A DNA stretch of 64,000 nucleotides, taken from contig NIVC01002432.1 in NCBI GenBank assembly GCA_002269645.1, positions 62,001 to 126,000 of the forward strand. Reading direction: 5' to 3'. How positions within the stretch are numbered: position 1 is the stretch's first letter; each line of letters opens with the position of its first letter. Both the position numbers and the translations under genes were made by a program. The notes below the pieces were generated by a model. It did not search any database. It was not told the DNA's origin and saw only the letters and a program-made list of their open reading frames with translations. The DNA comes from Macrostomum lignano. Its lineage: Eukaryota. Of the stretch, positions 1-64,000 are shown piece after piece.

Positions 1-288
1 AAGCTCTTCCCCAGCCAGCTTAAAGAATTAGAATCCCTAAAAATCACTTTAGAACAAAAAGAGTCCAACAGGTGATTTCTGGCCCGATTGGGAAACTACT
101 GCTTGTCGCCCTGGCGAGCGCTTAGCGCAGGAAAGTGTAGTATAAGAAATGTACTTTAGTAGCAGCTGGACTTGTGAAGCGAAAGGAGTGGAATGGAAGC
201 TATTTTACACAGTTAACTTGCACTTGCTTCATTTTGGTTGTTCCGCCACTCTTAGTTCTGGCCTCTCACTGGTCAGTGCCCTTCTCTC

Positions 289-715
289 CCTCTCCCTGTA
301 TGCCTCTCTCCCTGCCTGCCTCTCTCTCTGACTGCCTCTCTCCCTCTCCCTGTCTGCTTCTGTCCCTCTCCCTCTCTCCCTCTCTTCTTCTCCTCCTCTC
401 CTCCTCTCCCTTTCCCTTTCCCTCTCTCCCTCTCCCTCTCATCCTTTCCCTCTCTTCTTTTCCCTCTCTCCCTCTCCCTCCCTCTCCCTCCGTCTCCCTC
501 TCTCCCTCTCTCCCTCTCTACATCTCTCCCTCTCCTCCTCTCCCTTTCTCCCTCTCCCTCTCTCGTTCTCCTCCTCTCCTCCTCTCCCTTTCCCTCTCTC
601 CCTCTCCCTCTCATCCTTTCCCTCTCTCCCTCTCCCTCCGTCTCCCTCTCTCCCTCTCTCCCTCTCTGCCTCTCTTCATCTCCCTCTCTCCATTTCCGTG
701 TCTTCCTCTCTCCCA
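289..715. repeat. CT-rich low-complexity microsatellite (CTCTCC-like)
   Basis: Near-pure pyrimidine tract of degenerate ctctcc/ctcc units. The overlapping Leu/Ser/Pro and Arg/Glu/Gly ORFs are artefacts. Confidence 0.95.
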
Positions 716-1852
716 TGTCACAACATTTCTACCTGTCTTCTATTATTGAAGATTTATCCCTTTTAAACCTCTGCATCTCGTCACATTCTTACACAATCTT
801 CATCTCCCACTTTCTGTCCATCACACTTCCTGTTGAGTTTCCCATGCTATCCCGCTTGATGAACATGGGGACAGGGCGCTTGCTTCTGCGACCGCAGGAA
901 ATATTTCCAGTGATCCCTGAGCCGGTTCAACATTAGAAAAGTGATCGGCAGCTGTCCTCGGGTGCAGGCTCAAACGACCCCTTCATCATCGACTCTTGTT
1001 CCCAACTGCTGCTTAATTAACAAAACGAGGTCAAGTCTCGATTCCGTGTCTCGAACACAAAAAGGAAAGTTACGCCGGGTCAAGCCAAATCGCTTTCTTT
1101 AGCAAGACAGACTCATTCAACTGTATTGAGGCTCAGGCCCCTGGGCAGGTTTGGCCTTTCGTACTGAAATTTTCAATCAAGGATCCATTAACTAAGTTGA
1201 GAAGAAAAGAAGACTGGCGAAAATTCGAGTGCAACGATTTTGAAGAAATAATTCAAGAAGCATCTCTCTGATTTCCTATCTTCCTGTTTATCATCCAACT
1301 GATCGAGCATGCAAACACGGAATTTTTGAGCATTCATCGGAGCGGAATTATGACGTGCTCAAAATATAATAGATGGGGAATTGACTGGAGAGCTATATAT
1401 AAACTGGCTCGATACCCAAGAGGGGTTTTGGACACCAGTGTACTTGAACGCATCGGCAACAACACGGGCGCTGCATACTAAATATTAAAAGCGACGGAGG
1501 GTCCAGTCGCGAGTATTGCTGGATTGGCTTTTTCATAAGCAGTAAAATTTGTGAATTAATAAATGCGCTAGACAAGGACTAACTCATCAAGGCGCTCGCC
1601 TGTAAACTACCTCAGAACCAAACACTGGGCAGCACTTGAGCACTAATGGTGCTTCAAAAAGCACTGTGCACTTTACTGTCGAGGCTTGAGAACCCTCATT
1701 GGGACTCTGCGATATTAAAACGAATAATGCATCTGCAATCCCGCACTGCAATAGGAAATCTTCTCATTACAAAATAGCTCATGTCAGCTTTGAATTATTT
1801 AATATGATTCTAGCCATATCGTTTCAACCAATAGAATAGAATAGACATAGAA

Positions 1853-2348
1853 CTAACCCTATCCCTAGCCCTAACCCTAGCCCTAGCTCTAGCCTAGCAC
1901 TAGCCCTAACCCTTACCACAGCCCAACCCTAACCCTAATCCTAGCCCTAGCCCTAGCCCTAGCCCTAACTCTAGCCTAACCCTAGCCTAACTCTAGCCCT
2001 GACCCTAGCCCTAACTCTAACCCTAACCCTCTAGCCTAACCCTAGCCTAACCCTAGCCCTGACCCTAGCCCTGACCCTAGCCTTAACCCTAGACCTAACT
2101 CTAGCCTAACCCTAGCCCTAACCCTAGCCCTAGCCTTAACTCTAGCCTAACCCTAGCCTAACTCTAGCCCTGACCCTAGCCCTAACTCTAACCCTAACCC
2201 TCTAGCCTAACCCTAGCCCTAACCCTAGACCTAACTCTAGCCTAACCCTAGCCCTAACTCTGGCCTAGCACTAGCCCTAACCCTAACCCCAGCCCAACCC
2301 TAGCCCTAATCCTAGCCCTCGTCCTATTCCTAACCCTAGCCCTAGCCC
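1853..2348. repeat. Interstitial telomere-like degenerate array (CCCTAA/CCCTAG/CCTAG variants)
   Basis: About 500 bp of mixed aaccct/agccct/agcct units, with unique sequence on both sides. Confidence 0.9.
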
Positions 2349-2382
2349 TCAATTCTGAATATTGTGAAACAAATGCAAAGTA

Positions 2383-2584
2383 CTATAAGTGGCGTCTTGA
2401 AGGTCCCGAAAGGGTGCCAGCATCGGCCAGTGGGTGTTCGAAGAAGCTCCAAAGCGGCGTTGACAATTGAGTAGTCGCCGATCTTGAAGGCGGCGCGGCA
2501 GCTATCCAGAGTACAGGTCTCGGCGTTGTACACCAGGTCTCGACTAAGCACCTGGAACAGCGCCGCCCTGGACTGCCCTTCACT
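2383..2584 (-). mobile_element. Probable RTE-type LINE fragment (RT C-terminal region)
   Basis: Reads ALFQVLSRDLVYNAETCTL, resembling the RTE motif LF..VV..VLLYNAETWTL and the better-preserved remnant at 17.6-18.2 kb. Confidence 0.45.
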
Positions 2585-3121
2585 GAGACTTTATTATTTG
2601 CTGTAAATTTGTGACTATAGTGGTTAAAACAAGAGTTTTGTTTTGATTCGATAGCGAGAGGTTCGATGCACTAGGAGTTGAGTGAAACTGAGAGCGAGCT
2701 AGGCTTCGCCAGTGCCTGTGAAATGACACATTTCTCTCCAAACCGCCCCCCCCCCAGTCCGTGCATGGTGCCTCAATTTGCATGAAATATTAGTCGGGCT
2801 GGCAACAAAAAGTCCACACGGGTGCTAACCTCGCCCCGAAGGGGGGGGGGGCGGAGCAGGAAGGAGATCTCGCTGATTTTTTTGGTTGGTTAGCGAGCCG
2901 TCTGCTGCTTTGCCCCGCGGTTGTCCTGAGATTGAATTCGCCGCGAAAGAGCAAATTAGCTGGCTATGGAGAGCCCGAGCTTGGCCAGCCCCACCCACCG
3001 CAACATGTTGATTCACTTCGGCCAGTGTGCGGTCTCTTTCAAAGCAGGGGTTCTCTGACGTTCACGGAATTCCATTAGCTCTCAAAAGATGTACTGATGG
3101 ACTTTTGGACAGGTAAACTCA

Positions 3122-3374
3122 TAGAATGGCACTGGCAGAATGGCACTGGTAGAATGGCACTGGTAGAATGGCACTGGTAGAATGGCACTGGTAGAATGGC
3201 ACTGGTAGAATGGCACTGGCAGAATGGCACTGGCAGAATGGCACTGGTAGAATGGCACTGGTAGAATGGCACTGGTAGAATGGCACTGGTAGAATGGCAC
3301 TGGTAGAATGGCACTGGTAGAATGGCACTGGTAGAATGGCACTGGTAGAATGGCACTGGTAGAATGGCACTGGT
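3122..3374. repeat. 14-bp minisatellite (TAGAATGGCACTGG), about 18 copies
   Basis: Direct tandem repetition with a few T/C variants. Confidence 0.97.
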
Positions 3375-4279
3375 CTGCGTCCTTTCCTGACCCCAATTTG
3401 CAGTAAAAGGAAATCAATCAAAGAGCAGGTAAATACAAGTATTTCAACACACGAATTCGGGGAGCGAGTTATGAAAATTGTCATAATTTTTCTCTTTATT
3501 TCTGAGCCCAGAGCTCCAACCAACTCCGGATAACAGGTGAAACAGTTCCAGGTCCCAAGTTTTTCAGTTTAGACAGGCAACCAGCTATAAAAGTAATTGG
3601 CGGAGAAAAATACGCAAAAAACAACAGAAAACACTCGACGTCAAAAAGGTGAAAAAATTATGCAAATCTTAGTCAATAAAGCTATTTTTATCTGGAACTC
3701 CTAGGCTCGATACTATTTGATAGAAGAAACAGTTTTTTGCAAACTAGACAACAGTAAAAGTTATATAATAGATTCGCTAACAAAAGTACATTATTAGGTC
3801 ACTCAACAACTGCAAAGTGTACAGGGACACAAAAATAGAATGAAGCGGAGTCTCAGGTTGGAAAAAAGAGTAGAAATTTCCACAGAAACGTTTAAAACAG
3901 TAAATGATGTACATTGAAACATTTAGCAAGCCAATGTAGTGATTAATTAGTTCAGTTGGTCGTCGCTTACGCAAAATGGGACAACGCTGGCGATCTTGCA
4001 GAGAGAAGTTAAAGCTTCATTGTGCTGCTACACCCGACCAGAGCAACGAGATCAGCCTGATGGACTGATCGTGTTTATCATCTGTGTTGCAGACCTTTGA
4101 TAACCTTGAATATGTTGAGACATTGAGATTTCTGCTTTCAAATAATGCGGAGCTGCTGCACTCTCCGTTCGACACGACACAACGACGATACCACACAGAA
4201 AACCTACCGACACGTTTAAACAAAATTTACTGCTCGCATCTCCTCCTGAAAAGTGCTCAAACAAAAAAGAGTTTCGACT

Positions 4280-5509
4280 TCAGTCGATGACTGTCTCGGT
4301 CACGCGCGTCTCCATCATGGCTGTGGTCTCGCCCAGGGCGCAGCTGCTGGCGCCGAAGGTGGCGCCGCCGCCTCCACCGCCGGGCAGCAGCGGCAGCGGC
4401 TCGTAGCTGTTGGTCGGCCGTCCCGAGCCGCCGCCGGCATCGGCATCAGCAATTTCGCCTCCGTCAGCGCCGTTTCCACCGCCGGTGCCTCCGCCGTCTC
4501 CGCATCCGCCCAGACAGCCGGCCGGCAGGTGCTGGGCCAAGATGGCGCGCATGGAGGCGCGGAACGGTTCGTTGAGAAAGGCGTACAGGATGGGATTTCC
4601 GGCGCTGTTGACGTAGGCAAGCAGGGTGGTGAGGTGGCTGGCCACGGGCACCCAGCTCGGCGTCATGTCTTCGAGCTCCAGAGCGATGTTGACGTAGATC
4701 CAGTGTGGCAAGCAGCAGGCCAGGTAGAATGTGACCACGGCCACAACCAGGATGGTGACCTTCTCGAAGCGCTGCTGCGCCTGGGGCCCGGCGCTGCGAG
4801 CTCGCTTCATCAGCCAGAGCTTGCGCAGGATCAGAAAGTAGAAGGTGCACAGCAGCAGCCCGGGCAGCACGCAGCCGGTGACGAAGATGTACCTGCTGAA
4901 ATAGTACGGATCGGTGAACAGCTTCTTCAACAGGCCCTCTGAATGATTGACGGAGCCAGGCGGCAGGTGCTGGCAGCTGCGGCTGATCCAAACTCGGTCC
5001 TCCAGAGTCCCATTGTTCTCATGGTCCGCTGTTGCGTTTTCACCCGACGCTGGGATGATCCAAGTCTGGACGTAGGCGTTGAGGTAGATGGGGCTGACGA
5101 TCAGAGCGCTCAGCAGCCACATGCAGACTACAAGGATGACGGCGAATTTCTTGGTGCGGTAGCGGGCCGAGCTGAAAGGCGATACGACGGCCTTGAATCT
5201 GTCGAAGCTCATCGCCATGATGATGTAGATGCTCACGTTGGAGTTGGCGAAGTGCATCAGGAAATACAACTTGCAGCCGATGGTGCCCCAAACCCAGGAT
5301 TTGATGATGGACAGATGGATGAAGGGCGGAATGGATAGAAGATGCAGAGAGTCGGCAATGGCCAGGTTGATCAGGTAAATATTCGTGACGGTGTGGGCCG
5401 CCTTCAGCGAGCAGATCACGACCAGTACCAGCAGGTTGCCGGCGAAGCCGAGGACAAACAGCGCGCCAAGCACGGTGTCGTACACCGCCAGAGCAGCTGG
5501 TAGCAGCAT
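4280..5509 (-). CDS. Class A (rhodopsin-like) GPCR, somatostatin/opioid/allatostatin-C receptor-like, single exon, 409 aa
   Basis: Seven hydrophobic segments. Motifs: GN (TM1), TNIYLINLAIAD (TM2), SFDRF (TM3), W (TM4), CCLP (TM6), NSAGNPILY (TM7). ATG in gccATG context, with an in-frame TGA 11 codons upstream and no AG in between. Confidence 0.93.
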   Translation of the reverse strand: MLLPAALAVYDTVLGALFVLGFAGNLLVLVVICSLKAAHTVTNIYLINLAIADSLHLLSIPPFIHLSIIKSWVWGTIGCKLYFLMHFANSNVSIYIIMAMSFDRFKAVVSPFSSARYRTKKFAVILVVCMWLLSALIVSPIYLNAYVQTWIIPASGENATADHENNGTLEDRVWISRSCQHLPPGSVNHSEGLLKKLFTDPYYFSRYIFVTGCVLPGLLLCTFYFLILRKLWLMKRARSAGPQAQQRFEKVTILVVAVVTFYLACCLPHWIYVNIALELEDMTPSWVPVASHLTTLLAYVNSAGNPILYAFLNEPFRASMRAILAQHLPAGCLGGCGDGGGTGGGNGADGGEIADADAGGGSGRPTNSYEPLPLLPGGGGGGATFGASSCALGETTAMMETRVTETVID

Positions 5510-6307
5510 GGCCCCGGATGCAGCCGGATTGAGAGAGTATCAGCCAGCACAGAGACCCGTCAGAATGCGCTTGGCCCCTACCTTGTGAGTCACGTGCGCG
5601 CACTTCAGCTTATAAGCGAGTTGTCCAAGTCTATAATTGGCCCAGACAGACCTTGGCCCAAGGGAAGCGAGGCTATTGGGGGGGGGGGGCAGGCTTGATC
5701 CGCTTACGAACCAACTGCAATCAGAGTGCCTTTTCAACTAGCAAACTCACAGGTAAATATTGCCTGTATCTGCAGAGGCAAATATATCGAGCGATGGCGT
5801 CTCATATGTCTCGCATCTATATTTATCTGCACCAGCTGCATCTCATTGCAATGCGGATGGCCTATTCTATTATCCATGGTATCGTGCTCAATCACGTGAC
5901 TGCTTGCGACCCCGTCTCGGCTGGCTCGGCCTCAACTATGTCGCTATATGCGTATATAATTGCAGCGATTATGAATGGCAGACTGCTGCTGTCTATTGTC
6001 TGTCTCACTTAATCGATTTTCCGTTAGCCTATTCTTAACCGCCTACAAAAATAACTGAACAGCAATTTAATCAACTATTGAACGATACTTTACTTTTGGC
6101 TTCTAATAAAAGGTGGAGAATTGCCGAAACCTTTAAAATTCCTTTCTGATTTCTTCAAGTCTGCTACTAATATTGAAGGCAGTTCTTCTTAATTACTTAT
6201 CAATTTAATAGGAAAAAATTGTTGAAAAAATGGTCCAGTAGTCATATATGCGTATTGATAAAAAATTGGTTCTCCAGTGTTGATCAAAATTCAATCATAG
6301 TTCGCAT

Positions 6308-9300
6308 TTAAGCGTCCATGTTGTGATAGTCAACGCCAAGCTGTCTGTGACCCTCGGCCAGAATGTCGTGAATGAGCTGGCACTCTGAGTGCGGCAGCAC
6401 TGGACTTTCGATCAGGCCTGCGCGGTTGAATGAGACTTTTATAATTTTTCATCATAACTCAGTTACTCGTACCATTTGTCTTTACTGTACATAAGTCAAA
6501 CTGTACATTTTACAAAAACTGAAACAGGCGAGAAGGAAAAGAGGGTAAGACAGGAGGGGAGATGGAGGAGAGGGTGAGACAGGAGGGGAGAGGGAGGAGA
6601 GGGTGAGACAGGAGGGGAGAGGGAGGAGAGGGTGAGACAGGAGGGGAGAAGTAAGGGAGGGTGAGATAGGAAGGGAGAAGTAAGAGAGGGTGAGATAGGA
6701 AGGGAGAGGGAAGAGAGGTTAAGACAGGAGGGGAGAGGGAGGAGAGGGTGAGACAGGAGGGGAGAGGGAGGAAAGGGTGAGACAGGAGGGCAGAGGGAGG
6801 AGAGGGTGAGACAGGAGGGAAGAGGGAGGAGAGGGTGAGACAGGAGGGGAGAGGGAGGAGAGGGTGAGACATCTAGGAGGGGAGAAGTAAGAGAGGGTGA
6901 GATAGGGAGAGGAAGGAGAGGGTAAGACAGGAGGGAGAGGGAGGAGAGCGTGAGACAGGAGGGCAGAGGGAGGAGAGGGTGAGACAGGCGGGGATAGGGA
7001 GGAGAGGGTAAGACAGGAGGGGAGATGGAGGAGAGGGTGAGACAGGAGGGGAGAGGGAGGAGAGGGTAAGACAGGAGGGGAGAAGGAGGAGAGGGTAAGA
7101 CAGGAAGGGAGAAGGAGGAGAGGGTGAGACAGGAGGGGAGAGGGAGGAGAAGATAAAGGGGAGGACGAGATGCAAGAGATAATTGAAAACCAATTATAAA
7201 ATATAAAATGCGAATTTCCATTTTGAAAAAAAGAGAATCAAACCAGACAAGCAGAAATCAGAGACAGGCCTTTGAGACGCTCAAATTGCTCTATACGTAA
7301 TGAAGGTGTTAATCCGGCACAGACAGAAACCTTACCTGTAATCCATCCGCGTGTCAGCTTAGGGTTGAGCAAAGACAAGTCAAAGGCTGCTGGACAAAGG
7401 CGCGGCTCAAAGGGAGGGGTGGGGCAAGGCCCGAGGGCTGAACTTGAGTCGCTTGGTTAACTGGAGTCCAGCTAGCTTTTTTAATAAGCCCCGGTGTGAG
7501 AGAATGACAAGGCTAATCAAGGAAAGCTAGCGCTTGTGCTACTAATTATCTATGCTGTATTGTTAATATTTTTCAACAACCAGCCCTGTCATTTGCATTC
7601 AATGGCTTTGCGAAGGAAAAGCATTTGGAAACAATTAACAGGAGAAACAGAGGAAATTGAAAATTTCATAAAGCCTTAATTTTAGCGTTAAAACCTCTAT
7701 ATGCTACTAGTCTCAGTAGACGAATTAGAAAACGGCTAAAAAATCTGCTGGTACACAGAAATTCAGCTGCATTGCAAACCTTTGTCCAGGCACTCCTTGA
7801 CGTGGTTGGCCTCGTACAGCAGGCCGCCGCTCTCGTCGAAGTTGAACTTCTCGCCTGGGCGAGCCGGCGGCGACGGCGTGTGGATCAGCTCCCCGTTCAG
7901 GGTCAGCTTGGTGGCGCACCAGAAAAGATCCCCCAGCTGCAAGGAGGGTGGGTGCAACAATACGCTCGTAACAACAACAATAAAATACGCATGTAAGATC
8001 TTAATTCTCTAAGTTGGACTTCGAATGGAATGAAGAATACGGGAATCTGTCTTCTGATATTTCCGGAACGGAAACTACTAACAGTAGTGTAAAAGAAAAT
8101 TGCATTACACGCAAAACTATGCCTTTACTACATATTTTATAAGCTTTAGCTGTCTTAGTGTTATCCTACTTAACCCTATGCAACATATGCTATACAATGC
8201 TACTTTAGAAAACTATAAAAATTAAATTAGGCTTGTATATGCAGCCTTGAGTCATGACTATGAAACTAGCCAAGCTTGCATCATCTAAAAAATGATCATT
8301 TTAAGTGCAGCGGATCCAGAGATATGAGTATGAAAAGTTTAGCTGCAATGCGAACAAGCGGGCCCTCAAATTTTGCGTCCTACGAGTATAATACAACGGA
8401 AATTTCAAGTGGTAATTTTGGAGCGCTGCGCACTCTCACTAAACTACTGTTAGAGTAGTATAGGCCACATTGACTGATTTCGATTTAAAGGTGTAAATAA
8501 TATGGATAATTCTCACGTTAGCGCTGCCCTTGTCGCCAAGCACAGTCGCCGTGGCGGACGGGCCGGCATCGGAGCTGTACGTCAGAGAGGCCAGGCGGTT
8601 GTTGGAATATCTGCGTGCGAATTCAAAATTAGATCATTTAATTAAATTGCTGATTAACTATAGTTTCGATGATTGTTTAACGAAGCCAGGTGAAAATGGG
8701 TCATTTTCGAAGCGCTGAAATTGCCTTAGAGCCATAAATTAAAGCAACCGAATGAAACTTGGCCTACTTTAGAATGATTCCGCCACTCCGGTCTACTCCA
8801 GTTTCATTAACGTGGCCGGCCACCGTCACGGACAGCGGCTTCTCCCCGCCGTACACCCAGCTGGCCAGGTGCACCAGGTACACGCCGAAGTCGCACAGGG
8901 CTCCGCCACCATGTCGTTTGTCGTTGAGGCGAGCAAAATTCGACAACGGCATGCAGAAGTTGGCCTGCACGAGTCGCACGGTGCCCAACTCGCCGTTCGT
9001 CACGGCCTGACGCAGACGCGAGTAGGCGGGAAAGAAGCGGCTCCACAGAGCCACCATGAGGAAGCGGCCGGTGGACTTGGCCAGCGCCAGCAGCTCGGCT
9101 GTCTGCTCTGGCAGCTGAGTCAGCGGCTTCTCGCACAGCACGTGCTTGCCGGACTGGAGGAAGTGGCGCGCATGCTGATAGTGCAAATTGGTCAGGCTGC
9201 CGACGTACACCACGTCTGCGGAATTCGGGCGACAGTAAAATGGATTGGTACTACGTGTGCTATAACATCGATTAAGCCCGTTTAAACATCATTTAGACCG

Positions 9301-10491
9301 TAGGTTTGATGCTATGTCAGCCTCTTCAACGCTTTCTCATTGCACTTTGTGATTCATTAATTAATCCAACCCGTCATGGCAACGCAGTTTGGTTTAAATT
9401 TTCTTTTGTTTGCAGCAACCGATTCTGATCATCTCTGTTTCGTTTTAAAGCTGAATTAATTCTCCACGACTCAATTGATTTCATACATGTAGCTCATGCA
9501 ATACAAGAGTTTTATTCTAAAAAAATTAAAAACAGATAAATTCATAACGTGTCCATTTCTGCAACGAGATTAAGCTACCGTCCTCCCACGTAAACAGGTA
9601 CGGGAAAGAAAGGTAAAGGTTTTGCATATCTCTGTCAAGTTTATAGCTCACGACGTTTGCAAACGTATTTTCTACGAAGACTTTAGCTGCAGATAAAGTG
9701 CTGAGACAGTATTGGAAAGGTCAAGCAGAGGCCGTGGTCAGTTGTTCAACAACAAATTACTGATAAGCTCCGATAGCAGTTGACTGTTTTGAGGCCCGCA
9801 GGCAGAACAAGAGCACAATTACGAGCAGCAGCTAGAAGCACCAGTCCTTAATTGAGTCGCCTCACCGATAAGAAGTTAACCAAAATTTGTTCATGAATTC
9901 CCTTTAAACAACCCAAGAGAATTTCTTCATAGATCTGCGTGCAAAATCTACATGTAGATCAGTGTTTAAGCAAGATATCTTTCCAAGCAATATGCAAATC
10001 AGGGGTTGGCAAACATTTTATCTTAAGAGCCAGATCGAGAACCCAGCGCATGACTGGCGGGCCAGAGGAGGGGAGAGAGAGAAGAGAGAAGGAAGAGAAA
10101 AGGCAGGGGAGAGAAGGGAGAGGAGATTAGAGAGAAAAGAGTTGAGAAGAGACAGAAACCTTGAGCGGGCCGGATTGCAATTGTGAAGTTTCAAAGGACC
10201 CGAGGGCCGGATAGAGAGGCTTAGCGGGTCGAAGTTTGCCGACCGCTGATGTAAGCGATGCAAAATATGACACAATATGAATGACGCACCGACTTCTTTG
10301 CAGGAGCCGAGAGCTTCGCACGAGTCCAGCACGATTTTGATGCCGAATCGGGCAGCGAATTCTTTCGCCTTATCCGGATTCCGAGCTCCAATGGCGACAA
10401 TGGTGTGATTCTCCGGACTCAGGCTCAGTGCGTTGGCAAAATCCTGCGAGATCATGCCATTGGCGCAGATGCCCCAGCGCAGAGGTGCCAT
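6308..10491 (-). CDS. DHDH: Dihydrodiol dehydrogenase / D-xylose 1-dehydrogenase (Gfo/Idh/MocA family), copy 1, 5 exons, 336 aa
   Basis: Exons 10290-10491, 8768-9215, 8517-8610, 7780-7936, 6308-6417. All introns GT-AG and phase-compatible (1011 nt). Motifs: LRWGI..G.IS.DF, HVLCEKP, GGALCDFGVY, FNFDESGGLLYEA.HV.ECL.KGL.ESP. Confidence 0.92.
6520..7152. repeat. AG-rich ~29-bp minisatellite in DHDH copy 1 intron 4
   Basis: Repeating gggtgagacaggaggggagagggaggaga with variants. Confidence 0.92.
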
Positions 10492-11734
10492 GCTGAATTG
10501 CGGTCGAAAAGAAATTAGAATGGATCCCACTTATATTAAAATTATTCACTACAAATAGTTTGACAGTTACATGTACACATCTAATAATTAAGTATGATTA
10601 AGCCGGTATGCTTTGAATAGTACAGTGCAATTCTATATCATACAAAATGCGTTAAATAAAACAGACGATACCTTTCTTAGCTATTTGACTGGTATGAAAG
10701 AAAAAGCTGGAAATTAACTCTTAAAGTAACTGTGAGTATTGACATACACACGCTTTGAATAAAAATTTAGATAGCTTTTGCTGAATGAAATTCAATTTCT
10801 ATCATTAATATAATACCACTTTTTTCATTTCACATGGCTTTAGTTTAAATTTTTAGTACATAGGATATAAACATCGATATTAAAGAGTGTAAGTACGCCA
10901 TAAGTTTAGGACAGAAAAAATCCTAGAAAGATGTGAATATATTTGTTATTAGTAAGCCAAAATACAAATCTTACCTTTGTGTCGAACGGTGTTATTAATT
11001 TAGTAAGTAGAAATTTCAAGTTATTTAACGAATTGTCCAATTGGCTTTATAAATTGGAAAATAAAAGTATTATGAAGCGGATGAAGACCAGGCAGCCCAC
11101 GATCATTTATATTAAAATTAAAATACAATTACGTTCACAAGACTATTTTTATCCATCCAGTGCACTATAAACAAATATTTATTAAGAAATTTTAATTTCA
11201 ATTTCGCTTATTTTATGCATAAAATAAAAAGATGACTTTTCCGTTTTGTTTTTCTCTTCCTCCGGGTTTTTGCATAGCGTCACTAAATAACTTCGACTAC
11301 TTGCCTTTCATGACTATTATACGCTCGTACGTCTTCCATTTTAATTCATGGCCACTGCTGTATTCCAAATAAACTGCTATATGTCTATTATACAGCTAAT
11401 ACCCTTTCATACTTTATTTATGACCAATTACATATTTTATTTGAGCAATCTTGGACCGTACAGAGTTACTTACTGGCGGCGGCAATGTAAGTACCATATC
11501 TTGCCATAATGCTTGTGCATTTTTTGCTATATAGCGAGTGCTTCGCAAAGAATTCTATACTAATTTACTGCATAACAGTATACCGAACTCCTCTTACCAA
11601 GTCACAATGAGGCTCAACAGAAGACATTGGAGAGCAATGATTTCGCATGACTTCAAAAGTGCTATTCGTGGACAGCTTCGAAGAGTCACATCACAAGCTC
11701 AAAAAATCACATCGTCGAAAAGTTTGCAACCACC

Positions 11735-11982
11735 TGTTGTGTATTGCAAAGGCATGCAATGCGTAGGGATAGTTCGGGGACAGGGTTTCTAGAAACTTCC
11801 ACCGCGGACTTGTTTACGCATAGTTCCAGAAGTTTCCTTTCCCGGTCTTTCTAGAACTTTCCTTCCCCGCGTGCATAAATATACGAGCCGCCCTCCTATT
11901 GGCCAAGCCTTCTTTTGGTGCCACTGAGCGCCCGGATAATTATCTATCTTGTTTCTGCGTTCGTTAATTCAACAACAGAACA
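11735..11982 (+). repeat. 5' LTR (248 bp)
   Basis: Starts tgttgtgtattgc and ends caacagaaca. By eye it differs from the 3' LTR only at ggtgcc vs gggcgcc. Confidence 0.97.
11786..11883 (+). promoter_or_regulatory. Three perfect heat-shock elements (TTCnnGAAnnTTC) plus TATA-like box in the 5' LTR
   Basis: ttcTAgaaACttc 11787-11799, ttcCAgaaGTttc 11824-11836, ttcTAgaaCTttc 11849-11861, then cataaatata 11874-11883. The same cluster is at 14208-14282 in the 3' LTR. Confidence 0.75.
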
Positions 11983-11983
11983 T

Positions 11984-11998
11984 TGGCGACGAGGATGG
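11984..11998 (+). promoter_or_regulatory. Primer-binding site, complementary to tRNA-Ser(GCU) 3' end
   Basis: TGGCGACGAGGATGG lies 1 nt after the LTR. It is the reverse complement of ...CCATCCTCGTCGCCA, the metazoan tRNA-Ser(GCU) 3' end as I recall it. Confidence 0.75.
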
Positions 11999-13050
11999 CG
12001 GCTAGCATCCCTGCACCCACGCCCTTCCTGGCGAACTGCGGATCACCGACAGTACCATGGAGCCGATGGATTGAGGCCTTTGAATTTTATTACGAGGCGG
12101 CCCAATTCAAGGAGCCCGAAGGGAAGGAAGAGGCGAAACCGCTGAAGAAGAGCCTTCTGCTCCATCTGCTTGGATTCGAAGGTCAGCGGGTTGCTCGAGC
12201 ACGCCAAGCAATCAAGGAGAACGACACGTTCGCAGCAACTAAGGCGGAGCTCGAGAAGATCTTCGGCGAGAAGCCCAACGTGATGGTGGCCAGATATCGC
12301 TTCCGCCAGCGCCAGCAGCTACCCGGCGAGGACGTCAAGACCTTCGTGGCAGCCCTGAGGGAGCTGACGGAGCTGTGCAACTACGGCGCGATACAGGACG
12401 ATCTCATCAGAGACCAGCTGGCTGAGAAGACCAGTAACCCCAGAATCCGAGAGAGGCTGCTGACGGAGAAGGTGGAGGACCTCAACCTGGCGAAAGCACT
12501 CAGCATCGCGGTCTCCATCGAGGAAGCCTCCAAAGAAGCCAAGGCGATGGCGCCATCAACCTCGAGCACGGCTGCCGTCCAATCGATCCGACAGCCGAGG
12601 GGCCAGAAGGTCGCTGCAAAAGGGAGGCACCGCCCAGCACCAGCTGGCAGGACAGCCAAACCCGGCGGCGCCTGCACACGCTGTGGGCGAGACCACGGAC
12701 CGACGACCCCCTGTCCGGCCAAGGGCAAGACATGCGACGCCTGTGGCAGGAAGAACCACTTCCGGAGTTGCTGTCTCAGCAAGCAGGCTGCTGTCAATGC
12801 CGCGGACGAGGTGATCACAGTCTACGCAGTGCCAGGTGACGACAGGGAGGTCCGGGCGACGCTGGAACTCGGACCGGACAAGACCGCTGTCAGCCTGATG
12901 GTGGACTGCGGCGCAAGGGTGTCGCTGCTGTCCCGACAGACCGCCGACCGGATCTCAGGTGCAGTCACCTCTCCCTCTACGACGAAGCTGCGTGCCGACG
13001 GCGGACTGCCGATCCAGCTAAGTGGTGTCACCGAGCTGGAGGTGCGCTAA
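11995..13050 (+). CDS. Retrotransposon Gag plus N-terminal part of the aspartic protease
   Basis: Open frame MAASIPAPTPFL...WSRWIEAFE.... Knuckles CTRCGRDHGPTTPC and CDACGRKNHFRSC. Protease motif LMVDCGARVSLL. Ends at an in-frame TAA (13048-13050) inside the protease. Confidence 0.88.
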   Translation: MAASIPAPTPFLANCGSPTVPWSRWIEAFEFYYEAAQFKEPEGKEEAKPLKKSLLLHLLGFEGQRVARARQAIKENDTFAATKAELEKIFGEKPNVMVARYRFRQRQQLPGEDVKTFVAALRELTELCNYGAIQDDLIRDQLAEKTSNPRIRERLLTEKVEDLNLAKALSIAVSIEEASKEAKAMAPSTSSTAAVQSIRQPRGQKVAAKGRHRPAPAGRTAKPGGACTRCGRDHGPTTPCPAKGKTCDACGRKNHFRSCCLSKQAAVNAADEVITVYAVPGDDREVRATLELGPDKTAVSLMVDCGARVSLLSRQTADRISGAVTSPSTTKLRADGGLPIQLSGVTELEVR

Positions 13051-14116
13051 GGCGACAAGGCGATGCAGCACCGGTTCTTCGTTGCGCCAGGCGGCGACAA
13101 CATCGTCGGTAGAGACCTGATGGAGAAGCTGGGTTTCCGAGTCGACCTTAGCGGGCAGCCACCCGGAATCGCGAAATTCAGCGACCTGACGGCGGACTTG
13201 CAGGCGCGGTACCCAACGACCGTCAGCGGTGCGATAGGATGCTGCGCCGGCGCTGTACACCAGCCCAAGGTTGACCCAGCAGTGCGACCCGTCCAGCAGC
13301 CACTCTGTCGCCTGCCCCTCATGCGACAGGAGCAGGTCGATGCCGAACTCGACAAGATGGAGAAGGACGGCATCATCGAGCGAGTTCTCGGACTTCCTGG
13401 CCGAGCAGGGCATCCGGCACGTCAAGACCAGCCTCTACCATCCGCAGACCAACGGCCAGACGGAGCGTCTCAATCGGTCGCTGCTCGCCAGCATCAGAGC
13501 GGCCATGGTGGAGAACAGGCCGTTTCAAGACGCCGTGACCAACTTCTTGTCTGCCTACCGGAGCTCCAAGCACAGCCTGACGGGCAAGTCACCGGCCGAG
13601 CTCATGCTGGGTCGGAAGTGGCGCACCGCGATCACCATGCTGTCTCCCGGAGGGGGAATAACAACGACCGAGGCGACGCCTTAGGCACTGCGGCAGCAAA
13701 TCGAGGCGCGGCAGCAGCAGATCAAGGCCTACACCGATGCCAGACGAAGGGCCCGCCCCGAGACGTTCCACCCCGGCGAGTGGGTGAGAATCCGACGGCC
13801 CACCAAGAAGGGCAAGCTGGGTACCCGCCTCTCACAGCCACTCCAAGTGCTCCGCCAGGCGGGACACCACGCGTTCGAGCTCAGCGACGGCACCAGGTGG
13901 AACCAGCAGCGGCCGACCCGAACGCCGCACCCGGCGCAGCCGAGAGAGCGGTTCGACCCACTGGTGGACTCGGCGCCAACGACCGGAGCCGGCACGGCGG
14001 CACCGGCGGCACCGGCGGCGGAGCCTCCGGCAAGAACAGCAGCGCCCCGCCGATCTGAGCGAGCCAGGCACCCGCCGATACGCTACATGAACTGCCGCTG
14101 GGACCGATCAAAGTGA
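13051..14116 (+). pseudogene. Disrupted pol: protease end, RT start, deletion, integrase C-terminus
   Basis: IVGRDLM and AELDKMEKDGIIERV are fused at 13381-13386 to EFSDFL...YHPQTNGQTERLNRSL in another frame. Nonsense TAG at 13682-13684. Ends with a GPY/F-like region and RRSERARHPPIRY. Confidence 0.88.
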
Positions 14117-14140
14117 AGCTTGGGGACTGTTGGACTCCTT

Positions 14141-14155
14141 GAAGGAGGGGAAGAA
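14141..14155 (+). promoter_or_regulatory. Polypurine tract
   Basis: gaaggaggggaagaa immediately before the 3' LTR TG. Confidence 0.9.
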
Positions 14156-14404
14156 TGTTGTGTATTGCAAAGGCATGCAATGCGTAGGGATAGTTCGGGG
14201 ACAGGGTTTCTAGAAACTTCCACCGCGGACTTGTTTACGCATAGTTCCAGAAGTTTCCTTTCCCGGTCTTTCTAGAACTTTCCTTCCCCGCGTGCATAAA
14301 TATACGAGCCGCCCTCCTATTGGCCAAGCCTTCTTTTGGGCGCCACTGAGCGCCCGGATAATTATCTATCTTGTTTCTGCGTTCGTTAATTCAACAACAG
14401 AACA
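14156..14404 (+). repeat. 3' LTR (249 bp)
   Basis: Near-identical copy of 11735-11982, followed by TSD CCACC. Confidence 0.97.
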
Positions 14405-14600
14405 CCACCATCACAAGCTTGAAAAGGGTTAGGGTTAGAGCTTGTGATACGCTTGTAGTGGTTGCTAAAATTTTCGACAATGTCACTTTTCGAGGTTTTA
14501 GCTCGTAATGGTGGCCGCTAAATCAGTTTTCGACGATGTGACTTTTCGAGCTTGTGATAGTGCCCTATTTCGACGATGTGATTTTTCGAGCTTATGATGG
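14405..14600. repeat. Foldback/MITE-like inverted repeat interrupted by the LTR element (left arm starts ~11688)
   Basis: The left flank catcacaagctc...tcacatcgtcgaaaagtttgcaaccacc is the reverse complement of right-side units gcttgtagtggttgctaaaattttcgacaatgtcac and ttttcgacgatgtgatttttcgagctt. The loop contains gggttagggttag. Confidence 0.7.
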
Positions 14601-14619
14601 CGACCCGCCGAATTCCAAC

Positions 14620-15170
14620 GCGGGAGGAAGTCTCCTGGAACATAAGGTGCGCTCCAGTCGACCCACGCCCGCAACCATTGAGAATTTTGCTACCATGTGA
14701 GCTATGATTGAGGATGATGCCGGAGTTATACCGGTTGTACAGATAGAGTCTGCGCTAGGCATTATATCAGAAGGAATCCGAACGATTCTGCAGTCGAAGC
14801 TTTATCTGAGCAAGATTTCGGCTCACTGGGTACCCTATCAGCTGACCGAGGAGCAAAAACAGGCTGGGGTGACGTAGTGGATTCGATGCCAATCGATGGT
14901 GATCGCTCCAACTCGATCTGGGAAGTGGTCAGTAGCCGGAGTACTCGTACTGGGTCTACAGTTCCGACCCATTTAGCCACGGTGCCACTTGTGCAGCAGC
15001 GCAGTTGCTGGGGAGTAGTGCGTGGTACAAACTATTGCATTTCTACCACGAATGCTGAGCGCTCCCTTTCCTTGAGCTTCGTCCAAGAACTCGGAACTCG
15101 TGGCGTCCTCCATCACGAGTCTCAAGACGATTCCCCGGTTCACAAGTTCAGACTTTGAGGCTCGTCCACG
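14620..15170 (+). mobile_element. Degraded Tc1/mariner transposase remnant
   Basis: Reads ...AMIEDD...QIESALGI..GIRTILQSKLYLSKISAHWVPYQLTEEQKQ (WVPHEL linker), later YWVYSSDP (cf. TWVY.YDP) and VLHHESQDDSPVH (cf. LHDNA.PH). Contains stops and frameshifts. Confidence 0.75.
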
Positions 15171-15768
15171 CCATTCAGCAGACTATGGTCACATGGTGAG
15201 TGAGTGAGGCGCAGCCGCCACAAGAAATACTTTCAAAATTTTGATCGTGAGCACGAAATCGTGTTATGTCCAGAACGAAAACGATTACAACCCTAAACAG
15301 CATTGCATTCAGGACACGAAGAAGCAGTGGCTATTAAATACGGTCGTCACCTCAAAGAAAAAAGATGATAAACACCACAGGCAAAGACCATTATAATAAA
15401 AGGCCATAAATAAAGACTAAGGAAACTTGAAAAAGCACACACTAGGACCAAGTAATGCAGACGAAGGAATAATCGTTGTCAATTGAACTTTTAATCAGAC
15501 GCTGCACTGAAACACGAAAATAAACAATAGAGATAAAACTGAACAGTATATTTTTTATAATGAAAAAGTTTCATCTACATGTCTAACTGAATCGTAGCTA
15601 TTGTTAAAAAGTTGATGATGATTATGGACTAACTTAGGTATAAAACTAACATTTACTCAATCGAGACGCAATCAAAAGCCACAGGTTTTATTTATTTACT
15701 GGATTTAATCAAGGCAAAGTTTCGCACAAAATTAGTCAATTGAAGATTGTAACATTTAAAACAGTGAT

Positions 15769-18700
15769 TTAAGCGTCCAAATTGTGATAGTCCACACCTA
15801 GTTGCTTGTGGCCCTCTGCCAGAATGTCGTGGATCAGTTGGCACTCCTTGTGCGACAATAGCGGACTTTCTGTTAGGCCTGCGTGTGCATCAGAAATATG
15901 CGCAAATTTAGGCCTAAATCCACATTAGTAAAACAACAATTAAAAAGCGCTAAAACGCGTCTAAACTTCCCGCCAAAATTTTAACTTTTCTTTTAGGCCG
16001 AGTGCGTATTAAATTGCAAAAACGTGCTTCTCACTGGGTGCAGATCTGTCGCCAGAACTTATGATAGTGCCCTCAAAACCATTTTGCAATCTAATGACAA
16101 ACTTATCAATAGGATCGCTTACCCTTTTCCAGGCACTCTTTGACATGGTTAGCCTCGTACAGAAGGCCACCGCTTTCAAAGAAGTTGAACTTGTCGCCCT
16201 GACGAACCGGCGGTGTCGGCATGTGTATCAGCTCTCCGTTAAGAGTCAGCTTGGTGGGACACCAGAAATAGTCTTCCAGCTGTAGTAAAAGCAAGGACAA
16301 GATTGAAGTTTTTGCACTATTTTGCAGAAAGCAAAATCCGACTGAATGAAGGTACCTCTTCTGAGGCCTTGACTAGCCTAAGCATAGAGTTATTGAGATA
16401 TTAAAGAATATGCTTAATATACAGTATTCGAGGAGAATGGTTACCTTAGCGCTGCCTTTGTCACCAAGCACAAGGGCAGTGGTGGCTGGTCCACTGTCTC
16501 CACTCCAGGTCAGAGAGGCAAGACGGTTGTCGGAGTATCTACAACCAAGTTTAAATATAATAAAGATATAATAAAACAGCTTATCAAGACACTAACAAAC
16601 ATGAGCAGGTTTGGTGAAAACTTTAATAGTTTCCTGATACGTGTCCATAACTAGTATTAGCATATTACAATTAACCTACTTAATAATAATACCGCCGCTC
16701 CGGTCTACTCCAGTTTCATTAACGTGGCCGGCCACCGTCACGGACAGCGGCTTCTCCCCGCCGTACACCCAGCTGGCCAGGTGCACCAGGTACACGCCGA
16801 AGTCGCAAAGCGTCCCACCGCCAAGTTTTTTCTCTTTAAGGCGCACAACCTCGGGTACCGGCAAGCAGAAGTTGGCCTGCACGAGTCGCACGGTGCCCAA
16901 CTCGCCGTTCGTCACGGCCTGACGCAGACGCGAGTAGGCGGGAAAGAAGCGGCTCCACAGAGCCACCATGAGGAAGCGGCCGGTGGACTTGGCCAGCGCC
17001 AGCAGCTCGGCTGTCTGCTCTGGCAGCAGAGTCAGCGGCTTCTCGCACAGCACGTGCTTGCCAGACTTGAGAAAGTGGCGCGCATGCTCGAAGTGCATGT
17101 AGGTCAGACTACCGATGTAAACCACATCTGCAAAATGAGGTGACCGATTAAATGCTTTGTTTGAATTGGTTTACGCCAAAGATTGAATAATTGAATAATA
17201 ATGTGGTTTGATGAAACTTGAACGCTCAAGCCAACACCTGCGTGCGTAATGTGCATTCGAAAGTGCTAGCCAAGGACCTGTTTTTTATTTCTTACTACTT
17301 ATATCAGCTGCCTCAAACGTGAACTGTAAAGTAGAAATTGCCCAAATCACGCAGGTTCTAAGAACTACTAACATAAATAAGAGTGTATTATGATTGTTAA
17401 ATGCAAACGCAGAGGGTGCTGATTTTTTACATTTTATGATATTATTTCAGGAAAAGTAGTTACTACAACGAAAACAATAAATACAACTTTTAGTGACTAA
17501 AGATTTAATAATAGATTTTTGTTGACCTTTGTAGAGACTAAAGATTTTCGGGTACTAAACTGCAGTCGCGTTCTCGTTGCGGTTCCACCCTGCCGCTGCC
17601 TGGCGAAAGCGGCAGCGAGGGTCGGCCTCAAACTGAAGTCTTCACTATGCCGCTGGACCTACCTACCGAGATGCTGCCAGGGATGAGAGACCCAGCTTAT
17701 GCGCTGCCGGCATTTCGTGTGTACCTCGGCGGACTCGCACCGGACATCGCCAGTGACATAAAAAGGAGACGCGGGCTCGGCTCTGGAGCCCGGCTCTGGA
17801 TGACGGGATAAGCTATTTCGAGCAGTCGTCGAGACTGTTCTGCTCTACAACCTTGACGCCGAACCCTGGACACTGACGGATGCCCTGAAAAAAACAGCTG
17901 GACGCCGCGCACCCTGAGATGCTGCATTCTGCGTTCGACGTGCGCTGCGGCCCGGGCTCGAAGTCCAACGCCGAGCTCTACGCTAGGGCTCGCCTAACGC
18001 GGCCTTCTGACCTGCTGCGCGAGAGGAAGCGACTCAAGTTGGGGCTGGCCACGTCATCCACTTGCAGAGTCGCTGCCGCGAGCCGTTAGGTCTACACGAC
18101 CTGTTGTTTTGGACGGCGCAGGGTCCGACGCGCTACTCTGAGTTGCTTCTGAGGGATGCAAGAGCCCTCGTTCTGACTCTGACTGGGGGAACTGACTTTG
18201 AGAAGTGGCCGAGAGTGTGGCTGGCGAGAGGTGTATTTTGTTTTTGTTGTTGTTGTCTCTATCTTCTTGAGTCATAAGGTAAATACTCTATCCTCTGAAG
18301 TAGGATTTTTTAAATTTGAAACTTTATTAAATATTTCCTTTTCAAATTTATCACGGGGAGCTCTATAAAAGTTTAAACTGCGCTTAAACATGAAGTGAAC
18401 TTCACTTTTTACCCGCACATGGCACTTTGGGCAGGTCCTGTTCTTGTAAGGGATTTTTGGTCTCACAGTGCTCATTGTTTAGCATGCCAGTTCATGGTTG
18501 GCTAATATAAACTGTGTCAGGGTGCGATTAGACTTCGGTCCCAGGATCCCAGGTTCCAGGAAACGAAAGCCCCCAGGCCTCAGAAACGTAGAGGCAAATT
18601 AATCTGACTCTGAAAAACTCTACTCGTTTACGCTGTTTTTATTAAGTATCAACTCGGTTAAATTACATACTAGTAGCCACAGTTACGAGTTATCGGCTCA

Positions 18701-20276
18701 TATTGCTGTAAATAATAAACAATCTCTGGCCCGTCGTGCTCCGTTCCAGTTCTTTATCGCATAAGACGCCCGATTTCGGCCAGTTTAATCTGCCTGACCG
18801 TGACTGTCACTGTACTAGGGGGTAAGGCCTATATATTTACCGTGTCACACAGTCCGATCGTTTGGCGTGATAGCTCCGCGCGACTCAGTAGGCGCGCCTG
18901 CTTCTCAGGGGTTGCTTTCACAAATGTTAAATTCACAATTAGTACCCAGCTCAGAGAGAAACACAACACGAGAACAATGGAGAGGAACAACGGCCTCCAC
19001 ACGAACTTGAACGAGGGCTGTCCCAAAGGTAGTTATATTAAAAACCAAATAACATCATTTTGCACAGATTTATAGCGGCAACTCTCTTCTTTATATTATC
19101 TTTAACATCATTTAAAACAGACAATGAAAACTAAATTTATAAACTAAAATGTAGCAGGACCTCGACCATAGACTTACAGTAAGTCAACAAGTTAACAAAA
19201 TTTCGAAGTGGTAGCTCACAAACGGGTAACTGGCTGCAGTAAATGCTGCAAAATGACTGCGGTGAATGACTGCTAAGACCCATGAGCCAATGAAAGTTGA
19301 GCATGAATCTCGGCTCAACTGTGCCCCATCCCCTAAAGGGTGTATATCACACTCCTCTGAGCAACACTTGAATGAACATCCAAGACTTAAGTGCAGCAAA
19401 AGGTGGGAACAAAAAGCAATAAAGCTGAAATATTCTGTTGCTTTAAAAGCTATATGCTTCTCCAAGTTTTCCATAGATATTTTCTTTTCTTTTGTTTTTC
19501 ACAGCAGCCTAAAAAATAAGTCTGAGTGCATTCAATCAAAAGTACTTTCACTACTTTCGGCTAGCTTGTCGAATTACTGTAAGTCTACGGTCGAGGTCCT
19601 GCTACATTTTAGTTTATAACTTTTGTTTCCATTAAAGGGAACGCAAGAGCCAATGCTCAAATCAAGGCATAAAAATTCTCAGCAGGCGGAGGGGGAGGGC
19701 CGCTGCACACAAGAGGGTAAGAAAGGACACAACGCAACCCCGCTAAGCCCCCGCGAATGCACAGCACAAAAATGCAAAGCCAGACCCCTCCAGGGTACAA
19801 AAACTGGTTTTCAAGTTTCACAAGTTTTTGCACTCTATAGCTTTTAAACCACCCCTCCTAAACAGCAGCATGTGTTTCATTGGCTGTCCACTACAATTGC
19901 TGTAGTTCCTCGCCAGGCTTCATTCATTGCATTTTTTATACAGAAAGCCCAATTGACTTATGTTGTACTCCCAGACTACCAAAACCATTTCACCGCTAGC
20001 AAAAGATGCAGAAGAAAACGAGATCAACAATTAGCAGCTAGAGGGGACTAATCAAAACTAAATAAGCAGCTCACCAACATCAGTGCATGAACCAAGGGCT
20101 TCGCAGGAGTCCAGCACAGTTTTGATTCCAAATCGTGCAGCAAATTCTTTTGCCTTGTTTGGATCGCGAGCACCAATAGCAGCAATTGTATGATTTTCTG
20201 GACTCAAGCTAAGTGCATTTGCAAAGTCCTGTGAAATCAAGCCCGTGGCACAGATGCCCCAATGCAAAGGTGCCAT
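15769..20276 (-). CDS. DHDH: Dihydrodiol dehydrogenase, copy 2, 5 exons, 336 aa
   Basis: Exons 20075-20276, 16680-17127, 16445-16538, 16123-16279, 15769-15878. Exon lengths (202/448/94/157/110) and phases are identical to copy 1. All introns GT-AG, no stops. Confidence 0.92.
17560..18256 (+). mobile_element. 5'-truncated, decayed RTE-clade LINE in DHDH copy 2 intron 1
   Basis: Frameshifted peptides LAKAAARVGLKL, F.VYLGG, KLFRAVVETVLLYN, WTLTDAL..QLDAAH, SNAELYARARLTRPSDLLRER. Ends in a short (TGT)n tail. Confidence 0.8.
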
Positions 20277-23200
20277 GTTTAACTTGAGTGCATGAAGTTG
20301 AAATTAGAAGCTAAATTAATATTGCCATCAAACTAAGTAACAAGATTTATATGCAGGTCAAGTGACAATACAATTATTTGCTTAATATGAAAGGGGCACA
20401 GACAAGCTCTAAGGGCCAGGTTAGTTTTGCTTTATAGAGATTAAATTGCAATTTAAATTTAATATGAAAATAAAATCAAGAAAAACAATAAGAGCAACAT
20501 AGTATATGTCAAATAAGAAATCAGCAGTCCTAATTTTTTTATAATAGTAATAATCATATATATTAAAGTGATTTTCTTCCATAGGACTAGTATGTTCTTT
20601 ACTAATAAAGATTAAGGTACCAATATTTTAGATTTGATAAAAAAATTGACAGGTAAAGAGTTGCAGTCACTAATTTGCCTAATATAGTTAAGGTAATAAG
20701 ATTATATTAGCTAATTAAGCTTTCATTGCATACAATCATAGCACTTAATTTCAAGGGCCTATACGATTATATAAGTTAAGCATAAATATATTCCCTAAGA
20801 TAGTAAAAGAAATGATAGTCATAAAGGCAATTGGCTTCTTTATCATTTGAAATAGGTAAACTTATAAGCAAGACTATAAATAAAGTTTATAATGAACAAA
20901 TTCTAGACTGACTTTTAAATTACTACCTGATGCAACCAAAGTAACAAATAAAAAAATTATCTCTTGCCTTGTAACAATGCACTAATCTAATGTTGCTATG
21001 TCTGTTTTGGCAGTTTGCCATTGCTAATTAATAGTAGAGGCCTAGAAGATGATATATAACTAGGTGCATAGCTGAGATTCATATTAGGAAAGGGGACAAA
21101 GACAAATCCATTTCCAATGGAAGCAATAGAAGCAAAATACAAAGGCAAAAAAATTGCTTTCTAGGGAGACATGTCCCAAGTGCCCCCCCTCCTTTGGCTA
21201 TATCTTAACCCATAGGCCCAACCAAAATCTATAAAATAGATATGGCCTTGGCTTCCTAAGTGTGCACTCCTGCTTAGACTTAAATTTATAGTCTAGACTC
21301 CATTTGTAGTCTATTCTAATCCTTGAAATCATATTTGTTATTTGTGCTAAAGGTACAAGAACAAAAAGAGAACAACCAAGTAGAGCCTAGCATTTTTTAT
21401 TATAATATAAGTCCTTTAAGGCTCCTAGAGTAAAATAGCTTAGATCCATTTACTAGACCAAAGTACTAAGAAGAATAGCTAGAGACCAAGAAAGGTCTTA
21501 CAGATAACCAAAAAATTATTAGCTTGTACTATATCAAACATTAAATAATAATTTAATTAGGATTATTAGAATAATATATAGGCATAACATAGGCATAGGC
21601 ATAGCCTCATACTCTCATAGCATAGGCCTAAAATAAATAACTTTGATTCATCATAATATAGGCCTACAATTTAAAAAAACTTCCATATATTCAACCTTAT
21701 ATTAGGTTAGTTTAAAGTTAAAAAAATATATATAAAAATATAAAAAATATAAATTATATATATTTTGATACAAGATATTCTACAAGATAGCAAAAAAATA
21801 AATGTTAGGCCTATTAAACATCTAGTTTGACTAAAGTATAAAAAATATTTATTAAAAAACTATCTAATTCTCTTTTTAGGCCCTATAAAACTTCAAATAT
21901 AGTGAAACTAGACTCATTTAAAAATAAATAAACTTAAACTGAAGGAAGATAAAATAGAACCTTAAAGAATTTACATTAAAATTAAGTTTTATTTTATTGC
22001 AAGCTTTACCTTTATTCTTATCTATTAGGCCTATCATTTTCATTGCAGCAAAATATTTACTTTTGTAAATTTGTCAACCAAGTTGAGGTTGGCTGACATA
22101 ATAGGCCTAGGACAGGTCCGGTCAGTCTAGCGATCTACACCACTGTCCACACACACATTTATTTCTATTTAATAGTATTATATTACTATATGATTAGATA
22201 GTAGAATCCCTGGTAGGCCAGTGCGCTTGATTTTTCAAAAAATCAAATGGTTTTGAAGAGTTTTCAAGGTAGAATACCGGGTTTCACCCTATCCTATGCT
22301 AGGCCTACCTAATGCATGTGGAGTGGACCATGCGCTGGTCCAGACCCGGCCCATTGGCCATTGGTGCGCCATTGCTACATGGAGGACAGCTAGTAGTAGT
22401 GTTTGTGTTTTGTTTGAGACGTTTTACAAAAAGGTCAATTTGCTTATTTTTTCTCAAGTTTGCTTTAGTAAATAAAAGTTTAGCTGTTTTCATTTTTTAC
22501 CTTGATTTTTCAAATTAGTAATTTATTTGTTAATTTAGACACACCTTATCACCTGGAACAAATTTAAAATTTTACCCTGTGGGCCAATTAAACTTAATAC
22601 GTACTGATCGAGCTGCTTCTCTCATTGCGTCGCGTGTACTGCTGTGTTGGTTCGTGGCGGCTCCTATCTGTGTATGCGCACGTGTTTCTGAGCTCGTATC
22701 TGAACTATGTGGAAGATTAAAAAAATAGGCTGATCGTGTCCATGGTTCATGGAATCAAATGGTACTATTTCTATATTTTGATGCAAGTTTGTCTTCAGAC
22801 TCTAGTTACTATTTTTTAAGTGCTCATTGGTTTTTTAAAGCTTAGTAGTCGTAGACTTGTCGATTACGAAAGTTAGGCCTACCCATTCGAGTATTTGAAA
22901 TTGAGGGTCATAATTACATTACATTAATGAGTTTTGCTGTTTTGTTAGGGCCTATGACAGTCTGTTAAACCTAGCTACTGCAAAATGTTCTACTAAGCTT
23001 ATATTTTGAATTATCTTAATCTTGTAAGCTACACCAACATGTGCGCAAAACCGCCTGAGTTACAGTGGCCATGCGACTTACTTTTAGGCAAACAATTGCT
23101 TACCTATAAGAGAAACCTAAGCAAAAATTAATATTTTGAGTAAATGGCAAAGTTAGGGGGCCTACTTTGACTGTATTATTAAGACTAAACGCCTCATCAT

Positions 23201-24907
23201 CTAATTAGTACTGCTTTGTATTTTTTGGGTGGAAATTTTTGTGACTTAGGCCTACCTTGGCTCGTCCCTTTGCTAGCCAACTGGATTGGCTGGCTTGGCT
23301 GTATATTGCATATGTATATAGCTATATCAACACAAGGGCTTTTACCACACACATTTTTATTGATAGTAAGCCTATTTGGTTTAAAATCTAGGTCTAATAT
23401 GATGAAGATAAATTATAATATAAGTTAGAGTAGCTAAGTTGGATGACTTTATTGTAGCCAACCCCCATTTTGATAGATACTAGGCCTAGGCCTATCTAGG
23501 GCACTTAGCAAAAACATGCTAGTGCTTAATGCACTTTAGGAGCAAGTAACTAAGCTCACTCTTTTAAAAAAATTAGGCCTAGCTCTAGTGGTTGGTATGC
23601 TTTTAAAATATTGGTATACAATTATATTTAAAAAACAAGAACATATAACTAACTATTTTAACTTATTAATTAAGTAAATAAGCAGCTTAGCATAACAAAC
23701 TTATGCCTGTTTTTTCAACTTATATTCAAACTATTAATAGATAAAATCTATATTTAGCATGGAAATATCTTATTGATTGCTACTATATAGGTCAATAGAT
23801 ATTTTAAGTGTAGTGCAAGTATTTTTAACTATAATATTCTAAATAAAAGGTTTTAAATACTTTTAAAAGCATTGAATATAGAATATACACAGAATATTCA
23901 ATCACCCATTTCAAAAAATTCTTTCACAAGAATTATATTCTATATTAGCTACTCTTATTGTGAAGAAAAAAATAAGTAGGCTGAATGGCACTTTGCTAAT
24001 TCTTTGCCATTTGTTACTGGTTTGTCTATCCAAGATGGCTTCGAGAATGGCACTTACCAAAGATATATTGTAACACAATATAAATGTGTAAAATTGTGCA
24101 TTAAATGCTAAAGGCATTCTCAACTCGTATCTGAACTATATGGAAAATTAAAAAAATAGGCTGATTGTGTCCATGGTTCATGGAATCAAATGGTACTATT
24201 TCTATATTTTGAAGCATATAGAATGCTTAAATGGCTTACATTCTGCTTAAATGGCTTGTGATCGTGTATTGGCTAGAGTCATTTAATGCACAAGAAATAT
24301 ATATCCTGTCACAATACTACTCAATACTTGGTTTTTCTTGCTTAAATGTCTATGGCACTCATGTGCTTCGCCCACACTGGTGACCTAGACACTCAAAACC
24401 AAGTATTGAATCCTATATTATAGCACAGCACACTACTCCCATTTTCTTTTAGGTAGACTAGGAAGGGTATGAGTCTGCCCTTCATCTTTGTATATGAAGC
24501 CACCTCCCTCAGTCCTTAATTTTATTGTTGAGAATGTATCTTCTGTGGTATTGAATAGTATTTCTCTATAGTTTTATAGATAGATCAATCTTAGATATTT
24601 AAAATAGCTTTAATAGCTTTAATAGCTTTATTTAAATAGTTTGTTTTACTATCAATGGACTTTTAAACTTTATTAAACCAAGTGTAGGCTAGAGGCTTTT
24701 TCCATTTAGTTTGAGATACTTTTGTGCTTGTACTAATATATGAGAAGCATTTGTTGGAAAGTTATTGCTTGTTACAAGTTTCTAGAATTTTAAATCAAAA
24801 TTTAAGTGAAATTAGCTTATTGAGACAGTTCCAATAACAGCTTAGTTCATATTAATTACCCATTTCCCATAACTTCAGAACAAATATTCAGCACCCCCAA
24901 GTAGCCA

Positions 24908-27900
24908 ATGAAGCGGGGCCACCATTATCTGGCTTCATCAGCAGAGTCAGCTTGCACAGGCTCCAGTGGACATAGTGGCAGTTACCAGCAGTCCAGCCAG
25001 TACAACAGCATCTTGACCCCGCTGCGCTCGGCTGCAACTGTTTCTAGTGGAACAGTGGGCTCGAGTAGAAGCAGCGTCCACCAACGTCCCCTGGAAAGAC
25101 ACGCCCATCCCAGCTTTGCTGCTGCGCCAGGGCCGCCACCTGCCGCAGCTGATGGCAGCATCTTCAAATTCATGCCATCTTCGGCTGCTACTGGTAATTG
25201 ATTTTTTAGCATGGCTGCCAGCCATACCTTGACACAGAACTAACAGCTTTAACGTTGCTAAATAGATGGAATTTTGTTATTAAATTTTTTATTAATAAAT
25301 AGAAGTACAACCGCAAGTTTCAATCAGATCTGGGGTCACTAAAACAGTTTATAGTGTCATATTACTAACCTCATTTAGAATCCCTCTTTTAACCGCACCT
25401 GATCGTCCCTCCGTAAGCCTCATTGAGTGTCCTATGATCAGCGTTAGTAGTCTTCCTTTAATCCGCACTGAGAGTTCTATGAAACCCAGTCCTATGAAGT
25501 GCTAGAGTCCTACGAATCCCATTGATTGTCATATATGATCCCATTGAGAGTCTTATGAACCCCATTGAGAGCTCCTCTATAAAACCCATTAAAATTACTT
25601 CTATAAGCCCCATTTAGATTCCCTCTATAAGCCAGATGGGAAGTAGCCCTCCATAACCTCATCGTGAGGCCTTGTCCATTGCGATTCCCTCTATAAACCC
25701 TCCCTTCAAAAATTGCGTAATTACCCTCCAGAGCTCATCGAAAGTGGCCCTCTTCAGCCACAAACCTAATCAGCTAACTGCAAGTGCCACTTGATTTCCT
25801 AGGTCGGCAAAGCTCGTCGCAGTCTCGTCAGAGCCAACAGAGGCGGACAATGCCTCTAACTGATCCCGCGCGCTGCATGGCAATTAGCGAAGGCCGCGGC
25901 ACCAAGTCACGTGACCTGGCTATCGCTGTACTGGACCTAGACTCGGATCGGTTGGACATTGTAAAACTGACTGACTGCCTGGCCTATCAGAAAACCCTCA
26001 GTTTGGTTTGTTGGTTTGATCCGGCGATTGTACTACTGCCTGACACGCTGTGCAACTCGGAAATTTACGAACTATTCCGCCTGCTGGCTGTGAAATTCCC
26101 CGCCTGCCGAATCGTGTCGGCCCCGAGAATACTGTTTAACGAAGCCGATGGACGAGCATTCGTTCGCCGAGTCTGCCACCCGGACAGTCAGCCAGTGCTG
26201 CAGCAGCTGCCAGTGTGCAATTTCATATTCTACTCCTGCGCTGTGCTGCAGGCATTCGCCGAACTTCAATTGGACACCGTGTTCGGCGATGCCAGCGTTC
26301 GACTGGCCTACAATGCCCATTCTGCGTCGCTCATTATGGACTACGGCACGGCTCGGTGCGTGTCTAATTTGGGCTCTTTTGTAAACCAATGAAATAATTT
26401 TTGATAAGCAGAAATGATACACGTATCCTGCTTACTTGTTGTTAGACGCCTTATAGAAATGCTTTGTTGGCAGGTCCAGCATCTATGCTGTACAGAAAAT
26501 TTGTGTTTAAGTTATTCACATGGTGCATTAGTCCTTTCAAATCCGTTGGTCAGCCACGCTGTCCATGAACACTTTAATTCGTGGGCAATGCCAGCCGGAG
26601 ATCTCAATTAATATCGTATTTAGAAATTGCCGAAGGTAGGCCCTGGTACCTATCTCGGGCCTTTTTGGTGTGTGGTATCGACGATCTGCGACATGTTGCT
26701 TGTCCAACAGCTAGAAGAGCCTGAATAAAATATCTTAATGAAGTTTAATAAATATTTAAATAAACATGACAATTTATGAGTATTATGCCTTACATTTATA
26801 ATATTAAAAGATTAAAGACATTGCTTGCTTGTATATATAAATGATGTATATTAGAAAATATCCATATGAAACAATAAGCAATATACGTTTAAAATATGTC
26901 TCGCTTGCCAATTGCAAATTAGCTAGGTTGCAATAAGGGGAAGGGAAGAGATCGCTGACTTGTAGTGGAGAAGTAAGAAGCCAAATGTGGCGTTCCAATT
27001 ATCATTAGGCAAATCATTAGGCACCCGTTATTTGCTGCAAATCATGTGTATATTTTTCTTTCTGTTGGTAGTTTCTAATCCCATCAGCTGGTTATATTTA
27101 ATTCATAATAAAGTTGTGTAAAACAGCTCATAAATAGAGACAGTCTGCAACACATAGGACCGGAGCGAACTCCGTCTGATCTGGCAAGCTATCTGAAATC
27201 ATTCAGCCGCAGTAGCGGCAGCAGAGGTAGCGCACCGAGCGGAGGCAACAGCGGTCTGCTAGCTTCGAGCCCGCGCTGTCCACCCCCTCGACCTCAACGA
27301 CGCGTGCGGCATCTGCCGCTTTTTCGGGGTGGTGGGCTCCGCTGGCGGCGTCGCGGGCTCGGTGGAGAGAAAGAGAGAGATTAGCGCAAAACAGCATGGC
27401 AACGTTTTGCGGCCTAACGCCAGAGTCAAGCGAGAACTAGAGTTTTTGAGATTTTCCTCTTTCTCACATTTTCTCACAGATCAGCGAAATATGCGCAGCT
27501 CTGCAGCAAGTGTGATCGATGGCACTTCCAATCAAACACTTAATTAATTTTTCCGTGTTATTTTCGCCGCTTTGCCACTTTTATTATCATATTTTTCTGC
27601 CTGTTAGCAATAGCTCGATGTGCTGCCCTGCTAAATTCCGATACTTCAGACAGCTCGAACTGGTGGAATCGCTGGATGGCCGCAGCGGAGGCCATCTGTT
27701 CGCCGTGCTCAACTACACTCTGACTGGTGGCGGGGCCCGGCTGCTCCGAATGTCGCTGCTGCAGCCGCTAACCGATTTGGATTCGATTCGCACTAGGCAG
27801 GACTGCGTAGAGGAGCTGCGAACGAATCCGGCTGTGCTACAGGTGAATGTCAAGGCGAAATCTAGCTCGCCTACTAACCCCAGTCTTCCCTTTCCCTATC

Positions 27901-30900
27901 CCCTATAGCTCCACGACTGCCGACTCTGACCCTAACCTAAACCCTAGACCTTAACCCTATTTTCGGCAGTTAACGTCGGGCTCCCTTCCTTCTCTTTGTA
28001 GACTGGCAGTTGGACTTCTCGTTCCCTTTTCCACCTGTTCACTGTCATTTTCTCATTTTTTATAAACAAATTTTAACTTTTTAATAGCTTTCTGTGAAAT
28101 TTCCTATTTAAAAAAAACTTTCAAAGACGGGACATTTTCTGTTTGTCACAGCGCTTTTATCTCCCCTACTGACAGTAGTGCAGATAGCAAAAGTCAATCC
28201 AATTTCTTTTTGCTCATATTTGTCTCAGTCATTGCGCGCCCAGTTGGCGGAGTTCTCGTACTTCAACTGCATCAACTCGCTGTGCCGACGCCGGTCTCGC
28301 ATGCCGCCGACAATCAACGTGGCTCGCACCCGAATTAACCGCATCATCTACCTGCACCACATGCTGGGCCGCCTGGACCCGCTCAGCCAGGCCCTCGCCC
28401 CCCTTCGCCATCCATTGTTCGCCAATTTCCGCCGGGCCCTGGACGAGCCAGCTCTGCCGCGGCTGCGCGCTCACTTCGAAGTGCTGGCCAACCCGGACAT
28501 GCGCTATTCGCGCGGCCGCTTAACTATGCACGCGCAGCGCATCGGCGCTGTCAGGCCCGGCGTCAACGACTCCCTAGATCGAGCGCGCCAGCTGTACGCC
28601 AGCCAGGTGGCGGCGGCGGAGCGGCTGGTTGCCGACCTGGCTGGCCGGCTGGGCCTCGAGGCCGCGCTTGCGCACTCAAAACTACGCGGCTTCCATGCGC
28701 AGTGCAGCCGGCAAGCGCTGGGCCGATTTCTCACCGAGCGGCGAAAGCAAATAGTTGAGTATTATCACAGCCTTGTTATAAATTTAATGAGATTAGCCCG
28801 ATTTAGTCAAGTAGCTCAGATTCAGTGAGAGTGGCTGCTCGGATTCAGTGAGAGTGACTGCTCAGATTCAGTGAGAGTGGCTGCTCGGATTCAGTGAGAG
28901 TGGCTGCTCGGATTCAGTGAGAGTGACTGCTCAGAGTCAGTGAGAGTGACTGTCAGATTCAGTGAGAGTGGCTGCTCAGATTCAGTGAGAGTGGCTGCTC
29001 AGATTCAGTGAGAGTGGCTGCTCAGATTCAGTGAGAGTGGCTGCTCAGATTCAGTGAAAGTGGCTGCTCAGATTCAGTGAGAGTGGCTGCTCAGATTCAG
29101 TGAGAGTGACTGCTCAGATTCAGTGAGAGTGGCTGCTCAGATTCAGTGAGAGTGGCTGCTCGGATTCAGTGAGAGTGACTGCTCAGAGTCAGTGAGAGTG
29201 ACTGTCAGATTCAGTGAGAGTGGCTGCTCAGATTCAGTGAGAGTGGCTGCTCAGATTCAGTGAGAGTGGCTGCTCAGATTCAGTGAAAGTGGCTGCTCAG
29301 ATTCAGTGAGAGTGGCTGCTCAGATTCAGTGAGAGTGACTGCTCAGATTCAGTGAGAGTGGCTGCTCAGAGTCAGTGAGAGTGACTGTCAGATTCAGTGA
29401 GAGTGGCTGCTCAGATTCAGTGAGAGTGGCTGCTCAGATTCAGTGAGAGTGGCTGCTCAGATTCAGTGAAAGTGGCTGCTCAGATTCAGTGAGAGTGGCT
29501 GCTCAGATTCAGTGAGAGTGACTGCTCAGATTCAGTGAGAGTGGCTGCTCAGAGTCAGTGAGAGTGGCTGCTCAGATTCAGTGAGAGTGGCTGCTCAGAG
29601 TCAGTGAGAGTGGCTGCTCGGATTCAGTGAGAGTGACTGCTCAGATTCAGTGAGAGTGGCTGCTCAGATTCAGTGAGAGTGGCTGCTCAGATTCAGTGAG
29701 AGTGGCTGCTCAGATTCAGTGAGAGTGGCTGCTCAGATTCAGTGAGAGTGACTGCTCAGATTCAGTGAGAGTGGCTGCTCACTCTCAGGATGTACAGCAG
29801 CCCTAGCTGCTCACTCACACAGGGTTTACAGCAGCCCTAGCTGCTCACTCACACAGGGTGTACAGCAGCCCTAGCTGCTCACTCACACAGGGTGTACAGC
29901 AGCCCTAGCTGCTCACTCACACAGGGTGTACAGCAGCCCTAGCTGCTCACTCACACAGGGTTTACAGCAGCCCTAGCTGCTCACTCACACAGGGTTTACA
30001 GCAGCCCTAGCTACTCACTCACACAGGGTGTACAGCAGCCCTAGCTGCTCACTCACACAGGGTGTACAGCAGCCCTAGCTACTCACTCACACAGGGTGTA
30101 CAGCAGCCCTAGCTGCTCACTCACACAGGGTGTACAGCAGCCCTAGCTACTCACTCTCAGGATGTACAGCAGCCCTAGCTGTCTCATTGTCAGTTATGAA
30201 TACACTCTGTGCTTTAGCTGTTGCCCTCATTTCTGCGGATCAGACGACAAGCCGCAAGCCCCAGACGCATAACAGCCTTGAACTGTAAGTGTCATGTAGA
30301 GGGTGAAAAGTCTTTAAACAAGAGCATCGTATACTATATCTTACTTTGTCTGAGCAGATCTTGGATAAGCCTATGCTAATTAATTCTCCATTTCATGTGA
30401 TCATGATACGGAAGCTAATCTGTTAGAGTAGGATTCTAATATAATTCACAGCTTCTGGTTAATTTGATTCCAATCACTTTAATGGCCTGTTTGCCTTGAC
30501 TAAATAAATTGATACGTTTTTTCTTCCACAGATAATCCGCTTAGCCCTCTTTGCTGCCGAGGTTGTTCTTTTGTTTTCAAAGACGAATCCAGGCCATCAA
30601 ATTATAAAAAAGCGATAAATAATTTTCTTGAAAAGAAATGGAAAGCTTTTAATCAATTTTTGCCTGCCGCTTCGATTATAGATTAACGGGCTCGGGTCTG
30701 AGCTTCCACCAAGCCTGGTTTCTGCCTAATGCAGTTGAACAATAAACGCAAAGTTTATAGGCCTCTCTTCCAGGTGGTTTACTTAGCGCTCAAATACAGG
30801 CTTGGCTGAAATCGTCTTTGTTGGCAAGCAGCCCGCTTGGGTGCCTTGAAATCAGCTGTAACAGCTTTAACTACTTTTCCTGCTTCTCAATAGGACGGCG

Positions 30901-32412
30901 ACGCTAATGACGATGAGACACTCAGCTCCCTACTGGTGAGTCCTCACGACTCCCACAATTCCTCTGGTGCTGCTGCCGCTGCTGTTTCCAATTCGTCTGC
31001 AAGCTCAGCCGGCAACGGCAACACCTACGGCAGCAGCAGCAGCTGGTGCAGCAGCGAGCTAGATTGCCAAGCACCTCAGCAGCGGCGCCGGGAGCAGCGG
31101 AGGCCGCCAACCCTGCTGGAGACAGCTAGCCGTCTGGCGCCTGAGCTTCTCAACCTGACAATTGGCCGCCGGTGCTGCAGCTTCACCACTAGCCAGCTGG
31201 CGGCTCTGAACGCCGACATCGAGGTCAGCGTCGAGAACGTCTACAAGCTGACGCTGCAGATATTTGAGCTGCTATTTGAGTCGCTGCCAGCCCACGCCAT
31301 GCAGCTATTCAAATGCATTGATGCCGTTAGCAATGCCGATCTGCTCAGCTCCCTAGCCCTGGCCAGCGTGCAGCGCGGCTACACCAGGCCGGAGTTCGGC
31401 GACCGGCTCGCCATTCGCTGCGGCCGCCACCCGCTGCCGCCGCCGCTCGCCTGTCCGACACGGCGCCGATCGGCCTGCGGCGGCGGGCCCGGGCGGCACG
31501 CGTTCGCCTCTCGGGCCTGCTCCCTGCTGGCCGTGTGCGGCGGCGCCGGCCAGGACAGGCGCGACTTCCTTCGGCAGATCGGCCTGATGCAGGTCATGGC
31601 CCAGGCCGGCTCGGACGTGCCCGCTTTGCAGGCCTCGTTCCGCCTGTGCGATCGGCTTATCGCACTGCGTCTGGCGCCGATCGACGAGGCGCCAGACTCC
31701 GCTGGGGGCGCCGCGGAAAGCGCGGATTGGAACACGGAAGGATCTGGCGCTCTATTCGATCAGCTGAGCGGTCTGTGCAACGGGCTCACTAGCAGGTGAG
31801 TTTTTGAAACAGGCCAATTCAAATTCATTTTTTGCAGTTCTGTTGAGTCTTCTCAAATCTGTCTTTCAATCGCTAATCTCCCTCGATTCTCCGGTTAGTT
31901 TGTCAGCATTTTAACCCTTCAGTGGGATCTGGTAAGCTCTTTGCATCTGAAGACTTAGAGACTTGACAGTTTAAACATAAATTTCATCTGCTTATCTATC
32001 CAACATCCCCAAAATACCGACCCTCTCTCAGAAGATCTCGAATTGCCACCGAAATTCCTATGGTACTCGTATTTGGCTTGCATTCCAGAATCCCTAAAAG
32101 TATTAGATTAGACCTATATCTATATATTCCCTAATTCCCTAAGACCCTAAATAAAAGTAATAACAAATAATCAAGACCCCTTGCACGGCCCCTCCCCGCT
32201 GCAGGTCTCTAGTTATCGTTGACGTCGGCAACCAGATGGACCTGCTCAGCGCCGCCATCCGCAAGCTGGCGTCCGCCACAGCCGACGCCTGGTGCAGCCG
32301 CGGCCGGGGCGCCTTCGCTTTCATCGGCTGCGACAGCTGGCCAAATCGTCGAAGCCGCGCTGCCGTCCGCGGCCTCGGCGTGCTGGAGTTCGGCGAGGCC
32401 AAGCGAGCCTAG
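24908..32412 (+). CDS. MSH4: MutS homologue, MSH4-like, with degenerate ATPase motifs and truncated C-terminus
   Basis: Exons 24908-25193 (Ser-rich N-terminus), 25803-26355, 27650-27842, 28229-~28753 (donor unresolved), 30894-31795, 32205-32412. Four of five junctions are GT-AG and phase-compatible. MSH4-like motifs: AISEGRG, LFAVLNYTLTGGGARLLR..LLQPL, AVRPGVND.LD.AR, YTRPEF..LAI..GRHP, LRQIGLMQVMAQAGS.VPA, SLVIVD. Confidence 0.8.
27203..27357 (-). CDS. Putative terminal exon of an unidentified antisense gene nested in MSH4-like intron 2
   Basis: GC3-rich frame RDAASGAHHPEKAADAARVVEVEGVDSAGSKLADRCCLRSVRYLCCRYCG*, preceded by a pyrimidine tract and AG. No upstream exon found. Confidence 0.35.
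28814..29782. repeat. 23-bp minisatellite (TTCAGTGAGAGTGGCTGCTCAGA), about 42 copies
   Basis: Direct tandem repetition inside an MSH4-like intron. Confidence 0.96.
29790..30182. repeat. 34-bp minisatellite (TGTACAGCAGCCCTAGCTGCTCACTCACACAGGG), about 11 copies
   Basis: Direct tandem repetition abutting the 23-bp array and sharing its gctgctca core. Confidence 0.95.
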
Positions 32413-32896
32413 GAGCCTACAATTGGCACCTTTAGCCTGATCCCTATAGCTGCAAAATGATTTTCTTGGGACAATAGCGAATTCTGTAATTATTCTGCAC
32501 CTTTATTCGTTCTTGGCCATATAATTGCGAGATTCTTGATCAATTTACTGGCTTTGAATGTGCGTTATTAGAGAGCCTATTCGAAAGTACGAGTATTGTA
32601 GCTAATTGAAAGCAGATATTGCCGAGTTAATTATACACGAAGCTGAGCTCTAGCATGCTACTGTTCGCTTATTATTTATTCATCTTTTTATACGGATGGA
32701 TGACAAAGAACGAGACATGAGTCCATTATATAAACACTGCTTCAAGTTTTGTTAAAATTTGATTAACTGTGCGGCATTAAATCATTTCCGAGGTTCATGG
32801 ATTGATAAGATCGACTTGAGAGAATTTTTGAGAAAACTATTTCAATCTGAGTGTTTGGGATGCGGACTGAGGATCCTTGAAGTGGTCAATAGATCA

Positions 32897-33520
32897 AACT
32901 GAGGAGGATCTTTAAGGTGGATAGATACAGATCAATCTGAGGAGGATCTTTGAGGTGGATAGATCAATCTGAGGATCTTTGAGGTGGATAGATCAATCTG
33001 AGGATCTGTGAGGTGGATAGATCAATCTGAGGATCTGTGAGGTGGATAGATCAATCTGAGGATCTGTGAGGTGGATAGATCAATCTGAGGATCTGTGAGG
33101 TGGATAGATCAATCTGAGGATCTGTGAGGTGGATAGATAAATCTGAGGATCTGTGAGGTGGATAGATCAAGCTGAGGATCTGTGAGGTGGATAGATCAAT
33201 CTGAGGATCTGTGAGGTGGATAGATCAATCTGAGGATCTGTGAGGTGGATAGATCAATCTGAGGATCTGTGAGGTGGATAGATCAATCTGAGGATCTGTG
33301 AGGTGGATAGATCAATCTGAGGATCTGTGAGGTGGATAGATAAATCTGAGGATCTGTGAGGTGGATAGATCAAGCTGAGGATCTGTGAGGTGGATAGATC
33401 AATCTGAGGATCTGTGAGGTGGATAGATCAATCTGAGGATCTGTGAGGTGGATAGATAAATCTGAGGATCTGTGAGGTGGATAGATCAATCTGAGGATCT
33501 GTGAGGTGGATAGATCAATC
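32897..33520. repeat. 29-bp minisatellite (GAGGATCTGTGAGGTGGATAGATCAATCT), about 20 copies
   Basis: Direct tandem repetition. Confidence 0.96.
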
Positions 33521-33591
33521 ATTGGAACTAGGAATTGAAACCAAGCAACTCAGCGCAGTCCAGCGGTCATGCTATTAGCTCAAATATGCTG

Positions 33592-34418
33592 TCAAGTATG
33601 AAGCTGCGCTCCTGGATTCAGCAAGGCATCAGTGAGGGCTCGATTGTAGTTCGTGCTGTTCTGCGCCTCTACGCCAAATGATATGCGCTTAGACTGCGGC
33701 AGCGGAGTGAGATCAAAAAGCTGTGCAACGTCGATGACCCGGGTGACTAGAGGCAGCAGTCTATGAAGGGCGATGCCGTGTCTGTTTAAATATTGTTGGC
33801 AAGCATAGTTAAATAGATGTTAGTGAGTTGTATGCAGCAAGGGGAGCATGAGCGATGATAACAAGAGCGCAACGTATTTGCTGCCAGTTATCTTGCAAGT
33901 TAAGCAGAGGTGGCTGTGGTTAGTACAAAGCTAAGTAGGCTGCTTTCCGTCATCCCTTGAGGCAGCTGGTCATGTGTATTTTGCAGGCGTTGGTCTGGTT
34001 GACTAGAGTGCTTTGTTTGCCCATGCACTCATAATTCGGCTCATTATTCACTTTAAGAAGCATCAAATGCATTTTGTGCAAAAAAGCACTGTAATTCGTG
34101 CAGAAACCAATTGAATTGGATTCAACAAAAAACCTAGAAATGGATTGAAACAGGCCAAACAATGCCCGAGCCTTACCTTGCCTCAATAGTTGCTAGAACG
34201 GCCATCAACAGTAGTAGTAGCACTCCGAAAATAAATATAAGCACGTGATACAGTAGGACCTGGGGCGGAACATTGTTCTTCACTTGGACCAGGTTAGGTC
34301 GGCCTTGAGAGATGTCGTCAATCCAGAGTTGAATCAACTGGTTGGAAAAGAATTTTAGTATTATCGGGTAATTATTTATATTGCCTCTCGGGCGCACAAA
34401 ATTTTGGAACAGCACCAT
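33592..34418 (-). CDS. Putative two-exon C-terminal part of a membrane protein, possibly ionotropic-receptor (iGluR/IR)-like S2-M4
   Basis: Exons 34177-34418 and 33592-33760 join through a phase-2 gtaagg...ttcatag intron. Protein: FVRPRG..ILKFFSNQLIQLW...VLLYHVLIFIFGVLLLLLMAVLATIEARLL...HT*. Upstream exons not recoverable. Confidence 0.35.
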
Positions 34419-36538
34419 CTAAGAATCTTAAGCTAAGGACTTAAGTCTTAAGATGTACTCAGCAAAATTAAAAGACCGTCAACGTTGCCTAGAGCGAAGG
34501 GGAAACGTTCGACTTCAATTTACTACACTTCAAATGAATCATTTTAACCTCTTACTCAGGTACACAGTCTATAGTGGCGGCTTTTAATATCGCTGAGTTG
34601 TAACTTAATAATCACAAGCAACAACATAGTTGAGTAAGCGCAGGAAATTTTCGTTGACAAACCTCTATCGGAGCGTCGTATGGCATGTTATAAATTCCGT
34701 CAACCATCGTCCTAGGTGGGTACTAACTGTAAATTAATCTAGAATGAGCTTACTAAGCTACGAGCTATAATTCCGTTTCTTAACTACGCCGGTACTTGGC
34801 TAGTTAGCGAATTGACCAGCCAACTCTGGGGTACGCTCGTAGACTTTGATTAATTATTGGCCCAACAATCAGTACAAAGAAATATGGATCTTTTAATTAT
34901 TATACTCCTAGTCTAGGGTCTATCGTCAAATGATTCCTATAAGTACACATTTCTTGACGAATTTAGTCCATTTATTGATTTCTTGGCGTAGAAGGCGTAA
35001 ACAAGGGATTCAATAGTCGGATTTGAGTACGTCTGCGCATGCTTCAATGATAAATCAATGAGCTCCTAATTTTAGTAGCAATCGTTTCCTTGTGAAACAC
35101 TTTCAGAATCGTATTAAACTAAGGTAAATTAGCGAAATTGACAAGAACCAAGCAATAATGACTATTTTCATTTGTTTTTGATATTCAGCTTTAAACTATA
35201 TTTTCTATCTCTGTCTGTGGAAGAACAAAAATTTTTTTCTATTTCAATTTTTACACTTCTCGGTGTCAAAATCAGTGTGCAGTTGATTCAGACCCATTTT
35301 AACACCGATTTGAGCAATCTTTAACTTACAGAGCAACCATGCTGTGATTTGAACTGATCTCAAGTGAGCAACTGATCTTTCTGTGTACTGTTTGGAGTTG
35401 CGTGAAATCCATCACGCGACTTCTAACAGCACCGACTGACTGCCGGATGATTTCACTGAAGCGACAAACGAAAGTTCCTATACATATATAGGTAGGTAGG
35501 TACATAGTTTTGATTTTTAGTGTATTGGATTACTGGCTGCATCCTAGAACTTTCGGCGAGCGACCTCTCGCCGTCTGCCACCCATTTTTCTACAGAGCGG
35601 CTGTTAAATCCCAATAATAAATGCGAGGAGCTTCTGACACGGGATAATTTCCTGTGTCTCCGCGCCCTACGCTAGATTTGCTCAGATCTTCGCTCGGATT
35701 AGCTGACCGCGTATAATCCCGGCTGCTGAGAATATAAGGGCAACCCGTTATAAGGTACAACTGTTTTCTGAGGCCTAGCACAGGTAGATAGGATCAAGAT
35801 CAGACACTAAAACCAAACGAGATTCAGAGACGAAAGCCAGAACAAACTATTGCTGCAAACTGGCGAACTGAAAGGTTTTAAATGAAGGCATCATAGGAAG
35901 GGATTATTCGGGTTGGAAAAACTTCCAATTCTTTCTTAACTTATTCCATTCTTTTCGCCTCGCTCTGCCAGGCAATATAGGGCGGAGGGTCTGGCTAATA
36001 AAGCACGGATAACTTGAAGCTGAATACAGAACTCAGACTTTATGCACGGGAGGGGCGGCGCAACTGATATGTCTGAGTAGCTATCAAGTACCCAGGTTCC
36101 GTGAGCGGCCACATTAATTGGGGGCTCGTGAACAAAAATTGGCCTGGGGCCTGTGCGTTCCGCGCGTTTCGCTTGGGCGTAACCAATGGATGACCTATAA
36201 TGTACTATGATCTATATGATATACAGTATAGATGTATTACTCGTATGTAGCTATCGCTATCGTCTCTAGTAGCCAAGTTGATACGAGGTTAACCTTGAGA
36301 AGTCTGGAAAGTTGTTTTCGACCACTAATTTTAACTCCCCAGCGCAGTCGGTTCAAAATAGTTACATGTATGACCAGCACTTGAATTCCCTTCCTACCGC
36401 TCCAGTCGGCTCTGGGTCGAACTCGACCAATAATAGAAGTAAAGCAAACAAACTTTGCAAAGATATTTGTATATTGGAATATAAAACAATATGTGAAGTA
36501 GCTCTAAAGGATTTGAAGTAGCTTTAAAGCTCTATTAA

Positions 36539-37659
36539 CTAGTTTACGCCTTGCTCTACTTTCACACTATTTGTCATTCGCTTATTCGAATTTCTAAAGC
36601 AACATTTTAGAAGATGGCAATGGTTCTTTGATTTTTTACTGTGCCACGTGCCAAAGGAGTTCACAAGACACAGGGACGGGGTGCCTGGACACTGCGAGCA
36701 GACGTACCCTGTCTTTTTTGACACTCGGTCGATTTTGCCCAACAACCTGGCCTGACTTGCTTGGATTGTGCCCGGCCGACTCGATCCAAAACGCACCGTC
36801 TGCCTGGCCCAGACTGTTCAGTCAAATCCTTGATCGCAACTTCTAAGAAGCTGAGGAAGCTCTTTGTTCCTTCAGCATTCTGGTAAACGATGCAAGCATT
36901 GCCTACCAGAAGAAGGATGACATGAAAACCGAGCTTCTGAAACCATTTTTGCGTCTTTCTGTTCGGATGGTATACGGCTGGAGTCCACTGTTCAGTCAAT
37001 CTACGCCGCCCATAAAAGACGAATAGTTGGCGATGCAAACCGGCTTTTGGATTACTTCTTCCACGTCGCCTCGGCGAATTCGAGTAACGTTGACACAGCT
37101 TGCCTGCCTCGCCCTGACTGTCAATCACGTAGACAATCTTTGTTCCGCTCTGCTTTTTGTCGACAAACTTGCACGCCTTTAAGCATTGCTGTTCCTCGCA
37201 AACCTCGCATTGCAGTCGTATAATTGCATATGAAGCCCATGATACTCTTAAACCGATTGCGAGAAAGGCAGAAAGGCTGGCTTAGGTATGAGATGTGATA
37301 GAACAAATCTTTCGACCAGTAACTGTTCAATTCAGGCTTCTTGTTTAGTCCCAAGTAGACTACAATGTCCACAAATCTCTGAATTTCATTTGGGCTACAG
37401 TCCTTCCACTGAACTACCCTGGGTGGCACATCCGGCTCTTTCCTGTACATTCATGAACTCCTTCCAGGCTCTCGCATTTGTCCAGTCCGAAAGACGCTGA
37501 AAAATGTTACCTGTCAAGAACTTCTTGACGAAAAAAGACTCATTTTCATCGGCTTGATCCGGCAGATTCCAAATTGACCTCATCCTCGGAGTCCAAGTCA
37601 GCGCTGTTGTTGATTTCAGCCAATAAAGCCTGTCTGGGTGGAGCTGTTCTCGAAGCCAT
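36539..37659 (-). mobile_element. piggyBac transposase remnant, frameshifted and internally deleted
   Basis: VYLGLNKKPELNSYWSKD, LSRNRFKSIM, KPVCIANYSSFMGGVD, RKTQKWFQKLGFH, and Cys-rich end CSQCPGTPSLCLVNSFGTWH. No TIR pair identified. Confidence 0.85.
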
Positions 37660-38909
37660 GACTTTTGAAAAACTTTTGGTAAGTTGCGGATTAAAATAAA
37701 GCACTTTACTGTCGGTGACAGAAACTCACAGAGGACACAGACATACGTGTATGTAGCTCGTACAAAATCTTTCCCTCTATGATCTTTCCGACTGGAATGG
37801 GGATACAGGGTTGAGCAGAAATTTTTCTATGGCCCGAATTTGACCCATCCAACTGAAACGGAGAGTGGCGAATATTTCCACCGTCTTGAAGAGGTTTTGA
37901 GCAAATCAAGTTGATCGAGCCATTTGGCAACAGTAGATTTGGTCTTGTCCATAGACACAGACGGAGAGGGCAATCAAGCAGGTAATTCTGATCTTTACTG
38001 CATGGAAGTCTACTACCAAATCTACTGTACTGCTGCCAACTGGGAATTCACAACTTGTTGGCTGAACTTGGCTGAGAAAAGCAATATATATAACAATAAT
38101 ATTAATTATTTTAAATAAGAATTCCATGACAATAAAGTGCTACGGATCCTCAATGTAAGTTTCTGTGTTGCAAAGCTGTTTAACTGGATGCTGATTAACT
38201 ATCGCGGTTTTAGTCCGTGAAGTTTGAATAAAAATGACTGTCAGAGCTTTGCTTATTGTCCAGATTTATAGTTTAGGACATCTATGAACTGCTGACTGAC
38301 TGACTGACTGTCATTGGCTGCTCAAATATCAGGATGAGCTTTGCAAGTCGTTGAGTTAGTAGATAAAACTGCTCACTCCTCCCCTCAAATTCTTATCGCT
38401 TACTATTCCTCGGTCAAGCAGCCAAGAATCCCAAGGATCCTCCTCACTCTACCGCTTGACATTTGTTGTCAAAAAAGCTTGGCTCAAGTAAGTTTCTATT
38501 AATGCTTACTGAGTACGCTCGTATATATAGATTCGTACAATATTCTCTTGTAAAGTTGTTTTAATTGCATCAGCGTCTTCTGCTGAATAGTTTAATTAGT
38601 ATGCTAATCGCGGCTTTGCAATATCAAAGAAACAATTTATTTTAGCATAATGTCGATCTCCTAGCTCATCGTATCACGCATGTCTTTAGTGGTATCTCCC
38701 AGGGGAAGGCAATCTCTTGGGTGATATTTCTCAATAGAGTGATTTCTTGGGTTGATACCTCTCACTCCGTACATGTAAGTCTTGCTCTACACGTAAACAG
38801 AGCTGGGGGGGGGGGCTGAAAATCTTTACGTTATGAAATTGCCAAATGACACCTTGTGTCTCAGGTAGCTGGTATTAGAGTTCGCACCACCTGCCCTCCG
38901 CTCCCAGCC

Positions 38910-40052
38910 ATGCAATCCGATCAGGACCTGCTGCTCTACACTCGGCACTGGGAATTCCGGGCAGCCAAGTGGCTCTGCTGGGCCGGCAGTCCGCTGCTCC
39001 TCCTGGTCGGGTCCGTTGCCAACTGCCTGTCTGTCTGGATACTGAAGAACCACGTGAAAAGAAATGGCACGCACAATTACCTGTTAGTGCTGAGCATAGC
39101 GGACCAGGTGACCCTGTTGTCTGGCCTGTTCAAGTCCTGGATCTCCTGCCTGCTTGGCTACGATTGCTCCCTCATCAGCGTGGAGCTGTGCATCGGCGGC
39201 AACTTCCTGTCCACCATGGCCACCTACTTCAGCGTGTTTCTCATCGCGGCCGTAACTCTCGAACGGGTGTTCGTCCTGCTGTCCCAGCTGCCGACGCCCA
39301 ACACGGCGGTTGAGCGCACCCGTCGCATCATCGGCGCCCTCCTGATTGTCTGCCTGCTGCTCAACGCCCACTGGTTCTTCGTGCTGGACGTCTACGACTT
39401 TCACTGGCGGCCGGGGTCGAACCGGACCCATCGAATCTGCGACCTGCGCCCGAGATTCGCCTCGTTGAAGCAGCCGCTCGCCTGGCTGGATTTTTCCCTC
39501 TACTCCCTGATTCCCATCTCCATTCTGGTGGTGTGCAATATCCTCATCATCCGCAAGCTGTACATCTCCAAGAAGCTCTACTCCGGCCAGTTGAACGCCG
39601 CCAGCGAGTCGGTGCGGCTCCGGCCGGTGGCGGCAGCCGACACGCAGACTGCTGGCGGCTCCACCTGCGTGCTGGCAGCGTCCGAGAGGCCGCAGCGCTC
39701 GCTGAACTCAATCACCAACGCTAATCGGCGCCCACTGTTCAGCTACCAGTCGTCTGGTCTCGGCCGGAGCGTCAACCAGGTGACGCTGATGCTCTTGCTG
39801 GTGTCGTTCTTCTTCATCTTCACCTCGCTGCCCATCACTGTGCTAAAGGTGCTCAGCTCCCTGTCGTCCGTGATCAACTTCGAGACGAACAACGACACTG
39901 TGTTCTATGCTCGCTACCAGCTCGGCCTGGCCTGTACAGAGCTGCTGATGTACGCCAATCATTCTGCTAATTTCTTTCTCTACTGCCTGGTGGCTAAGAA
40001 ATTCCGACGTGAATTTGCTCGCCGCTTTCGGGCCGCCTGTTGGTGCGGCTGA
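38910..40052 (+). CDS. Class A GPCR, FMRFamide/sex-peptide/TRH-receptor-like orphan, single coding exon, 380 aa
   Basis: GSVAN (TM1), YLLVLSIAD (TM2), TLERV (TM3), HWFF (TM4), LIPISILVVCN (TM5), FTSLP (TM6), NHSANFFLY (TM7), KKFRREF (helix 8). ATG in gccATG context. Confidence 0.9.
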   Translation: MQSDQDLLLYTRHWEFRAAKWLCWAGSPLLLLVGSVANCLSVWILKNHVKRNGTHNYLLVLSIADQVTLLSGLFKSWISCLLGYDCSLISVELCIGGNFLSTMATYFSVFLIAAVTLERVFVLLSQLPTPNTAVERTRRIIGALLIVCLLLNAHWFFVLDVYDFHWRPGSNRTHRICDLRPRFASLKQPLAWLDFSLYSLIPISILVVCNILIIRKLYISKKLYSGQLNAASESVRLRPVAAADTQTAGGSTCVLAASERPQRSLNSITNANRRPLFSYQSSGLGRSVNQVTLMLLLVSFFFIFTSLPITVLKVLSSLSSVINFETNNDTVFYARYQLGLACTELLMYANHSANFFLYCLVAKKFRREFARRFRAACWCG

Positions 40053-40125
40053 AGCCGGCATGGACCAAGGACGACTTAAGTAGATGGACGCGAAACTTCG
40101 TTTTAAGTGATAATCAATCTTTGGG

Positions 40126-40640
40126 ATTGATTATGTCTATGGCAAAGTGCCCCGGGAGGAGAGGAGCGTCCAGGATTGATTATGTCTATGGCAAAGTGTT
40201 CCCGGGAGGAGCGTGCAAGATTGATTATGTCTATGGCAAAGTGTCCCCGGGAGGAGCGTGCAAGATTGATTATGTCTATGGCAAAGTGTCCCCGGGAGGA
40301 GCGTGCAAGATTGATTATGTCTATGGCAAAGTGTCCCCGGGAGGAGCGTGCAAGATTGATTATGTCTATGGCAAAGTGTCCCCGGGAGGAGCGTGCAAGA
40401 TTGATTATGTCTATGGCAAAGTGTCCCCGGGAGGAGCGTGCAAGATTGATTATGTCTATGGCAAAGTGTCCCCGGGAGGAGCGTCCAGGATTGATTATGT
40501 CTATGGCAAAGTGCCCCGGGAGGAGAGGAGCGTCCAGGATTGATTATGTCTATGGCAAAGTGTCCCCGGGAGGAGCGTGCAAGATTGATTATGTCTATGG
40601 CAAAGTGTCCCCGGGAGGAGCGTCCAAGATTGATTATGTT
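40126..40640. repeat. 45-bp minisatellite, about 11 copies, between the GPCR stop and an AATAAA
   Basis: Unit GATTGATTATGTCTATGGCAAAGTGTCCCCGGGAGGAGCGTGCAA. AATAAA at 40652-40657. Confidence 0.95.
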
Positions 40641-40831
40641 TATTGCTGCTAAATAAAGACTGTTTCGATTTGATGCGCTAGAATAAAGAATGAGATTCGT
40701 GAGGGCCATGTTTGTCTGCGATTGCGCTAATTTCGAGCTTCACTTTTGTTTCCTTTTGGTTTTCTGGCAATAAAAATACTTTTTCGTATCCGTGGCGCAT
40801 GTTTTGTATAAACTATGGCAAGAGACTTCAT

Positions 40832-41270
40832 AAGGTCGAAATTTCACAACGTAGAAAACTCAAATAACAGCCACTTTCACAAGGTCGAAACTTTGCAAGG
40901 TCGAAATTTCACAACATCAAATAGCAGCCACTTTCACAAGGTCGAAGCTTCATAAGCTCGAAATTTTACAACGTCGAAAATTTAATATAACAAGAACTAT
41001 GCAGTAGTTTTTTACGTTGTGAAATTTCGACCTTGTGAAAATGGCTGCTATTTGAGTTTTCGATGTTATGAAATTTCGACCTTGTGAAGTTTCGACCTTT
41101 TGAAGTCCCTTGCTAAAGTTTTCGATGTTGTGAAATTTCGACCTTGTGAAGTTTCGACCTTGTGAAAGTGGTTGCTATTTGAGTTTTCGATGTTATGAAA
41201 TTTCGACCTTGTGAAATTTCGATCTTGTGAAAGAAGGTGCTTTCGACGTTGTGAAATTTCGAGTTTGTGA
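40832..41270. repeat. Foldback element built from short tandem units in inverted orientation
   Basis: Left arm units aaggtcgaaatttcacaac, right arm units gttgtgaaatttcgacctt, with a short AT-rich spacer at ~40981-41014. Confidence 0.85.
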
Positions 41271-41855
41271 AACCTGTTTTGTATGACTCTTGGTCTTTGC
41301 ATAACTGTAATCGAGTGTTTTAATGTGTTTCTTTTTTTAGTTGTCATTTGGTTATCGATAATAAACTTTCGTTGTAGTTCATAGCTGCTTTTTAGAGAGC
41401 CAAGCTAATGTCTGGCTGACTTAGCGCATTCTAGTCTGGGGCCATCCCATCCACAGATGCTCACAGATCCATTTTGAACGATTATTTCTAAATTTTACTT
41501 TGTCTCTTTGCACCTCTTGCTGTTTGGTTAATTGAGTTAGTTAAATCGAAACGACAAAACAAAAAAAGAATTTTTTCTGCGTTAGCCCAATATTTGTGTC
41601 CCGATTTTTGTGTTGTGTCTACGAATGTCTGAAGAATTCCTGTTATTCATTACGCTGTTTATTTCCTGTAACATCCTGTAACGACTTACTGTAATGAGTG
41701 TATAACAATTCTTTGGTACAGTTGATATTCCTTTTTGTTTTTAAAAACTTAAGCTATCGATATTAAAACCTGCTTTAAACGATTCTAGCTCCCTCAGTGC
41801 TGATTGGTTGGCTTGCATGTATTTTCTTTCACTGTGTGATGCCCACACCACTCCT

Positions 41856-42284
41856 ACAGTTCTCATTGGCTAGCTCGCTTGACTTATCGCCGTGTCTGTA
41901 GCCCACCCCACTCCCAAAGTTCTCATTGGCTAGCTCGCTTGACCTATCGCCGTGTCTGTAGCCCACCCCACTCCCAAAGTTCTCATTGGCTAGCTCGCTT
42001 AACTTATCACTCAGTGTCTGTAGCCCACCCCACTCCCAAAGTTCTCATTGGCTAGCTCGCTTAACTTATCACTCAGTGTCTGTAGCCCACCCCACTCCCG
42101 CAGCTCTCATTGGCTAGCTCACTTAACTTATCGCTCAGTGTCTGTAGCCCACCCCACTCCCGCAGCTCTCATTGGCTAGCTCACTTAACTTATCGCTCAG
42201 TGTCTGTAGCCCACCCCACTCCCGCAGCTCTCATTGGCTAGCTCACTTAACTTATCGCTCAGTGTCTGTAGCCCACCCCACTCC
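41856..42284. repeat. 60-62-bp minisatellite, about 7 copies
   Basis: Unit ctcattggctagctcacttaacttatcgctcagtgtctgtagcccaccccactcccgcagct. Confidence 0.93.
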
Positions 42285-42791
42285 TTCAATGCTTTGCTGT
42301 ACAAGCCTGTTCGTAATATCCATTATGTATTGTTTGCTTCTTAAGAAAACGTCGAAAATGCTGCAGTGAATTCTATATCGATGCTAGTTAGTTGCCCCAC
42401 ATAGTTAAGCTTCAATTATTAATAGGAGTAAAAAATAAATTGGAAATTCATTTTTTTTCTATTTAGAGTACGTGTAGAAAATCACTAAGACTCGGTACTG
42501 ACGATTCAAAATAGAATTTTATTAAAGTTACTGTAAATATGAGAAGATTAAGCTGGAATAAACGGTAGTTTAATTCATAGAACTCGGTTACATTGATGCA
42601 AGCTCGCTTGAGTATGTTCTTTGGTTTTTTCCTGCGCAATATGGCAAAGCTAGCCAAATTATTCGCTTGGTGAAGTGAAACTTTTATTGCTTTTAAAAAT
42701 TGAAGTTAGTTTCTTAGTGTGAAATAAAAATAAAAGCAGGATTTTTTTTAATTAAAAAAACTTTCACGGCTCTGTAAGCCGCGACGGACAA

Positions 42792-42960
42792 GGGGCCGTA
42801 GCCCAGTGGTCTGGCGCGGCGCTCTGATGTGCCAGCGGCCCAGGCTCGATTCCAAGTGCAGTCACATTAATTTGGGCCTGAGTTAGAATCTCGGCTTGGC
42901 TCTGCTCGTGCAATTAACAACCTTGAGGGCCAACCCTCAAGGCACAGTGACGATAAACGA
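42792..42960 (+). mobile_element. tRNA-derived SINE head
   Basis: A box TAGCCCAGTGG (42799-42809) and B-box-like GGCTCGATTCC (42843-42853), followed by a non-tRNA body. A weakly similar copy (cacattaattggg) is near 36090-36150. Confidence 0.6.
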
Positions 42961-44261
42961 CATGCCTAACGATAAATGAAGTTAGGGCCGCTGTACACCC
43001 CTGTGTACTTAAAGTTTCGCTTAAAGTGCAGCAGGGTGTACACCACAGATACTATTTTACCTAGAAGCGTCACTCCAGCATTCGCTCATTTAGCGGCCGC
43101 CTCTGAGGCCCCGAAAACCCCAGGGTTAGGGCCACAGACACTAGCTGCTGCTGCTACGAGCGTAATGTCTTGAGAGCAGCAAAAGCTATGGTCTATGGTC
43201 AAAACCCCGGGGTTTTCGCGCCGGAGTGGCCCATCTAGGTAATATAGAAATCTGTGGAGCACGCAGCCCCTGCCTCTAACTAAACTAAAAAGTCCCTACG
43301 AGCTGTATTGATTCATTGCGTCATGAGTCATATTTAATACGTAAGTTAGAAATTTATCTGTGTGGGTCACTCAGCTGATTCAGTCACTTAACAATTGGCA
43401 AACTCAATTTTTCTCAATGAGCTTATAGACAGCAGTTCTTAACATACAGGTGAAAAATTGACAAATAAGCTTAATTTAGCCAGTCCGTTTCCATTCCAGA
43501 TAGTTTTGCTCTAGAACTCCTTGGTACATATAAAGCTCCATGGCCGCGCTTCGTTCAACCTTTATAAGGGTATTCAAGAGTGCAGGAATGAATCTACAAG
43601 TTGTCTGCTGATAGTTGGGGAAAAAGCGAATTCTTGTTATAGCCCAGACAGGATGTGAAATTGAGCAGGAGGGAGCGGAGATCAAAGGCATATCCTCATT
43701 ATATTAATCCCGATTGATGGAGAAGTTTTTAATTTCCTAAATTCAAAATCATGCAAGGGAAAATCTAGACATTTTGCATTGCTTCTTGTGAAGTTGCTCT
43801 GAAAAAAAACTCGATTTACTTTGACTTCACTTGCAAAGGATATTGGAGGAGAAGAGGGGGGCGAGTAAGGGAATGAGTTGTGGGTAAAGAGAAGGAAAGA
43901 TGGGTTGGGGAAATGGGAGAAGGGGGGAAGCTGAGCTGCTAAATTCAAAGTCCCACAGTTTCCCAATCTTGGAATTGACGAGACAAGTCCCGAGCACAAC
44001 AGCAGCCGTGCATTTAAGCCGCTGGAATCTCGAATTCACTTTTGTGCAGCCATCGAATAGGCGCAAAACTTCATTAGATTACTCCAGTGCGCCAGATTTA
44101 TACTTATCTATTCAGAAGAAAAGCTGCTTTGCTCGAACACCGAATACAATCCATAGCAAAATACTTGCTTTAAATTATTGCTTACTAAGTCTCATAAGTG
44201 TGATCAGGCAGATTGCCATCCCCATGGCCTTCTTCAAGGCGTGTCAAGAGTGAATCGAATG

Positions 44262-44680
44262 TGATTCTCATGCTAGGGTCAGGATTGATTCTCATGGCTA
44301 GGAGCGATTCTCATGGCTAGGAGCGATTCTCATGGCTAGGAGCGATTCTCATGGCTAGGAGCGATTCTCATGGCTAGGAGCGATTCTCATGGCTAGGATC
44401 AGGAGTGATTCTCATGAGTTGGGTCAGGAGTGATTCTCATGGCTAGGATCAGGAGTGATTCTCATGAGTTGGGTCAGGAGTGATTCTCATGGCTAGGATC
44501 AGGAGTGATTCTATGAGTTGGGTCAGGAGTGATTCTCAAGGCTAGTATTAGGAGTGATTCTCATGGTTAGGATCAGGAGTGATTCTTATGAGTTGGGTCA
44601 GGAGTGATTCTCATGAGTTGGGTCAGGAGTGATTCTCATGGCTAGGATCAGGAGTGATTCTCATGAGTTAGGTCAGGAGT
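44262..44680. repeat. Composite 19-bp / 25-bp minisatellite (core GATTCTCATG)
   Basis: gattctcatggctaggagc units grade into alternating ggatcaggagtgattctcatgagtt / gggtcaggagtgattctcatggcta units. Confidence 0.9.
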
Positions 44681-45017
44681 GAATACCAGGGAAGGGCAGG
44701 GCTACGAGTAAGTCAGTTCGATGGGAGGGCAGGCAAGACGAACTTCTTATTTCAGGGCCTGAGTTGCTACGAGCGTAGTGCTCTTGCGGAAGCCTGGCTC
44801 ACCCAGCTTGGTAAGTGAGCTTGCAAAAATAGCATCAAAAGAAGAATGGCGGCTTCGAAGTCCATTTAATGAAATGACTCGTGGCTTTTTTCAGCACTCA
44901 GAAGGTCTCTTTTGCTCTTAGAAATCGAAGTTACAATTACACTCGTATACATTGGTGCAGTATGCCTTTTAAAGGCTTATGGATACTTAAGACAGGAGTT
45001 TTTTTGCTGTACTAAAT

Positions 45018-45825
<808 letters not shown>

Positions 45826-46487
45826 GAATTCTATGCCAGCGAGCAAGCGGTCAGCCTTGGCATAAAGCCTATGGTTTTGTTCACATTTAGCCAAGTGGTT
45901 AAACATTGCCGCTCAGCCGCCCCGAGAATGGAATTTGCACTTTCTGCTCTGCTAAACATCGAAGCAACTCGCAGCAAAGCTTCATGGGCTTGAGTAATTT
46001 GAAAAGACAAAGAGGGCGGCACCCCCACCCCCAGCTCATCGCTCAATCTCTGCCCCTCTCAGCCTCGAGCGCTGAGCGCTTGTGACACAACAAAATTTCT
46101 TGGGCAGATTGGTCCAGCTGAGGGTCATCAGTTCTTTGGAATGAGAACGGGGGGAGGCGGTGCTTGCTCGGCCTGACCCCCACTGAGCGCATTCACTGGG
46201 TGAAGAGAGCAACTGTCAACAGACTGAAACCGAAAAATAATGAGCCAATTATTGCCGACCTCAACAGAAAATGCTTTGATCTTTTTCGACTGTTTACAAC
46301 TTCACTGTTTGGCCGGAGCTGCTGTGGGGCACTATGGAATGATACTGAAGTAAGAACAGATGTGCGCCATCTTGATCACTTTTCAGGTCTGAGACAGTGA
46401 CTTAGGTGAGGTCGAAAAATCTGATTTAGTATTTTAAAGTCGAGTTTGTGCGACTCTGGTTTGTGTCGGTCTGGATTGTGTCAGTCG

Positions 46488-46695
46488 TGACTGTGTCAGT
46501 TGTGACTGTGTCAGTCGTGACTGTGTCAGTTGTGACTGTGTCAGTTGTGACAGTGTCAGTTGTGACTATGTCAGTTGTGACAGTGTCAGTTGTGACTGTG
46601 TCAGTTGTGACTGTTCATTTCTGACTGTGTCAGTTGTGGCTGTGTCAGTTGTGACTGTGTCAGTTGTGGCTGTGTCAGTTGTGACTGTGTCAGTC
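46488..46695. repeat. 15-bp minisatellite (GTGACTGTGTCAGTT)
   Basis: Direct tandem repetition. Each unit holds a TGAC-nnn-GTCA palindrome. Confidence 0.92.
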
Positions 46696-46765
46696 GAGGT
46701 TTTGTCTGTCAGAGATTAGGATTTGTAAATATAGTGGAAAAGCCCAAATAGGAGTGAAATCCCCC

Positions 46766-46903
46766 TCTGTGGAATCCCCTCAGTGGAATCCCCTCAGTGG
46801 AATCCTCTGAGCGGAATCCCTTTCAGTGGAATCCCCTCAGTGGAATCCCCTCCAGTGGAATCCCTTTCAGTGGAATCCCTTTCAGTGGAATCCTCTCAGT
46901 GGA
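46766..46903. repeat. 14-bp minisatellite (GTGGAATCCCCTCA)
   Basis: Direct tandem repetition. Confidence 0.9.
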
Positions 46904-47560
46904 CCCCCTTATTGGAAAGCAGACTTCCTTTTTGAGCATTTCAACCAGACCAAAAACTTTGGCAGTATTTGATTGTATTAAACAGTATTCGACTATTTCG
47001 TAGAGACAAATGCTGTTAATAAAGCGCAGATTTTTTTGCGTTAAATCATCTAGCGGTTTTCCATTTCCAGATTTTATAATGCATAATTAAAATTAGAACT
47101 CCATGGGCTTACTAGTCACTCTTGTGATGAGTGCCTGGCTGTAAGCGGGGTTTCAAGACAGAGTGAGAGGCGGCCGCAGAGGAGGTCAAAATCGCCTTCT
47201 TGTTGTTCTCCGCGGTTGAGATGGTGCGATTCATTCAACAACTAAAATGAGAGCCGTGTGTGCTCCTCGGCTTAGCTATGGGGGGGGGGGGTCATTACGC
47301 AAACTTTAATTCTAACTAGTTTATTGGGCAGCGGGTTGGGCGGCAATGAAACAGTTGTGAGAGAGTTGGTGGCGCGCGAGTTTCTGGGACGGAGGGGCGG
47401 GGGCGGCGGTCACATGCGGCGCAAAAGTCGTATAATAAGTGAGGTCGAGTCTCAGGGTGGCTTTTATAGCCAGCAGATTTCTCAACAAAGCACGGCGCTG
47501 TCTCTCCTTTCTCTCCGGTATTTTGTTCGCTAATTTAGGTTATTAGCGAGGCCTGGCAAG

Positions 47561-50500
47561 ATGGGCAACACCTGCGGGAACGGCGCGGCGGCGAGGCGGA
47601 GAGTCGGCCTGATGGAGCGGCACACTTGTGAGATACTGGAGACCGAATTTGGGGCTGCTTTGACTCCACTTGTCTGATTGATGGCTGCGGATTAACTACT
47701 GTTCACGTTGAGGGTTGTGGATTATTTGGGTTGTGGATTATTTGGGTTGTGGATTATTTGGATTATGGATTATTTGGGTTGTGGATTATTTGGATTGTGG
47801 ATTATTAGGGTTGTGGATTATTTGGTTGTGGATTATTTGGGTTGTGGATTATTTGGGTTGTGGATTATTTGGGTTGTGGATTATTTGGGTTGTGGATTAT
47901 TTGGATTATGGATTATTTGGGTTGTGGATTATTTGGATTGTGGATTATTAGGGTTGTGGATTATTTGGTTGTGGATTATTTGGGTTGTGGATTATTTGGG
48001 TTGTGGATTATTTGGGTTGTGGATTATTTGGGTTGTGGATTATTTGGGTTGTGGATTATTTGGGTTGTGGATTATTTGGGTTGTGGATTATTTGGGTTGT
48101 GGATTATTTGGGTTGTGGATTATTTGGGTTGTGGATTATTTGGGTTGTGGATTATTTGGGTTGTGGATTATTTGGGTTGTGGATTATTTGGGTTGTGGAT
48201 TATTTGGGTTGTGGATTATTTGGGTTGTGGATTATTTGGGTTGTGGATTATTTGGGTTGTGGATTATTTGGGTTGTGGATTATTTGGGTTGTGGATTATT
48301 TGGGTTGTGGATTATTTGGGTTGTGGATTATTTGGGTTGTGGATTATTTGGGTTGTGGATTATTTGGGTTGTGGATTATTTGGGTTGTGGATTATTTGGG
48401 TTGTGGATTATTTGGGTTGTGGATTATTTGGGTTGTGGATTATTTGGGTTGTGGATTATTTGGGTTGTGGATTATTTGGGTTGTGGATTATTTGGGTTGT
48501 GGAGTAAATGGGTTGTGGAGCGTTTGGGTTGTGGACTATTTGGGTTTTGGATTATTTGACTTGTGGATTATTTGGGTTGTGGATTATTTGGGTTGTGGAT
48601 TATTTGGGTTGTGGATTATTTGGGTTGTGGATTATTTGGGTTGTGGAGCGTTTGGGTTGTGGATTATTTGGGTTGTGGATTATTTGAATTGTGGATTATT
48701 TGGGTTGTGGATTATTTGGGTTGTGGATTACTTGGGTTGTGGATTATTTGGGTTGTGGAGTAAATGGGTTGTGGAGCGTTTGGGTTGTGGACTATTTGGG
48801 TTTTGGATTATTTGACTTGTGGATTATTTGAGTTGTGGATTATTTGGGTTGTGGATTATTTGAGGCGTGGATTGAGGTTAATTTGGAGCTTGGATTATGG
48901 ATAATTTGGAGTTTGGGTTGCAGTTTATTTGGGCTTTGGGTTTGTGGATTGTTTTGTGCATTGCAAGGGAGCAACACCGAACATCTGAAGAGTCAGATTA
49001 CAGTTACACTTTCAGTTCTAAAGCCAGCCATCTCTCTTTCTTTTCAAACAAAAATCGCAAGTGCGCCTTTTGAGTCCTCAAGCGCCCTGCCGCCCTGCCA
49101 ATTGCAGTGTCAGAGGAGCAGATGGCTAAGCTGGAGGCCATGTTCAAGAAGGCGGCCAAGGGCAAACGCTATATTAGCTTCAAGGTGAGCTGTTGGCTTG
49201 TAAGAGAGACAAATAAAAATAGGCTGCAGCCTCGTGTTTGCATTCCGACATCTCAAAGCAAGGGTCTAATTTTCCTCGCTTCGAGCAAGAAAGCCAAGCA
49301 AAAACTATCTCCTCTGCATGCTTACAGAAAATAGCTAAAAGTTCAAGCGCAGCAGCTCATTGATAAAAATAAAATTCGACGTGAAACGTTCTAAGATAAT
49401 TTGCGATACGGCCTACTAGTATCAAGTAGGTCAGTAGTATCATAAGGGCATGTAGCTATATTCTTAACTTCGTTTGCAGATGTTTCAATCTCCCCTCATG
49501 CTCACCCTTCACCTCAATGCAGGAGTTTCTCGAGCTCTACCCGGAGTCCAAGCTGCAGAGGGACGAGTCGGACATGCGCTCCGTGTACTACGCCTTCGCC
49601 GACTCCAGGACCAACAGCCTTAAGTTCGACGGGTTCGTCATGCTGATGTTGCTCAGCGACAGAGTCGGCAGCCTCGACGAATCCGAGAGAATGCATGGTA
49701 ATTCGGTTGGGGGTTGTGGTTGATGGGGTTGTAGCTGATGGAGTTGTAGCTGATGGGGGTGTTGCTGATGGGGTTGTGACTGATGGGGTGTTGCTGATGG
49801 GGTTGTGGCTGATGGGGTTGTGACTGATGGGGGTGTTGCTGATGGGGTTGTGGCTGATGGGGTTGCGGCTGATGGGGGTGTGACTGGTGAGGTTGTGGCT
49901 GATGGTGCTGTGGTTGATGGGGTTGTGACTGTTGGGGTTGCGGTTGATGGGGTTGTGGCTGATGGGGTTGTGGCTGATGGTGCTGTGGTTGATGGGGTTG
50001 TGGCTGTTGGGGTTGTGGCTGATGGTGCTGTGGTTGATGGGGTTGTGACTGTTGGGGTTGCGGTTGATGGGGTTGTGGCTGATGGGGTTGTGGCTGATGG
50101 TGCTGTGGCTGATGGGGTTGTGGCTGATGGGGTTGTGGCTGACGGGGTTGTGGCTGATGACGTGGTGGCTCACCCTTAGTGCTCACTCCGCGCTCCCCTC
50201 CCGCAGCCCTGTTCAGCGTGATGGATCCGGCCGGATGCAACAGCGTCCCAAAAGCCGAATTTCGTCGTTTCGTGCGCAGCTTCGTGGTGGACGAGTTGGA
50301 AGATCAAGAAGGTGAAGGCGACGAAGGGGGCGCTGCTGCGGTAGATGTGGCGGTCTCAGTGGAGGGCAGCAACGGCTCTGCCAAGCGCGCCAATGGCGAT
50401 GCCCTCGACGGGACGGTGAGGCTGTGTTCCTATTTCAATATTTTGAGCTCCACAACCAGCTCCACAATTATACTGTTTTGTTCAATTTCAAATTTCAGCC

Positions 50501-50603
50501 TGCGGCGCCGGACGCCCTGCTCGGGTTTGACGAATTCAGCGAATTCTGCGCGAAAGAGAAGTCCGCCTACGGAGCCATCTGTGCCTACGTTTTCCCCATG
50601 TAA
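47561..50603 (+). CDS. N-myristoylated EF-hand protein, NCS/recoverin/calcineurin-B-like fold, 5 exons, 210 aa
   Basis: Exons 47561-47627, 49108-49184, 49523-49697, 50207-50415, 50499-50603. All introns GT-AG and phase-compatible (633 nt). Starts MGNTCG. Helix-loop-helix spacing matches NCS-1 as I recall it (SVYYAF...LKFDGF...GSLDE...LFSVMD...EF...FDEF). Confidence 0.8.
47714..48862. repeat. 16-bp minisatellite (GTTGTGGATTATTTGG), about 70 copies, intron 1 of the EF-hand gene
   Basis: Direct tandem repetition. Source of the artefactual WIIWVVDYLGCGLFGL ORFs. Confidence 0.97.
49716..50160. repeat. 15-bp G-rich minisatellite (GATGGGGTTGTGGCT), intron 3 of the EF-hand gene
   Basis: Direct tandem repetition with GGGG runs. 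Confidence 0.93.
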
Positions 50604-50619
50604 CCTCTTGGCTGCCCGC

Positions 50620-50976
<357 letters not shown>

Positions 50977-51520
50977 AGAGTTTCAAGACTTTGACTGCTC
51001 ATAAACTTCACCTAAACGATAATTGTATTAACTGATATTTGTAATACTCAAATTTACATACAGAAGTCAGATTATCAGGTAAAATATTGAAAATATAGCT
51101 GTAACTTTGTCGTCTATATTTGCGTGATTTTGTTTTTTTCGTTGTACATCAGGCGCACCTACCGCATGGCATTGATGTTGAATAATCGTATTGAATTTAT
51201 CCCTTGTAAGATGGGCTGACTTTCCATTTCAATATCGCTAAAAATACAGTCGATTGCAGTCCCATCATCCTCTCCAGCTGCAGTACAGATAATGGGAGGA
51301 GCTTGGATAAATGTTTCTCAGCATCGCAGCATCATCATTGGGAACTCAGCTTTCCAATCGGCTGCATCCAGCCGCAGCTGCAAGAAACTCGGCGCTCCCA
51401 GCTGCCGATCAGCTGTATTTGCTGACCTACGGTTTGGTAAAACAAAATAGTCAAACTCTGGCTCATTTTCCAAAGAATTTCATGCTGCTGGCGTGCTCTC
51501 TATCTATCCAACCATTTGCA

Positions 51521-52042
51521 ACTCATCGATCTACTCAGCAAACTCATCGATCTACTCAGCAAACTCATCGATCTACTCAGCAAACTCATCGATCTACTCA
51601 ACAACCTCATCAATCTACTCAATAAACTCATCAATCTACTCAATACACCCATCAACCTACTCAACAACTTCATCGATCTACTCAGCAAGCTCATCGATCT
51701 ACTTAACAAACTCATCGATCTACTCAACAAGCTCATCGATCTACTTAACAAACTCATCGATCTACTCAACAAACTCATCGATCTACTCAACAAACTCATC
51801 GATCTACTCAACAAACTCATCGATCTACTCAACAAACTCATCGATCTACTTAACAAATTCATCGATCTACTCAACAAACTCATCGATCTACTCAACAAAC
51901 TCATCGATCTACTTAACAAATTCATCGATCTACTCAACAAGCTCATCGATCTACTTAACAAACTCATCAATCTACTCAAGAAACTCATCAATCTACTCAA
52001 GAAACTCATCAATCTACTCAAGAAACTCATCGATCTACTCAA
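51521..52042 (+). repeat. 21-bp minisatellite (AACTCATCGATCTACTCAACA), about 25 copies
   Basis: Direct tandem repetition. The inverted counterpart is at 53005-53340. Confidence 0.95.
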
Positions 52043-52169
52043 CCGAAGTTACCTGAATTGTAGAAAGTAGGATATTTAACTGCAACTGCCTGCAAACATT
52101 CAGTTTAGTTATTAAACCTCGTTATTGTTGAAAATGGTACATCCTCCTGCCAGCAGAGGTTCCAGGAGG

Positions 52170-54120
52170 CTTATCCATAGACCAAAGCCGGAAACTGTTG
52201 CTTCAACCGCAAAAATGATCGCTCCAATCCATCAAGCCCAGTGCCCCAACTCCCCGCTATGATGAGGGGTCTGACATGAAAATCCCGCATGGGTCGCCGA
52301 GGGCTTTTTTGACAGATTGTTTTGAAGATCCACCAGCGGTAGACAGAGTGAGAGAGAGTGAGACAGGGATATTGTGACTGAAGGAGCAGGTTGGGCTGAA
52401 GCTCTGGGTGATTCCAACGGACGCAAATCCCCAGTGCATTCCATTCCTGTCGAGCTATCACAGCGCTCTGCTTCCTACCACACCACTTCTTCTGCGCCAT
52501 GCCAGTCTTTTGTTTATTCGTTTCTCTGTGCAGCAGCAGACTTTGTTAGTGGGTCCTCGCTCGACCCCACAGCCCCCCCCCCCTAACCCGGGCATGGAGC
52601 CCTAGAGACAGAGAAACAGTTATTTCGAGTTTTTCATCTAAAATCTATATTTGCAATAATCTGCTTCAAGTCCAGATATCTAGCCTAAGGCATCCATGTC
52701 CCTCCTGACCTACACGTGCAAGAAGGATGCAAGATGGAGGATTTGCTCCCGCGTAAATATTTATCCCAATCGGGATGTCTGCAGAAGAGTGGGGGGGGGT
52801 ACCAGCAGATCAGCGACTTAGGCAGTTGTTAGATTCGAATGGCATCGTGCGAAATCTTCTAGGTACTCTGAGCGCTTGTTTAGCTGCTGTTTATGGGAAT
52901 AAGTGGGCGAGATTGGCGAATTAAGAAAGCTTTTTGTACACGTTAATATTGAGCAAATCGGATTGCTGATAATAACAGCATATTGAATGGGCTGATCCAG
53001 GAGATTGTTGAGTAGATCAATGAGTTTGTTGAGTAGAACGATGAGTTTGTTGAGTAGATCAATGAGTTTGTTGAGTAGAACGATGAGTTTGTTGAGTAGA
53101 TCAATGAGTTTGTTGAGTAGAACGATGAGTTTGTTCAGTAGATCCATGAGTTTGTTCAGTAGATCCATGAGATTGTTGAGTAGATCGATGAGTTTGTTGA
53201 GTAGATCGATGAGATTGTTGAATATATTTATGAGATTGTTGAGTAGATGATGAGTTTGTTGATGAGTTTAATTGTGTAGATTGATGGGTTTTTTGGGTAG
53301 ATCGATGAGTTTGTTCAGTAGATCTATGAGATCGTTGAGACGAATGATTGGACAGATTGATAATTAAGATTCTGCTTTCCAAAAAGCTAAATTGTTGTGT
53401 TAAACTCGCACAATATGAGAGCCGCCATCAGTGCATAACTTGTAATTTAATTCTTCACAGCAAAATGCTCAATTTGTTTTCAACCTTGTTGAAGATCCCG
53501 AATGCCCGTCAGGCTTATGAGGCTGATGACGTATTTTAAAAGCATATGACCAACCTTACGTATTAAGATCTGGAATAGTTTCAAAGCTCGCTTGCCCTGC
53601 GAAAACCTGTGATAAAGGATCTCCCAAAATCTTCTCTGTTGAAATGAAAACAGGGATTTGAATAACAAGCAATTCCAAAGATGCCTTAGCGAACTCCACA
53701 TCTGGCCAGCTTCTGCGCCTCATCCGTCAAGCCGGAGTCTTCCATTGCGAAGAAATGCTCTCAGCTGTTGGAACTGGGCAGCAAATTGGACCAGACTAAG
53801 AATTCATTCAGTCCCGAATAGTAATTACTGTATTGGCCAACACCCAAGAATGATCCAGTTCGACCACCCCAGCCCAATTATAGTTATAAAAAAATATTTT
53901 TGTCACTGGGTTGGCATCAGATGCTGAAGCTCGCTAGCTGGTAAGTAAAACTCAGTTTGGACCGGCGCTTTTTTCCGCTTTCGAAGAAGCGAGATGGCCT
54001 GCTCCGTCTCAGGTGGGTGCGAAAGCAACAATTTCATTTCTTAGTTAGCACGTGTGAAGGTTGGGAAAGCGAGCCTGTTTTGATGAGTCAAAAACGTTTG
54101 TATTGGAAAATTGGAGAATT
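52170..54120 (-). mobile_element. Possible heavily decayed LINE RT remnant, interrupted by the second 21-bp array
   Basis: Scattered motif echoes in the expected order on the minus strand: EQAISLLRKRKKAP, GFRRAS, (F)ETI (cf. KAFDTV), SPISP, YLED, VRPL...W...LERSFLR. Many stops and frameshifts. Confidence 0.35.
53005..53340 (-). repeat. 21-bp minisatellite, inverted copy of the 51521-52042 array
   Basis: Unit tgttgagtagatcaatgagtt is the reverse complement of the 51.5-kb unit. Confidence 0.93.
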
Positions 54121-54419
54121 AAATTTATATTCACATTTCTGAGAATTACTTTGTTAGTCGAACCACAGCCCAATTTTTCTGACCTCTGAGCACGCACGCT
54201 CACACAGGGTGTACAACAACCCTCACTCTCTAATCTTCAGACATGTACACTCTCTTGCCTTGGTGGAGTTGGCCCTCATTGTATGTACGCTCGTACTTTC
54301 ACCCAGAAACAATAGCAATTAGCTTTGGGTATTATTCCACAACTGCTAACTAATTTCATTTTAGTTATTTCGTCATTTTTAGTCATTTTTAATTTCATTT
54401 CATTAAGGTGAATGAGGTG

Positions 54420-54920
54420 AATAATGGCAGATTGTTCAGTATGTACCTGAGTTGAATAATGGCAGATTGTTCAGTATGTAGCTGAGTTGAATAATGGCAG
54501 ATTGTTCAGTATGTAGCTGAGTTGAATAATGGCAGATTGTTCAGTATGTAGCTGAGTTGAATAATGGCAGATTGTTCAGTATGTAGCTGAGTTGAATAAT
54601 GGCAGATTGTTCAGTATGTAGCTGAGTTGAATAATGGCAGATTGTTCAGTATGTAGCTGAGTTGAATAATGGCAGATTGTTCAGTATGTAGCTGAGTTGA
54701 ATAATGGCAGATTGTTCAGTATTTAGCTGAGTTGAATAATGGCAGATTGTTCAGTGTGTAGCTGAGTTGAATAATGGTAGATTGTTCAGTGTGTAGCTGA
54801 GTTGAATAATGGCAGATTGTTCAGTATGTAGCTGAGGTGAATAATGGCAGATTGTTCAGTGTGTAGCTGAGTTGAATAATGGTAGATTGTTCAGTGTGTA
54901 GCTGAGTTGAATAATGGCAG
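54420..54920. repeat. 35-bp minisatellite (GCTGAGTTGAATAATGGCAGATTGTTCAGTATGTA), about 14 copies
   Basis: Direct tandem repetition. Confidence 0.96.
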
Positions 54921-55522
54921 AAATACGAACATGCATAAATGGCCATTGTTCAACAAAGCAACATGCTAAACAAGTGCATCGTACTTGTATTTTGTCCAGC
55001 ACAAATATCATTATTTCACACTTAGTTCACGCTATTATAATGCAAATATAAGGAGGGTGGTTGGATATTTATTGAGGGAAAGCAGTCACGTGATGAAATT
55101 TGTACATCGGGTAAATGTACATTGGGGAGCAGCTGTGGAATATGGCAAAAACCAGTTGCTCACAAGAAGACACTCGCCAGGCCAGTTTCGCCAGGGAATC
55201 GAACCCGGGAGCCTCTGAGCCAAAAAAGACAAAAAGGGAGCGTACAATCAGCTATCATTGTCAGAATTATATTAGGCAAAATCTCAGTGGAACCGTCAGA
55301 AGCCTCGCCATTGGCTGCAGATTGAAATTCGGTGGGGGGAGGGGGATTAGCGCGAATATTCTAGCTTCCACCAGCCAGCCTGTCGGCTATTGGGCCGGGG
55401 GCGGATCGCACGGCAACTGACTCGATGGCCAATCTGTGATTAAGTTCGACTCACCACTGCTGCCGCCTGCCGGGAGGGGTTGCCGCGCCGATTTGGTAAA
55501 ATGTAAATTTCCTAGCCGGGGG

Positions 55523-55700
55523 ATAAACAGTCGGAGCCAAACACGCGCGTGTATACAGAAGCCCGGAGACAGGCGGACAAAATCATAAATACAAACACAA
55601 ATCTAAGCAACAGGCAGTGCAGCACAGGTGGGCTCACACCGCCACTTGACTTATCCAGCTGTGTTTACTCCGGGGAGGAGCCGGCTGGTGCTGTGTTTGT
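55523..55700. promoter_or_regulatory. Cluster of forkhead-type RYAAAYA motifs and an NK2-type CACTTGA upstream of the FoxF ATG
   Basis: ATAAACA 55523, ATAAATA 55585, ACAAACA 55591, TGTTTAC 55662, TGTTTGT 55694, and CACTTGA 55643. Confidence 0.45.
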
Positions 55701-55816
55701 CTCCGCCCGGCCGCTGCGAGCCCCGAGGGTTCTCTCTCTCTCCTTCTCTCTCTCTCTCTCTCGGTGTCTCGCTGTGTCTCCCCCCTCTACCAGAGGGTTT
55801 GAATTTATATTAAATA

Positions 55817-58800
55817 ATGGATTTCGCTGGCCCGGCCCTGTCAGGCCAGTCTGGCATTGCCGGCCTTCATCAGCGGCTTCATCAGCAGCAGCCGCAGCTG
55901 CACCCAATTCCTCCGAATGGGTTCAACTTTGAGCAGCGGCGTCCGTATGCAGGTGAGATCGTTTTGCAATACTCATAGGCATCTAACTAATCTCTCGCTT
56001 CTCGAGTCTGCTCGAGTATCTTATCTTCCAATCTCTAACTAAGGCGGTACAGGTAGCTGCGGCTTTGCTGAGGTCAAGGTCGAGCCTTCGCAGTCTGCGC
56101 CAGTTTGGGAGTCCCAGCCGCCACCGCCACCGCCACTGCCGCCGCAACCCGAAGCCGCAGGTGCAGAGTCGGCGGCTCCCGAAGTTGATCAGGAACAGCC
56201 GGGCTGCGAGCTCAACAAAGAAGAAGCTGGCGACGAGCAGCATGGGAAAAAATCTCAAGGTGAGACAGTGGGATGGGTGGGAAAGAGTAGAGAGAGGAGA
56301 GTAGAGAGGGAGGGCAGAGTAGAGAGGGAGGGCAGAGTAGAGAGGGAGGGCAGAGTAGAGAGGGAGGGCAGAGTAGAGAGGGAGGGCAGAGTAGAGAGAG
56401 GGCAGAGTAGAGAGGGGGGCAGAGTAGAGAGGGGGAAGAGTAGAGAGGGGGCAGAGTAGAGAGGGGCAGAGCAGACAGGGAGGGCAGAGTAGAGAGGGAG
56501 GGCAGAGTAGAGAGGGGGCAGAGTAGAGAGGGAGGGCAGAGTAGACAGGGAGGGCAGAGTAGAGAGGGAGGGCAAAGTAGAGAGGGGGCAGAGTAGAGAG
56601 GGGGCAGAGTAGAGAGGGGCAGAGTAGAGAGGGAGGGCAAAGTGGAGAGGGGAAGAGTAGAGAGTGGAGAAGAGAGAACAGTCAGCAGCGCAAGGGGCTG
56701 GGGGACAAAAGTCGCAGGCGTGGGAGTCAATTAGAAAGCACTCGAAGATGCATGGGGGGAGTGGCGAGGGGGTGCCGTTGATGGGGCACAGCAGACTCCT
56801 CCGCACACTGCCCAAAGGCGCACCTGAGCTCGCTGCTCTTCCTGCCATAATGACTGCCAGCTTATAAATAGCATTGGCTAAATTCATGCTGGGTACTCCG
56901 GATAATGGCAGAGAAAATTCCCAAATTCCAAAAAATCTCTGTTGAGAAAACAGTGCTAATCCTAATATGGATGATAGAGCTGGGCGAATGGCACTTGAGA
57001 ATCTCATAATTAATAGGCAGACCGCTTTCCCATAATTGCCGGCGCTTCACATAATTTTATTGAAATAAGCAAATCTGCTTTTCATCTCATAACGGAGATG
57101 GCGTCAAACTTTCTTAAATTGAAAAATACTTAGTTTCTGCTACTGGCTAGGGTTGGTTTATGAAACCAAACTTCAGAAATTACCGGCAGTTTGTGAACCC
57201 TCAGATCCCAGCTAAATGCAAGTTTGTGAACCCTCAGATCCCAGCTAAAGGCAGTTTGTGAACCCTCAGATCCCAGCTAAATGCAGTTTGTGAACCCTCA
57301 GATCCCAGCTAAATGCAAGTTTGTGAACCCCCATATTCCAGCTAAGGGCAGTTTGTGAACCCCCATACCCCAGCTAAAGGCAGTTTGTTAACCCCCATAC
57401 CCCAGCTAAGGGCAGTTTGTGAACCCCCATACCCCAGCTAAAGGCAGTTTATGAACCCCCATACCCCAGCTAAAGGCAGTTTGTGAACCTTCAGATCTCA
57501 GCTAAAGGCAGTTTGTGAACCCCCATACCCCAGCTAAAGGCAGTTTGTGAACCCCCAGACCCCAGCTAAGGGCAGTTTGTGTTCCAATCGGTGCAGTCTG
57601 TGGGGTTCGGCGCGGCCACCCCAGTCAGTTCGGCAGAGTTCAAGCTAATTGATTCGCTCAGCCGGGCAGTTCAGACCCCAGCGCATGCATTGAATGTAGA
57701 CATTAAAGAAATGGATTTGGCCCCAGAATCGAAGATGAAAGATGAATTTCGGGTTGGTGCGTCCCCTCGCTGGCTTCAGCGTTCCTACGGCTCCTCCAGT
57801 TTTGTCGTGCTGCGTTTCTACCCTCGGGAGTTTTTCGATGGAGATCGCGCGGGGGCGCGCACTTGACGTGCAGAGAGGAGGATTTTTCTGTTTGGTGGGA
57901 GGCGCTGGCTGGGGCATTGCAAATGGGCCCAAATTATTTTATCTGGCCACGATGACCGCAGCACCGGGGGGGGGGAGGGAGTTTCTTCCCACGTTTGTAG
58001 CTGCAGCGTGCGTCAGTCAGTCCGGTGATTCCCAGTACCTGTGCGTCACCCGCGCATCTCTTTATCAAATCGCTTGATCTATTGAAGTCGCATGCTTCAG
58101 ATTAGCGCATGCACCTGTCTGCTGTGTTCGGCTTCAATGCGGTTTAGTGGGCCACTGCTGTCAGAGAGTAGCTGTATAATAAATGAATGGCTGAAAATTA
58201 CATTTTCCTTCTGTGCATTTGCTGCTGCAGAGACAGGTGGGGGGGCTAAAGGAAAGGGGAGAGGAGAGTAGAGAGGGGAGAGCGAGGGGATAGAGGAGAG
58301 GGAGAAGAGAGGCAGGGGAGACGGAGGGGAGAGGGACTGAGGAGAGGGAGAGAAGGAGAGGGAGACAGTAGAGAGGGAAGAGAAGGGAGATAGGGGAGAG
58401 AAGGGAGATAGGGGAGAGAAGGGAGATAGGGAGAGAAGGGAGATAGGGAGATAAGGGAGATAGGGGAGAGAAAGGAGATAGGGGAGAGAAGGGAGATAGG
58501 GGAGAGAAGGGAGATAGGGGAGATAAGGGAGATAGGGGAGATAAGGGAGATAGGGGAGAGAAGGGAGATAGGGGAGAAGGGAGATAGGGGAGAGAATGGA
58601 GATAGGGGAGATAAGGGAGATAGGGGAGAGAAATTCCAATTACAGTTACCCGTTACAATTGTACCGGGTTCTAAACTAATTCGCAAACCACAGTCCCGCA
58701 TAGATAGTGTATCAGTCTGAGCTGTCCTTTAACCGCGCATTGCAGCTGCCGCCAGCGGCAGACGCTCGGAGAAGCCGCCGTACTCCTACATCGCGCTGAT

Positions 58801-61760
58801 CGTGATGGCAATCCAAGCATCGCCCGTGAAGCGGTGCACCCTGGCGGAGATCTACCAGTACCTGCAGGACAATTTCCCATTTTTCCGTGGCCAGTACCAG
58901 GGCTGGAAGAACTCTGTGCGGCATAATTTATCGCTGAACGAATGCTTCATCAAACTGCCGAAAGGTTTGCCGGGCACAGTTTTCGCTCGATAATTAATAG
59001 TAAATTGCAGGGACTTAGTGAAGTTTATTTTGCCAAGGCGCCTCAGGGTTTGCGGTACCCCCCGCTGACCCCCGAATCCACTACCTTCCCCCTCAGGTGC
59101 TGCTAGGGGGCGTCCCAAGCCATTTTTCGGTGGGAGAATTTTCCCACAATAATAGAATTGTTGGCGCGACCAAGGCGCAGCGGGAAGGCGCCCTTGACTT
59201 CCTGGCGCTTTAATCAGGGCTCTGCCTCAGTGGTCTGTTGCGCATTTGTCAATCAGTCTCTTCCCGATCTCTATGCAGAATTTGGACGCCATTTAGTAAT
59301 TATAATCTTATTATCAGTCAATTTTGTGTTTATACCAGATTAGTCAACTGTAAAGTAGAATTCGTTTGATAAAAGGTGTCCCATGCTAAATAAATATTGA
59401 ATTTTCCAACTTAACTTAACCTAGAAGCACGCATTTCAATCCTTAGCGGGGGAATCAAGCCATTGAAGACTTGCTTTTTATTGTCTATGACCCAACCTAA
59501 ATCCCTAGGTCTTATATCCTATGTAGAGCAGTATACTACAGTATTTAAAACCCCCAACACTTCATATCTCCGACACTTCATATCTCCGATACTTCATGTC
59601 TCCGACACTTCAAGTCTCCGATACTTCATGTCTCCGACACTTAATGTCTCCGATACTTCATGTCTCCGACACTTAATGTCTCCGACACTTCATGTCTCCG
59701 ACACTTCATGTCTCCGATATTTCATGTCTCCGATACTTCATGTCTCCGACACTTCATGTCTCCGATACTTCATGTCTCCGACACTTAATGTCTCCGACAC
59801 TTCATGTCTCCGACACTTCATGTCTCCGACACTTCATATCTCCGATATTTCATGTCTCCGATACTTCATGTCTCCGATACTTCATGTCTCCGACACTTCA
59901 TGTCTCCGATACTTCATGTCTCCGACACTTCATGTCTCCGACACTTCATGTCTCCGACACTTCATGTCTCCGATACTTCATGTCTCCGACACTTAATGTC
60001 TCCGACACTTCATGTCTCCGACACTTCATATCTCCGATACTTCATGCCTCCGACACTTCATATCTCCGACACTTCAAGTCTCCGATATTTCATGTCACCG
60101 ATACTTCATGTCTCCGACACTTCATGTCTCTGACACTTCATATCTCCGACACTTCATGTCTCCGACACTTAATGCCTCCGACACTTCATATCTCCGACAC
60201 TTCATGCCTCCGACACTTCATGCCTCCGACACTTCATGCCTCCGACACTTCATGCCTCCGACACTTCATATCTCCGACCCTTCATGCCTCCGACACTTCA
60301 TATCTCCGATACTTCATGCCTCCGACACTTCATATCTCCGACACTTCAAGTCTCCGATATTTCATGTCACCGATACTTCATGTCTCCGACACTTCATGTC
60401 TCCGACACTTCATATCTCCGACACTTCATGTCTCCGACACTTCATGTCTCCGATACTTCATGTCTCCGATACTTCATGTCTCCGACACTTCATGTCTCCG
60501 ACACTTCATGTCTCCGATACTTCATGTCTCCGATACTTCATGTCTCCGACACTTCATGTCTCCGACACTTCATGTCTCCGACACTTCATGCCTCCGACAC
60601 TTCATATCTCCGACCCTTCATGCCTCCGACACTTCATATCTCCGATACTTCATGTCTCCGACACTTCAAGTCTCCGATACTTCATGTCTCCGATACTTCA
60701 TGTCTTCGATACTTCATGTCTCCGATACTTCATGTCTCCGATACTTCATGTCTCCGATACTTCATGTCTTCGATACTTCATGTCTCCGATACTTCATGTC
60801 TCCGATACTTCATGTCTCCGACACTTCATGTCTCCGACACTTCATGTCTCCGACACTTCATATCTCCGATACCTGATATCATACTTAGTTGTCCTGTTCA
60901 TGCAGGCAGATTGTCTAAGGGTGGTACAGTGGCGAGTCTGCTGCATTGCTGACATGTGCTTGTACACCACCTTAACTGTACACCGGTACACACACACTGC
61001 AACTCATGCAGGCATCGGCCGGCCAGGCAAGGGCCACTACTGGACGCTCGACCAGCAAGCCGAGTTCATGTTCGAGGAGGGCAGCTACCGCCGGAGACCG
61101 CGCGGCTTTCGCCGGAAATCAGGCGGCGGCGGCGGCAGCCACCAGCAGCACGCGGCAGCTGCCAAGTCAGCGGTTGCAGCTGCTGCAGCCGCTGCCGCCG
61201 CAGCTGCAGCGGTGCCAAGCCCGGAAGCGCAGGCAGCAGCAGGCTGCTCCGGACTGGCTTCAACATCAGCTTCAGCGCCAACTTCTACACCGGGCATGAT
61301 TAATGCTAATGAGCATCCAGCAGATAGCTTTCCACTGCATCACCAGCATCACTGGTACCATCAGCAGCATCAGCATCTGCAGCAGCAGCTTCAGTACGAT
61401 AGCGGCGACGCGCTGATTGATCATCTAGGCGGCTGTCAGTCGTATCCAGCTGCCGCGGCTGCGGCTGCTGCGGCGGCCGCCGGTTATCCGGGCTATCACC
61501 AGCAGGTGCATCAGCAGCAGGTGTACCAGCACCAGCAGCACGAGCAGCCGCAATTCTCCAGTTGGAGTTTCCCGTCGCTAGGCTACGGACCAGCAGCTGC
61601 CTATCAGCAGCATTCGATTGCGGCGGCTTCGGCACCGGCCTGCGGGACCAGTGTCTGCTACGACGGCCCGCAGCAGCCGCCGCTGACTGGAAGCTCAGCT
61701 GTCACCATCGATGAGGCCTACAGCGGCCGACGACTACCGACCTATCCGGCGATCACGTGA
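55817..61760 (+). CDS. FOXF: Forkhead box F transcription factor, 4 exons, 436 aa
   Basis: Exons 55817-55952, 56053-56259, 58746-58964, 61012-61760. All introns are phase-1 GT-AG (1311 nt). Domain [16 protein letters not shown]...[21 protein letters not shown]|[11 protein letters not shown]...[18 protein letters not shown] is diagnostic of FoxF. C-terminus is Ala/Gln/His-rich. Confidence 0.93.
56285..56670. repeat. AG-rich ~17-bp minisatellite, FoxF intron 2
   Basis: Repeating agagtagagagggagggc with variants. Confidence 0.9.
57187..57580. repeat. ~32-bp minisatellite (GCAGTTTGTGAACCCCCATACCCCAGCTAAAG), FoxF intron 2
   Basis: Direct tandem repetition, about 12 copies. Confidence 0.92.
58255..58632. 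repeat. AG-rich minisatellite (GGGAGATAGGGGAGAGAA-like), FoxF intron 2
   Basis: Purine tract with ~18-bp periodicity. Confidence 0.9.
59560..60872. repeat. 16-bp minisatellite (ACTTCATGTCTCCGAC/T), about 80 copies, FoxF intron 3
   Basis: Direct tandem repetition. Source of the artefactual [16 protein letters not shown] ORFs. Confidence 0.97.
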
Positions 61761-63516
61761 CCCTAAAATCTAGACAACTGCGGCATGGCATAGGCCTGCT
61801 TACTCGCATGTACTTTTGCTACCTGCGTGTGTATGTTCACAAGCGTGCAAAACTCCATCTAAGCAAAATCGCGCAGTAAGTTTTAAGCTACGGGCCTTCG
61901 CAGGATTCCGCTGGCTCCTGAGCACATACCAGCGCGCCAATACTGTACGCAGGCACGCACTCACACACGCTCACACAGGGTGTACAGCGGCCCCGACTTT
62001 CTAATCGTCAGACATGTACACTCTGTGCCTTGGGGGGGGGTTGGCTCTCATGGCTGTGAATTGCACAACCCCTGGCCAGAAGTTTGGCTGCACAAGCCCC
62101 AGATGAATGTCGCCTTCACTTCACTTCACTGGGGGTCCGTAGCAGCTTGATTGGTCTAATATGAAAGCAAAATCTGTGCGGTTAACTCTTCAAAACACTT
62201 GGAATTACCAGCTTGCCGCCTGCTTGTCAACTGCGCGCTACTGACCGACCAGAGCTTGCGCCAGTGCTTGGCATTTCTCATTCTCGATTTCTTATGTCAA
62301 CGAAACGCGCGTGGTAATGCGCGCTTATTCAGCCTATCTCTTGTGCTACTACTAAAAGTAGCAGTTTGCAATTATGCGTGTAGTCGCAATTTTTTGCTGT
62401 TGTATTTTAATCTCCAATGCAAATATTCGTGCCGCAGAATAGCAATGCAAAAAAGCGGTTTTGTGGCTGGGTGCTTTTCTGAAAAGCAGTATTTGTAATT
62501 TAAAATCATTGACACACAGGAATTTTCGGAAACATATTAATACAAGCAGCTAACCAATGATCCATCCACCTAGCCATCAATCTTGAATAGTTTCTAGTCA
62601 AAGTTTACAGCACATGTACAAACTACTTGCAACTCAGATTCAGCCTACTCATTAGTAGTTTGCAACGAATATGCTCCCCCATACTGATTTGACCGTCTTG
62701 AAGTTTTGAAAAAAGAAGAAAATATACAAAACAGTCTACTTCTTTTCTGGGTTAAAACATTCGACAGTTATACGAGAGTAACGAGAGGAGAAAAAAAGAG
62801 AGTGGCAGAGGGAGAGCTTGCAACTTGCTGATTTGAGTTCTTTTTATATTTCAAATTTCTGCAACCTGAAAACAATTGCATATTTTCTTATAAAGAGAGC
62901 GACAGTGAAAAACAGACCAAACAGTTAAACTAAACAGAAAATGGTGACAGCGAGACGTGGCTGACAAATTAAGATTATTAGGTAAACTTTGTCTGGACTT
63001 ACTAATTTTAGTACTAAGGAAAACCAATATTTAGTAGAGTAGGGATAGGATTTCAATTTTCAACATAAAAAAGATGAGCGGTTTATTTAAATTGCACACG
63101 GATCTACTTAACCTGGCTTTTGAGTTTGCTGAATATATGCAAATATATAGTTCAAATTTGAAAACAGAAGCAACCTCACCAGTTCGATTGAGTTTCTGCA
63201 CGCGGATGACAATAATTATTTATATAAAAGTACGCAGTGACAAACGAGGGGATTCAGAGACAGAAAAAAACTGCTAGCTACTCATAGTAGTTTTCTAGTT
63301 GTCAGTTCAAATTTCGAATTCTGTAAGCAAATTGCACTAACCTATTTGTGCACGCGTGCTGTATAAATACGACCCAATTGGTTTAATTTAGATTTTTCTT
63401 CCGGAACATTTTAGCTTAACTGACATAGTGCTTTGCTGTTGATCCGCTTCAGTGTTAAAGACAGAGAGTTCAGTCAGAGTTTTTCATTCAGGTTTAAGAC
63501 AAACAAACCAACCAGC

Positions 63517-63777
<261 letters not shown>

Positions 63778-63851
63778 TCAGTGATCTTAGCGCTGTGAGA
63801 ATAAGCCAATACGGATTAACTAACACATTGAAAATAGGAAATAGGATCCTC

Positions 63852-64000
63852 GGGATGGGGATTCTCGCTTTTTTGACGGGTAATCTCACCTTTTTTGACG
63901 GGTTTTCTCACCTTTCTTGATGGGGAATCACACTTTTGTGATGGGGAGTCTCACTTTTGATGATGGGGAATCCCACTTTTGATGATGGGGAATCCCACTT
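63852..64000. repeat. ~20-bp minisatellite (GATGGGGAATCCCACTTTT), VCP intron, truncated by the window edge
   Basis: Degenerate tandem units at the window end. Confidence 0.8.

Follow-up and report, generated by a model that had tools for sequence, protein, structure and literature searches.

Two tandem genes for dihydrodiol dehydrogenase (DHDH)-type oxidoreductases in the window (the whole 64,000-nt stretch of Macrostomum lignano DNA analysed here, to which all coordinates below refer) share two tracts of identical or nearly identical sequence in exon 2, one on each side of a 57-nt island in which they differ strongly. The tracts arose by ectopic (interlocus) gene conversion, something that is secure because the synonymous sites within them are identical. 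The mosaic as a whole was probably produced by one discontinuous conversion between old paralogues, which took place before the subgenomes of this species split and would have left a patch encoding an active-site loop in its original state.

The tandem gene pair

Copy 1 (6308..10491) and copy 2 (15769..20276) are both on the minus strand in a head-to-tail arrangement, with copy 2 upstream of copy 1, and codon and residue numbers refer to their 336-aa proteins. Through tblastn exon mapping and a GT-AG model, each copy was resolved into five exons with canonical GT-AG sites and an intact 336-aa ORF, the exons lying at 10491-10290, 9215-8768, 8610-8517, 7936-7780 and 6417-6308 in copy 1, and at 20276-20075, 17127-16680, 16538-16445, 16279-16123 and 15878-15769 in copy 2. 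Copy 1 corresponds to the NCBI locus family BOX15_Mlig032638 and copy 2 to BOX15_Mlig012888, the translation of copy 2 being identical to P0123 / PAA57926.1.

By their sequences, the two genes are identified as DHDH-type Gfo/Idh/MocA oxidoreductases of M. lignano. Pfam PF01408 (E 3e-26), PF22725 (E 8e-21) and PF02894 are above cut-offs in both copies, which possess the Rossmann NAD(P)-binding N-terminal domain and the alpha/beta C-terminal domain. The named homologues are trans-1,2-dihydrobenzene-1,2-diol dehydrogenases, and the best match in the PDB is 2o48 (E 1e-72), with the second-ranked family member reaching only 1e-24. The motif E96-K97-P98, which includes the catalytic Lys, is present in both copies together with D176 and Y180 (GG.L.D.G.Y), in numbering collinear with 2o48 and following the family's sites 1-3 as described previously (PMC11612644). 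The AF2 model has a pLDDT of 96.5 and agrees with 2o48 at a TM of 0.95 and an rmsd of 1.2 Å. Mammalian dimeric dihydrodiol dehydrogenase (DHDH; EC 1.3.1.20 / 1.1.1.179), for which monkey structures are available (PDB 2o48, 2o4u, 2poq, 3ohs), is 42% identical with the same residue numbering, and has H79, E96-K97-P98, W125, F154, D176 and Y180 in common with the M. lignano pair. Unlike the mammalian enzyme, however, the M. lignano genes are lineage-specific tandem duplicates, and the loop of copy 1 is unusual (F161, R168, H169). The nearest homologue outside M. lignano in the collections searched is 45% identical, with none above this.

Conversion tracts, island and age

Direct comparison of the copies at an offset of 7912 places tract A at 8786..8895 in copy 1 (CDS 523-632, codons 175-210, holding D176 and Y180) and at 16698..16807 in copy 2, both on the minus strand, with 0 of 110 nt differing. 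Tract B lies at 8953..9150 in copy 1 (CDS 268-465, codons 90-155, holding the EKP motif, K97 and W125) and at 16865..17062 in copy 2, again on the minus strand, and differs at 1 of 198 nt, which is position 9116 (T vs A, Gln/Leu101), a site that is itself polymorphic among the copies of the copy 1 gene. Between them, the island (minus strand, codons 156-174) lies at 8896..8952 in copy 1 (CDS 466-522), where it reads MPLSNFARLNDKRHGGGAL, and at 16808..16864 in copy 2, where it reads LPVPEVVRLKEKKLGGGTL. Here 22 of 57 nt differ (39% mismatches), and identical runs are at most 5 nt long.

Outside the tracts, the two coding sequences are ~78% identical, with differences at 164 of 703 nt and at 97 of 215 third positions (45%), whereas none of the 102 third positions within the tracts differs (Fisher, 7e-21). 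The chance of 102 identical third positions is 3e-27, that of 110-nt identity 2e-13, and that of no more than one difference in 198 nt 9e-22. When the positions of the differences were shuffled 100,000 times, the longest identical run obtained was 81 nt, compared with the 163 nt observed. Divergence outside the tracts amounts to a dS of 1.35 with a dN/dS of 0.08, and both copies are held under strong purifying selection. The duplication is old, since dS is ~1.35 and no alignment of the introns could be obtained, only the exons aligning. As no stretch of identity outside the tracts exceeds 16 nt, conversion between the copies should be rare. An earlier note on this DNA had described identity over 110 and 198 nt around 57 divergent nucleotides, with divergence elsewhere in the CDS and dissimilar introns, and had proposed an old duplication followed by ectopic conversion. 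The counts of 0, 1 and 22 differences, the divergent third positions, the unalignable introns and the dS given above bear out these points, and the peptides quoted in that note correspond to residues 156-175 in each protein.

Directly at the tract edges, in the exon-2 flanks, divergence is 21.5% and 27.8%, and in the other exons it is 19-28%. A divergence gradient beside the edges, as a trace of older conversions, was sought in the CDS and not found, nor was a second segment of low divergence, so that the converted zone comprises 365 nt only. The third-position composition of the tracts is like that of copy 1 (LLR 20.6 nats, 0.20 per codon, where the GC-rich exons of copy 1 give 0.23-0.26 and any segment of copy 2 gives at most 0.06), and therefore copy 1 was probably the donor and copy 2 the recipient, both tracts in copy 2 probably being derived from copy 1. 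This direction is read from base composition, in genes whose GC3 differs from exon to exon and whose closest outgroup is 45% identical; at this distance, the sequence before conversion can be approached only indirectly, as can the direction and the absolute date.

The tandem pair sits on three collinear contigs that are 96.5–97.7% identical with introns included, and these fit the three subgenomes of the Mlig_3_7 assembly (PMC10733133). All six CDS of the three pairs are intact, and 3/3 pairs show the same tracts, island and edges, and of the fixed differences between the copies none falls within the tracts, whereas 22 lie in the island and a further 137 outside both. Because the edges are identical in all three subgenome copies, the mosaic is older than the ~2% subgenome divergence, the three contigs being from one assembly and hence not fully independent witnesses to it. 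Variants that postdate the event number 1 in tract A (110 nt) and 4 in tract B (198 nt), in indistinguishable densities, which fits tracts of equal age; private SNPs inside the tracts are at CDS 295, 302, 349, 390 and 536. The earlier note had also envisaged continuing homogenisation by recent conversion, a view that has to be given up given a single 365-nt zone with edges unmoved since the subgenome split. Recurrent conversion flanking the island was sought, and the one zone, with the same edges in three subgenome lineages, gave no sign of it.

Searches of the whole genome (764 Mb) at the protein and DNA levels matched both the protein and the 365-nt zone to just these six genes, which rules out that either island was donated by a third DHDH paralogue. 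Conversion of the whole zone with subsequent fast re-divergence of the island is ruled out too, the island having 9.5 synonymous differences and its flanks none.

The island as an active-site loop

The island codes for residues 156-174, between F154 and the catalytic D176/Y180, and in the AF2 model these residues follow strand 147-155 and lead into the catalytic helix 173-188. The loop is placed by its secondary structure, by its collinearity with 2o48 and by its spacing from sites already described in the family. By this spacing, the near-invariant R163 in the island corresponds to the family 'site 4' Arg, which sits 13 residues ahead of the site-3 Asp in CcAAOR and PlIDH too (PMC11612644). 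Positions 159-160 likewise match the sugar-/substrate-contacting Trp152/His153 of AbADH, and F154 matches its Glu147. That the segment preceding the GG.L.D.G.Y motif would be close to the substrate pocket had been suggested before, and residues 156-174, with R163, are indeed at the active site.

No other 19-residue window of the protein is as divergent as the island, in which 11 of 19 residues differ where 3.9 would be expected from family variability (P ~2e-4; regression on family-wide column entropy). Its dS of 1.44 is at background level, with a dN of 0.38 and a dN/dS of 0.26; a dN/dS above 1, sought in the island as a signature of selection, was not reached. Family-wide variation is seen at eight of the 11 positions that differ. 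That the island is merely an intrinsically variable loop is only partly true, the 11 differences exceeding the 3.9 expected from the entropy regression. A further 40 residue differences separate the copies outside the island. The F161, R168 and H169 of copy 1 occur in none of 50 outgroups, whose consensus at the positions altered in copy 1 is Leu at 169 (80%) and Val at 161 (56%). Judged against these outgroups, the loop of copy 1 is derived, whereas the native loop of copy 2 is consensus-like (V161, L169, T173).

Origin of the mosaic and its significance

The history proposed here would begin with an old duplication that gave rise to the head-to-tail DHDH paralogues, both then retained by purifying selection. 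Shortly before the three subgenomes diverged, a single ectopic episode would have copied exon-2 sequence, most probably from copy 1 to copy 2, in a tract that was discontinuous within the 365-nt zone, so that 308 nt were overwritten and the central 57 nt remained the recipient's own. The patch spared encodes loop 156-174 and exceeds every other segment by a wide margin in mismatch density and in amino-acid divergence. A mechanical cause of this sparing is somewhat more likely than selection: a heteroduplex with 39% mismatches could have undergone restoration repair or been rejected, or repair synthesis could have switched template back to a copy 2 allele. In model organisms, most conversion events leave continuous tracts rather than discontinuous ones. 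Selection to keep the ancestral-type loop of copy 2 is a live alternative, and a fixed tract that spares precisely the most differentiated active-site loop is what selection, too, would be expected to produce, a point against the mechanical account. It is conceivable, if doubtful, that the island is guarded in this way, copy 1 having a new loop (F161, R168, H169; S159/N160) and copy 2 being obliged to retain the ancestral one. Were this true, conversion would have made a natural chimera, in which the substrate specificity of both enzymes is largely set by 19 residues, and would offer a ready-made loop-swap design for the specificity of DHDH, the physiological substrates of which are still uncertain.

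A related and equally tentative explanation holds that conversion was recurrent, with events that carried the donor loop purged by purifying selection because the loop determines specificity. The island does coincide with the active-site loop (R163, with 159-160 and F154 matching AbADH contacts by spacing), its 11/19 residue differences exceed the 3.9 expected, H169 and F161 of copy 1 are seen in 0/50 outgroups at conserved positions where copy 2 keeps the consensus, and the intactness of both genes in three subgenomes, at a dN/dS of 0.08, points to functions that are not redundant. Recurrence, however, sits poorly with saturated dS in the rest of the gene and one zone whose edges are unchanged across lineages ~2% diverged, and selection on the loop with an island dN/dS of 0.26, below 1, with 8/11 differing positions that are family-variable anyway, and with 40 other residue differences between the two proteins. 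The coincidence would equally be expected from a barrier set by mismatch density, and one discontinuous tract without selection yields the same pattern. The clean separation of the tracts by the island could alternatively reflect two conversions, of 110 nt and 198 nt, that landed by chance on each side of it. Both lengths are usual for ectopic conversion tracts, but a pair of events 57 nt apart, both just ahead of the subgenome split, would be needed between copies with no further sign of conversion over a dS of 1.35, and variant densities are alike in the two tracts (1 in 110 nt vs 4 in 198 nt). Two events are accordingly improbable, and we infer one.

The remaining explanations dispense with conversion altogether. 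Mlig_3_7 is highly redundant, with 93% of short-read pairs mapping to multiple loci (PMC10733133), and collapse or mis-assignment of reads between the copies during assembly or polishing could in principle generate identical tracts. This redundancy, however, is among subgenome copies that are ~98% identical, not between copy 1 and copy 2 (~78% outside the tracts), and the mosaic recurs on three separately assembled contigs, each with private SNPs in the tracts. The UniRef fused predictions A0A1I8G589 and A0A1I8GK06, which presumably derive from the older ML2 assembly, also carry both loops and haplotype-specific residues, making an artefact very improbable; an exact-protein look-up in other assemblies, meant as independent confirmation at the level of reads, found no record. 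Extreme purifying selection on the nucleotides themselves, for example through an overlapping functional element, is less credible still. Long antisense ORFs do overlap the region, as is expected in GC-rich coding DNA, but 308 nt would have to stay fixed over a dS of 1.35, whilst the same nucleotides tolerate 5 variants among six recent copies and other exons show no comparable conservation.

The mosaic is real but ordinary, one more case of a type of gene conversion already known, and reveals no new mechanism. RHD/RHCE and the primate L/M opsins are mosaic paralogues under interlocus gene conversion, and divergence islands are reportedly the subject of models by Innan and by Teshima and Innan. 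Patchy conversion tracts are known in yeast, Drosophila and mammals, where they result from independent heteroduplex mismatch repair or SDSA template switching. The DHDH mosaic resembles these in its donor-recipient-donor order within a short zone and in that mismatches are densest in the patch left unconverted, but patchy tracts elsewhere are single recombination products in crosses, whereas this one is fixed and inherited by three subgenomes. Mosaic identity under interlocus conversion is also seen between GOT1p1 and GOT1p2 of the copepod Tigriopus californicus (Willett, 2013; PMC3728101). As in mosaics of that type, (near-)identical tracts are broken here by a short divergent segment that may mark functionally differentiated residues. 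In GOT1p1/GOT1p2-type mosaics, however, ongoing conversion keeps the greater part of the gene homogeneous and only the island escapes it, whereas most of the DHDH gene diverged long ago (dS 1.35), with the island inside a lone 365-nt converted zone and recurrence not seen.

The pair provides a clean, well-bounded case in which paralogues that diverged long ago (dS ~1.35, identical runs ≤16 nt) underwent discontinuous ectopic conversion. The conversion can be dated relative to the genome multiplication of M. lignano, because three subgenome copies inherited the mosaic unchanged. Residues 156-174, chiefly 159-161 and 168-169, are candidate specificity determinants in an enzyme family with ill-defined physiological substrates. 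The deposited copy 1 protein is without 16 residues of loop 156-174, as the NCBI model of copy 1 skips 48 nt. A canonical intron was considered as the cause of this skip and rejected, as no register gives GT..AG; the combination of identical flanks and a divergent core has probably misled transcript assembly and annotation.

Gene conversion within an old tandem pair

Two DHDH-type genes (dihydrodiol dehydrogenase; Gfo/Idh/MocA) lie head-to-tail on the minus strand of the window, with copy 2 upstream of copy 1. Searches with exon peptides (tblastn) combined with a GT-AG model place the exons of copy 1 at 10491-10290, 9215-8768, 8610-8517, 7936-7780 and 6417-6308, and those of copy 2 at 20276-20075, 17127-16680, 16538-16445, 16279-16123 and 15878-15769. 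Each gene has five exons with canonical GT-AG boundaries and an intact coding sequence (CDS) of 1011 nt (336 aa), and the closest database protein is BOX15_Mlig012888g1 from Macrostomum lignano. When the copies are aligned base by base at an offset of 7912 nt, tract A (8786-8895 and 16698-16807) shows no difference in 110 nt, and tract B (8953-9150 and 16865-17062) shows a single mismatch, at 9116 (T vs A). The island of 57 nt between them (8896-8952 and 16808-16864; codons 156-174) has 22 mismatches, so the pattern of tracts and island described in an earlier note is exact. The converted zone is confined to exon 2, and 164 of the 165 differences across the CDS fall within the 703 nt outside the tracts.

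With tracts and island excluded, the CDS has a dS of 1.35 and a dN/dS of 0.08 (Nei-Gojobori). A blastn comparison of the two gene regions aligns the five exons and nothing else, the introns being unalignable, and the longest identical run outside the tracts is 16 nt, which together indicate that the duplication is old. Within the tracts, none of the 102 third positions differ, as against 97 of 215 outside (Fisher, 7e-21); at the background rate, tracts A and B would have probabilities of 2e-13 and 9e-22, and when the difference positions were shuffled 100,000 times the longest identical run reached 81 nt, as against 163 nt in the actual alignment. The tracts are thus secondary to the duplication and the product of ectopic gene conversion, and both the age of the duplication and the conversion itself agree with what the earlier note proposed.

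Third-position GC content (GC3) by exon is 0.65–0.90 in copy 1 and 0.36–0.68 in copy 2, with values of 0.83–0.88 in the tracts. Likelihood ratios favor copy 1 as the origin of the tracts by 20.6 nats for third-position composition and 19.0 nats for codon usage, and the per-codon score of the tracts (0.20) is on a level with that of the GC-rich exons of copy 1 (0.23–0.26) and above that of any segment of copy 2 (at most 0.06). Composition, the one basis for assigning a direction, suggests that copy 1 was the donor and copy 2 the recipient. On this reading copy 2 is a chimera that has kept its own original sequence in the island.

Subgenome copies and the age of the mosaic

When the whole genome (764 Mb, 5269 contigs) was searched in six frames, the tandem pair turned up on three contigs only, C2432 (that of the window), C995 and C1700, and the 365-nt zone of tracts and island has exactly six genome matches. 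The three loci are collinear and 96.5–97.7% identical, introns and intergenic DNA included (window 5450-21100 compared with L031-L034, stretches from C995 and C1700), with ∼2.6% of clean alignment columns variable. This matches the published account of the Mlig_3_7 assembly, 70–85% of which is present in three paralogous copies ("subgenomes") following a recent genome multiplication, SNPs occurring at a rate of 2.2% overall and of 1.1% within CDS (PMC10733133). Which of the three copies is the odd one out shifts from kilobase to kilobase along the locus, a pattern suggestive of subgenomes that have recombined or exchanged sequence instead of following a single tree.

All six CDS are intact, with differences at 1–3 sites among the copies of copy 1 and at 5–11 sites among those of copy 2. 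Both tracts and the island recur in each of the three pairs, with fixed differences between copy 1 and copy 2 at none of the 308 tract nt, at 22 positions of the island and at 137 positions in the rest of the CDS. At the lone tract mismatch (CDS 302, Gln/Leu101) the copies of copy 1 are polymorphic, that of C1700 having the copy 2 base. Of five tract variants in all, tract A has one and tract B has four; each is confined to a single copy except CDS 295, which is common to two copies of copy 2. Variant density is indistinguishable between the tracts and similar to the remaining CDS. Constraint at the nucleotide level, as a means of holding 308 nt identical, fails as an explanation because the same nucleotides carry these five variants among six recent copies.

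As all three pairs have the same tracts and island, the mosaic predates the separation of the subgenomes, and as no fixed tract differences have accumulated, it does so by only a short time. The tract edges have not shifted in any subgenome lineage since, and a single conversion episode is all that is visible over the entire history of the pair. The proposal that the pair is being homogenized is therefore not supported. In copy 2 of C1700 (L034), two private non-synonymous changes are seen in the tracts, G117S (CDS 349) and V179A (CDS 536), the latter adjoining the catalytic Tyr180, and these may mean that constraint has been relaxed on this copy among the three of copy 2.

The possibility that the identity of the tracts is an artefact of assembly or polishing is argued against strongly by the presence of the same mosaic in all three subgenome pairs. 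The multi-mapping seen in Mlig_3_7 concerns subgenome copies with 98% identity (PMC10733133) and not copies 1 and 2, whose identity around the tracts is ∼78%. A pair of fused UniRef predictions, A0A1I8G589 and A0A1I8GK06 (P0125, P0126), also carry both loops together with contig-specific residues. Each is 685 aa long and consists of copy 2 followed by copy 1, joined by a translated intergenic piece that matches a minus-strand ORF at 15442-15570, and these read-through fusions are themselves artefacts of gene prediction and derive from the older ML2 assembly.

The island and its escape from conversion

Alignment to monkey DHDH (PDB 2o48, E 1e-72) is gapless across the island and collinear in numbering, with H79, K97, W125, F154, D176 and Y180 kept, and the island extends from directly past F154 to directly ahead of D176. 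An AlphaFold2 model (52 input sequences, pLDDT 96.5) superposes on 2o48 with a TM of 0.95 and an rmsd of 1.2 Å. In the model the island comprises a loop past strand 147-155, two short helical turns at 162-165 and 167-169, a GGG turn and, at its end, residues 173-174, with which helix 173-188 opens; D176 and Y180 are on that helix. Arg163, found in both copies and in 92% of 50 outgroup DHDHs, is 13 residues ahead of the catalytic Asp, the spacing of the "site 4" arginine that contacts the cofactor in other members of the family (Arg172/Asp185 in CcAAOR, Arg178/Asp191 in PlIDH; PMC11612644). The residues that bind the sugar in L-arabinose dehydrogenase, another member of the family, include Glu147, Trp152, His153, Asp169 and Asn173 (PMC9795676), which by spacing to the Asp would correspond to DHDH positions 154, 159, 160, 176 and 180. 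Since these spacings match active-site residues of the family, the earlier suggestion that the island is located by the substrate pocket is supported, as it is by its placement between F154 and D176 and by the predicted secondary structure.

The dS of the island (1.44) is at the background level, so the island was never converted, and its dN of 0.38 is 3.6 times background (dN/dS 0.26). Residues differ at 11 of 19 positions, as against 40 of 215 elsewhere (Fisher, 4e-4), making the island the most divergent 19-residue window of the protein (the next has 7 differences); a logistic control for family-wide column variability expects 3.9 (P ∼2e-4). From the same regression, ∼17 residue differences would have been erased from the flanks by conversion. 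Among the 50 outgroups, copy 2 has the consensus residue at the conserved positions V161 (56%), L169 (80%) and T173 (50%), whilst F161, R168 and H169 of copy 1 occur in none, so the loop of copy 1 is the derived one.

The favored explanation for the sparing of the island is a single event with a discontinuous tract, in which the island was restored or skipped. The island, with 39% mismatch and identical runs of ≤5 nt, would pair less stably in a heteroduplex than any other part and so be the likeliest to undergo restoration; or else the template used in repair synthesis may have changed back to a copy 2 allele and out again. Patchy tracts are known to arise by either route, restoration in heteroduplex or template switching. 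Selection against conversions running across the loop, as the earlier note envisaged, is compatible with all observations and is plausible but unproven, and ranks second: it needs recurrent conversion, of which there is no sign, and the dN/dS of the island is below 1. Two independent conversion events are disfavored most, as both would be rare, of the same age and 57 nt apart in a pair without other conversion. The present data do not separate the discontinuous tract from selection, as under each of them the patch left unconverted is expected to be the most divergent, functionally differentiated segment. The interpretation in the earlier note is supported in part: that conversion took place, that the duplication is old and that the island is at the active site all hold.

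Paralogue mosaics under conversion are already well described, including RHD/RHCE and the primate opsins, and the DHDH pair is a further example. The GOT1 paralogues of Tigriopus show a comparable mosaic of identity and divergence, the divergent islands being taken as candidate selected sites (PMC3728101). The DHDH pair is unlike these in two respects: conversion is the exception within the gene and not the rule, and its timing can be placed relative to a genome multiplication. A literature search found no paper connecting Macrostomum, DHDH and gene conversion.

Gene predictions and neighboring elements

The NCBI proteins for copy 1 (PAA57925.1, PAA73743.1 and PAA64925.1) are 320 aa long and lack S159-L174 (48 nt, window 8896-8943), residues that include R163 and the GGG turn. 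This segment is in frame in the genomic DNA of all three copies of copy 1, in none of which is a GT-AG intron possible for the skip, and at its 3′ end the skip stops exactly where the island meets tract A. The skip is probably an artefact of annotation or transcript assembly arising from the identical flanks. A transcript contig with the loop of the other copy (an assembly bubble that collapsed between the identical flanks) or a reverse transcriptase jump over a local hairpin is suspected, either of which would leave 48 nt unaligned and then taken for an intron.

Between the two genes is an LTR retroelement of ∼2.67 kb (11735-14404), with LTRs of 248 nt (11735-11982 and 14156-14404) that are 99.2% identical and a gag-like ORF with zinc knuckles starting at 11968. 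It is missing from the homologous position in C995 and C1700, and the insertion is therefore younger than the subgenome split. The element sits in or beside a short tandem repeat with a period of ∼40 nt (window ∼11690-11734 and 14405-14600; L033 7145-7376), which the other subgenome copies show as serial matches of 31–32 nt. Intron 4 of copy 1 holds a 29-nt tandem array (6526-7150; 21.6 copies, 88% matches), purine-rich on the plus strand, that produces spurious Pro/Ser/Leu-rich minus-strand ORFs of up to 253 aa. The three-way comparison is least clean at ∼6526-7150, where megablast pieces overlap, and one 1-kb alignment bin roughly at the array has 45 differences private to C995.

What the first reader, a model, noticed from the sequence alone, without database searches (positions are those of the whole stretch)
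24908..32412. MSH4-like gene with an open frame but all ATPase motifs eroded: candidate MutS pseudo-ATPase
Seen: the reconstructed exons are stop-free and, apart from one unresolved junction, splice in phase. The Walker A position reads LLAVCGGAGQDRRDFLRQ (~31524-31580), where MSH4 has IITGPNMSGKSTYLKQ. The signature position reads GALFDQL instead of STFM.EM. Walker B reads SLVIVDVG (32206-32229) instead of SLILIDELG. The FATH motif is FAFIG. The protein stops at 32412, before the C-terminal dimerisation region. Known: MSH4-MSH5 (MutSgamma) needs ATP binding to form sliding clamps on recombination intermediates. Inference: selective loss of nucleotide-binding residues with flanking structure kept (GRHP, LRQIGLMQVMAQAG, SFRL) looks like a retained, catalytically dead paralogue (scaffold, decoy or DNA-structure binder) rather than random pseudogene decay.
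Basis: partly seen in the sequence, partly recalled or inferred. Interest (0 to 1): 0.8.

Follow-up and report, generated by a model that had tools for sequence, protein, structure and literature searches.

The report
Flatworm MSH4 with a dead ATPase
This is the meiotic crossover gene MSH4 of the flatworm Macrostomum lignano: it is intact, its gene model comes from RNA-seq data, and its DNA-clamp part is under selection, but its ATP-binding motor has lost every nucleotide-binding motif and its tail, the extreme end of an erosion seen in every flatworm MSH4 examined (trematodes and cestodes).

Summary
Six GT-AG exons (24908-32412, + strand) splice in phase into an 888-codon open frame. This frame matches the RNA-seq-derived GenBank model PAA57927 of Macrostomum lignano. 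The protein is an MSH4: its best hits are named MSH4, and it falls inside the flatworm MSH4 clade.

Walker A, the STF signature, Walker B/GRGT and the TH histidine are all lost. The protein ends about 25 residues after the TH position and has no helix-turn-helix tail. No hidden exon in the window restores these features.

- It behaves as the flatworm orthologue, not a side paralogue. No closer or canonical copy appeared in an exhaustive search, but the genome itself could not be scanned.
- Every trematode and cestode MSH4 whose model covers these motifs has already lost the Walker B glutamate, the GRGT arginine and the TH histidine, while keeping GK[ST] (GRT in Calicophoron), the signature (SSF/STF) and the tail. 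M. lignano is the extreme case.
- Across three near-identical genomic copies, the core (aa 116-520) shows 11 synonymous and 1 non-synonymous change. The ATPase relic shows 3 and 8, which looks neutral.

Best reading: a conserved clamp/lever subunit carrying a nucleotide-blind relic domain, probably still partnered with MSH5. MSH5 could not be examined.

The parts
24908..25193 (+). Exon 1: ATG and low-complexity, predicted disordered N-terminus (aa 1-96)
   Evidence: matches GenBank CDS. AlphaFold pLDDT below 30. dN/dS about 1.
25803..26355 (+). Exon 2: MSH4 N-terminal EGRG motif and connector (MutS domain II equivalent)
   Evidence: tblastn hits to 13 MSH4 proteins, E 1e-7 to 5e-17. Alignments.
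27650..27842 (+). Exon 3: start of MutS domain III (QLELVESLDG...LLRMSLLQPL)
   Evidence: tblastn identity 43-56% to MSH4 proteins. Pfam MutS_III.
28229..28753 (+). Exon 4: lever and start of clamp (domains III/IV)
   Evidence: tblastn E down to 6e-19. Eight synonymous and one non-synonymous difference (R/Q510) among the three copies in this exon.
28814..30186 (.). Two tandem arrays inside intron 4 (23 bp x 42, then 34 bp x 12)
   Evidence: TRF. Intron 4 is 2140 bp here and 3780 and 4115 bp in the other copies.
30894..31121 (+). First part of exon 5: lineage-specific low-complexity insert of about 76 aa in the clamp region; contains an unused internal GTGAGT at 30936
   Evidence: Absent from all other MSH4 proteins. 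pLDDT about 26. Carries an in-frame 6-bp indel between copies. GTGAGT position.
31122..31795 (+). Rest of exon 5: end of clamp/lever plus first half of the ATPase-derived domain V (RPEFGD, GRHP, degenerate P-loop, conserved LRQIGLMQVMAQAGSDVPA, SFRL)
   Evidence: tblastn E 1e-14 to 2e-20. BLASTP 1e-24.
31539..31565 (+). Walker A relic GGAGQDRRD in place of GPNMSGK[ST]T
31746..31766 (+). Signature relic GALFDQL in place of STFxxEM, preceded by a lineage-specific loop
   Evidence: The exact register is ambiguous (one search aligns ADW..E instead).
32205..32412 (+). Exon 6: Walker B strand SLVIVD followed by VGNQMD (no DE-GRGT), FAFIG in place of FATH, and TAG stop at 32410-32412 about 25 aa later; no helix-turn-helix
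   Evidence: Not detected by tblastn with MSH4 queries, and no helix-turn-helix exon downstream.
32776..32781 (+). ATTAAA, the only poly(A)-signal-like hexamer within 600 bp after the stop (weak)

Best explanation
This is the Macrostomum lignano orthologue of MSH4, the MutS-gamma subunit that with MSH5 encircles meiotic recombination intermediates. It is present in at least three near-identical genomic copies because of the species' recent genome duplication. Shown: the connector, lever and clamp (aa 116-520) are well conserved and under strong purifying selection. Shown: the ABC-ATPase module has become a nucleotide-blind relic. Its beta-strand and helix core is still recognisable, every ATP-contacting motif is replaced, loops are inserted, and the chain is truncated before the helix-turn-helix. 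Inferred: the protein still works as the structural half of a clamp with MSH5 and contributes DNA-junction embracing and partner or scaffold contacts. Any ATP-driven switching would then be left to MSH5 alone or abandoned. Inferred: this is the end point of a trend. Trematode and cestode MSH4 had already lost the catalytic glutamate, the GRGT arginine and the switch histidine, which predicts ATP binding without hydrolysis. The Macrostomum lineage then also lost ATP binding, the trans-acting signature and the tail.
For: Identity and expression: the spliced frame equals RNA-seq-derived GenBank models in three copies. The GenBank annotation of Mlig_3_7 was built from genome-guided transcript assemblies (PMC5730564). 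MSH4 assignment: the best hits are named MSH4. It clusters with flatworm MSH4. The Schistosoma mansoni member's best non-flatworm hits are all MSH4. Pfam finds no MutS domain I. Fold: the AlphaFold model matches MutS/MSH2/MSH3 over about 800 columns, E 1e-29, and the domain-V strand and helix order is retained. Domain-specific erosion: Pfam MutS_III scores 91 bits, higher than in parasitic flatworms (about 70). MutS_V falls from 239 bits in Lingula to 137-154 in trematodes and cestodes and to 24 here, below the cut-off of 30.2. Conserved columns kept: 23/25 in domains III/IV and 10/14 in II, but 3/15 motif columns in domain V. Selection: core 11 synonymous to 1 non-synonymous; whole-gene dN/dS 0.37 (p = 0.006). 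Window versus L001 has one in-frame indel in 2667 bp of exon against 12 in 2698 bp of intron (p = 0.002). [quoted passage not shown]
Against: MSH5 of M. lignano was not found or examined, so the partner model is inference. Yeast msh4 Walker A G639A is null (PMC2928781), so loss of ATP binding by MSH4 is not tolerated everywhere. The signature motif, which in MutS-type dimers completes the partner's site in trans (my own knowledge of MutS structures), is also lost, as is the helix-turn-helix. Both argue against a normally closing ATPase dimer. The relic domain shows a neutral-looking 8:3 non-synonymous to synonymous ratio since the duplication. One copy (L002) carries two 1-bp deletions in exon 5. 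No tissue-expression data were found.
Confidence: 0.55

Rival explanations
1. The whole gene is on its way out. M. lignano no longer uses MutS-gamma, and the open frame and transcript are leftovers of a gene decaying from its 3' end.
For: The ATPase relic evolves at the neutral ratio, 8 non-synonymous to 3 synonymous. The last exon has no detectable homology. The chain is truncated. One copy has two frameshifts. Independent MSH4/MSH5 pseudogenisation is documented in fungi (bioRxiv 10.1101/750497).
Against: The core has 11 synonymous to 1 non-synonymous change (binomial p = 0.0002 for window versus L001). Exon indels are depleted relative to introns (p = 0.002). Conserved columns in domains III/IV are kept 23/25. 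MutS_III scores better than in parasitic flatworms, which keep a complete protein. Both L002 deletions lie in short homopolymers (CC, GGG) and may be long-read errors.
Confidence: 0.13
2. One reading: a catalytically dead extra paralogue (decoy or scaffold) that coexists with a canonical MSH4 elsewhere in the genome.
For: M. lignano is a hidden polyploid with many duplicated genes (PMC5704211, PMC7013459; PMC5730564). I could not scan the whole genome.
Against: All three copies found carry the same eroded motifs. The exhaustive HMMER search found nothing between 100% and about 31% identity. Among the 134 representatives of at least 600 aa, the flatworm clade held only the M. lignano pair plus five trematode or cestode proteins. 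The two compositionally most M. lignano-like canonical candidates come from other assemblies. Parasitic flatworm orthologues already share part of the erosion.
Confidence: 0.1
3. Neofunctionalised MSH4. The conserved connector, lever and clamp are kept for a role that no longer involves MSH5 or ATP, for example as an ATP-independent junction or axis-binding scaffold, perhaps linked to meiosis in a neopolyploid.
For: Strong constraint on the core together with relaxed constraint on the dimerising ATPase/helix-turn-helix part. A lineage-specific 76-aa insert lies in the clamp.
Against: There is no positive evidence for any new partner or activity. The graded series from canonical MSH4 through trematode and cestode MSH4 to M. 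lignano suggests continuity of the MutS-gamma role.
Confidence: 0.17
4. Assembly or annotation artefact: the true transcript uses other exons, or the sequence contains errors that hide canonical motifs.
For: The assembly is long-read based, and one copy has homopolymer indels.
Against: The same motif sequences occur in three independently assembled copies. The gene models derive from RNA-seq data. No alternative MSH4-like exon exists in the window. The motif changes are multi-residue substitutions, not frameshifts.
Confidence: 0.03

Closest known systems
MSH4 (MutS homolog 4), subunit of the MutS-gamma (MSH4-MSH5) meiotic crossover complex
   Same: Best similarity and tree placement. No mismatch-binding domain I. 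N-terminal EGRG motif. Collinear connector, lever, clamp and ATPase-domain order. Full-length MutS fold in the model.
   Different: No Walker A lysine or serine, no STF signature, no Walker B glutamate, no GRGT, no TH histidine and no C-terminal helix-turn-helix. Extra loops and a 76-aa insert. Pfam MutS_V falls below its threshold.
MSH4 of parasitic flatworms (Schistosoma, Opisthorchis, Clonorchis, Paragonimus, Calicophoron, Anoplocephala, Schistocephalus)
   Same: Same clade. Shares loss of the Walker B glutamate, the GRGT arginine and the TH histidine, and has low-complexity inserts in the lever/clamp region.
   Different: They keep GK[ST] (GRT in Calicophoron), the SSF/STF signature and the helix-turn-helix tail, and still score 137-154 bits on MutS_V. 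They are therefore predicted to bind ATP without hydrolysing it, whereas the M. lignano protein should not bind it at all.
Asymmetric ABC-type ATPase dimers with one degenerate nucleotide site (heterodimeric ABC transporters; the functional asymmetry of MSH2-MSH6 and yeast Msh4-Msh5)
   Same: One subunit of an obligate dimer loses the catalytic residues (Walker B glutamate, switch histidine) while the partner presumably stays competent. The yeast msh4 hydrolysis mutant is viable whereas the msh5 mutant is null (PMC2928781).
   Different: In those systems the degenerate subunit still binds nucleotide and keeps the signature that completes the partner's site. Here both are gone. Resemblance in how it works is inferred, and the partner was not examined.
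Pseudogenised MSH4/MSH5 in lineages that dropped the pathway (Eurotiomycete fungi, bioRxiv 10.1101/750497; loss in Drosophila, from my own knowledge)
   Same: Erosion of a meiosis-specific MutS gene.
   Different: Here the frame is intact in two of the three copies found, a gene model derived from RNA-seq data exists, and the core is under strong purifying selection.

Membership tests
MSH4 (MutS-gamma subunit) | Closest relatives are MSH4 orthologues, and the protein is placed inside the MSH4 clade | tested here: met
   The best hits at E 1e-55 to 1e-60 are named MSH4. A neighbour-joining tree puts it with flatworm MSH4. The Schistosoma member hits MSH4 of Lingula, Owenia, Asterias and Hydra at 1e-115 to 1e-123. 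BLASTP against Lingula MSH4 gives 2e-58. No explicit tree with labelled MSH2/3/5/6 was built. PDB MSH2/3/6 hits are far weaker.
MSH4 (MutS-gamma subunit) | Lacks mismatch-binding domain I; has connector, lever and clamp (domains II-IV) | tested here: met
   No MutS_I hit, and MutS_III at 2e-25. Domains II and IV are not called by Pfam, but they align with MSH4 and are folded in the model, which matches MutS over about 800 columns.
MSH4 (MutS-gamma subunit) | Functional ABC ATPase domain V: Walker A GxxxxGK[ST], STF signature, Walker B DE, GRGT, TH | tested here: not met
   The sequences are GGAGQDRRD, GALFDQL, DVGNQMD and FAFIG. MutS_V scores 23.7 bits against a cut-off of 30.2.
MSH4 (MutS-gamma subunit) | C-terminal helix-turn-helix dimerisation region | tested here: not met
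   The stop comes about 25 residues after the TH position. About 120 residues present in other MSH4 proteins are missing. No downstream exon encodes them.
MSH4 (MutS-gamma subunit) | Heterodimer with MSH5; meiotic expression; needed for class I crossovers | not testable with these tools
   M. lignano MSH5 could not be retrieved. No expression tables mention the gene.
Unitary or duplicated pseudogene | Frame disruptions, no transcript, dN/dS near 1 over the whole gene | tested here: not met
   The window copy and L001 are intact and have gene models derived from RNA-seq data. Whole-gene dN/dS is 0.37 and core 0.10. Copy L002 has two 1-bp deletions whose reality is uncertain. Domain V alone is compatible with neutrality.
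Degenerate-site ABC dimer (works like; not a membership claim) | The degenerate subunit loses catalytic residues but keeps nucleotide binding and the signature that serves the partner's site | tested here: not met
   This is met by trematode and cestode MSH4, where GK[ST] and SSF/STF are kept and E and H are lost. It is not met by M. lignano, where the P-loop and signature are lost as well.

The most novel reading that the evidence does not exclude
Flatworms run MutS-gamma with a single working nucleotide site. MSH4 hydrolysis was abandoned before trematodes and cestodes diverged, and perhaps in the rhabditophoran ancestor. In Macrostomum MSH4 has become a nucleotide-free, tail-less structural half-clamp that is still required for crossing over. 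That would make it a natural separation-of-function allele showing that MSH4 ATP binding and the helix-turn-helix are dispensable for MutS-gamma function in an animal.
Probability: 0.35. Interest if true: 0.75.

Novelty: new variant of a known kind. Interest (0 to 1): 0.6.

Why it matters
MutS-gamma is thought to need ATP binding by its subunits to turn into a sliding clamp that stabilises crossover intermediates. How the two nucleotide sites share that work is still debated from yeast, mouse and human mutants. A graded natural series is an evolutionary experiment on exactly that question: canonical MSH4, then hydrolysis-dead but ATP-binding MSH4 in trematodes and cestodes, then nucleotide-blind, truncated MSH4 in M. 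lignano. M. lignano allows transgenesis and RNAi, so the prediction can be tested directly: the conserved clamp part is essential for chiasmata and the relic domain is not. It also matters for annotation. The gene is deposited only as 'hypothetical protein / MutS core domain-containing', and Pfam no longer recognises its ATPase domain. I found no paper describing this erosion in flatworms.

Tried and rejected
(1) A word-index homology search with the full protein and with a flatworm MSH4 alignment returned almost only GC-rich bacterial MutS. Low-complexity words seem to saturate the candidate list. The results were useless for finding a second M. lignano MSH4 or MSH5.

(2) I looked for a canonical M. 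lignano MSH4 among the 150 best representatives by amino-acid composition. The two most similar candidates (P0110, P0045) come from other assemblies.

(3) I searched supplementary tables of four M. lignano transcriptome papers for Mlig008393, Mlig032607, MSH4 and MSH5, with no hits. Tissue expression therefore remains unknown.

The 10-row alignment gave a usable but only moderately confident model (pLDDT 62).

(5) I considered alternative splicing as a rescue. An internal GTGAGT lies at 30936, but the gene models derived from RNA-seq data read through it and no alternative MSH4-like exon exists.

(6) I considered that the top hit, Frankliniella at 284 bits, signals a special relationship. It does not: that gene model contains a duplicated MSH4 segment.

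Full report
WHAT IS THERE

The window is eukaryotic. On the + strand, six exons (24908-25193, 25803-26355, 27650-27842, 28229-28753, 30894-31795, 32205-32412) all have GT-AG borders and join in phase. They give an 888-codon frame that ends in TAG at 32410-32412.

A protein search returned a 100% match, PAA57927, 'hypothetical protein BOX15_Mlig032607g1, partial [Macrostomum lignano]'. [quoted passage not shown]

The same 90% cluster holds two more genomic copies from other contigs of assembly GCA_002269645.1. My exon coordinates transferred to those contigs reproduce their deposited CDSs exactly. The GenBank annotation of that assembly was built from genome-guided RNA-seq transcript assemblies, not from ab initio prediction (PMC5730564). 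A spliced gene model with this structure therefore derives from RNA-seq data. I found no tissue-expression data.

FAMILY ASSIGNMENT

- Pfam finds MutS_III (2e-25). MutS_V appears only as a sub-threshold fragment (23.7 bits against a cut-off of 30.2, covering 37 of 188 profile positions). No MutS_I is found.
- An exhaustive HMMER search of 1.8 billion representatives gave 141 hits at or below 1e-30. The named hits among the best are MSH4 of lamprey, locust, ant, barnacle and Nematostella.
- In a neighbour-joining tree of 134 representatives, the M. lignano pair falls in one clade with five proteins. These turned out to be MSH4 of Paragonimus, Calicophoron, Schistosoma mansoni, Anoplocephala and Schistocephalus.
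- In the reverse direction, the best non-flatworm hits of the Schistosoma mansoni protein are all annotated MSH4: Holothuria, Lingula, Owenia, Asterias and Hydra, at 1e-115 to 1e-123.
- BLASTP against Lingula MSH4 gives 2e-58 (30% over 392 aa, core) and 1e-24 (29% over 233 aa, clamp end plus first half of domain V).
- An AlphaFold model (pLDDT 62, pTM 0.59) matches MutS, MSH2 and MSH3 over about 800 columns at E 1e-29.

This is the flatworm MSH4 orthologue.

THE MOTIFS

Alignments place the sequences as follows:
- GGAGQDRRD (31539-31565) at Walker A (GPNMSGKST).
- GALFDQL (31746-31766) at the STFxxEM signature. The register is somewhat ambiguous.
- SLVIVD-VGNQMD (32206-32241) at SLIIID-ELGRGT.
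- FAFIG (32314-32328) at FATH.

The protein stops about 25 residues later. Other MSH4 proteins continue for about 120 residues, including the helix-turn-helix.

Among 123 homologues that contain this region, only the M. lignano protein truly lacks GK[ST]. tblastn with 16 MSH4 proteins against the whole window found no other MSH4-like segment. So there is no alternative exon that restores GKS or DE, and no helix-turn-helix exon downstream.

IS THE LOSS SELECTIVE?

Yes, over the long term. I took the 83 alignment columns that are at least 80% conserved in non-flatworm homologues.
- M. lignano keeps 10/14 in domain II and 23/25 in domains III/IV.
- In domain V it keeps 22/29 non-motif columns but only 3/15 columns that belong to the nucleotide-binding motifs (Fisher p = 0.0009).

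Pfam scores tell the same story. MutS_III scores 91 bits, better than the parasitic flatworms (about 70). MutS_V scores 239 bits in Lingula, 137-154 in trematodes and cestodes, and 24 in M. lignano. This is domain-specific erosion, not generally fast evolution.

THE CLADE CONTEXT CHANGES THE STORY

Every trematode and cestode MSH4 whose model covers the motif shows the same substitutions; a few models have gaps at individual motifs:
- The Walker B glutamate is replaced: D-G in trematodes, D-D in cestodes.
- GRGT is replaced by CQST, CQNT, CHNT, CQGT, GLST or GLCT.
- TH is replaced by TN, TQ, SS or TA.
- In trematodes GRHP is replaced by GRNI.

These proteins keep GK[ST] (GRT in Calicophoron), the SSF/STF signature and the helix-turn-helix. 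Loss of the catalytic residues is therefore normal for flatworm MSH4. M. lignano adds loss of the P-loop, the signature and the tail.

Whether the shared part is ancestral to Rhabditophora or convergent cannot be decided without planarians, polyclads and other macrostomids.

PRESENT-DAY SELECTION

M. lignano is a hidden polyploid (PMC5704211, PMC7013459), and the sequenced line carries extra chromosomes (PMC5730564). Window positions 15-41.6 kb are collinear with the two other contigs at 96-98.6% identity.

Between the window copy and L001:
- Whole-gene dN/dS is 0.37 (p = 0.006) and 0.10 for aa 116-545 (p = 0.0002).
- Exons carry one in-frame indel in 2667 bp. Introns carry 12 in 2698 bp (p = 0.002).

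Over all three copies:
- The core (aa 116-520) has 11 synonymous and 1 non-synonymous change.
- The ATPase-derived part (aa 613-888) has 3 and 8, which is the neutral expectation.
- The two differ with Fisher p = 0.003.

In the two intact copies, the non-synonymous changes of the relic fall in lineage-specific loops and in the last exon. The numbers are small.

Copy L002 has two 1-bp deletions in exon 5, both in short homopolymers. They could be real or long-read errors.

INTERPRETATION

The clamp, lever and connector of MSH4 are being maintained. The ATPase module is a relic whose core fold is still recognisable but which cannot bind nucleotide and now seems largely unconstrained.

The most economical mechanism is an inference: M. 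lignano MSH4 serves as a structural half-clamp for MSH5. This fits known asymmetry. In yeast, a predicted hydrolysis mutation in Msh4 is harmless while the matched Msh5 mutation is null, and human MSH4 is reported to bind ATP poorly (PMC2928781). A mouse Msh5 ATPase-domain mutation abolishes all crossovers (PMC6553527 abstract).

Three points count against an easy fit.
- The yeast Msh4 Walker A mutant is null.
- M. lignano MSH4 has also lost the signature that should complete the partner's site.
- It has lost the helix-turn-helix.

A conventional ATP-closed dimer therefore seems unlikely. MSH5 could not be examined.

The rivals remain open at lower probability: gene decay in progress, a dead paralogue beside an undetected canonical copy, and a new MSH5-independent role.

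NOVELTY

The gene is deposited without a functional name. I found no paper that mentions MSH4 or MSH5 in Macrostomum, or the motif erosion in flatworm MSH4. I rate it a new variant of a known kind, of moderate to good interest.

Noticed in passing
window 1853-2349; also about 27900-27965 (MSH4 intron 3): A degenerate interstitial telomere-like array: (CTAACC)n, a rotation of CCCTAA, about 84 units mixed with CTAGCC variants. A short telomere-like patch also lies inside intron 3. This may be relevant to the chromosome fusions described for this species.
   Followed up: no
window 28814-29781 and 29774-30186: Two abutting tandem arrays (23 bp x 42, 34 bp x 12) fill intron 4. The array length differs strongly between the three gene copies: intron 4 is 2140, 3780 and 4115 bp.
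   Followed up: partly
window 32942-33520: A 29-bp x 20 tandem array lies about 530 bp 3' of the MSH4 stop. It is also length-variable between copies.
   Followed up: no
L002 17938-18837 (NIVC01000995): The third gene copy has two 1-bp deletions in exon 5 (CDS positions 1752 and 2177, in CC and GGG runs), so GenBank annotates only 606 aa. It is either a real pseudogenised copy or a long-read homopolymer error.
   Followed up: partly
window 15048-41647 versus L001 and L002: About 26 kb around the gene is collinear with two other contigs of the same assembly at 96-98.6% identity. This is the expected signature of the recent genome duplication or extra chromosomes of the DV1 line.
   Followed up: partly
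window 4280-5509 (-) and 38856-40052 (+): Two single-exon ORFs encode rhodopsin-family GPCRs (Pfam 7tm_1, 8.6e-42 and 6e-16).
   Followed up: no
window 45017-45825, 47712-48873, 59557-60869 and many others: The tandem-repeat load is very high: (TAC)270, 16 bp x 73, 16 bp x 82 and about 20 further arrays. Several long 'ORFs' in these regions are repeat translations, for example 59692-60876, which gives a spurious Phage_ORF5 hit.
   Followed up: no
flatworm MSH4 proteins P0206-P0221, P0036, P0183: In domain III the otherwise invariant glutamate of the L-E-L motif (aa 283 here) is kept in M. lignano. It is replaced by G, R or N in the five trematode and cestode representatives examined. These proteins also carry long low-complexity inserts in the lever.
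   Followed up: no
P0027/P0177 (Frankliniella occidentalis): The best non-self hit owes its high score to a gene model that contains a duplicated MSH4 segment. This is a tandem duplication or a mis-assembly.
   Followed up: no
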